Shown: one piece after another, positions 1 through 64,000 of the stretch | Layout of the letters: the number at the start of each line of letters is the position of its first letter | Numbering within the stretch: the first letter of the stretch is position 1 | NCBI GenBank assembly: GCA_963775425.1 | Contig: CAVZJB010000005.1 | Location: 128,001 to 192,000 of the forward strand | Origin: an uncultured delta proteobacterium | GTDB lineage: Bacteria > Myxococcota > UBA727 > VGSZ01 | Direction: 5' to 3' | DNA: 64,000 nucleotides | Notes under the pieces: model-generated | Told to the model about the DNA's origin: nothing | The model's input: the letters and a program-made list of their open reading frames with translations, nothing else | Databases searched by the model: none | Program-made: the position numbers and the translations under genes

Positions 1-177
1 TCTTCCGTCGACAAACCCACGGTTGGGCCCTTGACTTTTGCGCGCGCTGCGGCTCCGAAAATGCGGCCTCCATGAGCGCCCGTCGAGGCCCCGTCGTGGT
101 GGCGCGCGCGTGCGTGCCTGCCGCGATCGACGCGTGGGTCGCGAGCGGCGGCCGCGCAGAGGAGTCGCCGCGCTCGA

Positions 178-1209
178 TCAACGAGGCCTGCGCGCGAGGC
201 GGGCGCACAGGTCCAGGGCGGCGCTCATCGACGACGCCGAGGCCGTCCCGCGCCCCGCGAGGGCGTCGGCGGTGCCGTGGTCCGGGCTCGTGCGCGGCAC
301 GCGCGCGCCCCAGGTGACGTTGATGCCGGTGCCGCCCACGAGGAGCTTGTAGGGCCCGAGCCCCTGGTCGTGGTGCATCGCGAGCACCGCGTCCGCGGGG
401 GCGCGCGTGCCCTGCGCGCGCGCGACGTCGGCGAAGAAGCCGTCCGCGGGGAGCGGTCCGCGCGCGTCGAGGCCGGCGGCGACGGCGCGGGCGACGGCGG
501 GCGCGACGACGTCGATCTCCTCCCGCCCGAACATGCCGCCCTCGCCCGCGTGCGGGTTCACCCCGAGCACGGCGATGCGCGGCGCGCGGCGCAGCCGGAG
601 GATCGCGCGCGCCGCCGCGTCGAGCCGGAGCAGCGCGCCGTCGAGCAGCGCGGGCGTCACCGCGCCCGCGACGTCCTTGAGCGCGACGTGCACCGTGGAG
701 AGCCCGAGCACGAACGGCGCGCCGGCAAACACCATGAGCACCCCCGGCGGCGGCGCGGGTCGCCGGCGTCCCGGCTCGCCGGCGGGTGCCGTCGCTTGTC
801 TCGCGCCGCCGAGGAAGCGCTCGACGATCTCCGTTTGCCCCGGGTACGCCACGCCGTCGACGACGAGGGCCCTCTTGCGCACGGGCGCGGTCACGATGCC
901 GTCGAGCGCGCCGCGCCGCGCCCACGCACACGCGAGCAGCAGCGCCGCGCGCTGGCTCTCGAGCGCGGCGTCGTCGACGGCGCCGGGCCTGACGCGGGCG
1001 CCGGGGTCGTCGACGTCGGCGACGGCGCACTCGATGCGGGCGAGCCGCGCCGGCCGCACGCGCGCCCGGCGGGCCCCCTCGAGGAGCTGCGCGCGCGACG
1101 CCATCCACACGAAGCGCACGCCCGGCGCGCGCGTCTCGGCGAGCGCGCGCGCGGCCACCTCGGGCCCGATGCCCGCGGGACACCCCGGGGTGACGCCGAC
1201 GCGAGTCAC
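178..1209 (-). CDS. pdxA: 4-hydroxythreonine-4-phosphate dehydrogenase PdxA
   Basis: Motifs G.PAGIGPEV, TAPVRK, PGQTE, STVHV, GVNPHAGEGG, GPLPADGFF, AMHHDQGL and RTSPDHGTA match the PdxA family. Confidence 0.93.
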   Translation of the reverse strand: MTRVGVTPGCPAGIGPEVAARALAETRAPGVRFVWMASRAQLLEGARRARVRPARLARIECAVADVDDPGARVRPGAVDDAALESQRAALLLACAWARRGALDGIVTAPVRKRALVVDGVAYPGQTEIVERFLGGARQATAPAGEPGRRRPAPPPGVLMVFAGAPFVLGLSTVHVALKDVAGAVTPALLDGALLRLDAAARAILRLRRAPRIAVLGVNPHAGEGGMFGREEIDVVAPAVARAVAAGLDARGPLPADGFFADVARAQGTRAPADAVLAMHHDQGLGPYKLLVGGTGINVTWGARVPRTSPDHGTADALAGRGTASASSMSAALDLCARLARRPR

Positions 1210-1221
1210 GCGGCGCGCGGG

Positions 1222-1551
1222 CTACACGACGTCGAAGGCGGAGCGGCCCTGGCGCAAGATGGCGACGCGCGTGCCGTCCTCGAGGACCACGTGCGGCCCC
1301 TGCGAGCGGTTGGCCTCGACGTGCCACGTGTCGCCCTGCTTGAGTACGCGCACGACGCCGTCCCGCATGAAGCGCAGCGAGCCCGAGAGCACCTTGCCGT
1401 TTTCCTCGCTCGGGTGCGTGAGGGCCGGGATGATCACGCCCTGCGCCGCCTCGATGACCTCGAGGGTCTTGCCGTCGACCTGGCCCAGCCGGGCGATCCG
1501 CAAGCCGCGCATACCGGGGATCTCGACGAAGGCGTTGTTTTCGACGTGCAT
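1222..1551 (-). CDS. small cupin-domain protein
   Basis: Cupin-like pattern IPALTHPSEE..VLSGSL.F......L..GD.W.V; GC-type codon usage. Confidence 0.7.
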   Translation of the reverse strand: MHVENNAFVEIPGMRGLRIARLGQVDGKTLEVIEAAQGVIIPALTHPSEENGKVLSGSLRFMRDGVVRVLKQGDTWHVEANRSQGPHVVLEDGTRVAILRQGRSAFDVV

Positions 1552-1600
1552 AGGGTGCGGAGCCTATCAGGGCGAAGCCACCGCGCGATAACATTGCCGC

Positions 1601-2221
1601 GTGCTGTTGCGGGCGCTCCCCCTCGTCGCCCTCTTTGTCTCGGGCATCCCGGTCGGAGACGACGGGCTGCCCGAAGAGAGCCCCTGGGCCGCCCGCGACG
1701 CCGCTGCGCCCGAGGCGGCGTGCGCCCCGCCGGTGCCGGGCTTTCTCACCCTCGAGACCAAGCCGTGGACCATCGTCTACGTCGACGGCCTCTACGCCGG
1801 CTCGACGCCGCTGTTCCGCGAGCGGCTCACCGCCGGCACGCACACGCTCACGCTGGTCAACGAGGCGCGCGCCATCTCCAGGAACGAGGACGTCGTCATC
1901 GAAGAGGGCAGGGCGCGCAAGCTCAAGCTCGTGCTCGCCGTCGACGACAGCGCGGCCGCCCTCGACAACACCACCGTCGTAGGACTGACGCCGGAGGACT
2001 GCGCGCTGCCGCCCGACGAGGCTGCGAGCCTCAGCGTCGATACGCAGCCGTGGTCGCGCGTCTTCGTCGACGGTCGGCTGGTCGGATCCACGCCGCTGTT
2101 CAAGTACGCGATCGCCGCCGGCGACCACGTTGTGCGCCTCGTGCGCGCCGACGGCAGGGCCGCCTTCGCCCGCTTCAACGCCGCCGCCGGCGAGACCGTC
2201 AAGCTCGCCCTCGCCCTGTAG
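1601..2221 (+). CDS. secreted protein with two PEGA domains
   Basis: N-terminal hydrophobic signal; two copies of T.PW..V.VDG...GSTPL....L.AG.H. Confidence 0.85.
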   Translation: MLLRALPLVALFVSGIPVGDDGLPEESPWAARDAAAPEAACAPPVPGFLTLETKPWTIVYVDGLYAGSTPLFRERLTAGTHTLTLVNEARAISRNEDVVIEEGRARKLKLVLAVDDSAAALDNTTVVGLTPEDCALPPDEAASLSVDTQPWSRVFVDGRLVGSTPLFKYAIAAGDHVVRLVRADGRAAFARFNAAAGETVKLALAL

Positions 2222-2230
2222 GAGAAACGC

Positions 2231-2259
2231 GCACCGGATCCGCCGCAATGCCGATAACC
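2231..2259 (+). promoter_or_regulatory. putative sigma28 (FliA/WhiG)-type promoter
   Basis: GCAC-N15-GCCGATAACC; GCCGATAA is the sigma28 -10 consensus; GGAGG RBS at 2268-2272 and ATG at 2278. Confidence 0.6.
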
Positions 2260-2277
2260 GAGTGCCGGGAGGTTTCG

Positions 2278-3075
2278 ATGTCCACGATGTCCCTGACGCA
2301 CAACCCCGTCTCCGACCTGATGCACCTGCGCTGGGGCGTGAGCTCCGTGAAGACGGCGCAGGCGACCATCCAGGCGCAAAACGTCCGCGGCGTCGGGTCC
2401 TTCCTGCAGAGCTTCGGCGTCAGCGGCTCCACGCTCGAGCGCCTCGGCATGAGCTCGGTGAACGCCCAGGCGGTGCTCGGGGCCGAGGGGTGGCGCGGCA
2501 GCGTCAACGTCTCGCGCCAGCTCTCCCAGAGCCTCACGTCCACCCGCCCGGTGTCGACGCTGCTCGAGAGCGTGCGCAACGGCTGGGGCTCGTTCGAGAC
2601 CCAGATGCCCCGGCTCTCCGGCGCGGCCAAGAGCGCCGCCGGCGTCTGCAAGTCCGCGGCGACGGGGCTCGCCGGCGGCTGCAAGAGCGCGCTGGCGGCC
2701 GCCAAGTCGAGCGGCTTCTTCGGGAGCATCTTCAACGGCGTCAGCGGCCTGATGTCGAGCGTGGGGCGCGTCGCGGGACCGATCCTCGGGCCGCTGGCCA
2801 AGATCGCCGCGCCCATCACCAACGCGCTCAAGGGCGTCGGCAACTTCATGCGGATGATCCCGGGGCTCAACCTGATCTTCGCCGCCACCGACACCTTCAA
2901 GGCCGTCACCTCCCTGTTCGACCCGAACAAGAGCTGGAGCGAGAAGCTCGCCAACCTCGGCAAGGCCGCGCTGTCCATCGGCGCCGCCCTCCCCATCCCG
3001 GGCGCCTCGCTCCTCGGCGGCGCCCGCGGCGCCTGGGCCATCGGCGACGCGGCCGGGAGCCTGCTCGGGAAGTGA
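2278..3075 (+). CDS. hypothetical Gly/Ala/Ser-rich protein with hydrophobic C-terminal helices (265 aa)
   Basis: C-terminal part of ORF 277..3075; GGAGG precedes ATG 2278; no Sec signal; C-terminus IPGLNLIFAATD...AALSIGAALPIPGASLLGG. Confidence 0.8.
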   Translation: MSTMSLTHNPVSDLMHLRWGVSSVKTAQATIQAQNVRGVGSFLQSFGVSGSTLERLGMSSVNAQAVLGAEGWRGSVNVSRQLSQSLTSTRPVSTLLESVRNGWGSFETQMPRLSGAAKSAAGVCKSAATGLAGGCKSALAAAKSSGFFGSIFNGVSGLMSSVGRVAGPILGPLAKIAAPITNALKGVGNFMRMIPGLNLIFAATDTFKAVTSLFDPNKSWSEKLANLGKAALSIGAALPIPGASLLGGARGAWAIGDAAGSLLGK

Positions 3076-3096
3076 CGACCCGCGTATAGTTCGCGC

Positions 3097-4128
3097 GTGG
3101 CGTTCAACCTCAAAGACGACCCCCGGATGCGGCAGCGCCTCGAGGGCGCTGTCGGGCTCTCCCCCAAGGACATCGACGCGCCGGCGGCGGAGCTGCCGCC
3201 GCTGTCGTCCATCTCCGTCAAGCTCTCGGTCCCCGACCCTCCCGGCGAGATGGAGATCCTCGAGCGCTACCGCCAGAAGCTCCGCGACCTCGCGGTCATC
3301 ACGTCGAAGAAGCCCGGCGAGCCGGTGGCCCTCGGCGACGAGGTCTGCGTGTGCACCGTCGGGCACATCGCCGGCGCCATCTTCGCGGGCAGCATCAGGA
3401 ACAACCACTGGATGGAGATGGTCCCCGACGACTCGCTGCCGGGCTTCGTCGAGCAGCTCGCGGGCATGCCCGTCGGCGGCGCCGGCGTCATCCCCGTCGT
3501 CGTCGGCGACAAGGTCGCCGCCATGGCCGTCCGCGTCGCCGCCGCGCAGAGCGTCGACATGCCGGACCCCGAGGACCCCGCGTCCCTCGGCGTCGCCGAC
3601 ACCCTCGAGGGCACCCTGGAGGTCGTCGGACGCGAGCTGTTGCAGGAGGCCGAAGAGGCGACGCCGCTTCGGGCGATGAACGCGGTGATGAAGGAGCTCG
3701 CGACGCGCGCCGTCGTCGAGGTCCCGTCGACCGCCGTCGACGCGGAGATCCAGCGCGTCTGGCGCCTCGCCGAGGGCGACGCCTGCATCGCGCTCGGCCT
3801 CACCGTCGACGAGCAGCAGGAGGCGCTCAAGCTGTGGCTCGCCGACGCCGGCGTCCGCGCCGAGGCCACCGAGCGGCTCAAGAGCTGGGCGGCGCTCAAG
3901 GCGGTCGTGGCCAACGACGCGCTCACGCCGACGCCCGAGGGCTGGCGCCGCTTCCTTCAGTCCTTCGCGCCCGTGCTCGGGCAGACGCGGGAATTCCTCC
4001 AGGCGGAGATCGACAAGGACCCGAAGGTGAAGGCGGAGCTCGCCGAGCTCGCGTTCCAGATGCAAGTGGTCGACCACGTCATGGAGAGCGTGCGCGTCGA
4101 GATCGTGGAAAAAGCAACGGGCCCGTGA
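3097..4128 (+). CDS. trigger-factor-like protein (FKBP-like + C-terminal chaperone domain, no ribosome-binding domain)
   Basis: GDEV.V..VG...G..F.G, LPGFVEQLAGM.VG and VEVP.TAVDAEI resemble trigger factor domains 2-3; the GFRxGxxP motif is absent. Confidence 0.75.
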   Translation: MAFNLKDDPRMRQRLEGAVGLSPKDIDAPAAELPPLSSISVKLSVPDPPGEMEILERYRQKLRDLAVITSKKPGEPVALGDEVCVCTVGHIAGAIFAGSIRNNHWMEMVPDDSLPGFVEQLAGMPVGGAGVIPVVVGDKVAAMAVRVAAAQSVDMPDPEDPASLGVADTLEGTLEVVGRELLQEAEEATPLRAMNAVMKELATRAVVEVPSTAVDAEIQRVWRLAEGDACIALGLTVDEQQEALKLWLADAGVRAEATERLKSWAALKAVVANDALTPTPEGWRRFLQSFAPVLGQTREFLQAEIDKDPKVKAELAELAFQMQVVDHVMESVRVEIVEKATGP

Positions 4129-4139
4129 GGGCCCGCTGC
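4109..4139 (-). terminator. rho-independent terminator of the 4163-4516 gene
   Basis: Stem GCA-A-CGGGCCC / GGGCCCG-C-TGC with a 4-nt loop; AAAAA at 4109-4113 gives a U-tract on the minus strand. Confidence 0.65.
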
Positions 4140-4162
4140 AGTCCCACGGGTGTCGCTGCCGG

Positions 4163-4516
4163 TCACTCGATCCAGTTGGCGAACTGCGCGGCGGTGGCGT
4201 AGCCGGCGGCCCCGCCGATGGGGCCGAACGCGCTGCCGGCGACGGTGCCGCCGACGAGGGCGCCGAGGCCCACGGTGCCGCGCGCCACGTTGAGCGGGCC
4301 CTCGGCGAGGTCACCGACCATGCCCAGCGTGCCCTTGATGGCGTCGCCGGGGATGGAGGTCCAGTTGAGGGTCAGGAAGTCCTTGGCGACGGTGCCCACG
4401 GTCTTGAGCCCGTCCCACGCGGCCTTGAAGGGGCTGATGATCGTCTGGCCGACGCCCTTGACGATGTCTCCGATGCCCTTGAACGGCGCGCTGACGAGGT
4501 TGCTGAAGAAGCCCAT
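4163..4516 (-). CDS. small glycine-zipper protein (117 aa), bacteriocin/pore-former-like
   Basis: GGAGG then ATG at 4516 (MGFFSNLVSAPFKG...); amphipathic Gly-rich N-half; C-terminal GLGALVGGTVAGSAFGPIGGAAG zipper. Confidence 0.8.
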   Translation of the reverse strand: MGFFSNLVSAPFKGIGDIVKGVGQTIISPFKAAWDGLKTVGTVAKDFLTLNWTSIPGDAIKGTLGMVGDLAEGPLNVARGTVGLGALVGGTVAGSAFGPIGGAAGYATAAQFANWIE

Positions 4517-4558
4517 GGTGTCGCCTCCCTGATCGTGTGTGTGTGTTGGATGCGCGTT

Positions 4559-4587
4559 GGTTATCGGCGCGGGGGCCTCGGGGATGC
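4559..4587 (-). promoter_or_regulatory. putative sigma28-type promoter
   Basis: Minus strand reads GCAT-N15-GCCGATAACC, followed by a CA-rich leader and GGAGG before ATG 4516. Confidence 0.6.
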
Positions 4588-4618
4588 CTACCTCCACGCA
4601 GATCCGCGCCTACCGACG

Positions 4619-5155
4619 TCAGATGCGGCGGGGCCCCTTGCCGAGCTGGTCCGGCCGCAGCGCCCCCTCGGGCGGTTTGTCCCCCACTTTCGCGGGGATG
4701 GGACGGTCCTTGCCGCCGGTCACGGCGGTGGCGGCGACGGTGGCGGACTGCTGCTCGAAGCGCGCCTTGGTGTCCATGTCGACCAACTGGTAGCGCAGCA
4801 CCGCCTCGTTGATGAGGATCACGAGGCCGGTCGCCAGGTCGTTTTTGTGCATCTTCTGGTGGAGAAAAGCCGCCATCAACAGGAGGTCGTCGAGGGCCTT
4901 TCTGTGGGTGCTCGCCGTGCGGGCGGCGTCGAGCTGCTTCCACCAATCCGCCGCGATCTCCGGGGTCCATTGGTCGCGAAAGCCCTGGCCGTCGTCCGTG
5001 AGGAGCATCGTGAGCGTGCGCAGACAGATGTCGTGGACGCCGCGGTCCTTGAACATCTTCTCGAGCTCCGCCCACTTGGCGTCGAGCTGGGACTTCTCTT
5101 CGGGGCTGAAGCTTTCGTCGGCGCCCGGGGCGCCACCCTTGGGATCATCGGTCAT
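4619..5155 (-). CDS. hypothetical helical cytoplasmic protein
   Basis: 178 aa ORF with coding-like composition, 14 nt downstream of the kinase/PP2C gene. Confidence 0.75.
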   Translation of the reverse strand: MTDDPKGGAPGADESFSPEEKSQLDAKWAELEKMFKDRGVHDICLRTLTMLLTDDGQGFRDQWTPEIAADWWKQLDAARTASTHRKALDDLLLMAAFLHQKMHKNDLATGLVILINEAVLRYQLVDMDTKARFEQQSATVAATAVTGGKDRPIPAKVGDKPPEGALRPDQLGKGPRRI

Positions 5156-5169
5156 GGCGTGAGCCTACC

Positions 5170-7356
5170 TCATTGCACGGGGTGAACGGCGACGACGACG
5201 CAGGAGATGTTGTCGAATCCTCCCGCGCGGTTCGCGAGCACCACGAGCTCGAACGCGGCGCGCGCGGGGTCCTCGAATTCGAGGAGCGTCTCGAGCATCT
5301 TGAGATCGGTGTCGTTGGGGGGCGCGCCGGGGCCGGCGGCGAAGTCGGCGATGCCGTCGCTGCAGATGAGGATGCGGTCGCCGGGGAGCAGGCGCAGACG
5401 GAACGCCTCTGGCTCGAAGGGGTCGGGCCGGGTGGTGCCGTCGTCGTCGACGATGACGCGGCCGACGACGCGGGTGAGCGCGGTGCCCATCTGCACCTGC
5501 GCGGCCTCGCGGAAGGTGAGGCCCATGCGCAGCGCGTCGGTGGTGCGGTCGTGGTCGATGGTGATCTGCTCGATGACGCCGTCGCGGATGAGGTACGCGC
5601 GGGAGTCGCCGAGGTTGCCGATGGTGGCCTCGCCGTGGACCACGAACATCGCGCACATGGTGGCGCTCATGACCTGGTTGGGCTCGTTGGCGACGGGCGC
5701 GTACTTGGCGTTGACCTCGGCGCTGATGCGCTTGCCGGCGCTGCGCGAGATCTGCTTCATGATGTCGGCGCGCTGCCCGTGGTTGAGCTCGAGGGCCGCC
5801 TGGCCGCCCTTCTCGAGGCCCGTCCAGCGCTGCAGCGCCGCGATCTCCACCTGCTCCGCGGCGAAGGCGCCGTCGCCGAACTTCGAGCGCGAGACGCCGT
5901 CGGAGATCATGTAGAGGCCGATGCGCGCGTTCTCGTCGGTGACGGAGAGCGCGCGGTCCTGTTGGCCCGAGCCGCGGCGCGCCTTGGCGAGACCGGTGTG
6001 CTGCTCGGCCCACGCCTCGAGGACGACGTCGGACTGGCTCTCCGCCGCGCGCGCCTCCTCGATGAGGCGCGTGCGCGCCTGCTCGAGCGCGCGCTTGAGG
6101 GCGCGCGCCCAGCCGACGCGGCGGGCGGGGTTGGGCTCGAGGCACGGGCGCAGATACGGCCAGATGCCGAGCGGGCACTCCGGGCGGAACACGCGCGGCG
6201 ACACGAGCATCGCGGGCTCGACGTCGGTCTCGAGCGGCGCGCGCTTGGCGAGCAGCGCGTACAACAGGAGCGCCACCGAATACACGTCGCTGTGCGCGCC
6301 CATGCGGTACGTCATGCGCCGCCGCACCTCGGGCGCGCAAAACAGGCCGAGGGCGCCGGTGGGCAGCGCCCCGGCGCCGTACAGGCCGCTCACGGCGTAG
6401 AAGCGGACGCGCCCGCCCCGCTCGATGACGATCTGGCTCGGGTCGAGGTCGTAGATGAACTGCCCGGCGCCGTGGAGGCTCTCGAGCAGCTCCGCCAGCT
6501 CGATGCCGAGCTCGAGCGTGGCCATGGCGGGGAGGATGCGCTCGTCGTCGTTGAGGTAGTCGACGACGGTGTTTCCCTTGGGCCGCTCGAAGACGCGTAC
6601 CGCAGCGCGCTCGAGGGTGACGCGGCAGCGCGGGCGCACCACGCGCGGATCGGGGAGGTGCGGCCAGGGCGGCTCCGGCATGGTGGTGGCCGTCCACACC
6701 GCGGTGAACGCCTGCTCCTCTCCCTCGAGCCGGGCTCGATAGAAGACGCTGCCGTTCTGCTCGCCGAGGGAGTCCTCGAGCTTGACCACCAGGCCGTCGT
6801 CGGCCCGGAGCGGCTCGCCGGGCTCCGGGGGCAGGGGGCCGACGTCGGTGCCGGCGTCCTCGACGATGGGCGCGCCCTCGACGGTGGCGCCGTCCTCCAC
6901 GGGCTCTTGATCGTTCGACTTCTCGTCCTGCGTGCCGGGGCCCCGGAGGGGAATCTCGAGATCCGCGGTCTTCTCCTGCAGGGGGTCGTTGTCGTCGCTG
7001 TATGCCGGGAGCGACGCCGCCGTGAGCTCGTCGAAGGGCAGCGCCGCGACGTCGCCGGGCGGGAGCGTGGCCGCTGCCTCGACGACGGCCTCGAGGACGT
7101 CGGGCGGCCCGATGTTCGCCGCGGCGGGGGGGACGGGGTCATCGGCCCCATCGAGGGCGGCCAGCAAGGGCTTGCTGACCTCGGCCGTGGGCCCCTCGAA
7201 GGGATCGCCGCTGACGAGATCTCCGAGCGGATCCGACGAGGGCATCGTCGCGCGGTGCGCGATGCTCGGGCGCTCCGTGGTGGCCTCGGACAACACCTCC
7301 ACCTGCGCCGGCACGGGTCCGGTCGTCGGCTTCTTGTTGTCCGGAGGGTTCGTCAC
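5170..7356 (-). CDS. pseudokinase-PP2C phosphatase fusion with acidic disordered N-terminus
   Basis: PP2C motifs ISDGV, NLGDSRAY, QITIDH, ICSDG and GGFDNIS; degenerate kinase (YDLDPSQ, FCAPE, SDVYS). Confidence 0.85.
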   Translation of the reverse strand: MTNPPDNKKPTTGPVPAQVEVLSEATTERPSIAHRATMPSSDPLGDLVSGDPFEGPTAEVSKPLLAALDGADDPVPPAAANIGPPDVLEAVVEAAATLPPGDVAALPFDELTAASLPAYSDDNDPLQEKTADLEIPLRGPGTQDEKSNDQEPVEDGATVEGAPIVEDAGTDVGPLPPEPGEPLRADDGLVVKLEDSLGEQNGSVFYRARLEGEEQAFTAVWTATTMPEPPWPHLPDPRVVRPRCRVTLERAAVRVFERPKGNTVVDYLNDDERILPAMATLELGIELAELLESLHGAGQFIYDLDPSQIVIERGGRVRFYAVSGLYGAGALPTGALGLFCAPEVRRRMTYRMGAHSDVYSVALLLYALLAKRAPLETDVEPAMLVSPRVFRPECPLGIWPYLRPCLEPNPARRVGWARALKRALEQARTRLIEEARAAESQSDVVLEAWAEQHTGLAKARRGSGQQDRALSVTDENARIGLYMISDGVSRSKFGDGAFAAEQVEIAALQRWTGLEKGGQAALELNHGQRADIMKQISRSAGKRISAEVNAKYAPVANEPNQVMSATMCAMFVVHGEATIGNLGDSRAYLIRDGVIEQITIDHDRTTDALRMGLTFREAAQVQMGTALTRVVGRVIVDDDGTTRPDPFEPEAFRLRLLPGDRILICSDGIADFAAGPGAPPNDTDLKMLETLLEFEDPARAAFELVVLANRAGGFDNISCVVVAVHPVQ

Positions 7357-7433
7357 CGATTGGTTTTGACACAGCGGGACGCTAGGAATCCACCCCGTAG
7401 GTCCGCTGTTTACTTCGGCCCAGGAGACCCCTC

Positions 7434-8363
7434 GTGCATCCCGTCCTCTTTCGCATCCCCGGCGTCGACTGGCCGTTGCACACCTACGGGGTGCTCATCG
7501 TCACCGGCTTTCTGCTCGCCATGTACGTCGCCCACCGGGAGGCCAGGCGGCAGGGCCGCTACGCCGACGAGGTGCTCGACTTCGCCTTCTGGGCGCTCCT
7601 CGGCGGCATGATCGGCGCCCGCGTCGTCTTCATCATCGTCAACTGGCACGAGTACTTCGTCGATCACCCGATCGACCACGTCTTCGGCATCCCCATCCCG
7701 TCGGTCCTCGTCATCTGGAAGGGCGGCCTCGTGTTCTACGGGGCGGCGCTCGGCGGCTTCGCGGCCTTCATGTGGTACACGAACAAGCACGGCATCCGCG
7801 GCGTGGACAAGCTCTTCCTCGCCGACATTCTGGTCGTCGGCGTCCCTCTCGCGCACGTGTTCGGTCGCCTCGGCTGCGTCTCCGCCGGGTGCTGCTGGGG
7901 CGACCTCGCCGGTCACCTCGACGCCGCCGGCCACGTCGTGCAGACGTTCCCGCTGGGCATCCGCTTCCCCGAGGGCGCGCTCGCCTACCAGAGCCTGATC
8001 GGCAGCGTGGATCCCGACGTGGCGTCGTGGATGCGCGAGCACCACAGCACCTTGCCGCTCATCCCCACGCAGCTCATGGAGAGCTTCGGTGAGGGGTGCG
8101 TCTTCATGATCTTGATGGTGGTGCGCTCGCGGAAGTGGTTCCACGGCCAGGTGCTCCTCACCTACGGCATCCTCTACCCCATCCTGCGCTCCATCATGGA
8201 GATGATGCGCGGCGACACCGAGCGCGGCTATGTCATCCCCGGCCTGCTGTCGACGAGCCAGTTCATCTCGATCGGCGTGGCGCTCGCTTCGCTCGTCACC
8301 ATCCTGGTGCTGCGCAAGCGCGGGATGACGAGCGCGGCGGCGCCGGTCGCGCCCGCCGAATAG
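7434..8363 (+). CDS. lgt: prolipoprotein diacylglyceryl transferase
   Basis: MHPVL, YG motif, GAR, WKGGLVFYG, GRLGC..AGCCWG, PTQL.E, and R...E..RGD. Confidence 0.95.
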   Translation: MHPVLFRIPGVDWPLHTYGVLIVTGFLLAMYVAHREARRQGRYADEVLDFAFWALLGGMIGARVVFIIVNWHEYFVDHPIDHVFGIPIPSVLVIWKGGLVFYGAALGGFAAFMWYTNKHGIRGVDKLFLADILVVGVPLAHVFGRLGCVSAGCCWGDLAGHLDAAGHVVQTFPLGIRFPEGALAYQSLIGSVDPDVASWMREHHSTLPLIPTQLMESFGEGCVFMILMVVRSRKWFHGQVLLTYGILYPILRSIMEMMRGDTERGYVIPGLLSTSQFISIGVALASLVTILVLRKRGMTSAAAPVAPAE

Positions 8364-8397
8364 CGCACCACCTTCGTGGTGCGCGTGCCCCCGTGGG

Positions 8398-8844
8398 CTA
8401 CTCGACGACGATCTTGCGCGACGCGAGGACGGTGTCGCCGCGGAGCACTTGCATCTCCCACGTGCCGGGCCTGGACGCGGTGGTCTGCTTGTAGTTGGAG
8501 TAGCCGGTCCACGAGTCGTGGAGCGTGAAGTCGGACGTCGAGCGGACCTCGCCGTTCAACAGGAACTTCACTTTGAGGTCTTCGTACTTGCCCCCTTTGG
8601 GCACAAAGAACTTCACGAACGCGATGAGGGGATCGCCCTTGTTGGCCTTGTCCGCGTGCGGCTCCAGGCAGGCGAGGCGTCCCTCGTCGTTCTTCCCGGT
8701 CTTTTTGCATGCCACGAAGTCCATCAGCACCGGGCCGGCGTCGGCGCCGTGGAGGTAGTACGCGGTGACCTTCTTGATCTCGTCGGCGGTCGGCGCGGGC
8801 GGCGCCGGGTCGGCGAGGGCGAGGATGAGCGCGAGGCAGAGCAT
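8398..8844 (-). CDS. secreted protein, DUF2914-like Ig-type domain
   Basis: Short signal peptide; C-terminal Y..YK......PG.W...V..G..VL pattern. Confidence 0.6.
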   Translation of the reverse strand: MLCLALILALADPAPPAPTADEIKKVTAYYLHGADAGPVLMDFVACKKTGKNDEGRLACLEPHADKANKGDPLIAFVKFFVPKGGKYEDLKVKFLLNGEVRSTSDFTLHDSWTGYSNYKQTTASRPGTWEMQVLRGDTVLASRKIVVE

Positions 8845-8905
8845 TCAGGGACACTAGCGCGGATCGCGGCGCAGTCGTGATACGCATCACAACAGGAGGC
8901 CGCCC

Positions 8906-10078
8906 ATGAAGGTCGCAACAACGCTCAGGACGGGAAGCGCGGAGTCGGTGGCGCGGGACGGCGCCGCGGCGCTGAAGGCCGATCTGGCGGCGGCGCCGGC
9001 GTTCGTGATGGCGTTTTCGTCGACGAAGCAGCCGCTCGGCGAGGTGCTCGCGGGGCTCGCGCGCGATCTCCCCGAGGCGCTCGTGCTCGGCGCCTCGACG
9101 TCCGGCGAGTTCACCGAGGAGGGCGACGCCAAGGGCAGCACCTCGCTGTTCGCCGTCGCGGGCGAGATCAAGGCGTTCGCCGGCTTCGCCACCGACCTCG
9201 CCAAGGACCCCGAGGCGGCGGTGCGCTCCGCGGCCGCGCAACTGCCGAAGGCGGTGGACGGCTACCCCCACCGCACGGCCATCGTGCTCCTCGACGCGCT
9301 CTCGGGCGTCTCCGAGGAGACCACGCTCCTCGTCGCCGACGCGCTCGGCGCCGACGTCCGCCTCGCCGGCGGCGCCGCCGGCGACGATTTCCTCTTCAAG
9401 ACGCCGCTGGTCGGCGTCGGCGGCAAGACGGGCAACGACGCGCTCGCGCTCGCGGTGCTGTTCACCAAGAAGCCGCTCGGCGTCGGCGTGTGCCACGGAC
9501 ACAAGGCGCTCAGCCCGCCGCACAAGATCACACGCTCGAAGGGCGCCGTCGTCTACGAGGTGGACGGCAAGCCCGCGTGGGACGTGTGGCGCGCGGAGAC
9601 CCGCGAGGCCGCCAAGGCGCGCGGCATCGACATCGACACCATCGCCGACGCCGACGTCGGCGCGTACCTCCTGCAGTTCGAGGCCGGCCTCGACGCCGGC
9701 GCGGTCCCGAAGATCCGCGCGCCGTTGTCGCGCGCCGCGGACGGCTCGCTCTCGTTCGCGTGCGGCATCCCCGAGGGCTCGGTGATCCGCATCCACGAGA
9801 GCCAGCCCGAGCCGCAGATCGACAGCGCGCGCGAGGCCGCGCGCCGGGCGAAGGCGCAGATCGGCGGCGGGCCGATCGCGGGCGCGCTGGTCTTCGACTG
9901 CATCTGCCGCAACCTCATCCTCGGCGATCGCTTCGGCGAGGCGGTGCGCGGCATCCGCGACGAGCTCGGCGGCGTGCCGCTCGCGGGCTTCGAGACCTAC
10001 GGAGAGGTCGCCCTCGGGGCGGGCGACATGTCCGGCTTCCACAACACCACGTCAGTCGTCCTTGCTTTCGGGGGTTGA
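8906..10078 (+). CDS. FIST (FIST_N/FIST_C) sensory protein
   Basis: GASTSGEF, LAGGAAGDD, HG..., IT.S.G..V.E.DG.PA, FDCICR and GFETYGE; AGGAGG RBS. Confidence 0.92.
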   Translation: MKVATTLRTGSAESVARDGAAALKADLAAAPAFVMAFSSTKQPLGEVLAGLARDLPEALVLGASTSGEFTEEGDAKGSTSLFAVAGEIKAFAGFATDLAKDPEAAVRSAAAQLPKAVDGYPHRTAIVLLDALSGVSEETTLLVADALGADVRLAGGAAGDDFLFKTPLVGVGGKTGNDALALAVLFTKKPLGVGVCHGHKALSPPHKITRSKGAVVYEVDGKPAWDVWRAETREAAKARGIDIDTIADADVGAYLLQFEAGLDAGAVPKIRAPLSRAADGSLSFACGIPEGSVIRIHESQPEPQIDSAREAARRAKAQIGGGPIAGALVFDCICRNLILGDRFGEAVRGIRDELGGVPLAGFETYGEVALGAGDMSGFHNTTSVVLAFGG

Positions 10079-10087
10079 GGTCCACGC

Positions 10088-10321
10088 GTGAGCCACCCAC
10101 ACGCCCGCACCGAGCTCGCCTCGCTCCTCAGCCAGAACCTGGGGACGGAGAAGGCCAATGAGCTGGTCTCCGCCGCCGCGCGTGAGCTCGGCTTCGGCGA
10201 CCCGCTGTCCACGTCCCAGTGCCTCGAGATCCTCGAGCGCGTCGCTGCGCAACCGGGCCTCGTCGGCATCGCCGCCCGGTTCGCCAAGAGCCGCGTGCTC
10301 TTGCGGTGGTCGGGCGGGTAG
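10088..10321 (+). CDS. small conserved hypothetical protein
   Basis: 77 aa, 9 nt after the FIST gene; helical; ends GLVGIAARFAKSR. Confidence 0.7.
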   Translation: MSHPHARTELASLLSQNLGTEKANELVSAAARELGFGDPLSTSQCLEILERVAAQPGLVGIAARFAKSRVLLRWSGG

Positions 10322-10324
10322 AGG

Positions 10325-11050
10325 TCACCTCCCGCGCACGCGCACGGCAACGACGAGCTTGGCCAGGTCCCTGGCCACCCGCGGCACGCGGCGCACCAGC
10401 GCGATGGGCGGGCTGCGCTGCTCCTCGAGCTCGATGGGGATCTCCTGGACGCGCAGGCCCGCGCGGCCCGCCCGGATGACGAGCTCGCTGGCGAACAGGT
10501 CCTTGTCGACGACGCAACTGTTCACCACCGGCAGGAGCGGCGCCTTGAGGAACGCCTTGAGCCCGTGCGTGTCCGTGCCCTGGAAGCCGAGAGACACCCA
10601 CAGCGCCGTGTTGATCATCTTGGTGGCCACGCGCCGCGTGAACGGCCGCCGGTCGCGCGCGCCGGGCATGGCCTTGCTCCCGACGACCATCTCGCACTCG
10701 TCGTGATCGAGGCGGCGGAGCGCGCGGCGGTGGAAGTCCACGTCGCACATGTCGATCTCGTCGCAGAGGATGATCTTTCCCCGGGCGGCCTCGATGCCCA
10801 GGCGCAGCGCCGCCCCGTAGTTCGGCTCGGAGATCTCGAGCACCGCGATCTCCGGCAGCTCGCGCATGAGCTCCTGCGCGATGGGCACCGTCTGATCGAC
10901 GCAGCCGTTGGCGCAGACCAGCAGCTCGAAGGGCCGCTTGAGCCCGCGTAGATCGCCGACGAAGCGGCGGAGCTGGCGCTCGAGGATCGCCTCCTCGTTG
11001 TAGACGGGGATGACGACGCTGAGCTCGGTGGCTTTCCGCTTGGCCGGCAC
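10325..11050 (-). CDS. glycosyltransferase family 2 (DPM-synthase-like)
   Basis: LSVVIPVYNEE, NGCVDQT, NYGAALR.G, VVGSK and DTHGLK; GTG start overlaps the upstream TAG. Confidence 0.9.
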   Translation of the reverse strand: MPAKRKATELSVVIPVYNEEAILERQLRRFVGDLRGLKRPFELLVCANGCVDQTVPIAQELMRELPEIAVLEISEPNYGAALRLGIEAARGKIILCDEIDMCDVDFHRRALRRLDHDECEMVVGSKAMPGARDRRPFTRRVATKMINTALWVSLGFQGTDTHGLKAFLKAPLLPVVNSCVVDKDLFASELVIRAGRAGLRVQEIPIELEEQRSPPIALVRRVPRVARDLAKLVVAVRVRGR

Positions 11051-11592
11051 TAGAAGCTCATCGCCGTCTGCACGCCGAGCTGCGCCCGCAGCTTGGCGTT
11101 GTACTCGTCCGAGAGGCGCTTCAGCCCGGCGGCGTCGACGGGCGACTCCTCCTCGAGATACGGCAGCCCCGCGATGAGGCCGCCGGCGCCGAGGCCGACG
11201 GGACAAAGGCACGAGCCGGCGAGCGCGGAGATGACCGCGGCCGGCGCCGCCCACCCGATCACGCTCGGATCCGTCGACGTGGAGCCGTAGATGGTGAGGC
11301 CGACGAACGCGCCCCACCCCGCGGCGCACAGGCCGGCGCCGGTGACGCCGAGGCCGATGCCGAGGCCGAGGCCGCTGCTCTGGGCGTCCTTCACCTTGTC
11401 GACGAGGTCCTTCCTGCCGATCTCGGCGAAGAACGCCGACAACGGGACCTCCGCGTGGTTGCGCAACACCTTGTCGCCCTGGACCTCGAAGCGCCGCTGC
11501 GCGTATTCGCGCGCCGCGTCGTCCGCGCGCGCGGGGGCGGCGGCGAGGGCGGCGGCGACGACGGCGGCGAGGGCCGTGCTGCGAAGGCGCAT
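11050..11592 (-). CDS. hypothetical exported/membrane protein
   Basis: Ala-rich signal peptide (ARA-DD) and two Gly-rich TM segments. Confidence 0.7.
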   Translation of the reverse strand: MRLRSTALAAVVAAALAAAPARADDAAREYAQRRFEVQGDKVLRNHAEVPLSAFFAEIGRKDLVDKVKDAQSSGLGLGIGLGVTGAGLCAAGWGAFVGLTIYGSTSTDPSVIGWAAPAAVISALAGSCLCPVGLGAGGLIAGLPYLEEESPVDAAGLKRLSDEYNAKLRAQLGVQTAMSF

Positions 11593-11751
11593 CGATTCGC
11601 CTTAGCGAATACGCGGGGCCGCGGGAAGGTCCCTGAGCGAACACTTGAAGGTCCGTCGTCAACGGCGCGTTTTCCGGGTCCCTTCCGGCGCGCGCCCGCG
11701 CGCGGTCGACGAGCGCTCGCCGGAGGGGCCCGGCGAGGTTAGAAGGGCCGC

Positions 11752-15480
<3,729 letters not shown>

Positions 15481-15530
15481 GACGCGGCGGCGACGGCGCA
15501 AATTTCGGGCGGGTCGCGCGGATGTCCTTC

Positions 15531-16571
15531 ATGGGCATGCGCGTCGTGTTCTTCTCCGATACCCACCTCGGCCTCGACACCCCCGCGCGGCCGCGGGTGG
15601 ACCGGCGTCGCCGCGGCGAGGACTTCTTCGACAACTTCGAGCGCGTGCTGTCGTTCGCCGCCGCCGAGCGCGTGAGCCTCGTGCTCCACGGCGGTGACCT
15701 CTTTTTTCGCTCACGCGTGCCGCCGTTCATCGTCGACCGGGTCTACCAGCGGCTGCTGCGCTTCGCCGACGGCGGCGTCTGCGTCGGCCTCATCGCGGGG
15801 AACCACGAGCGCTCGGTGCTCCCGCCGTCGCTCTTGCTCGCGCACCCGCGGATCCACGTGTTCGCCGCGCCGAGCACGCACGTGTTCGACGTCGACGGCG
15901 GCACGCTCGCCGTCACCGGTGTGCCCTTCATCGGCGACGGCGCGCGCTTCGTCGGCTCGCTGCACGGGGCGCACGCTTCGCATGCGGCCTCGGCGGGGGG
16001 CGGCGGCGCGGACGCGCACGTGCTCCTCGCACACGAAGCCTTCGACGGCGCCGCCTGCGGGCCCGGAGACTTCGTCTTCCGTGCGCGCGGCCCGGGCACC
16101 GGGGGCCACGCCGACGTCGTGCCCGTGGGCCCGCTCCCCAATCGCTTCGACGCCGTCTTGTCGGGCCACATCCACCGCCGGCAGGTCTTGTGGCGCGCGC
16201 GGCGCCGGCCAGACGAGCGGCGCGTGCCCGTGATCTACGCCGGCTCCGTGGAGCGCACGAGCTTCGCGGAGATGGGCGAGCAAAAGGCGTTCGCCGTGAT
16301 CGAGCTGAACGGCGCCGGCGCCGGCGGCCGCGTCCGCTTCGTGCCGCTGCCGGCGCGCCCCATGCTCGACGTGGGCGCGCCCCGCGACGACGACGACGAC
16401 GACGACGACGACGCCCTCTTCGCCGCCCTCGCGGGCGTGCCCGACGACGCCATCGTCCGCGTCACCTGCGACGAGGCCCTCGCGGTCCGCGTCCGCGCCT
16501 GGGCGCGCGGCGGCGGCACGCGTGCGACGCTCGCGTTCGCCGGGCGCGTGAGCGGCGGGCCGCGGCGGTGA
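15531..16571 (+). CDS. SbcD/Mre11-like metallophosphoesterase (nuclease)
   Basis: SDTHLG, GGDLF, GNHE, GHIH and YAGS.ERTSF.E...K.F; start may be 15522, 15531 or 15537. Confidence 0.88.
   Translation: MGMRVVFFSDTHLGLDTPARPRVDRRRRGEDFFDNFERVLSFAAAERVSLVLHGGDLFFRSRVPPFIVDRVYQRLLRFADGGVCVGLIAGNHERSVLPPSLLLAHPRIHVFAAPSTHVFDVDGGTLAVTGVPFIGDGARFVGSLHGAHASHAASAGGGGADAHVLLAHEAFDGAACGPGDFVFRARGPGTGGHADVVPVGPLPNRFDAVLSGHIHRRQVLWRARRRPDERRVPVIYAGSVERTSFAEMGEQKAFAVIELNGAGAGGRVRFVPLPARPMLDVGAPRDDDDDDDDDALFAALAGVPDDAIVRVTCDEALAVRVRAWARGGGTRATLAFAGRVSGGPRR
16386..16412 (+). repeat. (GAC)9 trinucleotide repeat encoding poly-Asp
   Basis: Perfect repeat read directly from the sequence. Confidence 0.9.
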
Positions 16572-16583
16572 TACGGTCACGAC

Positions 16584-17044
16584 GTGCCTGCGAGGAAGAA
16601 GCCCGCGACGCCAGCCACGTACACCACGCTCTTTCCGCAACACCTCGTGAAGACCCTCGTCGGCGTCGTCGACGGACAGCCGCTGCGCTGCGTCCTCGGG
16701 CGCGCGAACGCACAGAGCGACTTCGCGCGTTTTGTGTGCCTCATCGCGCGCATGCTCGTCACGTACAAGGGCACCGTCGGGGCGTGGAACAAGCAGCGTG
16801 GCGCCGCCGACCGCATCGTTGCGAGCCCGTGGACCCAGGTGCTCGCCGGCGAGCGCGGGACGCCGCAGCACTTCTTCCGGCCGCTGCCGCCCGACCTCGT
16901 GCGCGCGCTGCGTTACGACGGGGTGAAGGGTCCGCGCGCGCGATCGACGACGAGGGGAAGCTCAGGAAGGCCATCAGCGTCGACGGCGTGTTTCGCTTGA
17001 TGCCCGACAGCGGGGACGAGCTCACCTGGCTGTCGTGGATCTGA
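16584..17044 (+). pseudogene. hypothetical protein interrupted by a frameshift in a CG dinucleotide run (~16933-16942)
   Basis: Removing one CG joins ...YDGVKGPRA to IDDEGKLRKAISVDGVFRL...WI*, giving ~152 aa. Confidence 0.5.
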
Positions 17045-17109
17045 CGAGCGCCGGCGGGCCGCGAAGCTCGGACGCGGCTCAGCGTGATGGGCGAGCGGGC
17101 AGCGGCTAG

Positions 17110-17931
17110 CTAGAGGGCGACGCCGCGCTTCATGCGCCGCGACGCCCGCTCGACGATGCCGGCGAACGCCGCGTGTGGGACCAGGCGCTTGAACAGCCAG
17201 GCGGCGGCCGCGTCTCGGTGGGTGAGCACCAGGAAGTCGCCGCGCTCGATGGCGCGGAAGGCGCGGCCCGCGACGAGCTCGGCGCTCACCGAAGAGCCGG
17301 TGACCATGCGCTCGGTCATGGCGACGACGTCCGGCGCCGACGTCTCCGCGAGCGACTTTGCGAGGTCGGTCTTGAAGAACGACGGGCACACCACGCTCAC
17401 CTTGATGCCGTCGGCGGCGAGCTCGGTCTGAAGCGTCTCGGAGAGCGCGACCACCGCCGCCTTGGTGGCGTTGTACGTGGCCATGAACGGCAAATGCACG
17501 AGGCCCGCCATCGACGCGACGTTGACGAGGTGGCCGGCGCGCTGTCGCTTGAAGATCGGCACGAACGCCTTGCAGCCGTGCACCACGCCCATGAGGTTGA
17601 CGTCGATGACCCTGCGCCACTCCTCGAGCGGGACGTCGTCGAGCGCGCCGCCGCTGGCGACGCCGGCGTTGTTCACCACCACGTCCACGCCGCCCCAGTC
17701 GTCGACCAGCGAGCGCGCGGCGCCCTCGAGGTCCTCGGCGCGCGTGACGTCGCAGGGGACGAAGCGCGCGCCGAGCGCGGACGCCGCCTCTTCGCCGCGC
17801 GCCGGGTCCTTGTCGCCGATCGCGACGCGGGCGCCGGCCTTGGCCCAGCGCGCGGCGAGGGCGCGGCCGAACCCCGAGGCGCCGCCGGTGATGAAGACGC
17901 GGCTCGGTTGCGAGGCGGAGGGCTTGGTCAT
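17110..17931 (-). CDS. SDR family oxidoreductase
   Basis: ITGGASGFG, NNAGV, NVAS and YNATK. Confidence 0.93.
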   Translation of the reverse strand: MTKPSASQPSRVFITGGASGFGRALAARWAKAGARVAIGDKDPARGEEAASALGARFVPCDVTRAEDLEGAARSLVDDWGGVDVVVNNAGVASGGALDDVPLEEWRRVIDVNLMGVVHGCKAFVPIFKRQRAGHLVNVASMAGLVHLPFMATYNATKAAVVALSETLQTELAADGIKVSVVCPSFFKTDLAKSLAETSAPDVVAMTERMVTGSSVSAELVAGRAFRAIERGDFLVLTHRDAAAAWLFKRLVPHAAFAGIVERASRRMKRGVAL

Positions 17932-19073
17932 CGGAGGGCTCCTTCGAGCAGGCGGGCGGTGTCGACGAGGGCGGCGCGGCAGGCGGGGCTGATACCGGCG
18001 AGGTTGGCGAAGCCGTGCACGAGGCTGTCGTAGCGGCGCAGCGTGGCGTCGACGCCCGCCTCCGCGAGCGCGCGGGCGTACTCCTCGCCCTCGTCGCGCA
18101 GCGGGTCGAACCCCGCCGTGACGACGACGGTGCGCGGCATGCGCCCGCGTCGCTCTCCCAGGGCGCCGAGCGCGTCGAGCGGCTGCAGCCGGAGGTCGCC
18201 GCCGCCGACGTGGCCGGAGTAGTGCCGTTCGAACGCGTCGATGTCGGCGCGCTCGAGGAGGAAGCCGCGCGCGAACAGCTCCAGGGACGGGCGCACGCGC
18301 CGCCGGCACGTGGGGGGATACAGGAGGAGCTGCGCGGCGGGGACGGCCTCGCCGTCGCGGACGGCGTCCTGCACGGCGACCGCCGTGAGGTGCGCGCCGG
18401 CGCTGTCGCCGCCGACGGCGATGCGCTCGGGGTCGACGCCGAGGGCGGCGGCGTTGTCGAACGCCCAGCGCAGCGCCTGTCGTGCGTCTGCGAGCGCGGC
18501 GGGGAAGGGCGCCTCGGGCGCGAGCCGGTAGTCGACGGACAGCACGTCGACGCCGGCGTGGCGGCAGAGCGCGCGGCACACGCCGTCGTGGGTGTCGATA
18601 TCGCCGAGCACGAAGCCGCCGCCGTGGAAGAACACGAGGAGCGGCGCCGGCCGCCGCGCACCGCTGCGGTAGTGGCGCGCGCGCAGGGCGCGCTCGGGCC
18701 CGACGAGGACCACGTCGCGTGCGCCGTCGACGTCGACGCGACCGCCCTGGTGTACGAGGCAGTCGCGGCGGAACCGGCGCCGCGCGTCATCCACGGGGCC
18801 GTCGGTCATGCGGCCGCCGCCGAGCCGCTCGCGCAGGGCCAGCATGAGCTGCATCTCGGGGTGCAGCGTCAGCCCGTCGACGACGACGGGCGCGCCGCCG
18901 GCCATCTTGCGCTGCACCCCGGGCGGCAGGCTGAAGATGGCGCGGGCGAGCGCGCCCTCCACGCGATCGTTCCCGGCGACGAGGTGGCGCACGCGCGCCC
19001 TGAGCGAGCTCTTGCCGCTCGCGGTGTGCGCAGCCTGGGGGCGGGCGCCGCTCGAGGCGGTGGGGGCGTTCAC
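17928..19073 (-). CDS. HSL-family esterase/lipase (alpha/beta hydrolase)
   Basis: FFHGGGF, VDYRLAPE, GDSAG, DPLRDEG and HGF; GTGA/ATGA overlaps with its neighbours. Confidence 0.93.
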   Translation of the reverse strand: MNAPTASSGARPQAAHTASGKSSLRARVRHLVAGNDRVEGALARAIFSLPPGVQRKMAGGAPVVVDGLTLHPEMQLMLALRERLGGGRMTDGPVDDARRRFRRDCLVHQGGRVDVDGARDVVLVGPERALRARHYRSGARRPAPLLVFFHGGGFVLGDIDTHDGVCRALCRHAGVDVLSVDYRLAPEAPFPAALADARQALRWAFDNAAALGVDPERIAVGGDSAGAHLTAVAVQDAVRDGEAVPAAQLLLYPPTCRRRVRPSLELFARGFLLERADIDAFERHYSGHVGGGDLRLQPLDALGALGERRGRMPRTVVVTAGFDPLRDEGEEYARALAEAGVDATLRRYDSLVHGFANLAGISPACRAALVDTARLLEGALR

Positions 19074-20566
19074 GGGGCACCTCCTGCGCAGACGTAGTCG
19101 GCACCGCGAAACGCCGCGCGCTTCTTGAACGCGCGCGGCGAGCGGGGCCACAGCGTGGAATTGCGGCCGCTGCCGTCGAGGTACCAGCTCGAGCAGCCGC
19201 CGCTCACCCAGACCGTGCCGCGCATCTTGTTGTCGACGTCGGCGAGGAAGCGGGCGGTGGCCTCTTCGGTGGGCTCGATGGCGCCGTGCGCGGCGATGTG
19301 GCCGACGGCGTCGACGACGTGGTCGAGCTGCGCTTCGATCATGGTGAGCACCGAGGTGTGGCCGAGCCCCGTGTTGGGTCCCTGCAGCAGGAAGAAATTC
19401 GGAAAGCCCGGGATCGTGGTGCCGACGTGGGCGAACGGCGTGTCGCCCCAGCGCTCCTTGAGCGTGCGCCCGTCGCGGCCGAACACAGTGCGCGCCATGG
19501 GCGGGTCGGTGACGCGGAAGCCCGTGGCGAGCACGATGACGTCGACGTCGCGGGCGACGCCTGCGCCGTCGACGATGGAGCGCTCGCGCACCTCGGAGAC
19601 GCCGTCGACGACGAGCTCGACGTTGTCGCGCTGGAGGGCGGCGTAGTAGTCGTCGCTCATCAAGATGCGCTTGCAGCCGACGGCGTAGCCGGGCGTGAGC
19701 TTTGCGCGGAGCGCCGGGTCCTTCACGCTCGCCCGCAGGTAGCGCAGGGCCAGCCTGCGCAGCAGGCGCTCGGCGCGCGCGTCGATGAAGCCCGCGAGGA
19801 GCACCCCGCGCATGGACGAGACGGCGCCGCGCACCATGCGCTGCAGCACCGGCGCACGCGCGTAGGCCCGCTTTCTCCGCTCGGAGATGGGTCGATCGTT
19901 GCGCGGAAAGATCCACGGCGGCGTGCGCTGGTGCACCGTGAGCCCGCCCACGAGCGGCGCGATGGCCGGGATGATCTGGATGGCCGACGCGCCCGTGCCG
20001 ACGACCGCCACGTTGCGCCCGCGCAGGTCGACGTCGTGGTTCCAGCGCGCGGAGTGCATGACGTCGCCGGTGAAGCGCTCGATGCCCGGCAGCGACGGCA
20101 CCGCGGGCTCGCTGAGCGCGCCCTGGGCGCCGACGACGACGTCGGCGACGAACGCGCCGCGCGAGGTTTCGATGTGCCACGCGCCGTCCCGCCAGCGCAG
20201 GGCCTTCACCTCGTGGTGGAAGCGCGGGCGCACGCCGCGCGCGGCGGCTACGCGCTTGAGGTACGCGAAGATCTCGGGCTGCGACGAGTAGGAGCGCGTC
20301 CACGACGGGTTGGGCGCGAAGGAGAGCGAGTACAGGTGCGACTGCACGTCGCACGCGCAGCCCGGGTAGGTGTTGTCGCGCCAGACGCCGCCGACGTCGC
20401 CGGCGCGCTCGAGGATGGTGACGTCGTGAAAGCCGGCCTCGCGCAGGCGCACGGCGGCGCCGATGCCGGCGAAGCCCGCGCCGATGACGGCGATGCGCGG
20501 GGACGACGGGGACGACGCCGCAGCGGGGCGGCCGGGGTCGAGCGCGGAGCGGATCGCCGGTACCAT
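19070..20566 (-). CDS. Baeyer-Villiger-type flavin monooxygenase
   Basis: GAGFAG, GGVWRDNTYPG.ACD, FTGDVMHSARW, GTGASA and ATGF. Confidence 0.95.
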   Translation of the reverse strand: MVPAIRSALDPGRPAAASSPSSPRIAVIGAGFAGIGAAVRLREAGFHDVTILERAGDVGGVWRDNTYPGCACDVQSHLYSLSFAPNPSWTRSYSSQPEIFAYLKRVAAARGVRPRFHHEVKALRWRDGAWHIETSRGAFVADVVVGAQGALSEPAVPSLPGIERFTGDVMHSARWNHDVDLRGRNVAVVGTGASAIQIIPAIAPLVGGLTVHQRTPPWIFPRNDRPISERRKRAYARAPVLQRMVRGAVSSMRGVLLAGFIDARAERLLRRLALRYLRASVKDPALRAKLTPGYAVGCKRILMSDDYYAALQRDNVELVVDGVSEVRERSIVDGAGVARDVDVIVLATGFRVTDPPMARTVFGRDGRTLKERWGDTPFAHVGTTIPGFPNFFLLQGPNTGLGHTSVLTMIEAQLDHVVDAVGHIAAHGAIEPTEEATARFLADVDNKMRGTVWVSGGCSSWYLDGSGRNSTLWPRSPRAFKKRAAFRGADYVCAGGAP

Positions 20567-20597
20567 TCAGTACCAAGCTATGGTACGGTTCGGTACC
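20559..20597. promoter_or_regulatory. two tandem palindromic TetR operators GGTAC-N6-GTACC
   Basis: GGTACCATTCAGTACC (20559-20574) and GGTACGGTTCGGTACC (20582-20597) lie between the divergent BVMO and tetR starts. Confidence 0.75.
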
Positions 20598-21191
20598 ATG
20601 CAAGCGCTTTCGTCCCCGCTCCCGTCCGAAGCCGCCGTTCGTCTGGTCGCGGGGATGCTCGACGCCATCGAGGACAAGGGCTACGGCGCGCTCACAATCA
20701 GCGACGTGGTCCGCCACGCCCGCGTGAGCAAGCGGACGTTCTACGAGCACTTCAAGACCAAGGAGGAGTGCTTCCTGGCCGCCTATGCCGCCGCGTCCGA
20801 GGAGACCCTGCGCGTCATCGAGGCCGCCGCCGACGGCGCCGCCACGTGGGGCGCGGGCGTGGACGCCTCGGTGCGCGCGTACCTCGAGCTCCTCGAGGAC
20901 AAGCGCGCGCTCACGCGCACGTTCCTCCTCGAGATCCACGCCGCCGGCCCCGCCGCCCTCGCCGCCCGCCGCGCCGTGCACGGGCGCTTCGCGGAGCTGC
21001 TGCGCCGGCTGGTGGCCAAGGCGCGGCGCGATCGCAGCGACGTGAAGGCGCTGTCACCCAAGCTCGCCGTCGCGCTCGTCGGCGGCATCAACGAGCTGGT
21101 GCTGGTGGCGCTCGAGCAGGACGGCGAGCGCCTGTGGGCGTTGCAGGGCGCCGCCACCGAGCTCGTGCGCGCGGTGGTGATGCGCCCCTGA
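20598..21191 (+). CDS. TetR/AcrR family transcriptional regulator
   Basis: KGYGALTISDVVRHARVSKRTFYEHF.TKEE HTH. Confidence 0.95.
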   Translation: MQALSSPLPSEAAVRLVAGMLDAIEDKGYGALTISDVVRHARVSKRTFYEHFKTKEECFLAAYAAASEETLRVIEAAADGAATWGAGVDASVRAYLELLEDKRALTRTFLLEIHAAGPAALAARRAVHGRFAELLRRLVAKARRDRSDVKALSPKLAVALVGGINELVLVALEQDGERLWALQGAATELVRAVVMRP

Positions 21192-21194
21192 CGT

Positions 21195-21989
21195 TCAGGG
21201 CATCAGCGCCGTGAAGCCCACGAGCGACATGCCGCCGTCGACGGCGACGACGGAGCCCGTGACGTAGCCCGCGCCGCCGGAGCAGAGGAACAGCGCCATC
21301 TCGGCGATGTCCTCGTCTTGCGCGAAGCGCCCGAGCGGGAGCGTGGACGTGAGCTTGTTGCGCGCCTCTTCGTTGGGCGTCAGGCGCGCCATCCCTTCGG
21401 TGCCGTCGACGGCGCCGGGCCAGATGGCGTTCACCCGCACGCCGAGCGGGCCCCACTCGAGGGCGAGCGCCTTGGTCATCATGTCGACGCCCGCCTTGGC
21501 CGCGCACACGTGGGCCTGCAGCGGCGCCGGGCACCCGGCTTGCGGCGCGCTGACGTTGAGGATGCAGGCGCCGGGCTTGTTCAGGTGCTCGAAGGCGAGG
21601 CGGCAGGCGTTGAAGGTGCCGAGCACGTCGATGTCGACGACGGCCTTGAAGCCGTTGGGCGACATGCCGAGCGCCGGCGCGGGGAAGTTGCCCGCGGCGC
21701 CGCACACGAGGACGTCGAGGGGCCCGAGCTCCGCGGCGCCCTTGGCGATGGCGTCGCCGAGGGCCTTCGGATCGCGCACGTCGGCGACGAGCGGGACGGC
21801 CTTGGCCCCCTGGCGCGCGGCGGCGAGGGACGCGGCGGCGGCGGCGGCCTTGTCGGGGTTTCTCCCGAGGACCGCGACGTCGGCGCCGGCCTCGACGAAG
21901 CGCCTGGCGATGCCGAGGTTGATGCCGCCGGTGCCGCCGGTGACGAGCGCGGTCTTTCCGAGGAGGACGTCGTCTTTCAGGGTGCGCAT
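21195..21989 (-). CDS. SDR, 2,4-dienoyl-CoA reductase-like
   Basis: TGGTGGINLGIA, GAAGNF, S.NGFK.VVDID..GTFN and H..AAKAGV. Confidence 0.88.
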   Translation of the reverse strand: MRTLKDDVLLGKTALVTGGTGGINLGIARRFVEAGADVAVLGRNPDKAAAAAASLAAARQGAKAVPLVADVRDPKALGDAIAKGAAELGPLDVLVCGAAGNFPAPALGMSPNGFKAVVDIDVLGTFNACRLAFEHLNKPGACILNVSAPQAGCPAPLQAHVCAAKAGVDMMTKALALEWGPLGVRVNAIWPGAVDGTEGMARLTPNEEARNKLTSTLPLGRFAQDEDIAEMALFLCSGGAGYVTGSVVAVDGGMSLVGFTALMP

Positions 21990-22094
21990 GGGCGCGACCC
22001 TAAAGAGCTGCTCCCGTTCCGGGAAGACAGGTCGGCCGGCTCCGGCGCGGCGGCGGCGCGCCCGCCGGCTCGAAGCGCGGGACGACGACGCCCG

Positions 22095-22427
22095 CTACTT
22101 CCCGGGGAGCTTTTCGAGGATGGCGTCGAAGGTCTCGAGCTGCGGGGGCCCGAGGTAGACGTCCTTGAGCGACGACCCGCCCTCGCGCGCGGCGGCGTGC
22201 GCTTTGACGAACGCCTCCGACTGCGTCCAGGCCTCGAAGGCGGCCTTGCTCGCCCAGACCGTGTGCGTGGCGAAGAGCGTGGCGTCGTCGCCCTTGGGCC
22301 CGCGCAGGAGGTGGAAGCTCACGAAGCCGGGGACGCCGTCGAGGTGGCTGTCGCGCTTGTTCCAGACCTCTTCGAAGGTCTCTTCCTGGCCGGGGCGAAT
22401 GCGGAAGCGGTTCATGGCGATGTACAT
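22095..22427 (-). CDS. ABM-family (IsdG/HmuQ-like) monooxygenase
   Basis: MYIAMNRF, FE..W..R.S.L..VPGF and W.S..AFEAW..SEAF..AH. Confidence 0.88.
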   Translation of the reverse strand: MYIAMNRFRIRPGQEETFEEVWNKRDSHLDGVPGFVSFHLLRGPKGDDATLFATHTVWASKAAFEAWTQSEAFVKAHAAAREGGSSLKDVYLGPPQLETFDAILEKLPGK

Positions 22428-22524
22428 GCCGCCGTCCTGTCCCACGCGGACCCGCTCGTCAACGATCGCCGCGCCCGCCGCGAGGCCGCGGTGGCCGGCA
22501 CGAGCGTGTGTACGCGTGAGGTCT

Positions 22525-24132
22525 TCAGGCGGCTTTGGACGCCGCCGGAGAACTCTTCACGTCGCGCGCGGCGCCGTCCTGCCCGTCCTCGGCGCGCAGC
22601 TCGATGACGAACGTGGCGCCCTTGTCGGGCTCGCTCTCGACGTGGATCTTGCCGCCGTTGCCTTCGATGATGGCGCGGGTGATGGCGAGGCCGAGGCCGC
22701 TGCCCGCCTGTTTGCGCGAGAGCAGGCCGCCCGCCTGGTAGAAGCGCTCGAACACGCGCGCGTGCTCGCCCTTGGGCAGGCCCGGGCCGTTGTCGCGCAC
22801 CCCGATCTGCACGCGGCCTCGCTTGCCCGGGCGCGCGAACACCGTGATCTCCTTTTGCGGCCCCGTGTACTTGTAGGCGTTGGAGACGAGGTTCAGGAGC
22901 GCCTCGACGAGGGCCTCGCGGTCGGCGTGCACCGGCGGCAGGCCGCCGTCCACCTCGGTGGTGAGCGCGAGGCGCGCGGTCTCCTCGTCCCCGGTGCCGA
23001 GCTGGATTTGCTGCGCGCGGAACGCGTCGAGCGCCTCGTCGACGACGGCGCTGACCGGCACCGGCGTGGGGTTGAACAGCCGGCGGCCGGCGCGCAGGCG
23101 CGCGTAGCCGAGCACGCGCTCGATCATCTCGCTGAGCCGCTCCGTCTCCTTGGCGAGGAGGTCGAGGCACTCCTGTTGCTCCTCTTCGCTGGCGCGGTGC
23201 AGGCGGAGGGTGTCGATGAACATGCGGATGGACGTGAGCGGCGTGCGCAGCTCGTGAGACATGTGGCTGACGAAGTCCGTCTTGAGGCGTGACAGCCGCG
23301 TCTCCTGCCAGATGAGCCGCGCGGTGATGACCACGCCGGTGATGAGCGTGGCGAGGAAGAGCACGAGCGACACGATGTACGCGATGAGCGTGATGTGAGA
23401 GCCGGGCGACGCCGACTCCACGACGACGGTGAAGCGGTCGAACGGCGCCTCGAGGCGGTGGGCGACCAGCTCGCTGTCCTCGGGCCGGGAGCGCACGTAC
23501 TCGAGCAACCGATCGACGGCGTTCGGCACCGGCTCTTCGTCGAAGCGCGTGGTGCGGATGTGCAGGAGCATGTTGTGGGAGTCGACGGCGGCGCGCACGG
23601 CGTCGTCGAGCTTCTTGTCGTCGATGGCGTAGACGACGGCGCGGCCGTCCTCGGCGCGTTGGATGGAGACGACGCCGACGAAGCCACCCTCGTCGACGGC
23701 GGCGTGCGCGGGCCGGCGCGGGGCGGTGCGCTCGGCCAGGTGGGCGAGGTGCTCGAGGACGGCGGGGGTGTCGACGAAGGGCGGGCTGCCGAACAGCGGG
23801 GCGCCGTTCGGGTCGAGCACGAGGTAGCTGCCCACGGGCGCGGCGCTCCTGGCGAGGGCGGCGAAGGCGGCCGACGGCGACGGCTCGTCGAGCGCGCGCA
23901 TGGCGGCGCGGTCCGTGGTGTCGAGCAGGCCGCCGAGCGCCTCCTCGGCCTGGCGGGACACCGCGGCGGCCTCGTCGTGGCGGCGCTGCTTCTCGGCCTG
24001 GCGCTCGTTCAAGATGGCGATGACGCCGAAGCCCGACAGGAACAGCGCCGGCACGAGGACCAGCGTGCAGAAGAGCACGAAGATCCGGGTGAACCCGATG
24101 ACGTCCGTCTGCTGTCCTCTGGCCTTCGGCAT
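22525..24132 (-). CDS. membrane sensor histidine kinase
   Basis: Two TM segments; SHELRTPLTS H-box; NLVSNAYKY, DNGPG, FERFY and GSGLGL. Confidence 0.95.
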   Translation of the reverse strand: MPKARGQQTDVIGFTRIFVLFCTLVLVPALFLSGFGVIAILNERQAEKQRRHDEAAAVSRQAEEALGGLLDTTDRAAMRALDEPSPSAAFAALARSAAPVGSYLVLDPNGAPLFGSPPFVDTPAVLEHLAHLAERTAPRRPAHAAVDEGGFVGVVSIQRAEDGRAVVYAIDDKKLDDAVRAAVDSHNMLLHIRTTRFDEEPVPNAVDRLLEYVRSRPEDSELVAHRLEAPFDRFTVVVESASPGSHITLIAYIVSLVLFLATLITGVVITARLIWQETRLSRLKTDFVSHMSHELRTPLTSIRMFIDTLRLHRASEEEQQECLDLLAKETERLSEMIERVLGYARLRAGRRLFNPTPVPVSAVVDEALDAFRAQQIQLGTGDEETARLALTTEVDGGLPPVHADREALVEALLNLVSNAYKYTGPQKEITVFARPGKRGRVQIGVRDNGPGLPKGEHARVFERFYQAGGLLSRKQAGSGLGLAITRAIIEGNGGKIHVESEPDKGATFVIELRAEDGQDGAARDVKSSPAASKAA

Positions 24133-24162
24133 TGGCCGACCTCGTGATGCGTTGCTAGCGTC

Positions 24163-24693
24163 ATGGACTCGAGGTCGCCATTGGGCTCCCGCATCTTCCG
24201 CATCGCCCTGAGAACGGTCGGCATCGCCGGCCTGCTCGGCATCCTGGTGGCCATCCTCGTCGGACACGGCGCGCCCCTCGAGGAGGGCGACAAGGCCCCC
24301 GCGGTCACGGCGACAGGCCTCGACGGCGCCGCCGTCGACGTCGGCCTCGGCGACGGCCGCCTCACCGTGGTCAACATCTGGGGCACCTGGTGCCCGCCCT
24401 GCTTGCAGGAGCTCCCGGAGCTCGTGAAGGCCGCCCACCGCTACGAGGGCAAGGTGCGCTTCGTGGGGCTGGCGCTCGAGAGCCGCCGGGAGGACGTGGT
24501 CAGGGTCGCGGGCAACCTCGCCATCCCCTACGACCTCGCCCGCATCGACGGCCCCACCGCCGCCCGCTGGCACGCGGACGCGGTGCCCGACACCTACATC
24601 ATCGACGGCAAGGGGATCGTGCGCTGGTCCGTCGCCGGCGGCATCGACGGCGCCATCCTCGATGAGCACCTCGCGCCCCTGCTCGCCCCGTAG
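24163..24693 (+). CDS. TlpA-family thiol-disulfide oxidoreductase
   Basis: N-terminal TM; NIWGTWCPPC..ELP and VP.TYIID..G. Confidence 0.92.
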   Translation: MDSRSPLGSRIFRIALRTVGIAGLLGILVAILVGHGAPLEEGDKAPAVTATGLDGAAVDVGLGDGRLTVVNIWGTWCPPCLQELPELVKAAHRYEGKVRFVGLALESRREDVVRVAGNLAIPYDLARIDGPTAARWHADAVPDTYIIDGKGIVRWSVAGGIDGAILDEHLAPLLAP

Positions 24694-24788
24694 CGGCGCA
24701 CGGGGAAGCGCGGGGTGCGCAGGTCACGCGGCGCCGCTTTCCACCGCGGGCGACAGTGGGGTCCATGGGCGTGAAAGGACATCACCCC

Positions 24789-25775
24789 ATGCAAAAGCTG
24801 CTCGCCCTTGCCTCCCTCGGATGCGTCGCCGCCCTCGCCACCGCCTGCGGAGGCGCCGCCCAGTTCCGCGCCGCCGTGCCCACGCGCGACGAGGTGCGGA
24901 TGCGGGTGCCCGCGTCGTCGGCGAGCGCGCTCTCCGTCGGTGAGGAGGCGGACCTGTACAAGCAGTCGGTGGCCATCGCCACCGGGGTGAACGGTGGGGT
25001 GCTGTGGGTGTTCGACGTCATCGACGCCATCTTGAAGCAGCCGCCCACCACCGCCGACGACACCACCGCCGTGTGGGGCCCCACCGAGCCGCGCGGCCTC
25101 GACCGGCTCTCCATCCAGTTCACCGTGGTGAAGCTCGCCGACGACGACTTCTCCTACAAGCTCGAGGCGCGCAAGAAGGGCGACGCCGGCGACTTCACCG
25201 AGATCTTCTCGGGTGAGGCGCACCCCGGCAGCGAGCCCAACCGCGGCACCGGCACGCTCACCTACCACCTCGGCTCGTTGCGCAGCCTCGACGACAGCCA
25301 GTGCCTCGAGGGTGACATCGACGTCCAGTACGACGCCGCCAGCGACCCGCGCACCCTCGACGTCACGTTCCACGCCTTCGACGACGCGTGCAACGACCCG
25401 CACCCGACCGACGCGCACTACACCTACGTCGAAAACAGCGACAAGAGCGGCTCGATGGACTTCGCCTTCCAGGCGAACCTCCACAAGCCCGAGGAGAACA
25501 AGCCGCTCGAGGAGGTCATGAGCGTGCGCACGCGTTGGCTGGCGACGGGCGCGGGGCGCTCCGACGTGCAGGTGAGCGGCGGTGAGATCCCCGGCGACCT
25601 CGCGGCCAACGGCATCGACGCGACCACCGTGGAGATCGCGGAGTGCTGGGACGACACGTTCAACCTCGTGTACGCCGACACCAACCCCGACGAGCTCGAG
25701 CCGCACCTCGGCCACGAAAACACCGGCGACGCCTCCCAGTGCGCCTTCGCCGACGCCTCGTTCGCCCAACTGTGA
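24789..25775 (+). CDS. acidic lipoprotein of unknown function
   Basis: Lipobox LATAC; Asp-rich beta-strand body (VWGP, GRSD, ECWD). Confidence 0.8.
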   Translation: MQKLLALASLGCVAALATACGGAAQFRAAVPTRDEVRMRVPASSASALSVGEEADLYKQSVAIATGVNGGVLWVFDVIDAILKQPPTTADDTTAVWGPTEPRGLDRLSIQFTVVKLADDDFSYKLEARKKGDAGDFTEIFSGEAHPGSEPNRGTGTLTYHLGSLRSLDDSQCLEGDIDVQYDAASDPRTLDVTFHAFDDACNDPHPTDAHYTYVENSDKSGSMDFAFQANLHKPEENKPLEEVMSVRTRWLATGAGRSDVQVSGGEIPGDLAANGIDATTVEIAECWDDTFNLVYADTNPDELEPHLGHENTGDASQCAFADASFAQL

Positions 25776-25802
25776 GGCCAGGCGCCGCGATACAGTGACC
25801 CC

Positions 25803-26750
25803 GTGCTCGCCCTCGTGGTCCTCTGCCTCGCGGCGCCACCCACAGACCCGATCGACGACGCTGCGCCGGCGATTCCGCCGGCGCACGTGCGCGTGCTGAG
25901 CGTCAACGGCGTCGCTCTCGAGCCCACCGCGCGCCGGCCGCGCATCTGGCCGCTCGACGACGTCGTCGTCGGCGTCTCCGTCCCCGCCGGCGCGCACGGG
26001 GTCAAGGTGCACTGGGTCCTGCGGGAGCGACCGCCGGCGTCCACCGTGGAGCTCGCGGCGCCTGACGCCTTCCGCACAGGCTTCGCCTTCCACCTCGGCC
26101 GCCGCGACGTCGCCGGCCTCGACGAGGAGGGGGACTACCGGCTGCAGGTCGTCGTCAGCGACGCCGCCGGCGCCCCGGTGGGGCAGGCCGAGGAGCGCAT
26201 CCACGTGGCGCTCCCCGGCCCGCAGAAGCGACATGGCAAGGCGCGCGCGTCCGCCTTGGACAAAAAGGCGCGCGCCGCCGCGGCCGCCAGGGCGCAGGTG
26301 CCGCTCGCCTCCATGACCGGCTGCGGCGCCGCCGGCTGCGCGTCGTGCCTCGCCGGCTGCGCGGGGGCCGCCCTCCCGGGCATCGGGCCCGTCGTCCTGG
26401 CCTGCGGCCTGGTCGGCTGCATGCCCTGCGGCACCGCCGGCGCCGTCGTCGGCGCGGGCTACGGCGAATACAAGGCGTCGGTGATGCCGTGGTCGCTGTC
26501 GCCCTGGTTGCTCGTCGGCGTCGGCCTCGAGGTGGCCGGCATGTCGATCCTGGTCACCTCGCTCGTCGCCACCGCCGCCTTGCCGCCGCCGTTGCCCTCG
26601 CTGCCGGCGCAACTGCAGCCGAGCGTCGACCCGTCGCTGGCGTCCCTCGGCTTCCTCGCCGGCTCGGGCGCGATGCTCGCCGGCGCGCCCGTCACCCTCC
26701 TCATCGCCTGGGCCACCTCGTCCGCGCCGGACGACGCCAAGACGCGGTAG
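25803..26750 (+). CDS. hypothetical exported protein: PKD/Ig-like domain plus Cys/Gly-rich TM region
   Basis: Signal peptide; W....RP..S...GLD..G.Y.L.V.V pattern; hydrophobic C-terminal segments. Confidence 0.6.
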   Translation: MLALVVLCLAAPPTDPIDDAAPAIPPAHVRVLSVNGVALEPTARRPRIWPLDDVVVGVSVPAGAHGVKVHWVLRERPPASTVELAAPDAFRTGFAFHLGRRDVAGLDEEGDYRLQVVVSDAAGAPVGQAEERIHVALPGPQKRHGKARASALDKKARAAAAARAQVPLASMTGCGAAGCASCLAGCAGAALPGIGPVVLACGLVGCMPCGTAGAVVGAGYGEYKASVMPWSLSPWLLVGVGLEVAGMSILVTSLVATAALPPPLPSLPAQLQPSVDPSLASLGFLAGSGAMLAGAPVTLLIAWATSSAPDDAKTR

Positions 26751-26758
26751 AAACGATC

Positions 26759-28066
26759 ATGCTCCCGCTCGCCGTGCTCGCCGCCGCCGCCGCGCTGTCG
26801 CCGCTCTCGCCGGCGCAGCAGCGTCGGGAGACGCCCATCGTGGACGTGGTGCGCGACGAGTCCGAGGGCGTCGTCGCCATCACCGCCACCCACGTCGTCA
26901 CCGAGAGCGCGTCCGTGTTCGACGTGTTCGCGGTGCCGCGCCGGGTGCAGAAGAGCTCCATCGGCTCGGGGACGGTGATCCACCCGTCGGGCTACGTCCT
27001 CACCAACGCCCACGTCGTCGCCCTGGCCAGCGAGCTCAGCGTGATGATGAAGGGCGGCAAGGAGTGGCCGGCGCACGTGGTGGCGTCGCTGCCCGCGGAG
27101 GACATCGCCATCGTCAAGGCCGAGGTCCCGCCGGGCACGGTGCTTCACGCGGTGAAGCTCGGCGAGAGCGACGACGTCATGGTGGGCGAGACGGTGATCG
27201 CCATCGGCGCGCCCGTGGGCCTGGCGCACACGGTGACGTCGGGGATCGTGTCCGCGCTCGACCGCGAGATCGAGCCCGCCGAGGGCGTCGACTTCAAGGG
27301 CATCCTGCAGACCGACGCCGCCATCAACCCCGGCAACTCCGGCGGTCCGTTGTTCAACGTCCTCGGCGAGCAGATCGGCGTGAACACCGCCATCCGCGGC
27401 GACGCGCAGAACGTCGGCTTCGCCATCCCCATCGACCGCGTGAAGGGGCTGTTGCCCCGCCTCCTCGCCGTCGAGCAGCGCGGGCGCGTGAGCCTGGGCC
27501 TGCGCCTCGGGCGCTTCAACGCCAAGAAGGGCGGCATCGTCATCGACGACGTCGCGCGCGGCTCGCCCGCCGACAAGGCCGGGCTCGTCCCGGGCATGGT
27601 CATCACCTCCGTGGACGACGACGCCACGCCGACGTTGGTGGACGCGCTGGTGGCGTTCCTCGAGGAGCCGGCGGGAGAGCCGTTCGTCGTGCGCGCGGTG
27701 CTTCCGGAGGGGACCACCGACATCTTCCACGTGACCCTCGCCGATCGTCCGCGGCCCGACGGCGCGGCGCTGGCACGCAAGCAGCTCGGCCTCGACGTCG
27801 CCGACCTCGACGCCGTCACCGCGGCGCGCCTCGGGCTGCGCGACGGCGCGGGCGTCGTCGTGAAAGCGGTCGACAAGAAGAGCCTCGCGGCCAAAAAGGG
27901 CGTTCAGCCCGGCGACCTCGTCACCCGTGTGGGCCCGTACGGCATTCGCCACGTAACGGATCTCGTCGTGCTCCAGGACGTCGTCGCCGGCGCCCGCATC
28001 CCGGTGCGGATCGTGCGCATCGGCCGCGGCCGCGTGCTCCAGACCGAGGTCCTCCTCGGGCGCTGA
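26759..28066 (+). CDS. HtrA/DegP-family serine protease with two PDZ domains
   Basis: GSG, LTNAHVV, DIAI and QTDAAINPGNSGGPL; PDZ signatures SPADKAGL.PG and GVQPGD. Confidence 0.95.
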   Translation: MLPLAVLAAAAALSPLSPAQQRRETPIVDVVRDESEGVVAITATHVVTESASVFDVFAVPRRVQKSSIGSGTVIHPSGYVLTNAHVVALASELSVMMKGGKEWPAHVVASLPAEDIAIVKAEVPPGTVLHAVKLGESDDVMVGETVIAIGAPVGLAHTVTSGIVSALDREIEPAEGVDFKGILQTDAAINPGNSGGPLFNVLGEQIGVNTAIRGDAQNVGFAIPIDRVKGLLPRLLAVEQRGRVSLGLRLGRFNAKKGGIVIDDVARGSPADKAGLVPGMVITSVDDDATPTLVDALVAFLEEPAGEPFVVRAVLPEGTTDIFHVTLADRPRPDGAALARKQLGLDVADLDAVTAARLGLRDGAGVVVKAVDKKSLAAKKGVQPGDLVTRVGPYGIRHVTDLVVLQDVVAGARIPVRIVRIGRGRVLQTEVLLGR

Positions 28067-28155
28067 CGCTCCGCCGTTCGACGTCGGGCAGCGGGCGGAA
28101 CGGCGCACGAGAAAACCCCGTCGAGGAGCGCGGAGGCGGGTGCTATGACTGCCGG

Positions 28156-29511
28156 ATGCGCTTTGCTCTCGCCGTGCTCGTGTCGTGCCTGTCCCTCGCC
28201 GTCGGGTGCGAGGGCTGCGGCCCGGCGTCCACCCAGGACATCAAAGGCTGCACGCTCGACGACGGGCGCTTCCTGAACGTCGGCGAGTCCGCGACCGTGA
28301 GCTGCAACGACTGCGTGTGCAGCATCGACTTCTCGCTTCGCTGCACCGAGCGCGCGTGCGACGACGCCGGGCCGGGGCAGGCCGACGCGGGGCCGCCCGC
28401 GGACGCCGGCACCCCCGAGGACGCCGGCGTCGACGCGGGGGTCGTCGACGAGGGCCCCTGCCACGACAGCGACGGCGACGGCTTCTACGACTGCATCGAT
28501 CCCGATCACCCCGAGCGGCCGCAGGTGGTCGACTGCGACGACGAGCGCTTCCACGTGCAGCCCGGCGGCATCGAGTTCGCGGACACGCCCGAGGACGACA
28601 ACTGCAACGGCCGGAACGACGACTTCGACACCTGCGACTGCGGCGGCTCCGCGTCCAACGCCGCCGACCTCGGCAGCGGCATGGACATCTGCGGCGACAC
28701 CGTCACCTCGGCCACCAAGAACGGCGGCGCCATCCAGTTCGGCGTCGTCGACGCGTACCGCGGCGTCATCGGCCCGCGCCGGCGCGCGCGCCAGGACGAT
28801 CCGGATCGGCCGCCGGTGATCATCGGCAACAACTGCCTCGCCACGCTGTCCTCCGGCGACGCCACCGGCACCCAGACCGGCGTCGACGTCGACGGCGGCT
28901 TCTGCAATTTCAGCGACCCAGACCCGGCGCACGCGGATCCGAACCCCACCATCTGCGACCTCGCGCAGCTCCACTTCACGCTGCACGTGCCGCCCAACGC
29001 CAAGGGCTTCGCGTTCGACTTCATGTTCATGTCGCAGGAGTGGCCCGAGTACCTCTGCCTCGTCTACAACGACACCTTCTACGCCATCGTCGACGGCGAC
29101 GACGCCGTGAACCAGGGCGTCGCCACCAACGCCGCGTTCGACTTCGCCAACCGGCCCATCACCGTGAACGTCGGCTTCTTCGAAGACCCGGCGCAGTGGA
29201 CCGTCCCGCTCGACGGCACGCCGTATGGCGAGAGCGACAGCTTCGTCAGTTGCCCCTCGCCCGGCGACCTCGACTTCCAGGACGGCTGCCGCCTGCCCAC
29301 CTATTGCAGCGACCCGAACCTCGACGTGCGCACCGGCTCCGGCAGCGGTTGGCTCACCACGAGCGTCCCCGCCACGCCCGGGGAGACCATCACGCTCACC
29401 CTCTCCATCCACGACGAGTTCGACGGCTTCTTCGACTCGCTCGTGCTGCTCGACGCGTTCCGCTGGTTGCCCTTCGAGCCCGAGCTGCAGACGGCCAAGG
29501 AGGAGCCCTGA
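28156..29511 (+). CDS. Cys/Asp-rich lipoprotein with choice-of-anchor-L-like C-terminal domain
   Basis: Lipobox LAVGC; CNDCVC, DSDGDG..DC and DCDD..PG..E...DDNCNG repeats; F.F.SQEWPEY...YNDTF and D..D..FDS.V..D. Confidence 0.75.
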   Translation: MRFALAVLVSCLSLAVGCEGCGPASTQDIKGCTLDDGRFLNVGESATVSCNDCVCSIDFSLRCTERACDDAGPGQADAGPPADAGTPEDAGVDAGVVDEGPCHDSDGDGFYDCIDPDHPERPQVVDCDDERFHVQPGGIEFADTPEDDNCNGRNDDFDTCDCGGSASNAADLGSGMDICGDTVTSATKNGGAIQFGVVDAYRGVIGPRRRARQDDPDRPPVIIGNNCLATLSSGDATGTQTGVDVDGGFCNFSDPDPAHADPNPTICDLAQLHFTLHVPPNAKGFAFDFMFMSQEWPEYLCLVYNDTFYAIVDGDDAVNQGVATNAAFDFANRPITVNVGFFEDPAQWTVPLDGTPYGESDSFVSCPSPGDLDFQDGCRLPTYCSDPNLDVRTGSGSGWLTTSVPATPGETITLTLSIHDEFDGFFDSLVLLDAFRWLPFEPELQTAKEEP

Positions 29512-29532
29512 GCTCCCTCCGCCCGCGGTCCG

Positions 29533-30210
29533 TCAGCAGCCGGGGTCGGTGTCCGGGCAGAAGTGCGCTTCGCAGTTCATGTCGCGCGTGAGCGTGACGT
29601 CGGCGGGGCCGGTGCCCTGACAGTCGAGCTTCCAGCCGGAAAAGACGCTGCCGGCGTCGGGGACGGGCGTGAGCGTCTCCTGCTCGCTGTCGAAGTAGCC
29701 GGCGGTGCACTTGTCGGGACAGTCGATGCGCGGGCCGTTGTCTCCCGCGGCGCTGCCGGTGACGTGGCCGCTGCCCTGGCCGGAGAACACGACGAGGATG
29801 GTCCAGAGCTGGCGGAAGCTGGCGGTGCAGGTGACGTCGAGGCTCGCGGGGTCGTCGTCGGTGAAGCGGACGTCCGTGGTGGCGACGACCTGGGAGGGCA
29901 GGGCCTCGCCGCTCCGGGTCTCGTCGCAGCTCCAGCTCTCGAACAGCGCGTCGCGGGCGGGCGTGGCCTTGAGCGTGAACGTGGTGGCCTCGGCCGGGAA
30001 CACGACGTCCTGCGCGTCGCACAGGGCGCCGCAGTCGACGAGCTCGGGATCGCTCTTGAGGGCGCCGTGGCCGTCGCCGCCCTTGAGGACGTGGACCGAG
30101 GCGCCCGGTGGCGGGCCGGCGTCGGCGGGCGGTGCCGTGGGCGGCGGGCACCCGGCGGCGAGCGCCGTGAGGCAGGCGGCGCCGACGAGCGTGCGCGCGA
30201 AGCGGGTCAT
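29533..30210 (-). CDS. lipoprotein with two InlB-B/Flg_new-like repeats
   Basis: Lipobox LAAGC; G.G.V.S.P..IDC...C, L.ATP....F..W and SVFSGW..DC.G. Confidence 0.75.
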   Translation of the reverse strand: MTRFARTLVGAACLTALAAGCPPPTAPPADAGPPPGASVHVLKGGDGHGALKSDPELVDCGALCDAQDVVFPAEATTFTLKATPARDALFESWSCDETRSGEALPSQVVATTDVRFTDDDPASLDVTCTASFRQLWTILVVFSGQGSGHVTGSAAGDNGPRIDCPDKCTAGYFDSEQETLTPVPDAGSVFSGWKLDCQGTGPADVTLTRDMNCEAHFCPDTDPGC

Positions 30211-30788
30211 GGGGGCTCCACGTTCGCGTCGAAGGGGTCGCCTCCGCCGCACAGCTCGCCGAGGTTGGTGCAGCCGTCGCCGGCGGCGCCGTTGCAACTG
30301 TTGTCGACGTCGCACACGGGGACGTCGTTGCCGTCGATGTGCACGGTCTCGCTGCCGGAGACCTGGTCGACGCTGACGTCGAGGCAGCCGAAGAGGCTCA
30401 CCTGGTCGTCGCTGACGTTGAACGCCTCCTCCGCGTTCTGCTCGTTGCTGAGGTCGAGCGTGTCGCGCGCCTGGGCGAGGATGAGATCGATGTCGTGCGC
30501 GTCGTCGTGCACGAACCAATCGAGGGTGAGCGTGCGCTTTCGCCCGGGCCGCGTGTTGCACGATCCCGTGGTGGTGCCCGCCGCGAGGTCGACGTCGAGC
30601 GCGCACGGATTGGCGCTGCCGCTGATCCACAGCCGCGCCTGCAGGTCGGGCGTGGCCGCGCAGGCAAGCGCCTGCGGCGTCTGCAGGGTGACGCTGTCGG
30701 CGTCGAGCTCGCCCGCGCACGCCGTGAGCGCGCACGCGGCGAGCGCGGCCGCGAGGCTGGCGGCGGTGCGCGCGGCCGCGGGCCTCAC
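30207..30788 (-). CDS. hypothetical lipoprotein
   Basis: Lipobox LTAC; Cys/Asp-rich; overlaps both neighbours by 4 nt. Confidence 0.75.
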   Translation of the reverse strand: MRPAAARTAASLAAALAACALTACAGELDADSVTLQTPQALACAATPDLQARLWISGSANPCALDVDLAAGTTTGSCNTRPGRKRTLTLDWFVHDDAHDIDLILAQARDTLDLSNEQNAEEAFNVSDDQVSLFGCLDVSVDQVSGSETVHIDGNDVPVCDVDNSCNGAAGDGCTNLGELCGGGDPFDANVEPP

Positions 30789-31414
30789 GGGGCGAGCCCC
30801 ACGGGCGTGGGCGCCTTGACCTTGATGGCGACGACCTCCGGGGCCGCGGGCCGCAGCGCGTACAGGAGGTAGCCGCCGCCGACGACGGCGCCGACGACGA
30901 TGACGGCGCCGACCGCGATGCCCGCGCCGATGAGCGCGCCCGAGGGCCCATCGTCCTCGGGCGGCGGGGGCGGCGGCGGAGGAGGAGGAGGCTTGTCCTC
31001 GACGGTGGGGACGTCGCGCACGACCTTGACGGGATCGTCCTCGCTGCCGACGCGGGCGGGTCCGTTCCCGTTCTTGTCGAACGCCTCGATGATGTACTCG
31101 ACATCGCCGCCGAGGAGCGCCTTGGGCACCTCCGCCGTGTAGACGTCCTGGGCGCCCGCCTTGGGCGTCATGGTGACGCGCGTGAACTGGGCGGTTCCGG
31201 CGGCGCGCACGAGGAGGGTGGGCTCGAAGACGCCGCTCTTGTCGTCGGTGATGTGGGCCTCGACGATCAGGGGGCCGACGCCGTCGTGCTTGTCGATCGG
31301 GGTGTGCTGGATGACCGGCGCCTTGGTGTCCTTGGCCGGCCGCGCGCGCGCGGCGGCAGGGCCGGCCGCGACGACGACCGCGAACGCCAGGAGGACAGCT
31401 CCGGTGCCGCGCAT
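30785..31414 (-). CDS. exported Ig-like protein with poly-Pro linker and C-terminal TM anchor
   Basis: Signal peptide; D..AP.I.H.P, Y.IEA.D..GN, P10 tract and a TM helix. Confidence 0.75.
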   Translation of the reverse strand: MRGTGAVLLAFAVVVAAGPAAARARPAKDTKAPVIQHTPIDKHDGVGPLIVEAHITDDKSGVFEPTLLVRAAGTAQFTRVTMTPKAGAQDVYTAEVPKALLGGDVEYIIEAFDKNGNGPARVGSEDDPVKVVRDVPTVEDKPPPPPPPPPPPEDDGPSGALIGAGIAVGAVIVVGAVVGGGYLLYALRPAAPEVVAIKVKAPTPVGLAP

Positions 31415-31466
31415 TCTTCCGCGACTGTAGCGGGCCTGCTATCGGGACGTCGAGAAAGGCGGACCC

Positions 31467-32126
31467 ATGTCAAAGACCATCGGTGTGATCCTCTCCGGAG
31501 CGGGCTTCCTCGACGGCGCGGAGATCCAGGAGGCGGTCCTGGCGCTCCTGGCCATCGATCGCGCGGGCGCGGTGGCCCGCATCTACGCGCCCGACGTCAC
31601 CCTGTTGGAGATCGACCACCGCACCGGCGAGCCCACCGGGGCCGAGCGCAGCGTGCTCGCGGAGTCCGCGCGCATCGCCCGCGGCAAGATCGGCGACCTG
31701 GCGTCCGTGAAGGGCACCGACGTCGACGGCTGGGTGCTGCCGGGCGGGTACGGCGCCGCGAAGAACCTCTCCGACTTCGCGTCCAGGGGCGCGCAGGCCA
31801 CGGTGAACAAGGACGTCTCCCGCGTGCTCCGCGAGGCGCTCGCCGCACACATCCCGGTCGGCGCCTGCTGCATCGCGCCCGCCGTCGTGGCGGCGGCGGC
31901 CAAGCAGGCCTCCACGCGGCTGCGCTTGACCATCGGCAACGATCCCGACACGGCCAAGCAGATCGCGTCCATGGGCCACACCCACGTCGAGTGCCCCGTC
32001 GACGACGTCGTCATCGACGGCGATCGCAAGGTGGTGACCGCGCCCGCGTACATGCTGGACGCGCCCATCTCGGGCGTCGCCGCGGGCATCACCAAGATGG
32101 TCGATCAGGTCATCGCGTGGGCGTGA
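31467..32126 (+). CDS. elbB: glyoxalase ElbB (ES1/DJ-1 family)
   Basis: LSG.G..DG.EI.EAV, R.VL.ESARIARG, PGG.GAAKNL, CIAP, LTIG.D and T.PAYM. Confidence 0.93.
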   Translation: MSKTIGVILSGAGFLDGAEIQEAVLALLAIDRAGAVARIYAPDVTLLEIDHRTGEPTGAERSVLAESARIARGKIGDLASVKGTDVDGWVLPGGYGAAKNLSDFASRGAQATVNKDVSRVLREALAAHIPVGACCIAPAVVAAAAKQASTRLRLTIGNDPDTAKQIASMGHTHVECPVDDVVIDGDRKVVTAPAYMLDAPISGVAAGITKMVDQVIAWA

Positions 32127-32776
32127 GCCCGGCGTCGTCGAGGGCGCGGCGGCTCTCCTCGTGGAGCGCGCGCCTGTGGAGCGCGCCGCTGGCGGCGGTC
32201 CTCGCCGTGTCGTCGTCGGCGTGCCTGGCGCACACCCAGCCCCGGCCGAGCGAGCGCATCCAGGTGCTCGACGCCGTCGGCGTGCGCACGTTCGCCAAGG
32301 AGGGGAAGATCGTCGACGACGGTCTGCTCGGCGGCGGCCTCTACGAGATCGTGAAGGAAGACCCCGCCGCCGCCGATCAGGCCGCCGCGCACCGCACCGA
32401 CATCACCTGGTCGGTGGGCGTCGCCGGCGCGGGCATCGCGAGCGCGGCCGCCGGCGTCGGGCTCGTCGCCACCTCCGATCGCGACCTGCGCACCGCGGGT
32501 GCGGTGGCGCTCGTCGCCGCCGGCCTGTCCACGATCCCCATCGCCATCCTCCGGCTCACCGCGGACACGCACATGTGGAACGCCATCAACGCCTACAACG
32601 AGGTGGTGGAGGCGCGCCTGTCGCCGGCGACCGCCGTCGACGCGGGCTCGAAGCCGGGGCGGCCGCGCGGCGCGCACCACGCCAAGGCGCCGCGCGCGCC
32701 GTCGAAGGCGTCGACCGGGGCCGCGCCAACGAAGGCGCCGCCCGCGAAGGCGCCGGCGACGAAGCCGGGCGGGTGA
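32123..32776 (+). CDS. hypothetical lipoprotein with two TM segments
   Basis: GTG overlaps the elbB stop; SSSAC lipobox-like motif; A...YN motif; Pro/Ala/Lys tail. Confidence 0.65.
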   Translation: MSPASSRARRLSSWSARLWSAPLAAVLAVSSSACLAHTQPRPSERIQVLDAVGVRTFAKEGKIVDDGLLGGGLYEIVKEDPAAADQAAAHRTDITWSVGVAGAGIASAAAGVGLVATSDRDLRTAGAVALVAAGLSTIPIAILRLTADTHMWNAINAYNEVVEARLSPATAVDAGSKPGRPRGAHHAKAPRAPSKASTGAAPTKAPPAKAPATKPGG

Positions 32777-32789
32777 TCGCCGCCGGGCC

Positions 32790-33728
32790 ATGTACATCAT
32801 CGAGCTCTTCCCCGTCGCGCCGCTTGAGGCCGCCGACGTCGACGGAGCGCTCGCCGTCGCGCTCGACGCCGATCAGCCGGGCGCCGCGCGGGTCGTCGTG
32901 TTCCACAAGCTGCGCGGCGCGCCGCCCGCGCGCCGCGAGGAGGTCGCGCGCGCGCTCGTGACCGTGCTCAACGAGCCGCGCAACTGGATCCCCAGCGAGG
33001 CCCTCCTGTGCATCGACGCGCTCGCGCCCGACGTCGTCATCGGCGTCGACGGGCGCGGCCTCGTCGCCGCCGGCGACACGCGCGCCGGCGATCTCGTCGA
33101 CGACGGCGTGCGCTTGTTCTGCCCGGTGCTCGGCCCCGTCGCCACCCCGCGCGAGCTCGGCGCGCTGTCCACGCTCGCGTCGCTGCCGTGGCGCGCGCAC
33201 ACGCCGTCGGCGCTCATCGTCGAGGTGAACGGCGTCCGCCGCGTGGTGCCATGGCTCGACGTCACGTCGCTGCAGGCGCCGCACGGCTTCCGGCTCGAGG
33301 CGCGCCCCGGTGACGTCGTCCTGACCGCCGAAGCCGGCGTGCGCGTCAACGGGCAGCGCCTGCCGCCGAAGGTGAGCACCCGCCGCATCGTCCCCGGTGA
33401 CGTCGTCGAGTCGGGCCCGATGCGGGCGCGTCTCATCGAGAGCGTCGAGCATGCGCACCTGCGCGGCATCGTCGCCGTCGCAGGCGCCGGCCGCGTCGCC
33501 GTCGGCAACGCCGTCGCCTTCGCCGGCCACCACGTCGCCGTGCTCGGCGCGCGCGAGGTCGCGGTGGTCTGCGCCGGCGCGGCCGGTCGGGTGCCGCTCC
33601 CGCCGGAGCGCGTCGCCGAGGGCGCCGAGATCGTGGTCGATCGCGTGGGCCCGCACGAGGTGGTGCTCGCGCGGAGGCCTCGCGAGCAGGAGGTCGTGAT
33701 CGTCCGCCCCTCGTCGGGGCCTGCCTGA
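32790..33728 (+). CDS. hypothetical protein with a degenerate FHA-like segment
   Basis: ATG at 32790; GVRVNG.......R.I.PGDVV..G resembles an FHA C-terminus. Confidence 0.55.
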   Translation: MYIIELFPVAPLEAADVDGALAVALDADQPGAARVVVFHKLRGAPPARREEVARALVTVLNEPRNWIPSEALLCIDALAPDVVIGVDGRGLVAAGDTRAGDLVDDGVRLFCPVLGPVATPRELGALSTLASLPWRAHTPSALIVEVNGVRRVVPWLDVTSLQAPHGFRLEARPGDVVLTAEAGVRVNGQRLPPKVSTRRIVPGDVVESGPMRARLIESVEHAHLRGIVAVAGAGRVAVGNAVAFAGHHVAVLGAREVAVVCAGAAGRVPLPPERVAEGAEIVVDRVGPHEVVLARRPREQEVVIVRPSSGPA

Positions 33729-33746
33729 AGCGGTACGACAGGGGGG

Positions 33747-34637
33747 ATGGCGGCGCGCCTCGTCCTCCCGGCCATGCTCGCGCTCGCCGCGCCCGCGCAC
33801 GCGACGCCGGAGCCGGCGCCGGCGCAGATCACCGTCACCGCGCCGGGCACCGTCGTCACGAGCACGGTGCGCGGCAAGGACAAGGACCGCTACGAGCTGC
33901 GCGTCGCCGACAGGGGCACCTTGCTCGTCACCGTCGTCGCCGTCTGCGGCCCTGCGCCGCGCGGGGTGCTGAAGACGGACGACGGCCACACCATCCGCCA
34001 CGTCGATCGGCACGGGCGAACGTGGGCGCGCCCGCCGGCCGAGACCGTGCTCGTCCTCGAGATCAAGCCGCGCCTCGCCGACGAGCCGAGCACCTACCAG
34101 CTCACCGTCGCCATCAACGTCGACCGCCCCCGGCCCGAGCGCAGCAAGCCCCGGCCGGCGCGGCCGCGCGACATCGTGCGCGTGCCGAACGTGACCGGCC
34201 TCGATCACCTCGAGCGCGTCACCGTCGGCGGCCTCGCCACCGAGTACGTCGTCAGCGGCCGCGACGTCCTCGTCACCATCCCCGCGTTCGCCGCCGAAGG
34301 TCGCATCAAGCTCGGCTTCGACAACCAGCCGCCGGTCACCTGGGACGTCCGGCTCATCGGCATCGAGCCCGTGCGCGACGACGTCGTCACCGGCGCCTGC
34401 AAGGGCGCGGACGGCGGCGCGCAGCCGGGCTGCCTCAAGATCCGCGTGACACCCGTGGTGGGCACCGCGTGGCTGCGGGCGATGGCCCACGCGGTCGACG
34501 CCGACATCGCGACGCACATCGTGAAGACCGGTGAGGTCGAGCTCAAGCTGCGCCTGCCGTCGGCGGAGAGCTACACGCTGGAGACGCTGCATATGATGCC
34601 GGGCGTCCTGTCGGCGGTCAGCGAAAGCGGGACGTAG
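33747..34637 (+). CDS. hypothetical secreted multi-domain beta protein
   Basis: Signal peptide (AHA-T); PPC-like D.Y.L...G.L.V and IPT/TIG-like V.VGG.......S...V.V.IP segments. Confidence 0.65.
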   Translation: MAARLVLPAMLALAAPAHATPEPAPAQITVTAPGTVVTSTVRGKDKDRYELRVADRGTLLVTVVAVCGPAPRGVLKTDDGHTIRHVDRHGRTWARPPAETVLVLEIKPRLADEPSTYQLTVAINVDRPRPERSKPRPARPRDIVRVPNVTGLDHLERVTVGGLATEYVVSGRDVLVTIPAFAAEGRIKLGFDNQPPVTWDVRLIGIEPVRDDVVTGACKGADGGAQPGCLKIRVTPVVGTAWLRAMAHAVDADIATHIVKTGEVELKLRLPSAESYTLETLHMMPGVLSAVSESGT

Positions 34638-34713
34638 AACAGCGGGCTCGGGGGCGGGGGTCGACGCGCGGCAGGGTTGCGCGTCGCCACGGTGGAGGCA
34701 CTACGATGCGCTC

Positions 34714-35376
34714 GTGACAAGCAGCGCGCTCGTGCTTTGGGACATCGACGGCACGCTGGTCGACGTGCACGGCTCCGGCCGGCGGGCGTTCGCCCTCGCC
34801 CTCGAGCGCACGTGGGGCGTCAAGGACGACCTCGCCGGCGTGCGCTTCGCGGGCGCCACGGACCTCGGCGTGCTCTCCGCGCTGCGGGGCCGGGGCGGGC
34901 TGGCGCTCGATCCCGCGCATGACGGGCGCTTCTTCGAGGTGATGTGCGCCACGCTCGCCGAGCTGCTCGCGGCGGCGCCCGCGGACGCGCGCCCGGGCGC
35001 GGTGGCCGCCGTCGACGCGCTCCACGCACGGGGCGCCGTACAAGGCCTCGTGACCGGGAACGGCCGCCGCTGCGCCTACGAGAAGCTGCGCTCCGCGGGT
35101 CTCGACGGCGCGCGCTTCGGCTTCGGCGGCTTCGGCGACGAGCACGCCGACCGCGAAGAGCTCGCGGTGCGCGCGCTCGCCCGCGCGCCCGGCGGCGGCG
35201 CCGGCGCCCACGTCTTCCTCGTCGGCGACACCCCGAGCGACATCCGCGCCGCGCGGCGCATCGGCGCCGTCGCGGTGGCCGTCGCCGGCTTCGCCTATGA
35301 CCGGAGCGCGCTCGCCGCCGCCGGCGCGGACCACGTGCTCGACGACCTCAGCGGCCTCACCGACGTCGTGCGCTGA
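34714..35376 (+). CDS. HAD-family hydrolase (phosphoglycolate-phosphatase-like)
   Basis: LWDIDGTL, LVTGN, GGFGD and VGDTPSD. Confidence 0.92.
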   Translation: MTSSALVLWDIDGTLVDVHGSGRRAFALALERTWGVKDDLAGVRFAGATDLGVLSALRGRGGLALDPAHDGRFFEVMCATLAELLAAAPADARPGAVAAVDALHARGAVQGLVTGNGRRCAYEKLRSAGLDGARFGFGGFGDEHADREELAVRALARAPGGGAGAHVFLVGDTPSDIRAARRIGAVAVAVAGFAYDRSALAAAGADHVLDDLSGLTDVVR

Positions 35377-35403
35377 TCCGGCGACGAGCGGCCGACACGC
35401 CGC

Positions 35404-37644
35404 TCAATCCAGATCGCTGAGGCCGAGCCTTCGCCACAGGCGCGACAGCGGTGCCGGCGCCCACCAGTTCCACTTGCCCATCAGGCGCATCGCCGCCGGC
35501 ACCAACAGCGCGCGGATGACGGTGGCGTCGAGGGCGATGGCGAGCGCCATGCCCACGCCGAGCGTCTTCATGAACAGGATGTCCGACGTGGCGAACGCCC
35601 CGATGACGACGACGAGGAGCGCGGCCGCGCTCGTGATCAGCCGCCCGGTGCGGGCGAGGCCGCGGGCGACCGACGCGGTGTTGTCGCCGGTGCGCACGTA
35701 CTCTTCGCGCACGCGCGTCAGGAGGAGGACCTCGTAATCCATGGACAGGCCGAAGACGACGGCGAACATCAGCAGGGGTTGCGTGGCGTCGGAGATGCCG
35801 AGCGGCGTGTAGTGCAGCAGCTTGGTGAAGCGACCGTCCTGGAAGATCCACACCATGGCGCCGAAGCTCGCCGTCAACGACAGCGAGTTCATGATCATCG
35901 CCTTGATGGGCAACGTCACCGAGCCGAACACGACGAACAACACGATGAACATGATGCACGCCACCACGAGCACCATCAGCGGTGCCCCGTGGTGGATGCC
36001 CTGCTTCAAGTCGTAGAGGATGGCGGCCACGCCGCCCACCTCGAGCTTCCAGCCCGGCGGCGGCCGCAGGGCGCGCAGCTCCTTCACCTGCGCCAACGAC
36101 CGCGCCGTGTTGAAGTCGTCGGCGCACACCACGGCGAAGCGCACGGCGTTGCCCTTGGTGAAGATGTCCAGCGCCGCGAGGACGTTCGGGTCCTGCTCCG
36201 CCCGCGGCTTGCTGAGGACGTCGATGACCTTGTCCTTGCCGACGGCGTCGGCGCCCGAGAAGATGCCTTGCACGTCGACGACGCCGTCCATGTGCTTCAT
36301 CTTCTGCGCGAGCGTCCAGAGCTTCTCGAGGTTGCCGCGCGACAGCGCCGGGCCCTGCGTGTGAACGAGCACGTCGTGGGGCGAGGCCTGGTGCGACTCG
36401 AAGTCCCGATCGAGGACCTCCATGGTCTCGCGAGGCGGCGCGCCCACGGGCAGGATCTTGTGGTCGGGGATGGACGGGTCGAGGCGCGAGAACGGCTCCG
36501 CGAGCATCAGCAGCGGCACGGTGACCGCCACCGCCACGAGCACCGGGCGCTTCATCACGCCCATGGCCACCGCGTTCCAGAAGCCCTTGCCCTCGACGAT
36601 CTTGTGGTTGCCGAACGCGAACGGCAGGCGCAGCGCATCGATGCGGTCGCCGAGGATGGCGAGCAACGCGGGCAAGAGCGTGAGCGCCAGCATGACGGCG
36701 CCGAGCGTGACGGCGATGCCGCCGAGCGCGATGGAGCGCAGGTACATCTGCGGAAACGCGAACAGGCCGCACAGCGACGCGGCGACGGTGACGCCGGAGA
36801 AGGCCACGGCCCGGCCGGTGGTGGCGACGGCCCGCTCGACGGCGCCGGCCACGCCGCGCTCGGGCAGCTCCTCGCGCGTGCGGCTCACGATGAACAGCGA
36901 GTAGTCGATGGCGAGCCCGAGCCCGAAGATGGTGACGGTGTTGGCCGCAAAGATGGACAGGTCCGTGACCATGGTGATGAGCCGCATGGCCATGAACGCG
37001 AACGCCATCGCCATGGCGCCGAGCACGAGCGGCATGCTCGCCGACGCGCCGCTGCCGAAGATCACCAGAAGCAGCACCGCGGTGATGGGGAACGCGAGCA
37101 TCTCGGCGCGGCGTAGATCGCTCTCAATGGTGGTGTAGAGCGACTTGTTGACGGGGACGAAGCCGGCGAAGGCGACGTTCAAGCCCTCCACCTGGAACTT
37201 GGGCTTGAGGCGCTCGAAGACCTCGGCCTTGTGCTGGTCGTCGCCGGAGAGGTTCACCACCACGAACGTCTTGGTGCGGTCCTTGGACACGAGCGCGGTG
37301 GCGCCGGTGGTGTAGTAGGAGATGACGCGGACGACGTCCTTGTCCTTCTCGACGCCGTCGAGCGCGCCGAGCACGCCCGTGAGCATCTCGATGTCGTCGA
37401 CGTTGCCGCTCGGCGTCGAGTAGAGCGCGATGACGTCGGCGACGCCGACGTGCAGATCCTTGATGAGCTCACCGCGCACGCGCCACGACTCGGCGCCGGG
37501 ATCTTCGAAGCCGCCCGCGCGCAGGAGCGTCAGCACCGGCGAGCCGAGCCAGAGCACGAACGGCAGGAGCGCCAGGTAGGTGGCCACGATCCACCAGCGC
37601 CGGTGGACCGCGATGCGCCCGAGCGCCGCGAAGGGTCCCTGCAT
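35404..37644 (-). CDS. MMPL (RND-family) transporter
   Basis: GLGLAIDYSLF..SR.REE, TTGRAV.FSG, FGLSMDYEV.LL.RVREE and LDAT.IR.LLVPA. Confidence 0.95.
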   Translation of the reverse strand: MQGPFAALGRIAVHRRWWIVATYLALLPFVLWLGSPVLTLLRAGGFEDPGAESWRVRGELIKDLHVGVADVIALYSTPSGNVDDIEMLTGVLGALDGVEKDKDVVRVISYYTTGATALVSKDRTKTFVVVNLSGDDQHKAEVFERLKPKFQVEGLNVAFAGFVPVNKSLYTTIESDLRRAEMLAFPITAVLLLVIFGSGASASMPLVLGAMAMAFAFMAMRLITMVTDLSIFAANTVTIFGLGLAIDYSLFIVSRTREELPERGVAGAVERAVATTGRAVAFSGVTVAASLCGLFAFPQMYLRSIALGGIAVTLGAVMLALTLLPALLAILGDRIDALRLPFAFGNHKIVEGKGFWNAVAMGVMKRPVLVAVAVTVPLLMLAEPFSRLDPSIPDHKILPVGAPPRETMEVLDRDFESHQASPHDVLVHTQGPALSRGNLEKLWTLAQKMKHMDGVVDVQGIFSGADAVGKDKVIDVLSKPRAEQDPNVLAALDIFTKGNAVRFAVVCADDFNTARSLAQVKELRALRPPPGWKLEVGGVAAILYDLKQGIHHGAPLMVLVVACIMFIVLFVVFGSVTLPIKAMIMNSLSLTASFGAMVWIFQDGRFTKLLHYTPLGISDATQPLLMFAVVFGLSMDYEVLLLTRVREEYVRTGDNTASVARGLARTGRLITSAAALLVVVIGAFATSDILFMKTLGVGMALAIALDATVIRALLVPAAMRLMGKWNWWAPAPLSRLWRRLGLSDLD

Positions 37645-37727
37645 CGACGGGCACGATAGCGGATCGCCGATGCGCATGGGGCGCGCCTGCCCCGGGCGCG
37701 CCTCGTGGCGCGCGTGTCCGGAGCGCC

Positions 37728-39128
37728 TCAGGGCCGCAGGAGCCAGATGCCGGCGTTGGCGCCGGCGCGCACCGACCAGGCGACGTCGTCGCCGGCGACG
37801 TCGAAGCGGTCGACGTTGATCTGGACGAGCTCCGCGGTGGCTTCTCCGGGGCGCAGGATGCGCAGGTGATCCGTGGTGTCGATGAACGCCACGGCGCCCG
37901 CCGGCGTGATCTGCGCCTTGCGCACGTCGCTGCCGGCCGCGCGCACGGCGTCGCCGTCGAACACGCGGAGCGTCCCCGCCGTGTGGCCGCCGTCGAGCAG
38001 CGCCACGCCGTCGCGGAACCAGAAGCGGCCGTCGGGCGTGACGCCCTCGGCGAGGGCGGCGCCGCCGAGGTCGACGGCGCCGGAGCCGTCGAGGGCGGCC
38101 GCGCCGAGCGTCATGCGGCCGGCGAGGTCGATGGCGCTCGCGTACACCACGTGGCGCGCCGTGACCGCCACGAGGTCCTCTGCGCCTGCGGCGCTCAGGC
38201 CGGCCGCGCGCGCCGCCGCGGCGTCGAGCACCGTCGCGCGCCCGGAGCCGTCGAGGTCGACGCGGCCGACGCCACCGGCGTCGTCGATGAAGAGCACCGA
38301 GCGATCATCGCTCGTGACCAGGAACCGCGTGTCGCGCACCTGCGTCGCGAGCGCCACGGCGGGGCCGCCCGCCACGGGGAGCACCGCGAGGTCGGCGATC
38401 TCGCCGCGCTCGTTCACGCCGACGATCACGTGAGCGCCGTCGCCCGTCACCGCCGTCTCGTTGGCGGCGCCGTCGCCCACGAGCTCCCGCACGTCGCCGT
38501 CGTCGTACACGCGCACCACCTTGCGCACGCCGCCGGCGCCGTCGGGGATGTTGGCCCCGAGGATGAGCGCGCCGCCGGAGGTGAAGCGCGCCTTCTCCCG
38601 GTGCGCGCCGGGGACGACGCGCTCACCGTCGAGGAAGAGGTCCTCGGTGCCGGCGGCCTTGTCGAGGCGCTCCTCGTGATAGAGGTGCGCGCCGTCGGCG
38701 GTGGCCGTGATGTTGTCGATGCGCACCGGCGTCGCGGCGCTCCCGAGCGGCGCCACCGTCCCGTCCACCGCCCGCAGGCGCACGTCGGCGGCGACGGCGT
38801 CGGCGGCGTCGAGCCCCGCGAGCGACACCACCAGGCCCGCGTCCCGCGCCGGCATCTGCGCGTCGTCGACGTGCCCCGCGATCTTCGCGCCGTCGACGGG
38901 CGCGCCCCCGCCGAGCGGCGCGAAGAACAGCGCGCCCAGCCGGTCCACGTATGCCACCCCCGCCGCCGACGCGTCCTCGAGCCGAAGGCCGGCGCCGGCG
39001 ACCAACAGCCCTTCGCGCGCGCAGCCCCCGAGCGCGCAGCCCGCGACCGCGTGCCCTCCGATCAGGAGCGCGGTCACGACGAGGGAGGCCGTGCGCCTCG
39101 AGCCGCTCCGACGTTGCTCGAGCTTCAC
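37728..39128 (-). CDS. beta-propeller-like lipoprotein
   Basis: Lipobox LGGC; repeated T.DG/LDGSG blades; paralogous to 39193-40635. Confidence 0.75.
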   Translation of the reverse strand: MKLEQRRSGSRRTASLVVTALLIGGHAVAGCALGGCAREGLLVAGAGLRLEDASAAGVAYVDRLGALFFAPLGGGAPVDGAKIAGHVDDAQMPARDAGLVVSLAGLDAADAVAADVRLRAVDGTVAPLGSAATPVRIDNITATADGAHLYHEERLDKAAGTEDLFLDGERVVPGAHREKARFTSGGALILGANIPDGAGGVRKVVRVYDDGDVRELVGDGAANETAVTGDGAHVIVGVNERGEIADLAVLPVAGGPAVALATQVRDTRFLVTSDDRSVLFIDDAGGVGRVDLDGSGRATVLDAAAARAAGLSAAGAEDLVAVTARHVVYASAIDLAGRMTLGAAALDGSGAVDLGGAALAEGVTPDGRFWFRDGVALLDGGHTAGTLRVFDGDAVRAAGSDVRKAQITPAGAVAFIDTTDHLRILRPGEATAELVQINVDRFDVAGDDVAWSVRAGANAGIWLLRP

Positions 39129-39192
39129 GACGAGAGCACGGCGAGGACCGCGAGGGCCAGCGCCACGAGGACGCCGGCGCCGAGGAAGCCCT

Positions 39193-40635
39193 TCACGGGA
39201 CCTCCGCGACGAACAGGCCTTCGGTGGGGGTGGAGTACACGAGGCGGCTCGCGTCCGCCCCGGCGCCGTCGGGGATCCCGGCGACGTGGTCGACGTTCGC
39301 CGCGAGCGTCGTCAGCGACGACGTGCCGAGCGTGGCGACCTTCAGGACGCCGCTCGTGTCGATGATCGCCACCTTGGTCGCCGACAGCTTCGCCAGCTTG
39401 TCGACCCCCTGCGCCACCGTGGCCAGCGCGCCCGTTTGCGTGTCGAAGGCCTTGAGCGTGCCGCTGGTGGTGCTCGGGGTGACGCCGTCGCGGAACAGGT
39501 AGTAGCGGTCGTCCGAGCTGAAGCCGTCGTTGATGGCGCTCGCGCCGAGCGGGGTGTCCCCGCTGCCGTCGAGCGCCGCGATGCGCAGGGTGGCGAGGCC
39601 GGTGTTGGCGTCGATGGCTGCGTCGAAGGCGACGTGGGTGGCCGCGATGGCCTCGAGGTCCACGGCGCCGCCCTGCAGGATGGTGCGCCGCCCGCTGCCG
39701 TCCCGATGCACCGCCTCGATGCTGCCGCCGCCGCCGGCCGTGGTGTCCGTGAGGTACACGACCTCGACGTCGTCGACGGTGAGCTTGAACGACGCGTCGT
39801 CGCCGCCCGCGGCCTGGCTCTCGAGGACGACGGGGGCGCCGCCGCCGTCGACGTCGTGGATGGTGATGTCCACGTGGTTCTGGCTCTCGTTTTCTCCGGT
39901 GATGACCTGTGCGCCGTCGCGGGTGAGCGCGTTCTGCGTCGACGCGCCCTGGGCAACCAGGGTGACCGGCGCGCCGCCGCCGACGGGGTAGCTCTTCACC
40001 GAGCTCACCACGCCGCCCGCGCCGCCCTCGTCGTCACATGCGAGCAGCAGCCGGGCGCTGTCGGGCGTGAAGTGCTGCTCCTCTTTGGACGCCTGCTGCA
40101 CCAGTACGGCGCCGTCGAGGTGCAGGGCCTCGATGCCCTGGGACACGAAGGTCTCGAAGTACAGGTGCTCTCCGTCCGGAGACGCGTCGAGGGATTTGAC
40201 GCGGACGTTGTTGGCGAGCGACGTGACCACGCCGTCCTTCCGCTGGTCGGCGGTGACGTACACCTTCTCGGTGGCGTCGGTGGGGCCGTGCAGGGCGACG
40301 AGGAACTTGCCGTGGAACTCGGCGCGGTCGGTGAAGGGCGAAACCTGCTCGGGTGTTCCCCCGTCGGGGCCGATGACGAACAGCGTGTTGTCGCCGTCGC
40401 GGTAGGCGATCTCCGTGCCCTCCTTGTCGACGTCCTCGAGGTTCACGCCCTGGCCCGCGACGACCAGCGTCCCCGCGTTGGTGTCGCCCTCGCCCTCTCC
40501 TTCGCCCTCTCCTTCGCCCTCTCCCTCTCCCTCGCCTTCTCCTTCCCCCTCCCCCTCGCCGGCCGGCGCCGGCGGGCACCCCGCCGTGATGGCCACGAGC
40601 GTCGCCGCGAGGAGTGAGAACGTGAGTATGCGCAA
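39193..40635 (-). CDS. beta-propeller-like lipoprotein with (GE)12 linker
   Basis: TTG start after GGAGG; lipobox TAGC; SPDG/TPDS/TRDG blades. Confidence 0.8.
   Translation of the reverse strand: MRILTFSLLAATLVAITAGCPPAPAGEGEGEGEGEGEGEGEGEGEGEGEGDTNAGTLVVAGQGVNLEDVDKEGTEIAYRDGDNTLFVIGPDGGTPEQVSPFTDRAEFHGKFLVALHGPTDATEKVYVTADQRKDGVVTSLANNVRVKSLDASPDGEHLYFETFVSQGIEALHLDGAVLVQQASKEEQHFTPDSARLLLACDDEGGAGGVVSSVKSYPVGGGAPVTLVAQGASTQNALTRDGAQVITGENESQNHVDITIHDVDGGGAPVVLESQAAGGDDASFKLTVDDVEVVYLTDTTAGGGGSIEAVHRDGSGRRTILQGGAVDLEAIAATHVAFDAAIDANTGLATLRIAALDGSGDTPLGASAINDGFSSDDRYYLFRDGVTPSTTSGTLKAFDTQTGALATVAQGVDKLAKLSATKVAIIDTSGVLKVATLGTSSLTTLAANVDHVAGIPDGAGADASRLVYSTPTEGLFVAEVP
40489..40560 (-). repeat. 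(Gly-Glu)12 coding repeat
   Basis: 72 nt of degenerate GGN-GAR hexamers. Confidence 0.9.
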
Positions 40636-40675
40636 GGGAACCTCCGACGGGACTACGTCCGCGGGCGGCCCCTGC

Positions 40676-40733
40676 GATCAGCGACCGGAGGGAGCGGCCG
40701 GGCGGATGAGCGACCGGAGGGAGCGGCCGCGCG
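40676..40733. repeat. tandem 29-bp intergenic direct repeat (2 copies, REP-like)
   Basis: GATCAGCGACCGGAGGGAGCGGCCGGGCG / GATGAGCGACCGGAGGGAGCGGCCGCGCG, 27/29 identical. Confidence 0.85.
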
Positions 40734-40766
40734 ACCTGGACCGTGTGCCAGGTGTGGGCGCGGCGG

Positions 40767-41414
40767 CTACCGCAGGACGCGCTCGGCCTCGAACGCGCCG
40801 GGCGCCTGCTGGTGCAGCTCGAAGAAGACGTCGGCGATGCGATCGGGATCGAAGCGGCCGCCCTTCTCGACGATGCCGCACACGGTCACGGTGGCCGCGT
40901 GGACGCCCTGCGGGGCCAGCTCCTTGTGCAAGAGCAGCGCGAGTGAGCGCACCCCCGCCTTGCCCACCGACAGCGCCGTCATCTGCGGCCACGGCTCGAG
41001 GGCGAGGCCGCCGCCGGTGACGAGGATGCTGCCGGCGCGCCGCTCGAGCATGTGCGGCGCCACCTTCTGCGCCGCCACCAAAAAACCGACGACGTCGACG
41101 CGCAGCTCGCGCACGAGCTGCTCGGCGCCCACCGCGAAGGGCGCCCCCGGTCGCACCGTGGCGGCGTTGTAGCAGAGGACGTCGATGGCGCCGAAGGCAC
41201 GCTCGACGGCGCCGAGCGCGTCGACGATGGAGGTGCTGCGCTCGGCGTCGCACGAGAACCAGCGCGCCTCACCGCCTTCGGCGGACACCGCCTCCGCGAG
41301 CGCAGACGCGTCCTTGCGCGACAGGAGCGCCACCTGCATGCCCGCCTTGGAGAAGCGGCGCGCAAGGGCGGCGCCAATGCCCGGACCCGCACCGATGATC
41401 GCGCACACGCTCAC
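40767..41414 (-). CDS. SDR family oxidoreductase
   Basis: IIGAGPGIG, YNAA, TGGG and S.GKAG.R. Confidence 0.9.
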   Translation of the reverse strand: MSVCAIIGAGPGIGAALARRFSKAGMQVALLSRKDASALAEAVSAEGGEARWFSCDAERSTSIVDALGAVERAFGAIDVLCYNAATVRPGAPFAVGAEQLVRELRVDVVGFLVAAQKVAPHMLERRAGSILVTGGGLALEPWPQMTALSVGKAGVRSLALLLHKELAPQGVHAATVTVCGIVEKGGRFDPDRIADVFFELHQQAPGAFEAERVLR

Positions 41415-41423
41415 GTCCGCCTC

Positions 41424-42272
41424 CTACCGCAGTGCCACGATGTAGGCGAGCCACGACGGATCGGGCTTGCCGCGGGCGGCGCGCCGGTACTTGCCCGAGG
41501 GCTCGCCGTCCTTGTCCTCCGTCTCCCAGTAGACGTGGGACGACGAGAAGCCGGCCTCGGCGAGGAGCTCGCGGACCTCGGGGACACTCCACATGCGCCA
41601 GTCGTAGGTGAACGCCTTCTCGATGGCGCTGCCGTCGGGGAAGCGGAAGTGGATGTGGAAGAGGACGTCGTGGGTGATGGGGTTGTAGGACTCCTCCTCC
41701 CACACGTAGCGGAAGGGCGGGTTGTTCTCTTTGTCCTCGCGCGTGGGGCGCGCCACCTGGCGCGACTCCGAGATGTCCTCGTTCATCATCGACCCGCCGC
41801 CCATCATGTCGAGGACGAAGAGGCCCTCTTTGGCGAGCGAGGCGTGCACGGCCTCGAAGTAGCGCCGCACGAGGTCGCGCTTCTTGAAGATGAAGAAGCT
41901 GTAGTTCTGCGCGGCGATGAGCTCCGCCTTCTCCTTGCAGCGCAGGACGTCCTGCTGCACGAGCTTCACGCGCGCGCGCTCCTCCGGCTTGAGCTTGGAG
42001 AGGTAGTGCTGGCGGCCGTAGGCGAGGGGCTCGGGGTCGAGGTCGACGCCGATGGCGCGGCGATCCTTCGACGACTTCACCCAGTCGCAGCAGACGGCGG
42101 CGGCGGCGCAGAAATCCTCGCGCAGGGTGACGGGCTGGCGGCCGTACGCGTCCTTGTAGAAGTGAATGAACTCTTCGACCTCGTGCTCGGGGTCCTGAAC
42201 GCTGAGGCGGTAGAGCGCGTATTTGTCCGCGGTCTGCGCCATGGTGGGTTTGGTTTTGCGCTTGGCGATCAT
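41424..42272 (-). CDS. class I SAM-dependent methyltransferase
   Basis: Y..SVQ.P, LREDFC, GVDLD.E.L, A.N.S.F, LDMMGG and FTYDWR.W. Confidence 0.85.
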   Translation of the reverse strand: MIAKRKTKPTMAQTADKYALYRLSVQDPEHEVEEFIHFYKDAYGRQPVTLREDFCAAAAVCCDWVKSSKDRRAIGVDLDPEPLAYGRQHYLSKLKPEERARVKLVQQDVLRCKEKAELIAAQNYSFFIFKKRDLVRRYFEAVHASLAKEGLFVLDMMGGGSMMNEDISESRQVARPTREDKENNPPFRYVWEEESYNPITHDVLFHIHFRFPDGSAIEKAFTYDWRMWSVPEVRELLAEAGFSSSHVYWETEDKDGEPSGKYRRAARGKPDPSWLAYIVALR

Positions 42273-42715
42273 TCGGCGGCCCCGGAGATGGGTGCAGGTG
42301 GTGGGTTCGAGAAGGCGGTGACGACGTCGATGGGGATGCGCCTGGGGCGGTTGCGCTCGATGGAGACGAACACCCACTCGGTGCGCGCGCGGACCAGCTC
42401 GAGCTCGCCGCGCATGATCCGGGTGACGCGCAGCGCGGACGCCGGGCGGAACTCGTCCACCCACGTGACGATGCGGACGGTCTCCCCGCCCTCGGCGGGG
42501 CGCAGGTAGTCGATCTCGTGGCGGCGGATGAGGAAGAAGCAGCCGGTGCCCTGGTAGCGCTCCTTGGTCCAGCCGATGGCGTCGGAGTGCGCGCGCGTGG
42601 CTTCCTGCACCCAGCGGACGTAGGCGATGTTGGAGATGTGGCAGTTCTCGTCGACGTCGCTGTCGGGAGCGATCATCGTGAGCTCGAACGGCGCTCCCGG
42701 TCCCTGTCGCACCAT
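42269..42715 (-). CDS. acyl-CoA thioesterase (4HBT/YbgC family)
   Basis: DVDEN.H.SN..YV.W.QE, HEIDYL.P and T.WVFV. Confidence 0.88.
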   Translation of the reverse strand: MVRQGPGAPFELTMIAPDSDVDENCHISNIAYVRWVQEATRAHSDAIGWTKERYQGTGCFFLIRRHEIDYLRPAEGGETVRIVTWVDEFRPASALRVTRIMRGELELVRARTEWVFVSIERNRPRRIPIDVVTAFSNPPPAPISGAAE

Positions 42716-42822
42716 GGGCGCATCGGTGCCACGAGGCAGCGCGCCTCGCAAGAGCCGCCGCCCGCTCTCCGAGCGGTTCCCCGAGGATTGCCGCGGGCGA
42801 GCTGGGGTGGCATCACCGACCG

Positions 42823-45800
42823 ATGCGCCGTCTGTTCGTCGTCGTCCCGGTCGCCTCCTGTCTGCTCGCTTCGCTGTCCGGGTGTCCGCCGGCGGCCCCC
42901 ATGGCGCGGGCCGCCCGCGTCCAGAGCCGGGCGGAGCTCATCGGCGGGCCGCGGGCGCTCGGCGAGGTGGGCGACTGGCTCCTCGAAAACGGCAAGGTCC
43001 GCTTCATCATCCAGGACGAAGGGTTCTCCCGCGGCTTCGGCGTGTTCGGCGGCGCCCTCATCGACGCGGATTCTGGTGCGGCCGGAGGAGGGCCGGGGCG
43101 ACTCCACCGGCGGCAAGGGGCGCGACAACTTCGGCGAGATGTTCCCCGCGTTCTTCCTCGAGGCGCTGAACCCCACGTCCATCCTCCCGGATCCCAAAAA
43201 CCCCGGGCAGCTCCTGCCCGCCATCTCCATCGAGAAGGACGGCAGCGACGGCGGCGACGCCGTCCTCCTCGTCACCGCCGTCGGTGACGACTTCCTCGCC
43301 ATCACGCAAAACGTCAACCAGTTCGCCCTCGACGACTCACGCCTGTCGCCCAAGTTCAACTTCGAGACGCGCTACATCCTCCATCCGGACGCGCAATACG
43401 TCGAGATCGACAGCAAGGTCACCAACGTCTCCAACACCACCATCGACTACCCGCAGGAGATCGCCGGCGCGCAGGTGCCGACGCCCTTCGGCGACGTCAT
43501 CCTCTTCGGCGCGGGCAACAAGGTGTTCACGCCCAACCAGGCCGGCTACGACCTGCGCTTCCAGCTCGAGGACATCTACGCGTCCAACGCGGTCGCGCTG
43601 CCGGCGTTCCCCGGCCTCGTGCAGGAGTTCGTCGCCAGCTCGTCCAAGGACGTCAGCTACGGCCTGATGACGTTCCCGCCCAAAAAGGAAGAGTGCGTCG
43701 ATCCGGACCCGGCCAACTGCGCGCAGAACTTCGCCTTCGCCAACAAGGCCGCGTTCGACGCCTGCCCCCTGTGCGGCACGCCCGCCACCGAGCACTCGGT
43801 GCACGTGCCGTTCATCGCCTCGGCGTTCACCGGCGCCTTCCAGGTGCTCCCGCCGCCGAAGATGAAGCCCGGCGACTCGTTCCACGTGCGCCGCGCCTTC
43901 ATCGTCGGGCGCGGCGACGTCGCCGGCGTCAGCGACGTCGTCTACAACCTCCTCGGCGACAAGACGGGCACCCTCACGGGCCGCGTGCAGGAGCGGCAGC
44001 GGCCGCGCTTCGTCGAGGGCGCCAGCGTCTTCGTCGAGGACGCCGCCGGCAACAAGGTGACGGAGGCCGCCACCCACACGGAGGGCTTCTTCGACGCCAA
44101 GCTGCGCCCGGGCCACTACCAGCTCGTCGTCGCCGTGCCCGGCCAGGCACCCAGCGCCCCGGTGGGCGTGGACATCGGCGCCGGCAAGGAGAGCTTCGAG
44201 ACCCTGTTCGTGGACTCGCCCGCCGAGCTGGTGGTGACCGCGGTGGAGCAGGGCGTCGGCCGCGTGCCCGCCAAGGCCACGCTCGTCGGCACCTACAATC
44301 AGGTCGAGGACGACAGCGCGCCCAACAAGTTCCTCTTCGATCTGAGCGTCGGCGATCCCTGGCGCTACACCGACCTCATCCCCGACAAGGCCGACGACCC
44401 AAGCACCCGCCGCTTCATCGAGACGTTCAACTTCTCCGCCGACGGCGTCATCCACCTCAAGGCGCGCCCGGGCAAGTACACGCTCGTGGTCGGGCGCGGC
44501 ATCGAATACGACCGCGTGGAGATCCCGGTGACCCTCACGGCCGGCGTCACGGTCAACCAGCAGGCGGTGCTCCACCGCGTCGTCGACACCACCGGCTACG
44601 TCAGCGCCGACTTCCACCTGCACTCGCAGTACAGCCTCGACTCCGGCGCCAAGGTCGAGGACCGCATCGCCTCCTACGCCGCCGAGGGCCTCGAGTACGC
44701 GGTGAGCACGGACCACAACTTCGTCGTCGACTATCAGCCCGTCATCGCCAAGCTCGGCATGGAGAAGTGGATCAACAGCGCGGTGGGCATCGAGCTCACC
44801 ACCATCGATCGCGGCCACTTCCAGGGCTATCCGCTCGCGCGGCAGCCGGGCTCGCTCATCAAGAAGAAGAACGGCACGTTCGACACCATCGCCAGCCGCA
44901 CCTACGGCTCGTTCGAGTGGGCGCTGCGCACGCCGCAGCAGGTGTTCGACGACCTGCGCAAGCTCGGGCGTCAGCGTGACGGAAAGACGCTGCCCATCAT
45001 CGTGCAGGTGAACCACCCACGCGACTCCATCCTCGGCTACTTCGATCAGTACGGCGTCACGCAGTGCGCGCCCGGCGCCGTCGGCTGCGTGCAGCTCGAG
45101 CCGCAGGGCATCACCAACGCGCTGTTGAAGCCGGACGACACCCTCGGCAACGGCGGCAACCAACGCCCCGGGCGCCACGTCGAGTTCAACAAGGCCAACT
45201 TCAGCTTCGACTTCGATGCGCTCGAGGTGCTGAACGGCAAGCGCTACGAGTTCCTGCACAGCTTCCGCGTGCCCACGGACGCGCCCACGGTGACGCTCCC
45301 CGACGGCAGCGTGCACACCGTAAACCCCGCGTCGTGTTGCGAGGTGCGCCCCGGGGACATCGTGCTCGAGCCGTCCACCAAGGCGTGCCGCGACGGCAGC
45401 AAGGACTGCACGTGCGACGCCGACACGTTCCAGTTCCAGCTCGAGAGCAACAACTGCAACACGGGCTCCATCGCCTTCCCCGGCGTCGTCGAGGATTGGA
45501 TGAACCTGCTCGAGGCGCGCCCCGAGCGGCCGGTGATCGGCACCGCCAACTCCGACAGCCACGAGCCGCAGAAGGAGGAGCCGGCCACGCCGCGCACGTA
45601 CGTCGGCGTGGGCACCGACGAGCCGCAACAGGTCACCCCCGACGACATCTACGACGCGTTCCAGCGCGGCGACGTGCTGATGACCAACGGGCCGTTCGTT
45701 CGCGTCACCGCGGACGGCGTGCCGATGGGCGGCACCGTGGTCCCGCAGGCCGGCAAGGTGACGCTGGCGGTGCACATCGACAGCGCGCCGTGGATCGTGC

Positions 45801-46381
45801 CGCAGCACATGATCGTCTACGAGGACGGCGAGGCCGTGGCGCAGGAGGACCTCGCCGGCAAGGCGGGGCCGCAGGACGTGACGCTCGACGTCGACGCCGC
45901 CGTCGACGGCTTCATCATCGTCGAGATCACCGGCAACGGCAGCGAGTTCCCCTCCATCTACCCGAACGAGATCCCGCCGCTGCAGTTCACCGACGTCATC
46001 GGCGCGCTCGGCTCGTCCTTCGGCTTCGGCAGCAGCGCCGACGCGCTCAAGCCGAGCCTCAAGACGGTCACCACGCCGTACGCGCTCACGAACCCCATCT
46101 GGGTCGACGCCGACGGCGACGGCAAGATCACCACGTCGAGGTCGCTGCCCGATCCGGCGCAGCCCTCGGTGCACCGCGACCGCCCGCAGATCCCGAGCTT
46201 GATGAAGCACGTCGACGTGGCCTGGGTGGAGACGGCGGCGGAGGCCTCCTACGACGCGTGGATGAAGGTCCCGGTGCGCAAGCGCATCGCGCTGTCCCGC
46301 CTGCCCATGTGGCTGTGGCCGTCGGACGACCCGCGTGACGTCCGCCGCGTGCTCCTGCAGTTCGTCGCGCACGCGGACTGA
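42823..46381 (+). pseudogene. large lipoprotein PHP-domain metallohydrolase (CehA/McbA-like) with a +1 frameshift at ~43071
   Basis: Lipobox LSGC and GDWLLEN..VR in one frame; the rest of the protein (ADFHLHS, STDHN, G.E.T..GHF, NHPR, E..NG, NSDSH, TNGP, TNPIW) in another; deleting one T at 43071-43072 fuses them into ~1185 aa. Confidence 0.8.
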
Positions 46382-46480
46382 ACATCCGCGTTCGGCGCGC
46401 GTTCGGCGCGCGCTCCACGGCGACGGCCCCCGTCACACGGGCGCCGGGCAGGGCCGGCTTGTTCCGCGGTACCATACGCC

Positions 46481-47845
46481 ATGGCCATCCGGGTCACCTC
46501 CCCGCAGCCCACCGTCGGCGCCGGTGCCGCCGGCGGGCTGCCGCCCACGCTGGAAAAGGGGATCAACGACACCGGCCTGGTCAACTCCGGCACCAACGCC
46601 AAGCAGGTGGCGCAAGGCATCCTGCAGAACCTCGCGAGCGCGGGCTTCAGCGCGCCGCCCAAGGGCGACCTCGGCGCAAAGCTGCAAAGCGCGCTCAAGA
46701 GCTTCCAGCAGGCCAACGGCCTGCCGAAGACCGGGCTGCTCGACGCCGCCACCATCACCGCGCTCAAGAACAAGGGCGTGGTGGAAAACCCCGAGGCGCA
46801 GCAGGCGCAGCAGAAGGCGGCGCAGGACGGCTTCGACAAGGCCGGCTTCGGCCTGCTCAAGCAGGGCGAGAAGGGGCGCGCCGACCTCGTGCAGAGCGGG
46901 ACGCCCGACACCAACTTCCTCGACGCGCTCATCGACAAGCTCGGGCCCGGCGGGCCCAACGAGGGCATGTCCGCCAAGGACGTCGCCGGCGCCGCGCAGG
47001 CGCAGGAGGCGCAGGTCAACGCGCAGCAGGTGAGCGAGGCCAAAAAGGGCGAGGGCGCGCAGAAGAAGGGCTCGACCACGGACGCCCAGAAGGACATCGA
47101 GCTGCCCACCAACCAGCAGCTCGACCGGGGGACGTCGTCGGGCGTGAAGGTGGCGCGCGGCCTCAAGAGCGAGGCGCAAAAGACCGAGGAGAAGCGCCGC
47201 AAGAACGCGCTCGCCGGCCACGACCCCACGGAGGCCGGCGCCGAGGAGGGCGACGACCTCGAGGGCGTCGGCGAGGACGGCAAGCGGCGGCGCGGCAAGG
47301 GCGGCGACCACGACGGCGGCGACGACGAGGGCGAGGAGCGCGCGGGCTCGGCCGGCCCCGGCGACGAGGACGGCACCGAGCGCGACCGCGGCAACGCCCA
47401 CAGCGGCGACGAGGACCACGCGAACAACAAGCGCGGCAACGCCAGCATCGACGACGGCAGCGTGCCCGACGCCGGGCACTATCGCGTGCCGTCCATCAGC
47501 GAGCAGGCCTTCGCGGCGCTCGACAAGATCCAGAAGGACGCATCGGTGGAGAACCGCGCCACCACCTATTCGTGGGACGTGATGTTCTACAAGCCGGGCG
47601 TGTACGCCGCGGGACAGAAGGCGCAGGACCTCGTGCACCTCGTCGTCGAGAGCGCCACGGCCTTCGATCAGGTGTGGTCGCGCGCGCAGGCCAACCTCAA
47701 CGTGCTGGTGAGGCGCACCGATCCCGACGGCGCCGTCCCCACCCTCGACGACATCATCCAGGCCATCCGCCAGGCGCGCGCCCGCGACGGCGACGACACC
47801 GCCGCCAAGCTCGGCAAATTCACCCGGCCCATGGGCAAGGCGTGA
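46481..47845 (+). CDS. peptidoglycan-binding-domain protein with acidic disordered linker
   Basis: PG_binding_1 signature ALKSFQQANGLPKTGLLDAATITAL; no signal peptide. Confidence 0.8.
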   Translation: MAIRVTSPQPTVGAGAAGGLPPTLEKGINDTGLVNSGTNAKQVAQGILQNLASAGFSAPPKGDLGAKLQSALKSFQQANGLPKTGLLDAATITALKNKGVVENPEAQQAQQKAAQDGFDKAGFGLLKQGEKGRADLVQSGTPDTNFLDALIDKLGPGGPNEGMSAKDVAGAAQAQEAQVNAQQVSEAKKGEGAQKKGSTTDAQKDIELPTNQQLDRGTSSGVKVARGLKSEAQKTEEKRRKNALAGHDPTEAGAEEGDDLEGVGEDGKRRRGKGGDHDGGDDEGEERAGSAGPGDEDGTERDRGNAHSGDEDHANNKRGNASIDDGSVPDAGHYRVPSISEQAFAALDKIQKDASVENRATTYSWDVMFYKPGVYAAGQKAQDLVHLVVESATAFDQVWSRAQANLNVLVRRTDPDGAVPTLDDIIQAIRQARARDGDDTAAKLGKFTRPMGKA

Positions 47846-47912
47846 CCCGACCGCGGGTGGCGCGCGCCCTGTGGCCCGTCGACGTTGTCCACGTCCCGCG
47901 TTAATCCGCGAC

Positions 47913-48656
47913 ATGGTGTTTCGACAGCTCTTCGACCCCGAGTCGTGGACGTACACATATCTCCTCGGTGACGGCGGCCAGGCCGTGCTCATCGACCCCG
48001 TGCGCGAGATGGTCGAGCGCGACCTCGAGCAGCTCGCCGCGCTGTCGCTCACGCTCGTGTGCACGCTCGAGACCCACGTCCACGCCGACCACGTCACCGG
48101 CGCCTGGGCGCTCAAGCAAAAGACCGGCTCGAAGATCGCGGTGGCCGAGGCCGCGGGCGTCGCCTGCGCCGACGTCGAGCTCGTCGACGGCGACGTCGTG
48201 CGCTACGGCCAGGAGAGCCTCACCGTGCGCGCCACGCCCGGCCACACGCGCAGTTGCCTCACCTACGTCGGCGACGGCGTCGCCTTCACCGGCGACGCGC
48301 TCCTCGTCCGCGGCTGCGGCCGCACCGACTTCCAGGAGGGCGACGCCCGCGCGCTCTACCACTCGGTGCGAGACGTCATCCTCGCGTTGCCGCCGCACAC
48401 GCTGCTGTATCCCGCGCACGACTACCACGGCCGCGGCGTCACCAGCGTCGTCGAGGAGCGCACGCGCAACCCTCGCTTGAAGGACGGCATCGGCGAGGAG
48501 GCGTTCGCCGCCATCATGGCCGGCCTGACCCTCGCCCCGCCGCGCAAGATCAAGGAGGCGGTGCCGGCGAACCTTCGCTGCGGCGACGTCCCGTCGTCGC
48601 CGATGGCGCCCGGGGCCGTGGAGCCCCCGGGCTTCATCGGCGGCGAAGGCATCTGA
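47913..48656 (+). CDS. persulfide dioxygenase ETHE1-like MBL-fold protein
   Basis: FRQLFD..S.TYTYLL, ETHVHADHVTG, TPGHT, FTGD.L..RGCGRTDFQ, PAHDY and VPANL.CG. Confidence 0.93.
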   Translation: MVFRQLFDPESWTYTYLLGDGGQAVLIDPVREMVERDLEQLAALSLTLVCTLETHVHADHVTGAWALKQKTGSKIAVAEAAGVACADVELVDGDVVRYGQESLTVRATPGHTRSCLTYVGDGVAFTGDALLVRGCGRTDFQEGDARALYHSVRDVILALPPHTLLYPAHDYHGRGVTSVVEERTRNPRLKDGIGEEAFAAIMAGLTLAPPRKIKEAVPANLRCGDVPSSPMAPGAVEPPGFIGGEGI

Positions 48657-48671
48657 GCGGCGCCGTCGTCG

Positions 48672-49325
48672 TCACCCGCCGCCGTCGAGCGCGGCTGTGC
48701 GCGCGTTCAGCCGGGCGAGCACAACGTCGCGGACGCGCGCCGGGGCCTTGTCGACGCTGCCGGCGTCGAGCGGCGGGCGCGGGTCGTATTCGATGCCGAG
48801 CTGGATGCCCATCGCGACATCGTCACCGGCGAGCTCCTGCGTGAGCGTCAGCGCCAGATCGATGCCCGCGGAGACGCCGGCGGCGGTGGCGACTTTGCCG
48901 TCGCGAACGACGCGCTCGTCGACGACGTCGGCGCCGTGTGCGCGCAGCCGCTCGCGCGAAGCCCAGTGCGTCGTCGCGCGCTTGCCGCGGAGGAGCCCGG
49001 CGGCGCCGAGGAGCAGCGCGCCCGTGCACACCGACGCCGTGATCCGCGTGGTCTCGTGCACCGCCCGCAGCCACGCGCACACGCGCGCGTCGCGCTCGAG
49101 CGCGCGCGTGGCGATCCCCCCGGGGACGACGAGGAGGTCGGCGGCGCTGACGTCGTCGATGGACGCGGCGGCCTCGATGCCGGCCACGCCGTCGTCGGCG
49201 TGCACGACGCCGCGGGACGGAGCGACGAAGACGCTCGAGGCACCCGGCAGCCGGGCGAGCACCTGATAGGGCCCGATGACGTCGAGGGGCGTGAGGCCGT
49301 CGAAGACGAAGAAGACAATGCGCAT
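48672..49325 (-). CDS. DJ-1/PfpI family protein (isonitrile-hydratase-like)
   Basis: LD..GP, VPGG, SVCTG, ATTHW, AGVSAGID and EYDP.PP. Confidence 0.9.
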   Translation of the reverse strand: MRIVFFVFDGLTPLDVIGPYQVLARLPGASSVFVAPSRGVVHADDGVAGIEAAASIDDVSAADLLVVPGGIATRALERDARVCAWLRAVHETTRITASVCTGALLLGAAGLLRGKRATTHWASRERLRAHGADVVDERVVRDGKVATAAGVSAGIDLALTLTQELAGDDVAMGIQLGIEYDPRPPLDAGSVDKAPARVRDVVLARLNARTAALDGGG

Positions 49326-49342
49326 GCGATCCTCCGGACCAA

Positions 49343-50314
49343 TCAAGAGCCCGCCGCGAAGCGCGCGCGGTACTCGCGTGGGTTGAGGCCGACGCCGCGC
49401 GCGAAGGCGCGGCGAAGAGCGTCGGGGCTGCCGAAGCCGGCGGCCGCGGCGATGTCGTCGATGGCGCGGCCCCTGTGGTCTTCGAGCATGCGGCGGGCGG
49501 CGTCGACGCGAACGCGCTCGACGAACGCCGCCGGCGTGGCGCCGGTGGTCTCGCGGAACACGCGGCCGAAGTGGCGGACGCTCATGTGCGCGCGGCCGGC
49601 GAGAGCGGGGACGGAGAGGTCGGCGGCGGGCTGCTCGACGATGAACGCCTGCAGGTCGCGCAGCGGCGACGATGCGGCGGCCTGCGCGGCGAGCGGCGGG
49701 CTGAACTGCGACTGTCCGCCGGCGCGGCGCACGAACACGACGAGCCAGCGCGCCACGAGGAGCGCGAGGTCGCGTCCGTGATCGGCCTCGATGAGGGCGA
49801 GCGCGAGGTCGATGCCCGCGGTCACGCCGGCCGAGGTCCAGACGCGTCCGTCACGCACATAGATGGGATCGGCCTCGACGGTGACGCGCGGGAAGCGCCG
49901 GGCGAGCGCGTCGCAGTACGCCCAGTGCGTCGTCGCGCGCTTGCGGTCGAGGAGGCCCGCGGCGGCGAGGAGGAACGACCCGGTGCACACCGACGCAACG
50001 CGGCGGGCGCGGCGGGCGGCGGCGGCGACGGCGCGGACGACGGCGGGGTCGTCGCCGGCGGCGCGGGTGCCGGCGCCGCCGGCGACGAGGAGCGTGTCGA
50101 CGGGCGCGCGAGCGAGCGCCGCGAGGGATGTGTGTGCGACCAGGGCGAGGCCGTTGTCCCCGCGGACGACGCCCCGGCGCGGCGCGGCAACGACGACGTC
50201 GTACGCCGCGCCCGCGCGCGCGGCTCCGGTGAAGGCGTCGAACGGCCCGACGACGTCGAGCGGCTGAAACCCGGGGAACGCGACGATGGCGATGCGAGGA
50301 GCGCGTCGGACCAT
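49343..50314 (-). CDS. GlxA-family AraC regulator
   Basis: DJ-1-like domain (SVCTG, ATTHW, TSAGVTAGID), R.GGQSQFS and a C-terminal AraC HTH. Confidence 0.95.
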   Translation of the reverse strand: MVRRAPRIAIVAFPGFQPLDVVGPFDAFTGAARAGAAYDVVVAAPRRGVVRGDNGLALVAHTSLAALARAPVDTLLVAGGAGTRAAGDDPAVVRAVAAAARRARRVASVCTGSFLLAAAGLLDRKRATTHWAYCDALARRFPRVTVEADPIYVRDGRVWTSAGVTAGIDLALALIEADHGRDLALLVARWLVVFVRRAGGQSQFSPPLAAQAAASSPLRDLQAFIVEQPAADLSVPALAGRAHMSVRHFGRVFRETTGATPAAFVERVRVDAARRMLEDHRGRAIDDIAAAAGFGSPDALRRAFARGVGLNPREYRARFAAGS

Positions 50315-50340
50315 GCGCGGATCGTGGCGGCCGCGGCGCC

Positions 50341-50376
50341 ATGGCGCAAGGACACTGATCGTGCAGTTCAGGCCAT
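50341..50376. promoter_or_regulatory. possible autoregulatory site upstream of the GlxA-family gene
   Basis: Imperfect inverted repeat ATGGC...GCCAT bracketing a less GC-rich core. Confidence 0.3.
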
Positions 50377-50425
50377 CGGCGCCCGCGCGAGGGCCATGGG
50401 GCGGGGCCTGCTCGGCCCGCTCGGC

Positions 50426-52191
<1,766 letters not shown>

Positions 52192-52195
<4 letters not shown>

Positions 52196-52473
52196 CGATC
52201 CTCCCCGAAGCGCTCACTGATGAGCCCCACCACGGCGTCGACGGCGGCCTTGGCCTGGTCGTCCTCCCCGACGGCGGTGAGCGTGAGATCGGTGCCTTTG
52301 GCCGCGGCCAGCATCAGGACGCCCATGATGCTCTTGGCGTTCACCGTCATGTCGTCGTGTCCGATCTTGAGCTCGACGGGGAACTTGGACGCGAGCTGCA
52401 CCAGCTTTGACGCGGCGCGCGCGTGCAAGCCGAGGTCGTTCACGATTGTCACCTGCCGCGAGATCTCACTCAT
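52192..52473 (-). CDS. ptsH: phosphocarrier HPr
   Basis: GLHARAA (His15 equivalent) and NAKSIMGV (Ser46 equivalent). Confidence 0.96.
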
Positions 52474-52497
52474 GACGTCGATTCTACTCCCTTCGGC

Positions 52498-53415
52498 TCA
52501 ACCCTGATCGATGTCGCGGTGCACCACGCGCGCGTCGACGCCGCGCGCGCGCAGGCGGGCGCCGAGGGCGTTGGCGATGGTGGGAGAGCGGTGGCGGCCG
52601 CCGGTGCAGCCGACCGCGACGGTGACGTACGTCTTCCCCTCGTGCTCGAAGCGAGGCAGCAGGAAGGAGACCATGTCGTCGAGGCGGTCGAGGAACGGCC
52701 CCGCGTCGGGCTGCCCGAGCACGTAGCTCTGGACGGGCTCGTCGTTGCCGGACATGGGGCGCAATTCCTCGACGAAGAAGGGGTTCGGCAGGAAGCGCAC
52801 GTCGAAGCACATGTCGAGCTCGTGCGGCAGCCCGTGCTTGAAGCCGAAGGAGAGCACGGTGACGAGCTGACGCTTCTGCCCCTCGACGCCGAAGCGCTCG
52901 GCGATGAGCCGCTTGAGCTCGTGCACGCTGAGCTCGCGCGTGTCGACGATGGCGTCGGCGCGCATGGAGATGTCCTGCAACAGCGCGCGCTCCTTCTCGA
53001 TTCCCTGGAGCACGCCGCCGCCGTCGTCGAGGGGGTGGCGCCGCCGCGTCTCCTTGAAGCGGCGCACGAGCACCTCGTCGCTGCAGTCGAGGAACACGAG
53101 CATGAGCTTGTGCTGGCCCGCCTTGCGCAGACGATCCCACGTCGTCGGAAGCTCGCGGAGGAACGCCGCCTCGCGGGCGTCGACGACGAACGCCAGGCGG
53201 CGCAGCCCGCCGCCGCCGAGCGAGTCCACCATGGTGATGAGCGTCTCGATGAGCTGCGGCGGCAGGTTGTCGACGACGAAGAAGCCGAGGTCCTCGAGCG
53301 CGCGCGCGGCCGTGGTCTTGCCGGCGCCGGCGAGGCCCGAGAGCACCACGATCTCCTTGGGCTCCTGAACGGCCGACGACGGCGCCGGCGGGCCTTCCGT
53401 GGTCCTCACGTTCAC
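52498..53415 (-). CDS. rapZ: RNase adapter RapZ (YhbJ/YvcJ P-loop protein)
   Basis: SGLAGAGKT, LED.GF..VDNLP, ETRR.HPL, SFGFKHG, DVRFLPNP, GCTGGRHRS and HRD. Confidence 0.96.
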   Translation of the reverse strand: MNVRTTEGPPAPSSAVQEPKEIVVLSGLAGAGKTTAARALEDLGFFVVDNLPPQLIETLITMVDSLGGGGLRRLAFVVDAREAAFLRELPTTWDRLRKAGQHKLMLVFLDCSDEVLVRRFKETRRRHPLDDGGGVLQGIEKERALLQDISMRADAIVDTRELSVHELKRLIAERFGVEGQKRQLVTVLSFGFKHGLPHELDMCFDVRFLPNPFFVEELRPMSGNDEPVQSYVLGQPDAGPFLDRLDDMVSFLLPRFEHEGKTYVTVAVGCTGGRHRSPTIANALGARLRARGVDARVVHRDIDQG

Positions 53416-54491
53416 GTGCCCACCGCCACCAGGCGCGGTACGCGGCGCTCGTCGTGTTGTCGCAAGAACGCGCGCAAGCGCGGGTAGATCTCGACGGGGG
53501 CGCGCTTGCCGAACAGCATGTCGATGTGCCCGTAGTCGGCGGAGAAGCCGTGGTCGCGCGAGGCAACCATCGCATGCGCGTTGTGCAGCAGGGGGACCGC
53601 GCGCATGACGGCGTCGACGCGGGCGAGCCCGTCCTCGGGCGCCGCCACCACGAGCATCGGCGTGCTGCACCCGTTCAAGCGCGCGCGGTAGTCGACGCTG
53701 TGGTCGACGGAGCGGAAGGCGTCGTTGTCTATCCAGTCCCGGAACTGCAGGACCAGGCCGCGGGGGATGGACTGGATGGCGCGGTACATCAGGCGGCGCG
53801 TGTACGCGCCGTCGACGTTGTCGAGCGCCACGAAGCGTCGCATCCAGGCTCCGCCGAGCAGCGGCGACTGAAAGCGCAGCGCGAGCGGCGCCGCGAGCTG
53901 TGACAGCGCCGCCACGTGCAGCCCCGGCACCACGCGCCCGAGCGCGCGCACGGGCCGCAACAGCGGCATGGCGTCCCAGCCCTGGGGAAAGCCGAGCGGA
54001 GAGCCGAGGGTGACACCGGCGTGCACGCGCGCGCCGATGCCGCGGGCGAGCATCGCGTAGAGCACGAGGCCGCCCATGGAGTGGCCGATCCACATCACGC
54101 CGCTTCGACCCGTGGTGTGCGCGATGTGGTCGAGCACCGCCGGCATGTCGAGGCCGACGAAGTCGTCGAAGGTGATGCTCACCCACCGCGCGGCGTCCAT
54201 CTTGGACAGCCCGGTGCCGCGCAGGTCGACCACCCACGTGTCGAAGCCCTGCTGCGCCAGCCAGGGCGCGAGGCCGTAGGGCTCGGGGGCGTCGAAGTTG
54301 GTGGAGTCGGCGCCGAGCCCGGGCACGCACACGACGGGGAGCTTGCGCGGCGTCGCGCCCGGCACCGGGCGAAATCGCTTCACGGCGACGCGCACGCCGT
54401 CGGCGCAGGCGATCCGATGGATCTCGTCCGCGCGCGTGTGGGTCTCGTAGCGTCGACGAACGACCTCGCGATAGAGGCCGAGCAGGGGCAT
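53412..54491 (-). CDS. alpha/beta hydrolase (lipase/PHA-synthase-like)
   Basis: GFDTW..DLRG.G, D.PA, IGHSMGG and YGH.D. Confidence 0.88.
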   Translation of the reverse strand: MPLLGLYREVVRRRYETHTRADEIHRIACADGVRVAVKRFRPVPGATPRKLPVVCVPGLGADSTNFDAPEPYGLAPWLAQQGFDTWVVDLRGTGLSKMDAARWVSITFDDFVGLDMPAVLDHIAHTTGRSGVMWIGHSMGGLVLYAMLARGIGARVHAGVTLGSPLGFPQGWDAMPLLRPVRALGRVVPGLHVAALSQLAAPLALRFQSPLLGGAWMRRFVALDNVDGAYTRRLMYRAIQSIPRGLVLQFRDWIDNDAFRSVDHSVDYRARLNGCSTPMLVVAAPEDGLARVDAVMRAVPLLHNAHAMVASRDHGFSADYGHIDMLFGKRAPVEIYPRLRAFLRQHDERRVPRLVAVGT

Positions 54492-54615
54492 GGGGAAATC
54501 TTAGTGGCTCGCCCCCGGCCCCGCCAATTGCGACCGGCGAAAGCGGCCGCGGGTCACTGGCCCGCGCCGCTCCCTCCGACCGTCGCCGGCGCGGCCCGGC
54601 GCCACCTTAGGGGCG

Positions 54616-56049
54616 TCAGCCGAGCGAGGCGCGGATGCGTTCGAGCGCGTCCGCGAGGGTCGCGCAGCTCGCCGGGCGGTCCGCCGCCTTCTTCTCGAGG
54701 CACGCGGCCACGAGCTCGTCGAGCGCCTCGGGCAGGCGCGGGTTGCGCGATCGGGGGCGATCGGGGGTGACCGTGGCGTGCTTCATCAACAGCGCGACCA
54801 TCTCCTTGTCGCGAAAGGGCAGCGTCCCCGTCAGCATCAGGTAGGCCACGACCCCGAGCGAGTAGATGTCGGCCGACGTCCCCACGTCGTGGCCCTGCAC
54901 CTGCTCCGGCGACACGAACTGTGGCGTGCCGACGAACATCCCCGTCGACGTCAACGACAGCGCGTCGGCGGGCTTGGCGATGCCGAAGTCGGTCACCTTC
55001 AACCGGTTGTCGTTGAGCACGAAGAGGTTGCCGGGCTTCACGTCGCGGTGGACCACGCCTTTGTCGTGGGCGGCCTGCAGGCCACGGCAACTGTCGACGA
55101 GCCAGCCGAGGGCCTGGCCCATGGTCACGGCGCGCGTCTTCAACACCGCCGAGAGGTCCTCCCCCTCGAGCAGCTCCATGGTCAAGAAGTAGAAGCCCTG
55201 CTCCTGCCCGATGTCGTAGAGCGTGACGACGTTTTCGTGGACGATCTTGCGCGAGATGCTCACCTCGCGCTTGAAGCGCGCGACGTCGGCGGCGTCGCCG
55301 CTGTGGTGGAACACCTTGAGCGCGCACTCCTCATCGAGCTCCCGGTCGCGCACGCGCAAGACCGTGGCGTGTCCGCCGCGACCGATGCGCGCGAGCACCT
55401 CGTAGCGCTCGTTGACGACGGCGCCCACCGAGAACGCCTCCATGGCGTCGCTGGTCCGCGGCCCGGGCGTGCGCGCCGGCGTCGCCCCGGTGCGCTGCGC
55501 GAAGGGCAACGGCGTGGGCGGCGGCGGCGTCCGCGCGGGCCGCGGCGCGGGGACCCGCTGCGGCGCGAGCGGCGCGATGTCGGGCACGGCGAGCGTGTCG
55601 AGCCGCGCCGTGTCTCGGACCTCGGCGTCGCCGCCCAACACCGCCTCGGCGACGTCGGAGAGGGTCTGCACGCGCTCCTGCTTGAGCGTGTCGGAGCCGT
55701 CGGGGGCGGCGGGGGGGCTGAAGCCGTCCAACGACGGCAGCGCCGGCGGCGGCGTGTGCGGCGCAGCAGCGCCCTCGGCGACGATGCCCACGCTCTCGTA
55801 CACGCGGCGGATGCGCGCGCGGGCGTCGTCGTTTTCGGCGCCCGGGGGCGCGCGCGCGAGAAAGTCGTCGAGCGCCTGCTGCGCCCGCAACCCGACGTCG
55901 CCAATCCGCTCGCAGAGCAACGCCAACGCGCGCGCCGCGCGATCGCGATCACCCGGGCCCTCGAGCGCGGCGGCGGCGAGGGCGCGCTCGGCGCCGGCGA
56001 GGTCGCCTCGCTCGAGGAGCGTCCGTGCGGCGTCGAGGGGATCGTTCAC
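54616..56049 (-). CDS. Hanks-type Ser/Thr protein kinase with N-terminal TPR-like helices and Pro-rich linker
   Basis: IGRGG, ALK, HRDVKPGN, DFG, GTP.F.SPEQ and DIYSLG; no TM segment seen. Confidence 0.95.
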   Translation of the reverse strand: MNDPLDAARTLLERGDLAGAERALAAAALEGPGDRDRAARALALLCERIGDVGLRAQQALDDFLARAPPGAENDDARARIRRVYESVGIVAEGAAAPHTPPPALPSLDGFSPPAAPDGSDTLKQERVQTLSDVAEAVLGGDAEVRDTARLDTLAVPDIAPLAPQRVPAPRPARTPPPPTPLPFAQRTGATPARTPGPRTSDAMEAFSVGAVVNERYEVLARIGRGGHATVLRVRDRELDEECALKVFHHSGDAADVARFKREVSISRKIVHENVVTLYDIGQEQGFYFLTMELLEGEDLSAVLKTRAVTMGQALGWLVDSCRGLQAAHDKGVVHRDVKPGNLFVLNDNRLKVTDFGIAKPADALSLTSTGMFVGTPQFVSPEQVQGHDVGTSADIYSLGVVAYLMLTGTLPFRDKEMVALLMKHATVTPDRPRSRNPRLPEALDELVAACLEKKAADRPASCATLADALERIRASLG

Positions 56050-56062
56050 CCGCGGCCGTCCT

Positions 56063-57169
56063 TCACCAGCTGGCCTCGTCGTCGTCCTCGTCGCGGGCGG
56101 CGAGGGCCGCCACCGCCGCACGCATCTGCTCGGGGCGGCGCGCGAGCTGCACGGCGTCTTCGGGGAGAATCTGGCCGTCGCGCAGCAGGCGCATAAGCGC
56201 GGTGTCGCGGCTTTGCATCTCGCTCTCGCCGGGGCGCTGGCCGTCGAGGAAGGCCTCGAGCATGTGCCCTTTGTTGTCGCGGATCATGCTCGAAACCGCG
56301 TGCGTCTGCAGGAGGATCTCGACGGCGGCGATGCGCCCGTCGGACGACGCCTTGCGCACGAGCTGCTGGGAGATGACGGCGCGCAAGAGCATGGCCAGGA
56401 GAGCGCGGGTCTCCTCCTGGTTGTTCTCGGGCATGCCGTCGACCATGCGCGGCACGCTCTTGGCGGCGGAATTCGTGTGAAGCGTGCCGAGCACGAGGAT
56501 GCCCGTCTCGGCGGCGGAGAGCGCGAGCTGGATGGTCTCCGCGTCGCGCATCTCGCCCACGACGATGACGTCGGGCGCCTCCCGCAACGCCGAGCGCAGC
56601 GCGCCGGCGAAGGAGGCGACGTGCGTCCCGACCTGCCGCTGCGTCAGCGCGCAGCGCTGCGGGACGTGCGTGTGCTCGATGGGATCTTCGATGGTGAGGA
56701 TGTGGCGCTGCTGCGTGCGGTTGATCTCGTCGACCATCGCCGCGAGCGTCGTGGACTTGCCCGACCCCGTGGGCCCCGTGACGAGGACCAGGCCGTTTTG
56801 CAGCCGGCACAGACGCCGCACCACGTGGGGCAGCGAGAGGTCGTCGAGCGTGGGGACCTTGGCGGGGATGATGCGAAAGACGGCGCCAGGACCGTTTTGC
56901 TGGACGAACGCGTTGACGCGGAAGCGGCCCACGCCGGCGAGCGAGTACACGACGTCGATGTCGCGCGTCTTGTGGAAGCGCTCGCGTTGCTCCGGCGACA
57001 AGATCTCCTCGACGAGGACGCCCGCCTCGATGTCGGAGAGCACGCGGAACGGGATGTCGATGAGCTCGCCGTCGTGACGAACCACGGGGACGTGTCCGGC
57101 GCGCACGTGCAGGTCGCTCGCGCCCTGCTCGACGGCGATCTGCAGGAACGAGTCGATGCGCGCCGCCAT
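56063..57169 (-). CDS. pilT: PilT/PilU-family ATPase
   Basis: ASDLH, RFRVNAF, GPTGSGKST, TIEDPIE, LRE.PDVI.VGEMRD and GTLHT. Confidence 0.9.
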   Translation of the reverse strand: MAARIDSFLQIAVEQGASDLHVRAGHVPVVRHDGELIDIPFRVLSDIEAGVLVEEILSPEQRERFHKTRDIDVVYSLAGVGRFRVNAFVQQNGPGAVFRIIPAKVPTLDDLSLPHVVRRLCRLQNGLVLVTGPTGSGKSTTLAAMVDEINRTQQRHILTIEDPIEHTHVPQRCALTQRQVGTHVASFAGALRSALREAPDVIVVGEMRDAETIQLALSAAETGILVLGTLHTNSAAKSVPRMVDGMPENNQEETRALLAMLLRAVISQQLVRKASSDGRIAAVEILLQTHAVSSMIRDNKGHMLEAFLDGQRPGESEMQSRDTALMRLLRDGQILPEDAVQLARRPEQMRAAVAALAARDEDDDEASW

Positions 57170-60100
57170 CAGGGCTTCCCCTTCATGGCCGGGCGCACGC
57201 CGCTCGGCGAGATGACCTCGTGCTTCTCGGTGTCGTGCGCGTCGTCTGCGTCCTCGATCGTCGGCAGCGGCATCGTCGGTCCTTCGTCGCCGGCGGTGCC
57301 TTCGATGACGGGGAGCGCCTCCTCGGACGACGGCTGCGCGTGCGCCATCGCGCGCGGCGACGTCGGCACCCGCGGCGGCGGCGCCGCCTCGTCGACCGGC
57401 GCGGGCGCGGGCCGCGCGGGCGCGGACCGGGCGGCGGCGGGCGGCGGGGCGGCGTGCTGCGCGGCGGCAGGCTGCACCCGCGCAGGCTGCGCGCGGGCCG
57501 GGGGCGGCGGGGCGGGCGTGCGCGGCGCGGGCGCTCGCGCCGGCGCGGCGACGGGCACCGGCGAGGGCGTGCGCGTCGACGCCATCGCCCCCGGCGTCGA
57601 GGGGCGCGTGGCGGTGCGTGGCAGTGCGTCCCCGGGGGGGATGCGGGCGCGGGCCATCGCCGCGGGGCTCATGACGTCGGGGCGCGGCAGGCCGGGCGAC
57701 GCTGGCGTCGGGGGCCGGGCGGGCGGCGCCTCCAGGCGCGGCGCCGGGGTGGGCGTCCGCGCGGGCGTCGACGGCGCGGGCGTCGACGGCGTCGACGGCG
57801 TCGGGGGGGCGACGGCGACCTCGCGGGCGGCGACCGCGGCGCTCTCGTCAGCGATGGGGAAGCGGCCCTTGTCGCGCGCCTTCACGTACGCCTCGGCGGG
57901 ATCGATGATGCCTCGCTCGAGGAGCGCGAAGAGCGAGTCGTCCATCAGGGACATCCCGAGCTCGCGCTGGAGCACCATCTGCGACGCGATCTGGTGGCCC
58001 TGGCCCTTGCGGATCATGTTGGCGATGGACTCGTTGTTGAGCATGACCTCGCACGCCAGGACGCGCCCGCCGTCCCGTCGCGGGACGAGGTGTTGGCAGA
58101 CCACGGCCTTCAACGTCTCCGAGAGCATGGTGCGGATCTGCGCCTGCCGCTCGTGGGGAAACGCGTTGATCACGCGCTCCACGCAGGTGTCCGCGGCGAC
58201 GGCGTGCACCGTGCCGAACACGAGGTGGCCCGTCTCCGCCGCCGTCACCGCGAACGAGATGGTCTCGAGGTCGCGCAGCTCACCGACGAGGATGACGTCG
58301 GGGTCCTCGCGCAGCGCCGCGCGCAACGCGCTCCCGTAGCTCGTGGTGTGCACGCCGACCTCGCGTTGGGTGACCAGGCTCTGCCGCGAGGCGTGCACGC
58401 CCTCGATGGGGTCCTCGATGCTGATGATGTGCCGGGACCGCGTCTCGTTGATGCGGTTGACGATCCCCGCCAGCGTCGTGGACTTGCCCGATCCCGGCGG
58501 CCCCCCGAACAGCACCAGGCCGCTTTGCAGCTCGGCGAACGTGTGCACGAGCGCCGGCACGCCGAGCTCTTCGAGCGGCACCACGTCGCCCTTGATCACG
58601 CGGAACACCGCGCCGAGACCGTCTTCGCTCTGAAACGCGTTCACGCGGAAGCGTGCGCCGACGCGGCGGTTCTCATGCGAGAAGTCGACGTCGGTCTTGT
58701 GCGCCAGCGCCTCCACCTGCTCCGGCGTGAACAGCGGCGCCAAAAGCTCGTATACGTTCTCCGCGGTGAGGTCGGCGCGCGTGAGCCGTTCCACGCGGCC
58801 CTGCCGCTTCATGAACGCGGCGCGACCGGAGACGAGGATGAGGTCGCTCCCGTCGCTCTTCACCACCTTGCGCAACAGCTCGGCGAGCACGCGGCCGGCC
58901 TCGTCGAGCGCGGGGTCGGCGGCGCCGCCGTAGTGCCACGCGCGCAGCGTGCTCGCGGCGGTGCGCGCGATCTCTGGGTCGACGTCGTGGAGCAGCAGCG
59001 CCACGGCGTCGATCTGGTCGTTGGCCTCGATGCTCTGCGCGTAACGCAGCGCCGCCATGCGCACGTCGCGCTCGGGCCGCGAGAGGAGATTGGGGAGCAT
59101 CCCGCGGGCGTCGTCGCGCTTGAGCTGGCGCAGGGCGTCGAGGCCCGCGATCTCGAGACCGGGCGCCTCGACGAGCTTCACGAGGTACGGCACCGCGCGG
59201 TCGTCGCCGACGCGGCCGATGGCGCGCACGGCCTCCTCGCGCACGAGCCAGTCGGCGTCGTCGCGCGCGCGGATGAGCAGCGCGCCGAGGGCGTCGCCGT
59301 GGCCGATGCGGCCGAGCACCTGCACCGCGAACCTGCGCATGGTGGACGCGTCGTCGTCGAGGTAGGGCATCAGGTGCGGGATGAGCGCGGCCCCTGCCAT
59401 GGGGACGAGCGCGTCGGCCAGGCGCTCGCGCACCCACCAGTCCTCGTCGCGGATGAAGCTCACCAGCCGCGGCCAGATGGCCGAGCCCTGCTGGCTCATG
59501 GCCTGCAAGACCTCCGACGCCATCCGGCGCACGTTGGGGTCGCGGCTGCGCAGCAGAAACAGGATGGCGCGCGCCATGTCGACGCGCCCCTGCGCCGCCA
59601 GCGCCTTGAGCACGCGCACGGCTTCGGTGCGCACGCGCTGCCGGCGGTGTGAGATGGCGCTCACGAGGGGGGCGAGCACATCGTCGGTGCCGATCTCCTG
59701 GAGCACCTGGAGCGCCACGATGCTGATGCGGCTCGGGCCGCGCATCAGGCGCTGCTCGAGGAGCCCCAGCGTTCGCAGCGACGGGAAGCGCGCCACGCCC
59801 TTGAGCGCGGCGCAGACCGCCCGCTCGCCGCCAAGCTCGATCACGGGGAGGACGCCGTCGACGAACGCGTCCTCGCTCTCGGCGATGGCGGCCCAGCACA
59901 GGGTGGCGGCACCGGCGATCTCGTCGTCGGCGTCCCGCATGCGTGCGCGGGCGGCGGCGGCGAAGACGGCGCGGTCGGTGAGCAGGTCGTTGCAGCGGGC
60001 GACGGCCTCGAGGCCGGCGGCGACCATGCGCGCGTCGGCGCTCTGCACCGCGCCGGCGAGGACGGGGACGGCGCGCGCTCCGAGCTTGTCGACGAGCTGG

Positions 60101-60570
60101 ACCATCGTCACCAGCGCGCTCTCGGTAAACGGGCCCGAGCGGAACTCGGCGACCAACGCCTCGAACGTCGGCCCGACCGCGACCTTCTCGAGCACGCGCA
60201 GCGCCGCGGCGCGCGTGCTGTCCTCGGGGCTGCGCAACAGCGACACGAGGATGGCGTGGTCCGCGAGGTGGTTCACGATCGGCAGCGCGTGGACGAGCGC
60301 CTCGCGCGGCGCCGCGTGCATCGCCTTGGGCAGGGCGCGGGCGAGCGGCGCGAAGAGCGCGCGGTCGGGGCACGCCTTCACCACACCGATGAAGAAGGAG
60401 CACGCGAGCTTGTACGACTCGCTCGGCAGCGTGGTGGGCTCGAGCAGCGCATCGAGGGCGCGCAGCACGTCGGCGCGGCTCACTACGCCGAGGTCGGCGA
60501 GCGCGTGCTCGACGTCTTCCATGCTGGTGTGCCGCGTGTCTCGGATGGCGGCGACGATCTTGCGGCTCAT
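57169..60570 (-). CDS. HEAT-repeat-PilT ATPase fusion with Pro/Ala-rich tail (~1133 aa)
   Basis: HEAT repeats (D..VR..A..L); then SDL, RFRVNAF, GPPGSGKST, SIEDPIE, LREDPDVILVGELRD and GHLVFGTVH. Confidence 0.9.
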   Translation of the reverse strand: MSRKIVAAIRDTRHTSMEDVEHALADLGVVSRADVLRALDALLEPTTLPSESYKLACSFFIGVVKACPDRALFAPLARALPKAMHAAPREALVHALPIVNHLADHAILVSLLRSPEDSTRAAALRVLEKVAVGPTFEALVAEFRSGPFTESALVTMVQLVDKLGARAVPVLAGAVQSADARMVAAGLEAVARCNDLLTDRAVFAAAARARMRDADDEIAGAATLCWAAIAESEDAFVDGVLPVIELGGERAVCAALKGVARFPSLRTLGLLEQRLMRGPSRISIVALQVLQEIGTDDVLAPLVSAISHRRQRVRTEAVRVLKALAAQGRVDMARAILFLLRSRDPNVRRMASEVLQAMSQQGSAIWPRLVSFIRDEDWWVRERLADALVPMAGAALIPHLMPYLDDDASTMRRFAVQVLGRIGHGDALGALLIRARDDADWLVREEAVRAIGRVGDDRAVPYLVKLVEAPGLEIAGLDALRQLKRDDARGMLPNLLSRPERDVRMAALRYAQSIEANDQIDAVALLLHDVDPEIARTAASTLRAWHYGGAADPALDEAGRVLAELLRKVVKSDGSDLILVSGRAAFMKRQGRVERLTRADLTAENVYELLAPLFTPEQVEALAHKTDVDFSHENRRVGARFRVNAFQSEDGLGAVFRVIKGDVVPLEELGVPALVHTFAELQSGLVLFGGPPGSGKSTTLAGIVNRINETRSRHIISIEDPIEGVHASRQSLVTQREVGVHTTSYGSALRAALREDPDVILVGELRDLETISFAVTAAETGHLVFGTVHAVAADTCVERVINAFPHERQAQIRTMLSETLKAVVCQHLVPRRDGGRVLACEVMLNNESIANMIRKGQGHQIASQMVLQRELGMSLMDDSLFALLERGIIDPAEAYVKARDKGRFPIADESAAVAAREVAVAPPTPSTPSTPAPSTPARTPTPAPRLEAPPARPPTPASPGLPRPDVMSPAAMARARIPPGDALPRTATRPSTPGAMASTRTPSPVPVAAPARAPAPRTPAPPPPARAQPARVQPAAAQHAAPPPAAARSAPARPAPAPVDEAAPPPRVPTSPRAMAHAQPSSEEALPVIEGTAGDEGPTMPLPTIEDADDAHDTEKHEVISPSGVRPAMKGKP

Positions 60571-60676
60571 CTGCTCCCTGGCCACGAGGCTAGCAGAACC
60601 CTCCGCCGTCCATGGCTGGACGGGCCGCCGGCTCGCCGCGTCGGACGGCGCACACCGGTCCGGCGTATCGTGGCTC

Positions 60677-62083
<1,407 letters not shown>

Positions 62084-62095
62084 CGGCGGCTGCGG

Positions 62096-63043
62096 CTACT
62101 CGATGTCGTCGGTCTTGGCGCGGCCGCGGGCGAGCTCCCGCTGCAGGCGCTCGTGCAGCTCGCGCGCCGAGCTCTTGCCGCTCGACTTCAGGAGCTGGTT
62201 GCGCGCGGCCACCTCGATGATGACGCCCATGTTGCGGCCGGCGCGCACCGGCACCGTGATGAGCGGGGTCTCGACGTCGAGGATGGTGAAGAAGCGGTCG
62301 TCGAGGCCGAGGCGGTCGTACTCCTCGTCCTCACGCCACTCGACGAGCTCGGCGACGAGATCGATGCGCTTGCGCTCGCGGACGGCGGAGACGCCGAAGA
62401 GGTCGCTGATGTTGATGATGCCGAGCCCGCGGATCTCGAGGTGGTGCTTGGTGAGCGCCGAGCCGAAGCCGTAGAGCGTCTCGGCCCCGCGACGGCGAAT
62501 GGTGACGACGTCGTCGGCCACCAGCGGATGCCCGCGCTGCACGAGGTCCAGCGCCAGCTCGCTCTTGCCGATACCGCTCTTGCCGAGGAGCATGACGCCG
62601 ATGCCGTGCACCTCGAGGAGCACGCCGTGCATGGTGGTCTGCGCCGCGAGCTGGTCGTCGAGGAACGCCTCCACGCGGGAGATGAAGACGTCTGTGCCCT
62701 GCGGCGTGGTGAACAGCGGGGTCTTGGCCTCCGCCGCGGCCCGCACGAGATCGTCGGGGACGTGCATGCCCTTGGTGCAGATAACGACCGGGAAGTCACA
62801 GGCGCAGAACGTCCGGCACGAGTCCGACCGGGCGTCGTCGGGCATCTTCTCGAGATAGGTGAGCTCGGTGGAGCCGAGGATCTGCACCCGGCCCTTCTGC
62901 ACGAAGTCGGTGTAGCCGGTGAGCGCCAATCCGGGCTTCTGGATCTTCGACAGCGTGATGACGCGCGAGGTGTCGCCCTCGGTGAGCGCGCGGAGTTGGA
63001 GGTCTTCGGCCGCGAGGAGGTCGGCGACCTTGGCGGAGCGCAT
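62096..63043 (-). CDS. hprK: HPr kinase/phosphorylase
   Basis: PGL.L.GY, RVQILG.TE, HGVL, GKSGIGKSE.AL.L..RGH.LVADD, LEIRGLGII and PV..GRN. Confidence 0.97.
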   Translation of the reverse strand: MRSAKVADLLAAEDLQLRALTEGDTSRVITLSKIQKPGLALTGYTDFVQKGRVQILGSTELTYLEKMPDDARSDSCRTFCACDFPVVICTKGMHVPDDLVRAAAEAKTPLFTTPQGTDVFISRVEAFLDDQLAAQTTMHGVLLEVHGIGVMLLGKSGIGKSELALDLVQRGHPLVADDVVTIRRRGAETLYGFGSALTKHHLEIRGLGIINISDLFGVSAVRERKRIDLVAELVEWREDEEYDRLGLDDRFFTILDVETPLITVPVRAGRNMGVIIEVAARNQLLKSSGKSSARELHERLQRELARGRAKTDDIE

Positions 63044-63045
63044 GC

Positions 63046-63525
63046 TCAATACCGCGCGTCCTCGGCTTCGATCTCCTGCCAGACCGCCTCGGCGTCGTTG
63101 GCTTCGAGGAGGCGCCGGTGGAAGGCGGAGTCCGAGAACAGGCGCGAGATGCGCGCCAGCGCCTTCAGGTGAAGGCCGCCGGCGCTCTCCGGGGCGAGCA
63201 GGACGATGAAGATCTTGCTCGGCTGCCCGTCGAGCGCGCCGAAGTCGATGCCCTTGTCGTGCAGCCCCAGGCACGCCACGAGCTGGTCGAGGCGCTCGAG
63301 CTTGCCGTGCGGGATGGCGAGGCCGTCCTTGATGCCCGTGGAGCCGAGGCGCTCGCGCTCCTCGAGGACGCGCACGATCTGGTCCTCGTCGGCGACGGCG
63401 AGCTCGGTGTTGGCGCTCGGCGGCACGATCCCCTTTTGCACGAGCTCACGCAGCACCGCCGCCTTCGAGTTGGACTGAAGGCGGTGAATGATGCGGCCCG
63501 GCTCGAGAATGTCGACGAGCTTCAT
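63046..63525 (-). CDS. ptsN: PTS EIIA-Ntr
   Basis: RE.LGSTG..G.AIPHGK, GIDF.A.DG.P and HLKALA.ISR. Confidence 0.95.
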   Translation of the reverse strand: MKLVDILEPGRIIHRLQSNSKAAVLRELVQKGIVPPSANTELAVADEDQIVRVLEERERLGSTGIKDGLAIPHGKLERLDQLVACLGLHDKGIDFGALDGQPSKIFIVLLAPESAGGLHLKALARISRLFSDSAFHRRLLEANDAEAVWQEIEAEDARY

Positions 63526-63568
63526 AAGCGCTGTGCGCGCTTACCCCTGCATTGCGCCACGGGCAACC

Positions 63569-64000
63569 CTAATGCTTGCCGTTCATGCCGCTCATCTGCG
63601 GGGGCTCCACCAGACCGAAAGAACCGTCTTTGCGCCGGTAGAGCACGTTCATCATGTTCGACTTCGCGTTCAGGAACACGTGGAATTCCTCGTGGAGGAG
63701 GTCCATCTGCATGATGGCTTCCTCGACGAGCATCGGCCGCGCGTCCACTTCCTCGTGGCGCACGACCTGCGCCGGCACACCCACCGGCACCTCCACCTCC
63801 GACGGGTCCGACGCCGCGATGACGTGGTGGCGCACCTTCATGGCCAAGCCTTCGCGCGGCTTGTGGCTCGCGAGCTTGTTCCGGTAGCGCTTGAGCTGCC
63901 GCTCGATCTTCTGTGCGGCGCCGTCGATGGAGCCGTACATGTCCGCCGAGGTCTCTTCGCCGCGAATGCGCATTCCGTTCGCGATCACGTTGATCTCGGC
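63569..64000 (-). CDS. hpf: long ribosome hibernation promoting factor (5' end outside the window)
   Basis: DMY.SID....K.ERQL.RY..K and C-terminal PM..EEAI.QM....F.VF.N...VLY.RKDG.FG. Confidence 0.93.
   Translation of the reverse strand, partial: AEINVIANGMRIRGEETSADMYGSIDGAAQKIERQLKRYRNKLASHKPREGLAMKVRHHVIAASDPSEVEVPVGVPAQVVRHEEVDARPMLVEEAIMQMDLLHEEFHVFLNAKSNMMNVLYRRKDGSFGLVEPPQMSGMNGKH

Follow-up and report, generated by a model that had tools for sequence, protein, structure and literature searches.

What do two genes without a recognisable family do when they converge on a trigger-factor paralog that lies between them, and what switches them on? The locus (Table 1) belongs to a 64,000-nt window, meaning the whole stretch of DNA that was analysed, from the genome of an uncultured member of the Myxococcota (G000). 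An initial annotation had regarded it as a sigma28-controlled cassette of secreted pore-formers or effectors with a chaperone of their own, exported by a machine resembling a type III secretion system (T3SS) encoded elsewhere. Our answer keeps part of that picture: taken as a whole, the reading that genes 1 and 3 belong to the late-substrate regulon of a non-flagellar T3SS, with a FliA/WhiG-like paralog as its probable sigma and a holdase derived from trigger factor in its service, seems to us about equally likely to be right or wrong. Both orphans are genuinely coding, with GC3 values of 0.985 (gene 1) and 0.983 (gene 3).

Table 1. Features of the locus, in positions of the window.
Feature	Position	Strand	Description
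Gene 1 promoter	2231..2259	+	-35 GCACC 2231-2235; 16-nt spacer; CGATAA 2252-2257 inside GCCGATAACC 2250-2259
Gene 1 RBS, GGGAGG	2267..2272	+	sequence match; 6 nt 5' of ATG 2278
Gene 1	2278..3075	+	265 aa; Ser/Gly/Ala-rich; predicted all-helical; no signal peptide seen
Gene 2	3097..4128	+	343-aa trigger-factor paralog; N-terminal ribosome-binding domain absent
Terminator-like hairpin	4114..4139	-	11-bp stem, 9 G-C pairs, then TTTTTCC; directly 3' of gene 3, overlaps the end of gene 2
Gene 3	4163..4516	-	117 aa; 18.8% Gly; glycine-zipper-like C-terminal third; no signal peptide seen
Gene 3 RBS, GGGAGG	4524..4529	-	sequence match; 7 nt 5' of ATG at 4516
Gene 3 promoter	4559..4587	-	-35 GCATC 4587-4583; 16-nt spacer; CGATAA 4566-4561 inside GCCGATAACC 4568-4559

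The sequence elements that had been reported ahead of the two orphans are all present: the same 10-mer precedes both genes, once as written and once as its reverse complement; a GCAY tetramer (GCAC, 2231-2234; GCAT, 4587-4584 on the - strand) stands upstream of it with a spacer of exactly 15 nt in each case; and a ribosome-binding site of the GGAGG type lies before each ATG. Within the 10-mer, the exact sigma28 8-mer GCCGATAA occupies 2250-2257 (+) and 4568-4561 (-). It occurs at these two sites and nowhere else in the window, as had been claimed, against an expectation of 0.36; two copies were reached in 3 of 100 shuffles. The sigma28 geometry (-15 to -8) described in the excerpted text of PMC12784957 would place the transcription start of gene 1 near 2265, and that of gene 3 is predicted at about 4553. 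The same excerpts give GCCGATAA as the -10 consensus of sigma28, in agreement with the initial annotation; a sigma28-type TAAA at -35 (TCTAAAG in P. aeruginosa fliC) is not what we find, this position being held by GCAC or GCAT here and by G[AC]A[ACT]C throughout the class described below. A search of 2000-4800 returned no sigma70-type promoter, and one of 1500-5500 no Rfam family.

The two boxes are instances of a promoter class built of two blocks, G[AC]A[ACT]C-N16-CGATA[AC], which is equivalent to GMAN-N15-(GC)CGATAA, that is, to the geometry of sigma28. The 8-mer GCCGATAA is present 21 times on the two strands of the 8.26-Mb genome, and eight of these copies fall no more than 120 nt upstream of a called start, compared with a background rate of 6.25% (11465 of 183325, from 1675 8-mers of the same composition); among 8-mers with at least ten copies it ranks eighth by upstream fraction, with gene calls outside the window being the GC3-based ones made in this analysis rather than a curated annotation. 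All four genomic copies of the 10-mer GCCGATAACC stand immediately 5' of a start codon. With a spacer of n=16, the strict pattern has 19 sites genome-wide, of which 10 precede a called start, or 11 when gene 1, whose start the gene caller sets too early, is counted; n=17 gives 14 sites with 3 upstream, and each remaining spacer between 8 and 26 gives 2-9 sites with 0-2 upstream. A relaxed pattern behaves similarly, placing 17/30 sites upstream of starts at n=16 and 3/19, 3/31, 1/16 and 3/29 at n=12, 14, 18 and 20, respectively. The 15-nt gap of the sigma28 type between -35 tetramer and 8-mer is thus found at both sites of the locus, and the genome-wide peak is at the matching spacer. About 17 units across the genome are driven by this promoter class. 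The total for the 9-mer GCCGATAAC is not above that of a reversed-pattern control (9 versus 17 in G000), only its placement being unusual, and most of the copies sampled in relatives lie within coding sequence.

Genes 1 and 3 themselves were not found in 10 genomes of the family or in 50 further relatives, two marginal matches excepted, so that their own promoters cannot be footprinted and conservation is documented at other class members instead. Orthologs of a 291-aa orphan (41-72% identity) are preceded by GCAAC-N16/17-CGATA[A/C/T] in all 10 of the other genomes of the family (four genera when G000 is counted), and the flanks have diverged while the box has been kept. Furthermore, GAAAC-N16-CGATA[CA] lies 5' of an operon containing a second trigger-factor paralog in G000 and at the loci of four of seven relatives. 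These observations, with the spacer peak, support the view that the two boxes at our locus are real promoter elements of a single class.

The proteins encoded by genes 1 and 3 have few relatives. Among 5.8 billion clusters, gene 1 has 10 homologs that are 45-71% identical to it, and among 1.84 billion it has 17 representatives; the C-terminal 70 aa or so of its protein form a conserved module containing MRMIPGLNLIFAATD and GKAALSIGAALPIPGASLLGG. Gene 3 has three homologs at 66-68% identity. Scans of genome and metagenome contigs for loci homologous to that of gene 1 returned no relative. Neither protein falls into a Pfam or NCBIfam family or shows homology to translocators or any other known family, the best look-alikes in the Protein Atlas score 0.84 and 0.87 (none at or above 0.9), and the structure models are poor (pLDDT 42.4 for gene 1 and 41.8 for gene 3). 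Mutual homology between gene 1, gene 3 and the 291-aa family was considered and rejected, with hhalign probabilities of at most 1.3%.

The description of both proteins as Gly/Ala-rich holds for gene 3 (G+A 32.5%, 97th percentile) and only mildly for gene 1 (26.8%, 78th percentile). GxxxG motifs start at residues 85, 90, 94, 98 and 101 of the gene 3 protein, and small-xxx-small runs occupy residues 122-146 and 243-260 of the gene 1 protein; repeated GxxxG within a hydrophobic segment is accordingly present as a motif, which is no evidence of pore formation, and the hydrophobic segments are moderate (maximum 19-residue hydropathy 1.41 for gene 1 and 1.44 for gene 3). Inspection of the N-termini and a hydropathy scan revealed no Sec or Tat signal in either protein. 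No T3SS gene lies anywhere near the two genes and no TPR protein is encoded next to them; gene 3 also lacks a chaperone-like neighbour. The hairpin 3' of gene 3 is weak evidence on its own, one such site having been found where shuffles lead one to expect 0.8.

Another key element of this locus is gene 2, which, as the initial annotation had it, is a trigger-factor paralog situated between the two orphans: residues 174-329 match Trigger_C (PF05698) with an E value of 6.8e-9. The protein misses the score of the full-length equivalog TIGR00115 (80.4 bits; cut-off 180.2), matching model positions 103-409, and in profile alignments with solved trigger factors the match begins at residue 113-124 of the latter. 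Trigger-factor residues 1 to about 110 are therefore missing from gene 2, in which some 29 residues precede the start of the match (model or chain position 103-124). A housekeeping tig is present elsewhere (C16:847471-848694, 349 bits). Gene 2 starts 21 nt past the end of gene 1, which makes a single operon probable, and the occurrence of homologs of the two genes on contigs of equal size (2710 and 38935) suggests that their synteny is kept. A physical interaction is supported by complex prediction, in which the gene 2 protein is predicted to bind and wrap the gene 1 protein: the models score 0.77, 0.77 and 0.73, against 0.00 for the best of three controls, by a measure whose mark is reached by 116/157 solved complexes and 2/215 mismatched pairs. 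At least 67% of contacts are common to the runs and the partner pLDDT is at least 53, from input consisting of shallow alignments of 5 and 9 rows built in this analysis. The second truncated trigger-factor paralog is encoded 3' of a 486-aa protein of the chaperone-linked family, in G000 as well as in seven relatives.

The make-up of the promoter class bears on what genes 1 and 3 might be. Most of its units encode proteins without signal peptides, although some members do carry them (C2:114362, C5:215707). One member is a 301-aa orphan within a sctRST-sctQ-yscO-sctN-sctD cluster, and another adjoins sctU. Four orphans of the class have as their partner either a SycD/LcrH-like TPR protein or the second trigger-factor paralog; in three cases a small TPR protein is encoded after the class member, with SycD/LcrH as its best NCBIfam match, at 56.7, 36.8 and 75.6 bits, all short of the 104.8-bit cut-off. 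The matches of these TPR proteins also include CdsG and SctY. TPR proteins are generic, and these sub-cut-off matches are to be read in that light. PG_binding_1 (four proteins), Phage_lysozyme2, LysM, calpain, annexin and APP1 domains are all represented among members that have no signal peptide. The N-termini of class members are enriched in S/T/N/Q/P (0.343 versus 0.228 for the proteome; resampling P 1.5e-4), a P value that is biased because the proteins were picked partly by eye and those with signal peptides were left out. For the 291-aa family, the idea of a needle-like C-terminal domain was rejected, no Pfam needle family being matched, and the sole match in the PDB was a non-significant one to XaxA (E 0.13).

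The genome does encode type III export genes, as the initial annotation expected of the lineage, and in two sets. Its depiction of a flagellum-related T3SS needs amending in that one set is a complete flagellar cluster, which also holds two FliA paralogs and FlgM; the other is a separate, dispersed T3SS with sctV, sctU, sctN, sctJ, sctRST, sctQ, sctD and a yscO-like gene. A type VI system was discarded as an export route, no VipB/TssC sheath gene being found in this 94.55%-complete genome. A sigma factor of the FliA/WhiG family, another element of the earlier proposal, is available in more than one copy: matches to TIGR02479 score 210.5, 188.1 and 155.0 bits (cut-off 189.6). The third paralog (G000 C13:131434-132138) is present in 10 of 11 genomes of the family at 155-164 bits, so its assignment stands below the cut-off (155 versus 189.6 bits); its neighbours, kynurenine-pathway and other unrelated genes, are uninformative about its role.

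We hypothesize that the locus consists of two convergent units, an operon of genes 1 and 2 and a gene 3 transcript that would end at the hairpin, and that the third FliA/WhiG-like paralog transcribes both orphans. The same class of promoter would switch on the other units of the regulon, several of which are tied to the dispersed non-flagellar T3SS. Gene 2, a trigger factor devoid of its ribosome-binding domain, would work post-translationally as a holdase dedicated to the hydrophobic, Gly/Ala/Ser-rich gene 1 protein, which it would wrap. Since the class consists mostly of proteins without signal peptides, several of them T3SS-tied, genes 1 and 3 are most likely late T3SS substrates; they may be membrane-active effectors, possibly pore-forming, or accessory parts. 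The proposal of a late-substrate module therefore survives in part: the promoter class is common to T3SS chaperone-like and T3SS loci, and it is the flagellar route that has become less likely.

How do other explanations compare? A functionless coincidence of two 10-mers has in its favour the few shuffles that reproduce two window copies and the unremarkable genome total of GCCGATAAC; we regard it as next to negligible, since the copies share the 10-mer, the -35 geometry and the orientation toward a gene, and the idea is already contradicted by the genome-wide peak at a single spacer and by conservation of the class across genera. It is also quite improbable that genes 1 and 3 are transcribed by flagellar FliA (sigma28) in the manner of late flagellar genes and exported through the flagellar gate. 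The complete flagellar cluster with its two FliA paralogs and FlgM would permit this, the -10 has the canonical sigma28 sequence, and non-flagellar proteins are exported by the flagellum in other bacteria (excerpted text of PMC10849154). Yet none of the 21 copies of GCCGATAA lies in the flagellar cluster, and the promoters of fliC, flgM and pilT-like/motAB have TAAA or TTAA at -35 and CGAA or CGAC at -10, the late promoters of fliC and flgM having a different, AT-rich box that lacks GCCGATAA. Moreover, the relative G006 (92% complete, 20 contigs) shows no flagellin, no FliA above 156 bits and one FHIPEP gene, and still carries the class box upstream of two operons. Given this promoter difference and the retention of the class in a relative that apparently lacks a flagellum, flagellar FliA is unlikely, and flagellar sigma28 with flagellar export, as first suggested for this locus, loses ground as the route.

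Two further alternatives leave the promoter class itself intact. In one, regulon and function are as we propose and an ECF-type sigma takes the place of the FliA/WhiG paralog. ECF promoters, for example TGAAAC-N16-CGTA, combine a -35 element containing AAC with a spacer of about 16-17 nt and a -10 CGT. G[AC]AAC with a 16-nt spacer before CGA resembles this: many members have GCAAC or GAAAC with N16, although genes 1 and 3 have GCACC and GCATC and the -10 reads CGA rather than CGT, and the GC preceding CGATAA is not kept in the orthologous footprints. Eight promoters nevertheless match the full sigma28 8-mer, and no sigma gene was found with the box among the upstream sites, contrary to ECF autoregulation, apart from one rejected case: the ECF gene at C8:371386-372030 has GCATC-N15-CGATAG upstream, which we consider a coincidence because its orthologs in 10 relatives conserve CTTTGCG-N~17-GGGTCGT instead. 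We therefore find an ECF sigma rather unlikely. The other alternative starts from the fact that WhiG-type sigmas govern development, not flagella, in some bacteria: a WhiG-like or other alternative sigma would run a programme of development or envelope remodelling, the products of genes 1 and 3 would be membrane-associated or structural proteins of the producing cell, and gene 2 would keep the gene 1 protein soluble until its insertion in the producer's own membrane. Cell-wall-binding and lysozyme-like members of the regulon could indeed remodel the cell's own wall, the SycD/LcrH matches are below cut-off, and genes 1 and 3 do not adjoin T3SS genes. Against this stand the class members within the T3SS cluster and beside sctU, the wall-binding proteins without signal peptides, which require export by a route other than Sec, and the calpain, annexin and APP1 domains, which look like cargo for another cell; we deem such a programme unlikely.

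The late-substrate reading has precedents. FliA-dependent flagellar class III genes, with FlgM, use the same -10 GCCGATAA and the same 15-nt gap to a -35 tetramer, following the same logic of a dedicated sigma for the late substrates of a type III gate. They differ in having TAAA at -35 where the present class has G[AC]A[ACT]C; the targets here are non-flagellar orphans, and the single match to the anti-sigma FlgM in this genome lies in the flagellar cluster, with no second one found. HrpL, an ECF sigma, and its hrp box serve the T3SS effectors of plant pathogens, as BtrS does in Bordetella. There too a short, scattered two-block box marks substrates and helpers of a T3SS and allows the cargo to be listed from sequence; the box sequence and probably the sigma family are different, and our host is an uncultured group of Myxococcota with a dispersed, chlamydia- or Myxococcus-like machine. 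Myxococcus xanthus itself has a needle-less system, T3SS*, that is required for prey lysis (excerpts of PMC10849154 and PMC12075869) and which the excerpted text of PMC10849154 describes as lacking needle and translocon homologs, without naming substrates. Both are non-flagellar type III basal bodies of Myxococcota whose genes do not form one island; our genome represents a different, also flagellated family. No paper found in the open-access literature searched connected GCCGATAA to type III secretion in Myxococcota, and none dealt with FliA in flagellated Myxococcota. A promoter box that marks candidate substrates makes the cargo question of the Myxococcus-type T3SS testable, as the hrp box did elsewhere. 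We put forward, with the balance leaning against it, a broader reading: a sigma28-derived paralog was co-opted from the flagellum for late substrates of the myxobacterial non-flagellar T3SS, the GMANC-N16-CGATAA box gives a first cargo list of about 17 units, and truncated trigger factors form a new class of chaperone. If true, the cargo would include wall-degrading, eukaryote-like (calpain, annexin, APP1) and glycine-zipper proteins.

For gene 2, a close parallel is PceT, which is encoded beside a single client, a Firmicutes Tat substrate, and keeps hold of it until it is exported. PceT and RdhT are trigger-factor-like dedicated chaperones of reductive dehalogenases (reference titles in PMC8905343); they are trigger-factor paralogs encoded beside a client, as gene 2 would be. 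In contrast, the putative clients here are Gly-rich, have no signal peptides and belong to a putative T3SS regulon, and there are two such paralogs, one of them conserved across the family. Gene 2 is not of a known T3SS chaperone class (I, II or III). It would be the equivalent holdase to the class II chaperones SycD/LcrH/SicA, TPR proteins of which kind adjoin three other members of the regulon; it has the trigger-factor fold rather than TPRs, and genes 1 and 3 have no homology to translocators. Should it prove client-specific, a trigger-factor holdase would be a new class of type III chaperone, made by re-use of a general chaperone that is otherwise ribosome-bound.

We confirmed from the sequence that the convergent orphan genes 1 and 3 are preceded by matching boxes: at each site a -35 tetramer (GCAC or GCAT) lies exactly 15 nt above GCCGATAACC, downstream of which come GGGAGG and then ATG. 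The sigma28 -10 consensus, an 8-mer within GCCGATAACC, occurs twice in the window against an expectation of 0.36, and two or more copies arose in 3 of 100 shuffles. Across the genome under study (G000; 8.26 Mb, 72% G+C) there are 21 copies of the 8-mer and four of the 10-mer; all four of the latter stand directly ahead of a start codon, and 8 of the 21 lie no more than 120 nt upstream of a called start, as compared with 6.25% over 1675 8-mers of the same composition. A random distribution of the motif would have told against the initial annotation; the copies are instead enriched ahead of genes. It is placement, rather than total count, that is unusual: GCCGATAAC is not raised in abundance in this genome (9 copies versus 17 for the reversed control), and 6 of its 9 copies are within 120 nt upstream of a called start.

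A second, weak block emerges at the -35 position across 12 sites (G in 10/12, A in 7/12, A or C in 10/12). The two-block pattern G[AC]A[ACT]C-N16-CGATA[AC] has 19 sites genome-wide, 10 of them upstream of called starts, or 11 when we add gene 1, whose called start is too early. With a spacer of 17 there are 14 sites, three of them upstream, and each remaining spacer from 8 to 26 yields 2–9 sites with 0–2 upstream. A looser version of the pattern behaves similarly: 17/30 sites are upstream at n=16, versus 3/19, 3/31, 1/16 and 3/29 at n=12, 14, 18 and 20, respectively. Genes 1 and 3 have promoters of this same geometry (GCACC and GCATC; N16; CGATAA). Furthermore, a 291-aa orphan with such a promoter has orthologs in all 10 other family genomes (41–72% identity by alignment), and GCAAC-N16/17-CGATA[A/C/T] is kept upstream in 10/10 while the surrounding bases differ. 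The spacer scan and the cross-genome conservation are the decisive tests, and they place the pattern beyond chance. What was seen at genes 1 and 3 extends to a conserved promoter class, the evidence for conservation being drawn wholly from other class members and not from the gene 1 or gene 3 loci.

Locations of the features discussed (bare coordinates are window positions, the window being C5:128001-192000; C numbers are contigs of the genome under study, L numbers are loci)
Feature	Location	Strand	Remarks
PEGA-domain protein	1601-2221	+	hydrophobic N-terminus; stops 29 nt before gene 1 promoter box
GCAC, gene 1 side	2231-2234		
GCCGATAACC, gene 1 side	2250-2259	+	
Gene 1	2278-3075	+	265 aa
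Gene 2	3097-4128	+	343 aa; begins 21 nt past gene 1
Terminator-like hairpin	4139-4114		3' of gene 3
Gene 3	4516-4163	-	117 aa
GCCGATAACC, gene 3 side	4568-4559	-	
GCAT, gene 3 side	4587-4584		
178-aa protein	4619-5155		no family; between gene 3 and the 728-aa protein
728-aa protein	5170-7356	-	weak protein-kinase match, PP2C phosphatase domain; two genes upstream of gene 3, same strand
Housekeeping tig	C16:847471-848694		349 bits
Second truncated trigger-factor paralog	C7:240037-241320		124 bits; relatives L104-L113
Gly-rich paralogs	C16:1046453-1047325 (291-aa orphan); C7:238519-239979; C18:111106-~111880; C6:223528-224334; C3:506400-507614		
Carriers of mostly eukaryotic domains	C9:281935-283770; C16:16293-18299; C5:468236-469081	-; +; +	
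Class members with signal peptides	C2:114362; C5:215707		
Flagellar cluster	C9, about 332 to 381 kb		L011-L013; fliC, fliD, fliS, flgK/L/M/N, flgH/I, flhA/F/G, motAB, fliE-I, two FliA paralogs
sctRST, fliO-like gene, sctQ, yscO-like gene, sctN, FHA-type sctD	C9, 110-123 kb		L035
sctJ and adjoining FliG-like gene	C9, 218 kb		L036
sctU	C16:1085376-1086395		L034
sctV	C4:94448-96469		L014; alone among polysaccharide genes

Besides gene 1 (with gene 2) and gene 3, the class drives three orphans, of 268, 177 and 291 aa, each followed by a small TPR protein whose top NCBIfam match is SycD/LcrH (56.7, 36.8 and 75.6 bits, all below the cut-off of 104.8 bits). It also precedes a 486-aa protein without a signal peptide, which is followed by a second truncated trigger-factor paralog; a 301-aa orphan inside the sctRST-sctQ-yscO-sctN-sctD cluster of a type III secretion system (T3SS); and a 161-aa gene adjoining sctU. 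Other members combine a known domain with the lack of a signal peptide: four PG_binding_1 proteins, of which one also carries Phage_lysozyme2 and another annexin, together with LysM, calpain and APP1 proteins. Three of these domains, the calpain-type protease, annexin and the APP1 phosphatidate phosphatase, are mostly eukaryotic. Signal peptides are present in a few members. The N-termini of 17 members are rich in S/T/N/Q/P (0.343 versus 0.228 for the proteome; resampling P 1.5e-4), a figure biased by a set partly picked by eye.

Gene 2 has a Trigger_C domain and matches the tig model from position 103 onward only (80.4 bits, cut-off 180.2), and its alignment to solved trigger factors begins at their residue 113–124; it therefore lacks the ribosome-binding domain. 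The second paralog, which likewise has no such domain, is kept in 9/10 family relatives, and is adjacent to the 486-aa gene in our genome and seven relatives. GAAAC-N16-CGATA[CA] lies upstream of this pair in our genome and at four of the seven relatives' loci; two of the remaining three end too early to show a box and one has no match. As for gene 2 itself, its homologs and those of gene 1 fall on contigs of equal size (2710 and 38935), which suggests that the pairing recurs elsewhere. Modeling of the two proteins as a complex, in which gene 1 residues 71–246 lie against the trigger-factor body, scored 0.77, 0.77 and 0.73, with 0.00 for the top of three controls; the mark for this score is reached by 116/157 solved complexes and 2/215 mismatched pairs. 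The runs had at least 67% of contacts in common, with a partner pLDDT of at least 53. These models support a predicted binding of gene 1 by gene 2.

Genes 1 and 3 are real coding sequence, given their GC3 of 0.985 and 0.983. Both belong to very small families (10 and 3 homologs, respectively, among 5.8 billion clusters; 17 representatives among 1.84 billion in a profile search with gene 1), and searches of Pfam and NCBIfam gave no family match for either. Among these representatives, the last ~70 residues of gene 1 recur C-terminally in proteins with varied N-terminal parts, mostly without a signal peptide. In metagenomic proteins (P0023-P0034) this module reads ..R[FM][VI]PG[VL]N[VL]A..D..DP..S..KK..AAGS..AA..IPGAS.., behind very different N-terminal regions, an arrangement that resembles a shared delivery or membrane-insertion domain. 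Predicted models of both proteins are all-helical and unreliable. Gene 3 contains 18.8% Gly, with a GxxxG run at residues 85–105, and gene 1 contains small-xxx-small runs; hydropathy maxima are moderate (1.41 for gene 1, 1.44 for gene 3). From this composition we infer possible membrane activity; a pore-forming or translocon role is putative and unproven.

Sigma28-type and type III export genes, on which the initial annotation depended, both exist in this genome: FliA paralogs, a full flagellar cluster, and a second, non-flagellar type III set scattered over at least four places. The flagellar cluster is complete (flagellin, hook and rod, L and P rings), and the relatives of this lineage bear the label Myxococcota. 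A search of the genome for a T6SS sheath gene found none.

Which sigma factor reads the class? In the P. aeruginosa fliC promoter (PMC12784957), TCTAAAG occupies -36..-30 and GCCGATAA -15..-8; the class has identical spacing, and its -10 is the sigma28 consensus. This likeness would favor flagellar FliA, which we nevertheless judge unlikely because none of the 21 8-mer copies lies within the flagellar cluster and because two operons of G006, a family relative, are still preceded by the class, with neither flagellin nor flagellar FliA detected in that genome (92% complete, 20 contigs; no flagellin, no FliA above 156 bits, one FHIPEP gene). Moreover, the promoters of fliC, flgM and pilT-like/motAB show TAAA/TTAA and CGAA/CGAC boxes. 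A third FliA/WhiG-like paralog (C13:131434-132138; 155–164 bits, under the 189.6 cut-off), found in 10/11 family genomes and absent only from one that is 76% complete, stands about an even chance of being the reader. Transcription by an ECF sigma is more doubtful: the -35 G[AC]AAC resembles ECF promoters, but no sigma gene carries the box. The lone ECF candidate (C8:371386-372030; orthologs L088-L098) was rejected, since in 10 relatives it keeps another promoter of its own, CTTTGCG-N~17-GGGTCGT, unrelated to the class.

The main rival, under which the class would serve development or the envelope and not secretion, we consider rather improbable. The best-supported reading is the one first proposed, in which scattered genes form a late-substrate module that brings along a chaperone derived from trigger factor. 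Three points of it need correcting: the machine is likely the non-flagellar T3SS; the sigma is likely the FliA/WhiG-like paralog, or possibly an ECF factor, rather than flagellar sigma28; and pore formation or a translocon role stays putative.

The 486-aa protein and the two chaperone-linked orphans of 291 and 268 aa match over their C-terminal 45–70 residues. Gly-rich proteins without a signal peptide have in common a C-terminal stretch that is strongly conserved (..ESRNIEFE.LKNEMQKLSQMQQAMSNVLN..AIR.IK); this protein family has five paralogs in our genome, with orthologs in every one of the 10 related genomes of the taxonomic family, and the second trigger-factor paralog directly follows a family member at every locus whose DNA we examined. 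A suspected resemblance to needle or filament subunits was backed by neither Pfam nor PDB matches, and we set it aside. Within the same taxonomic order, a family of 21 sampled genomes spans 0.3–3.4 Mb versus 5–8 Mb in this one, an unusual spread; these smaller relatives may be host-dependent.
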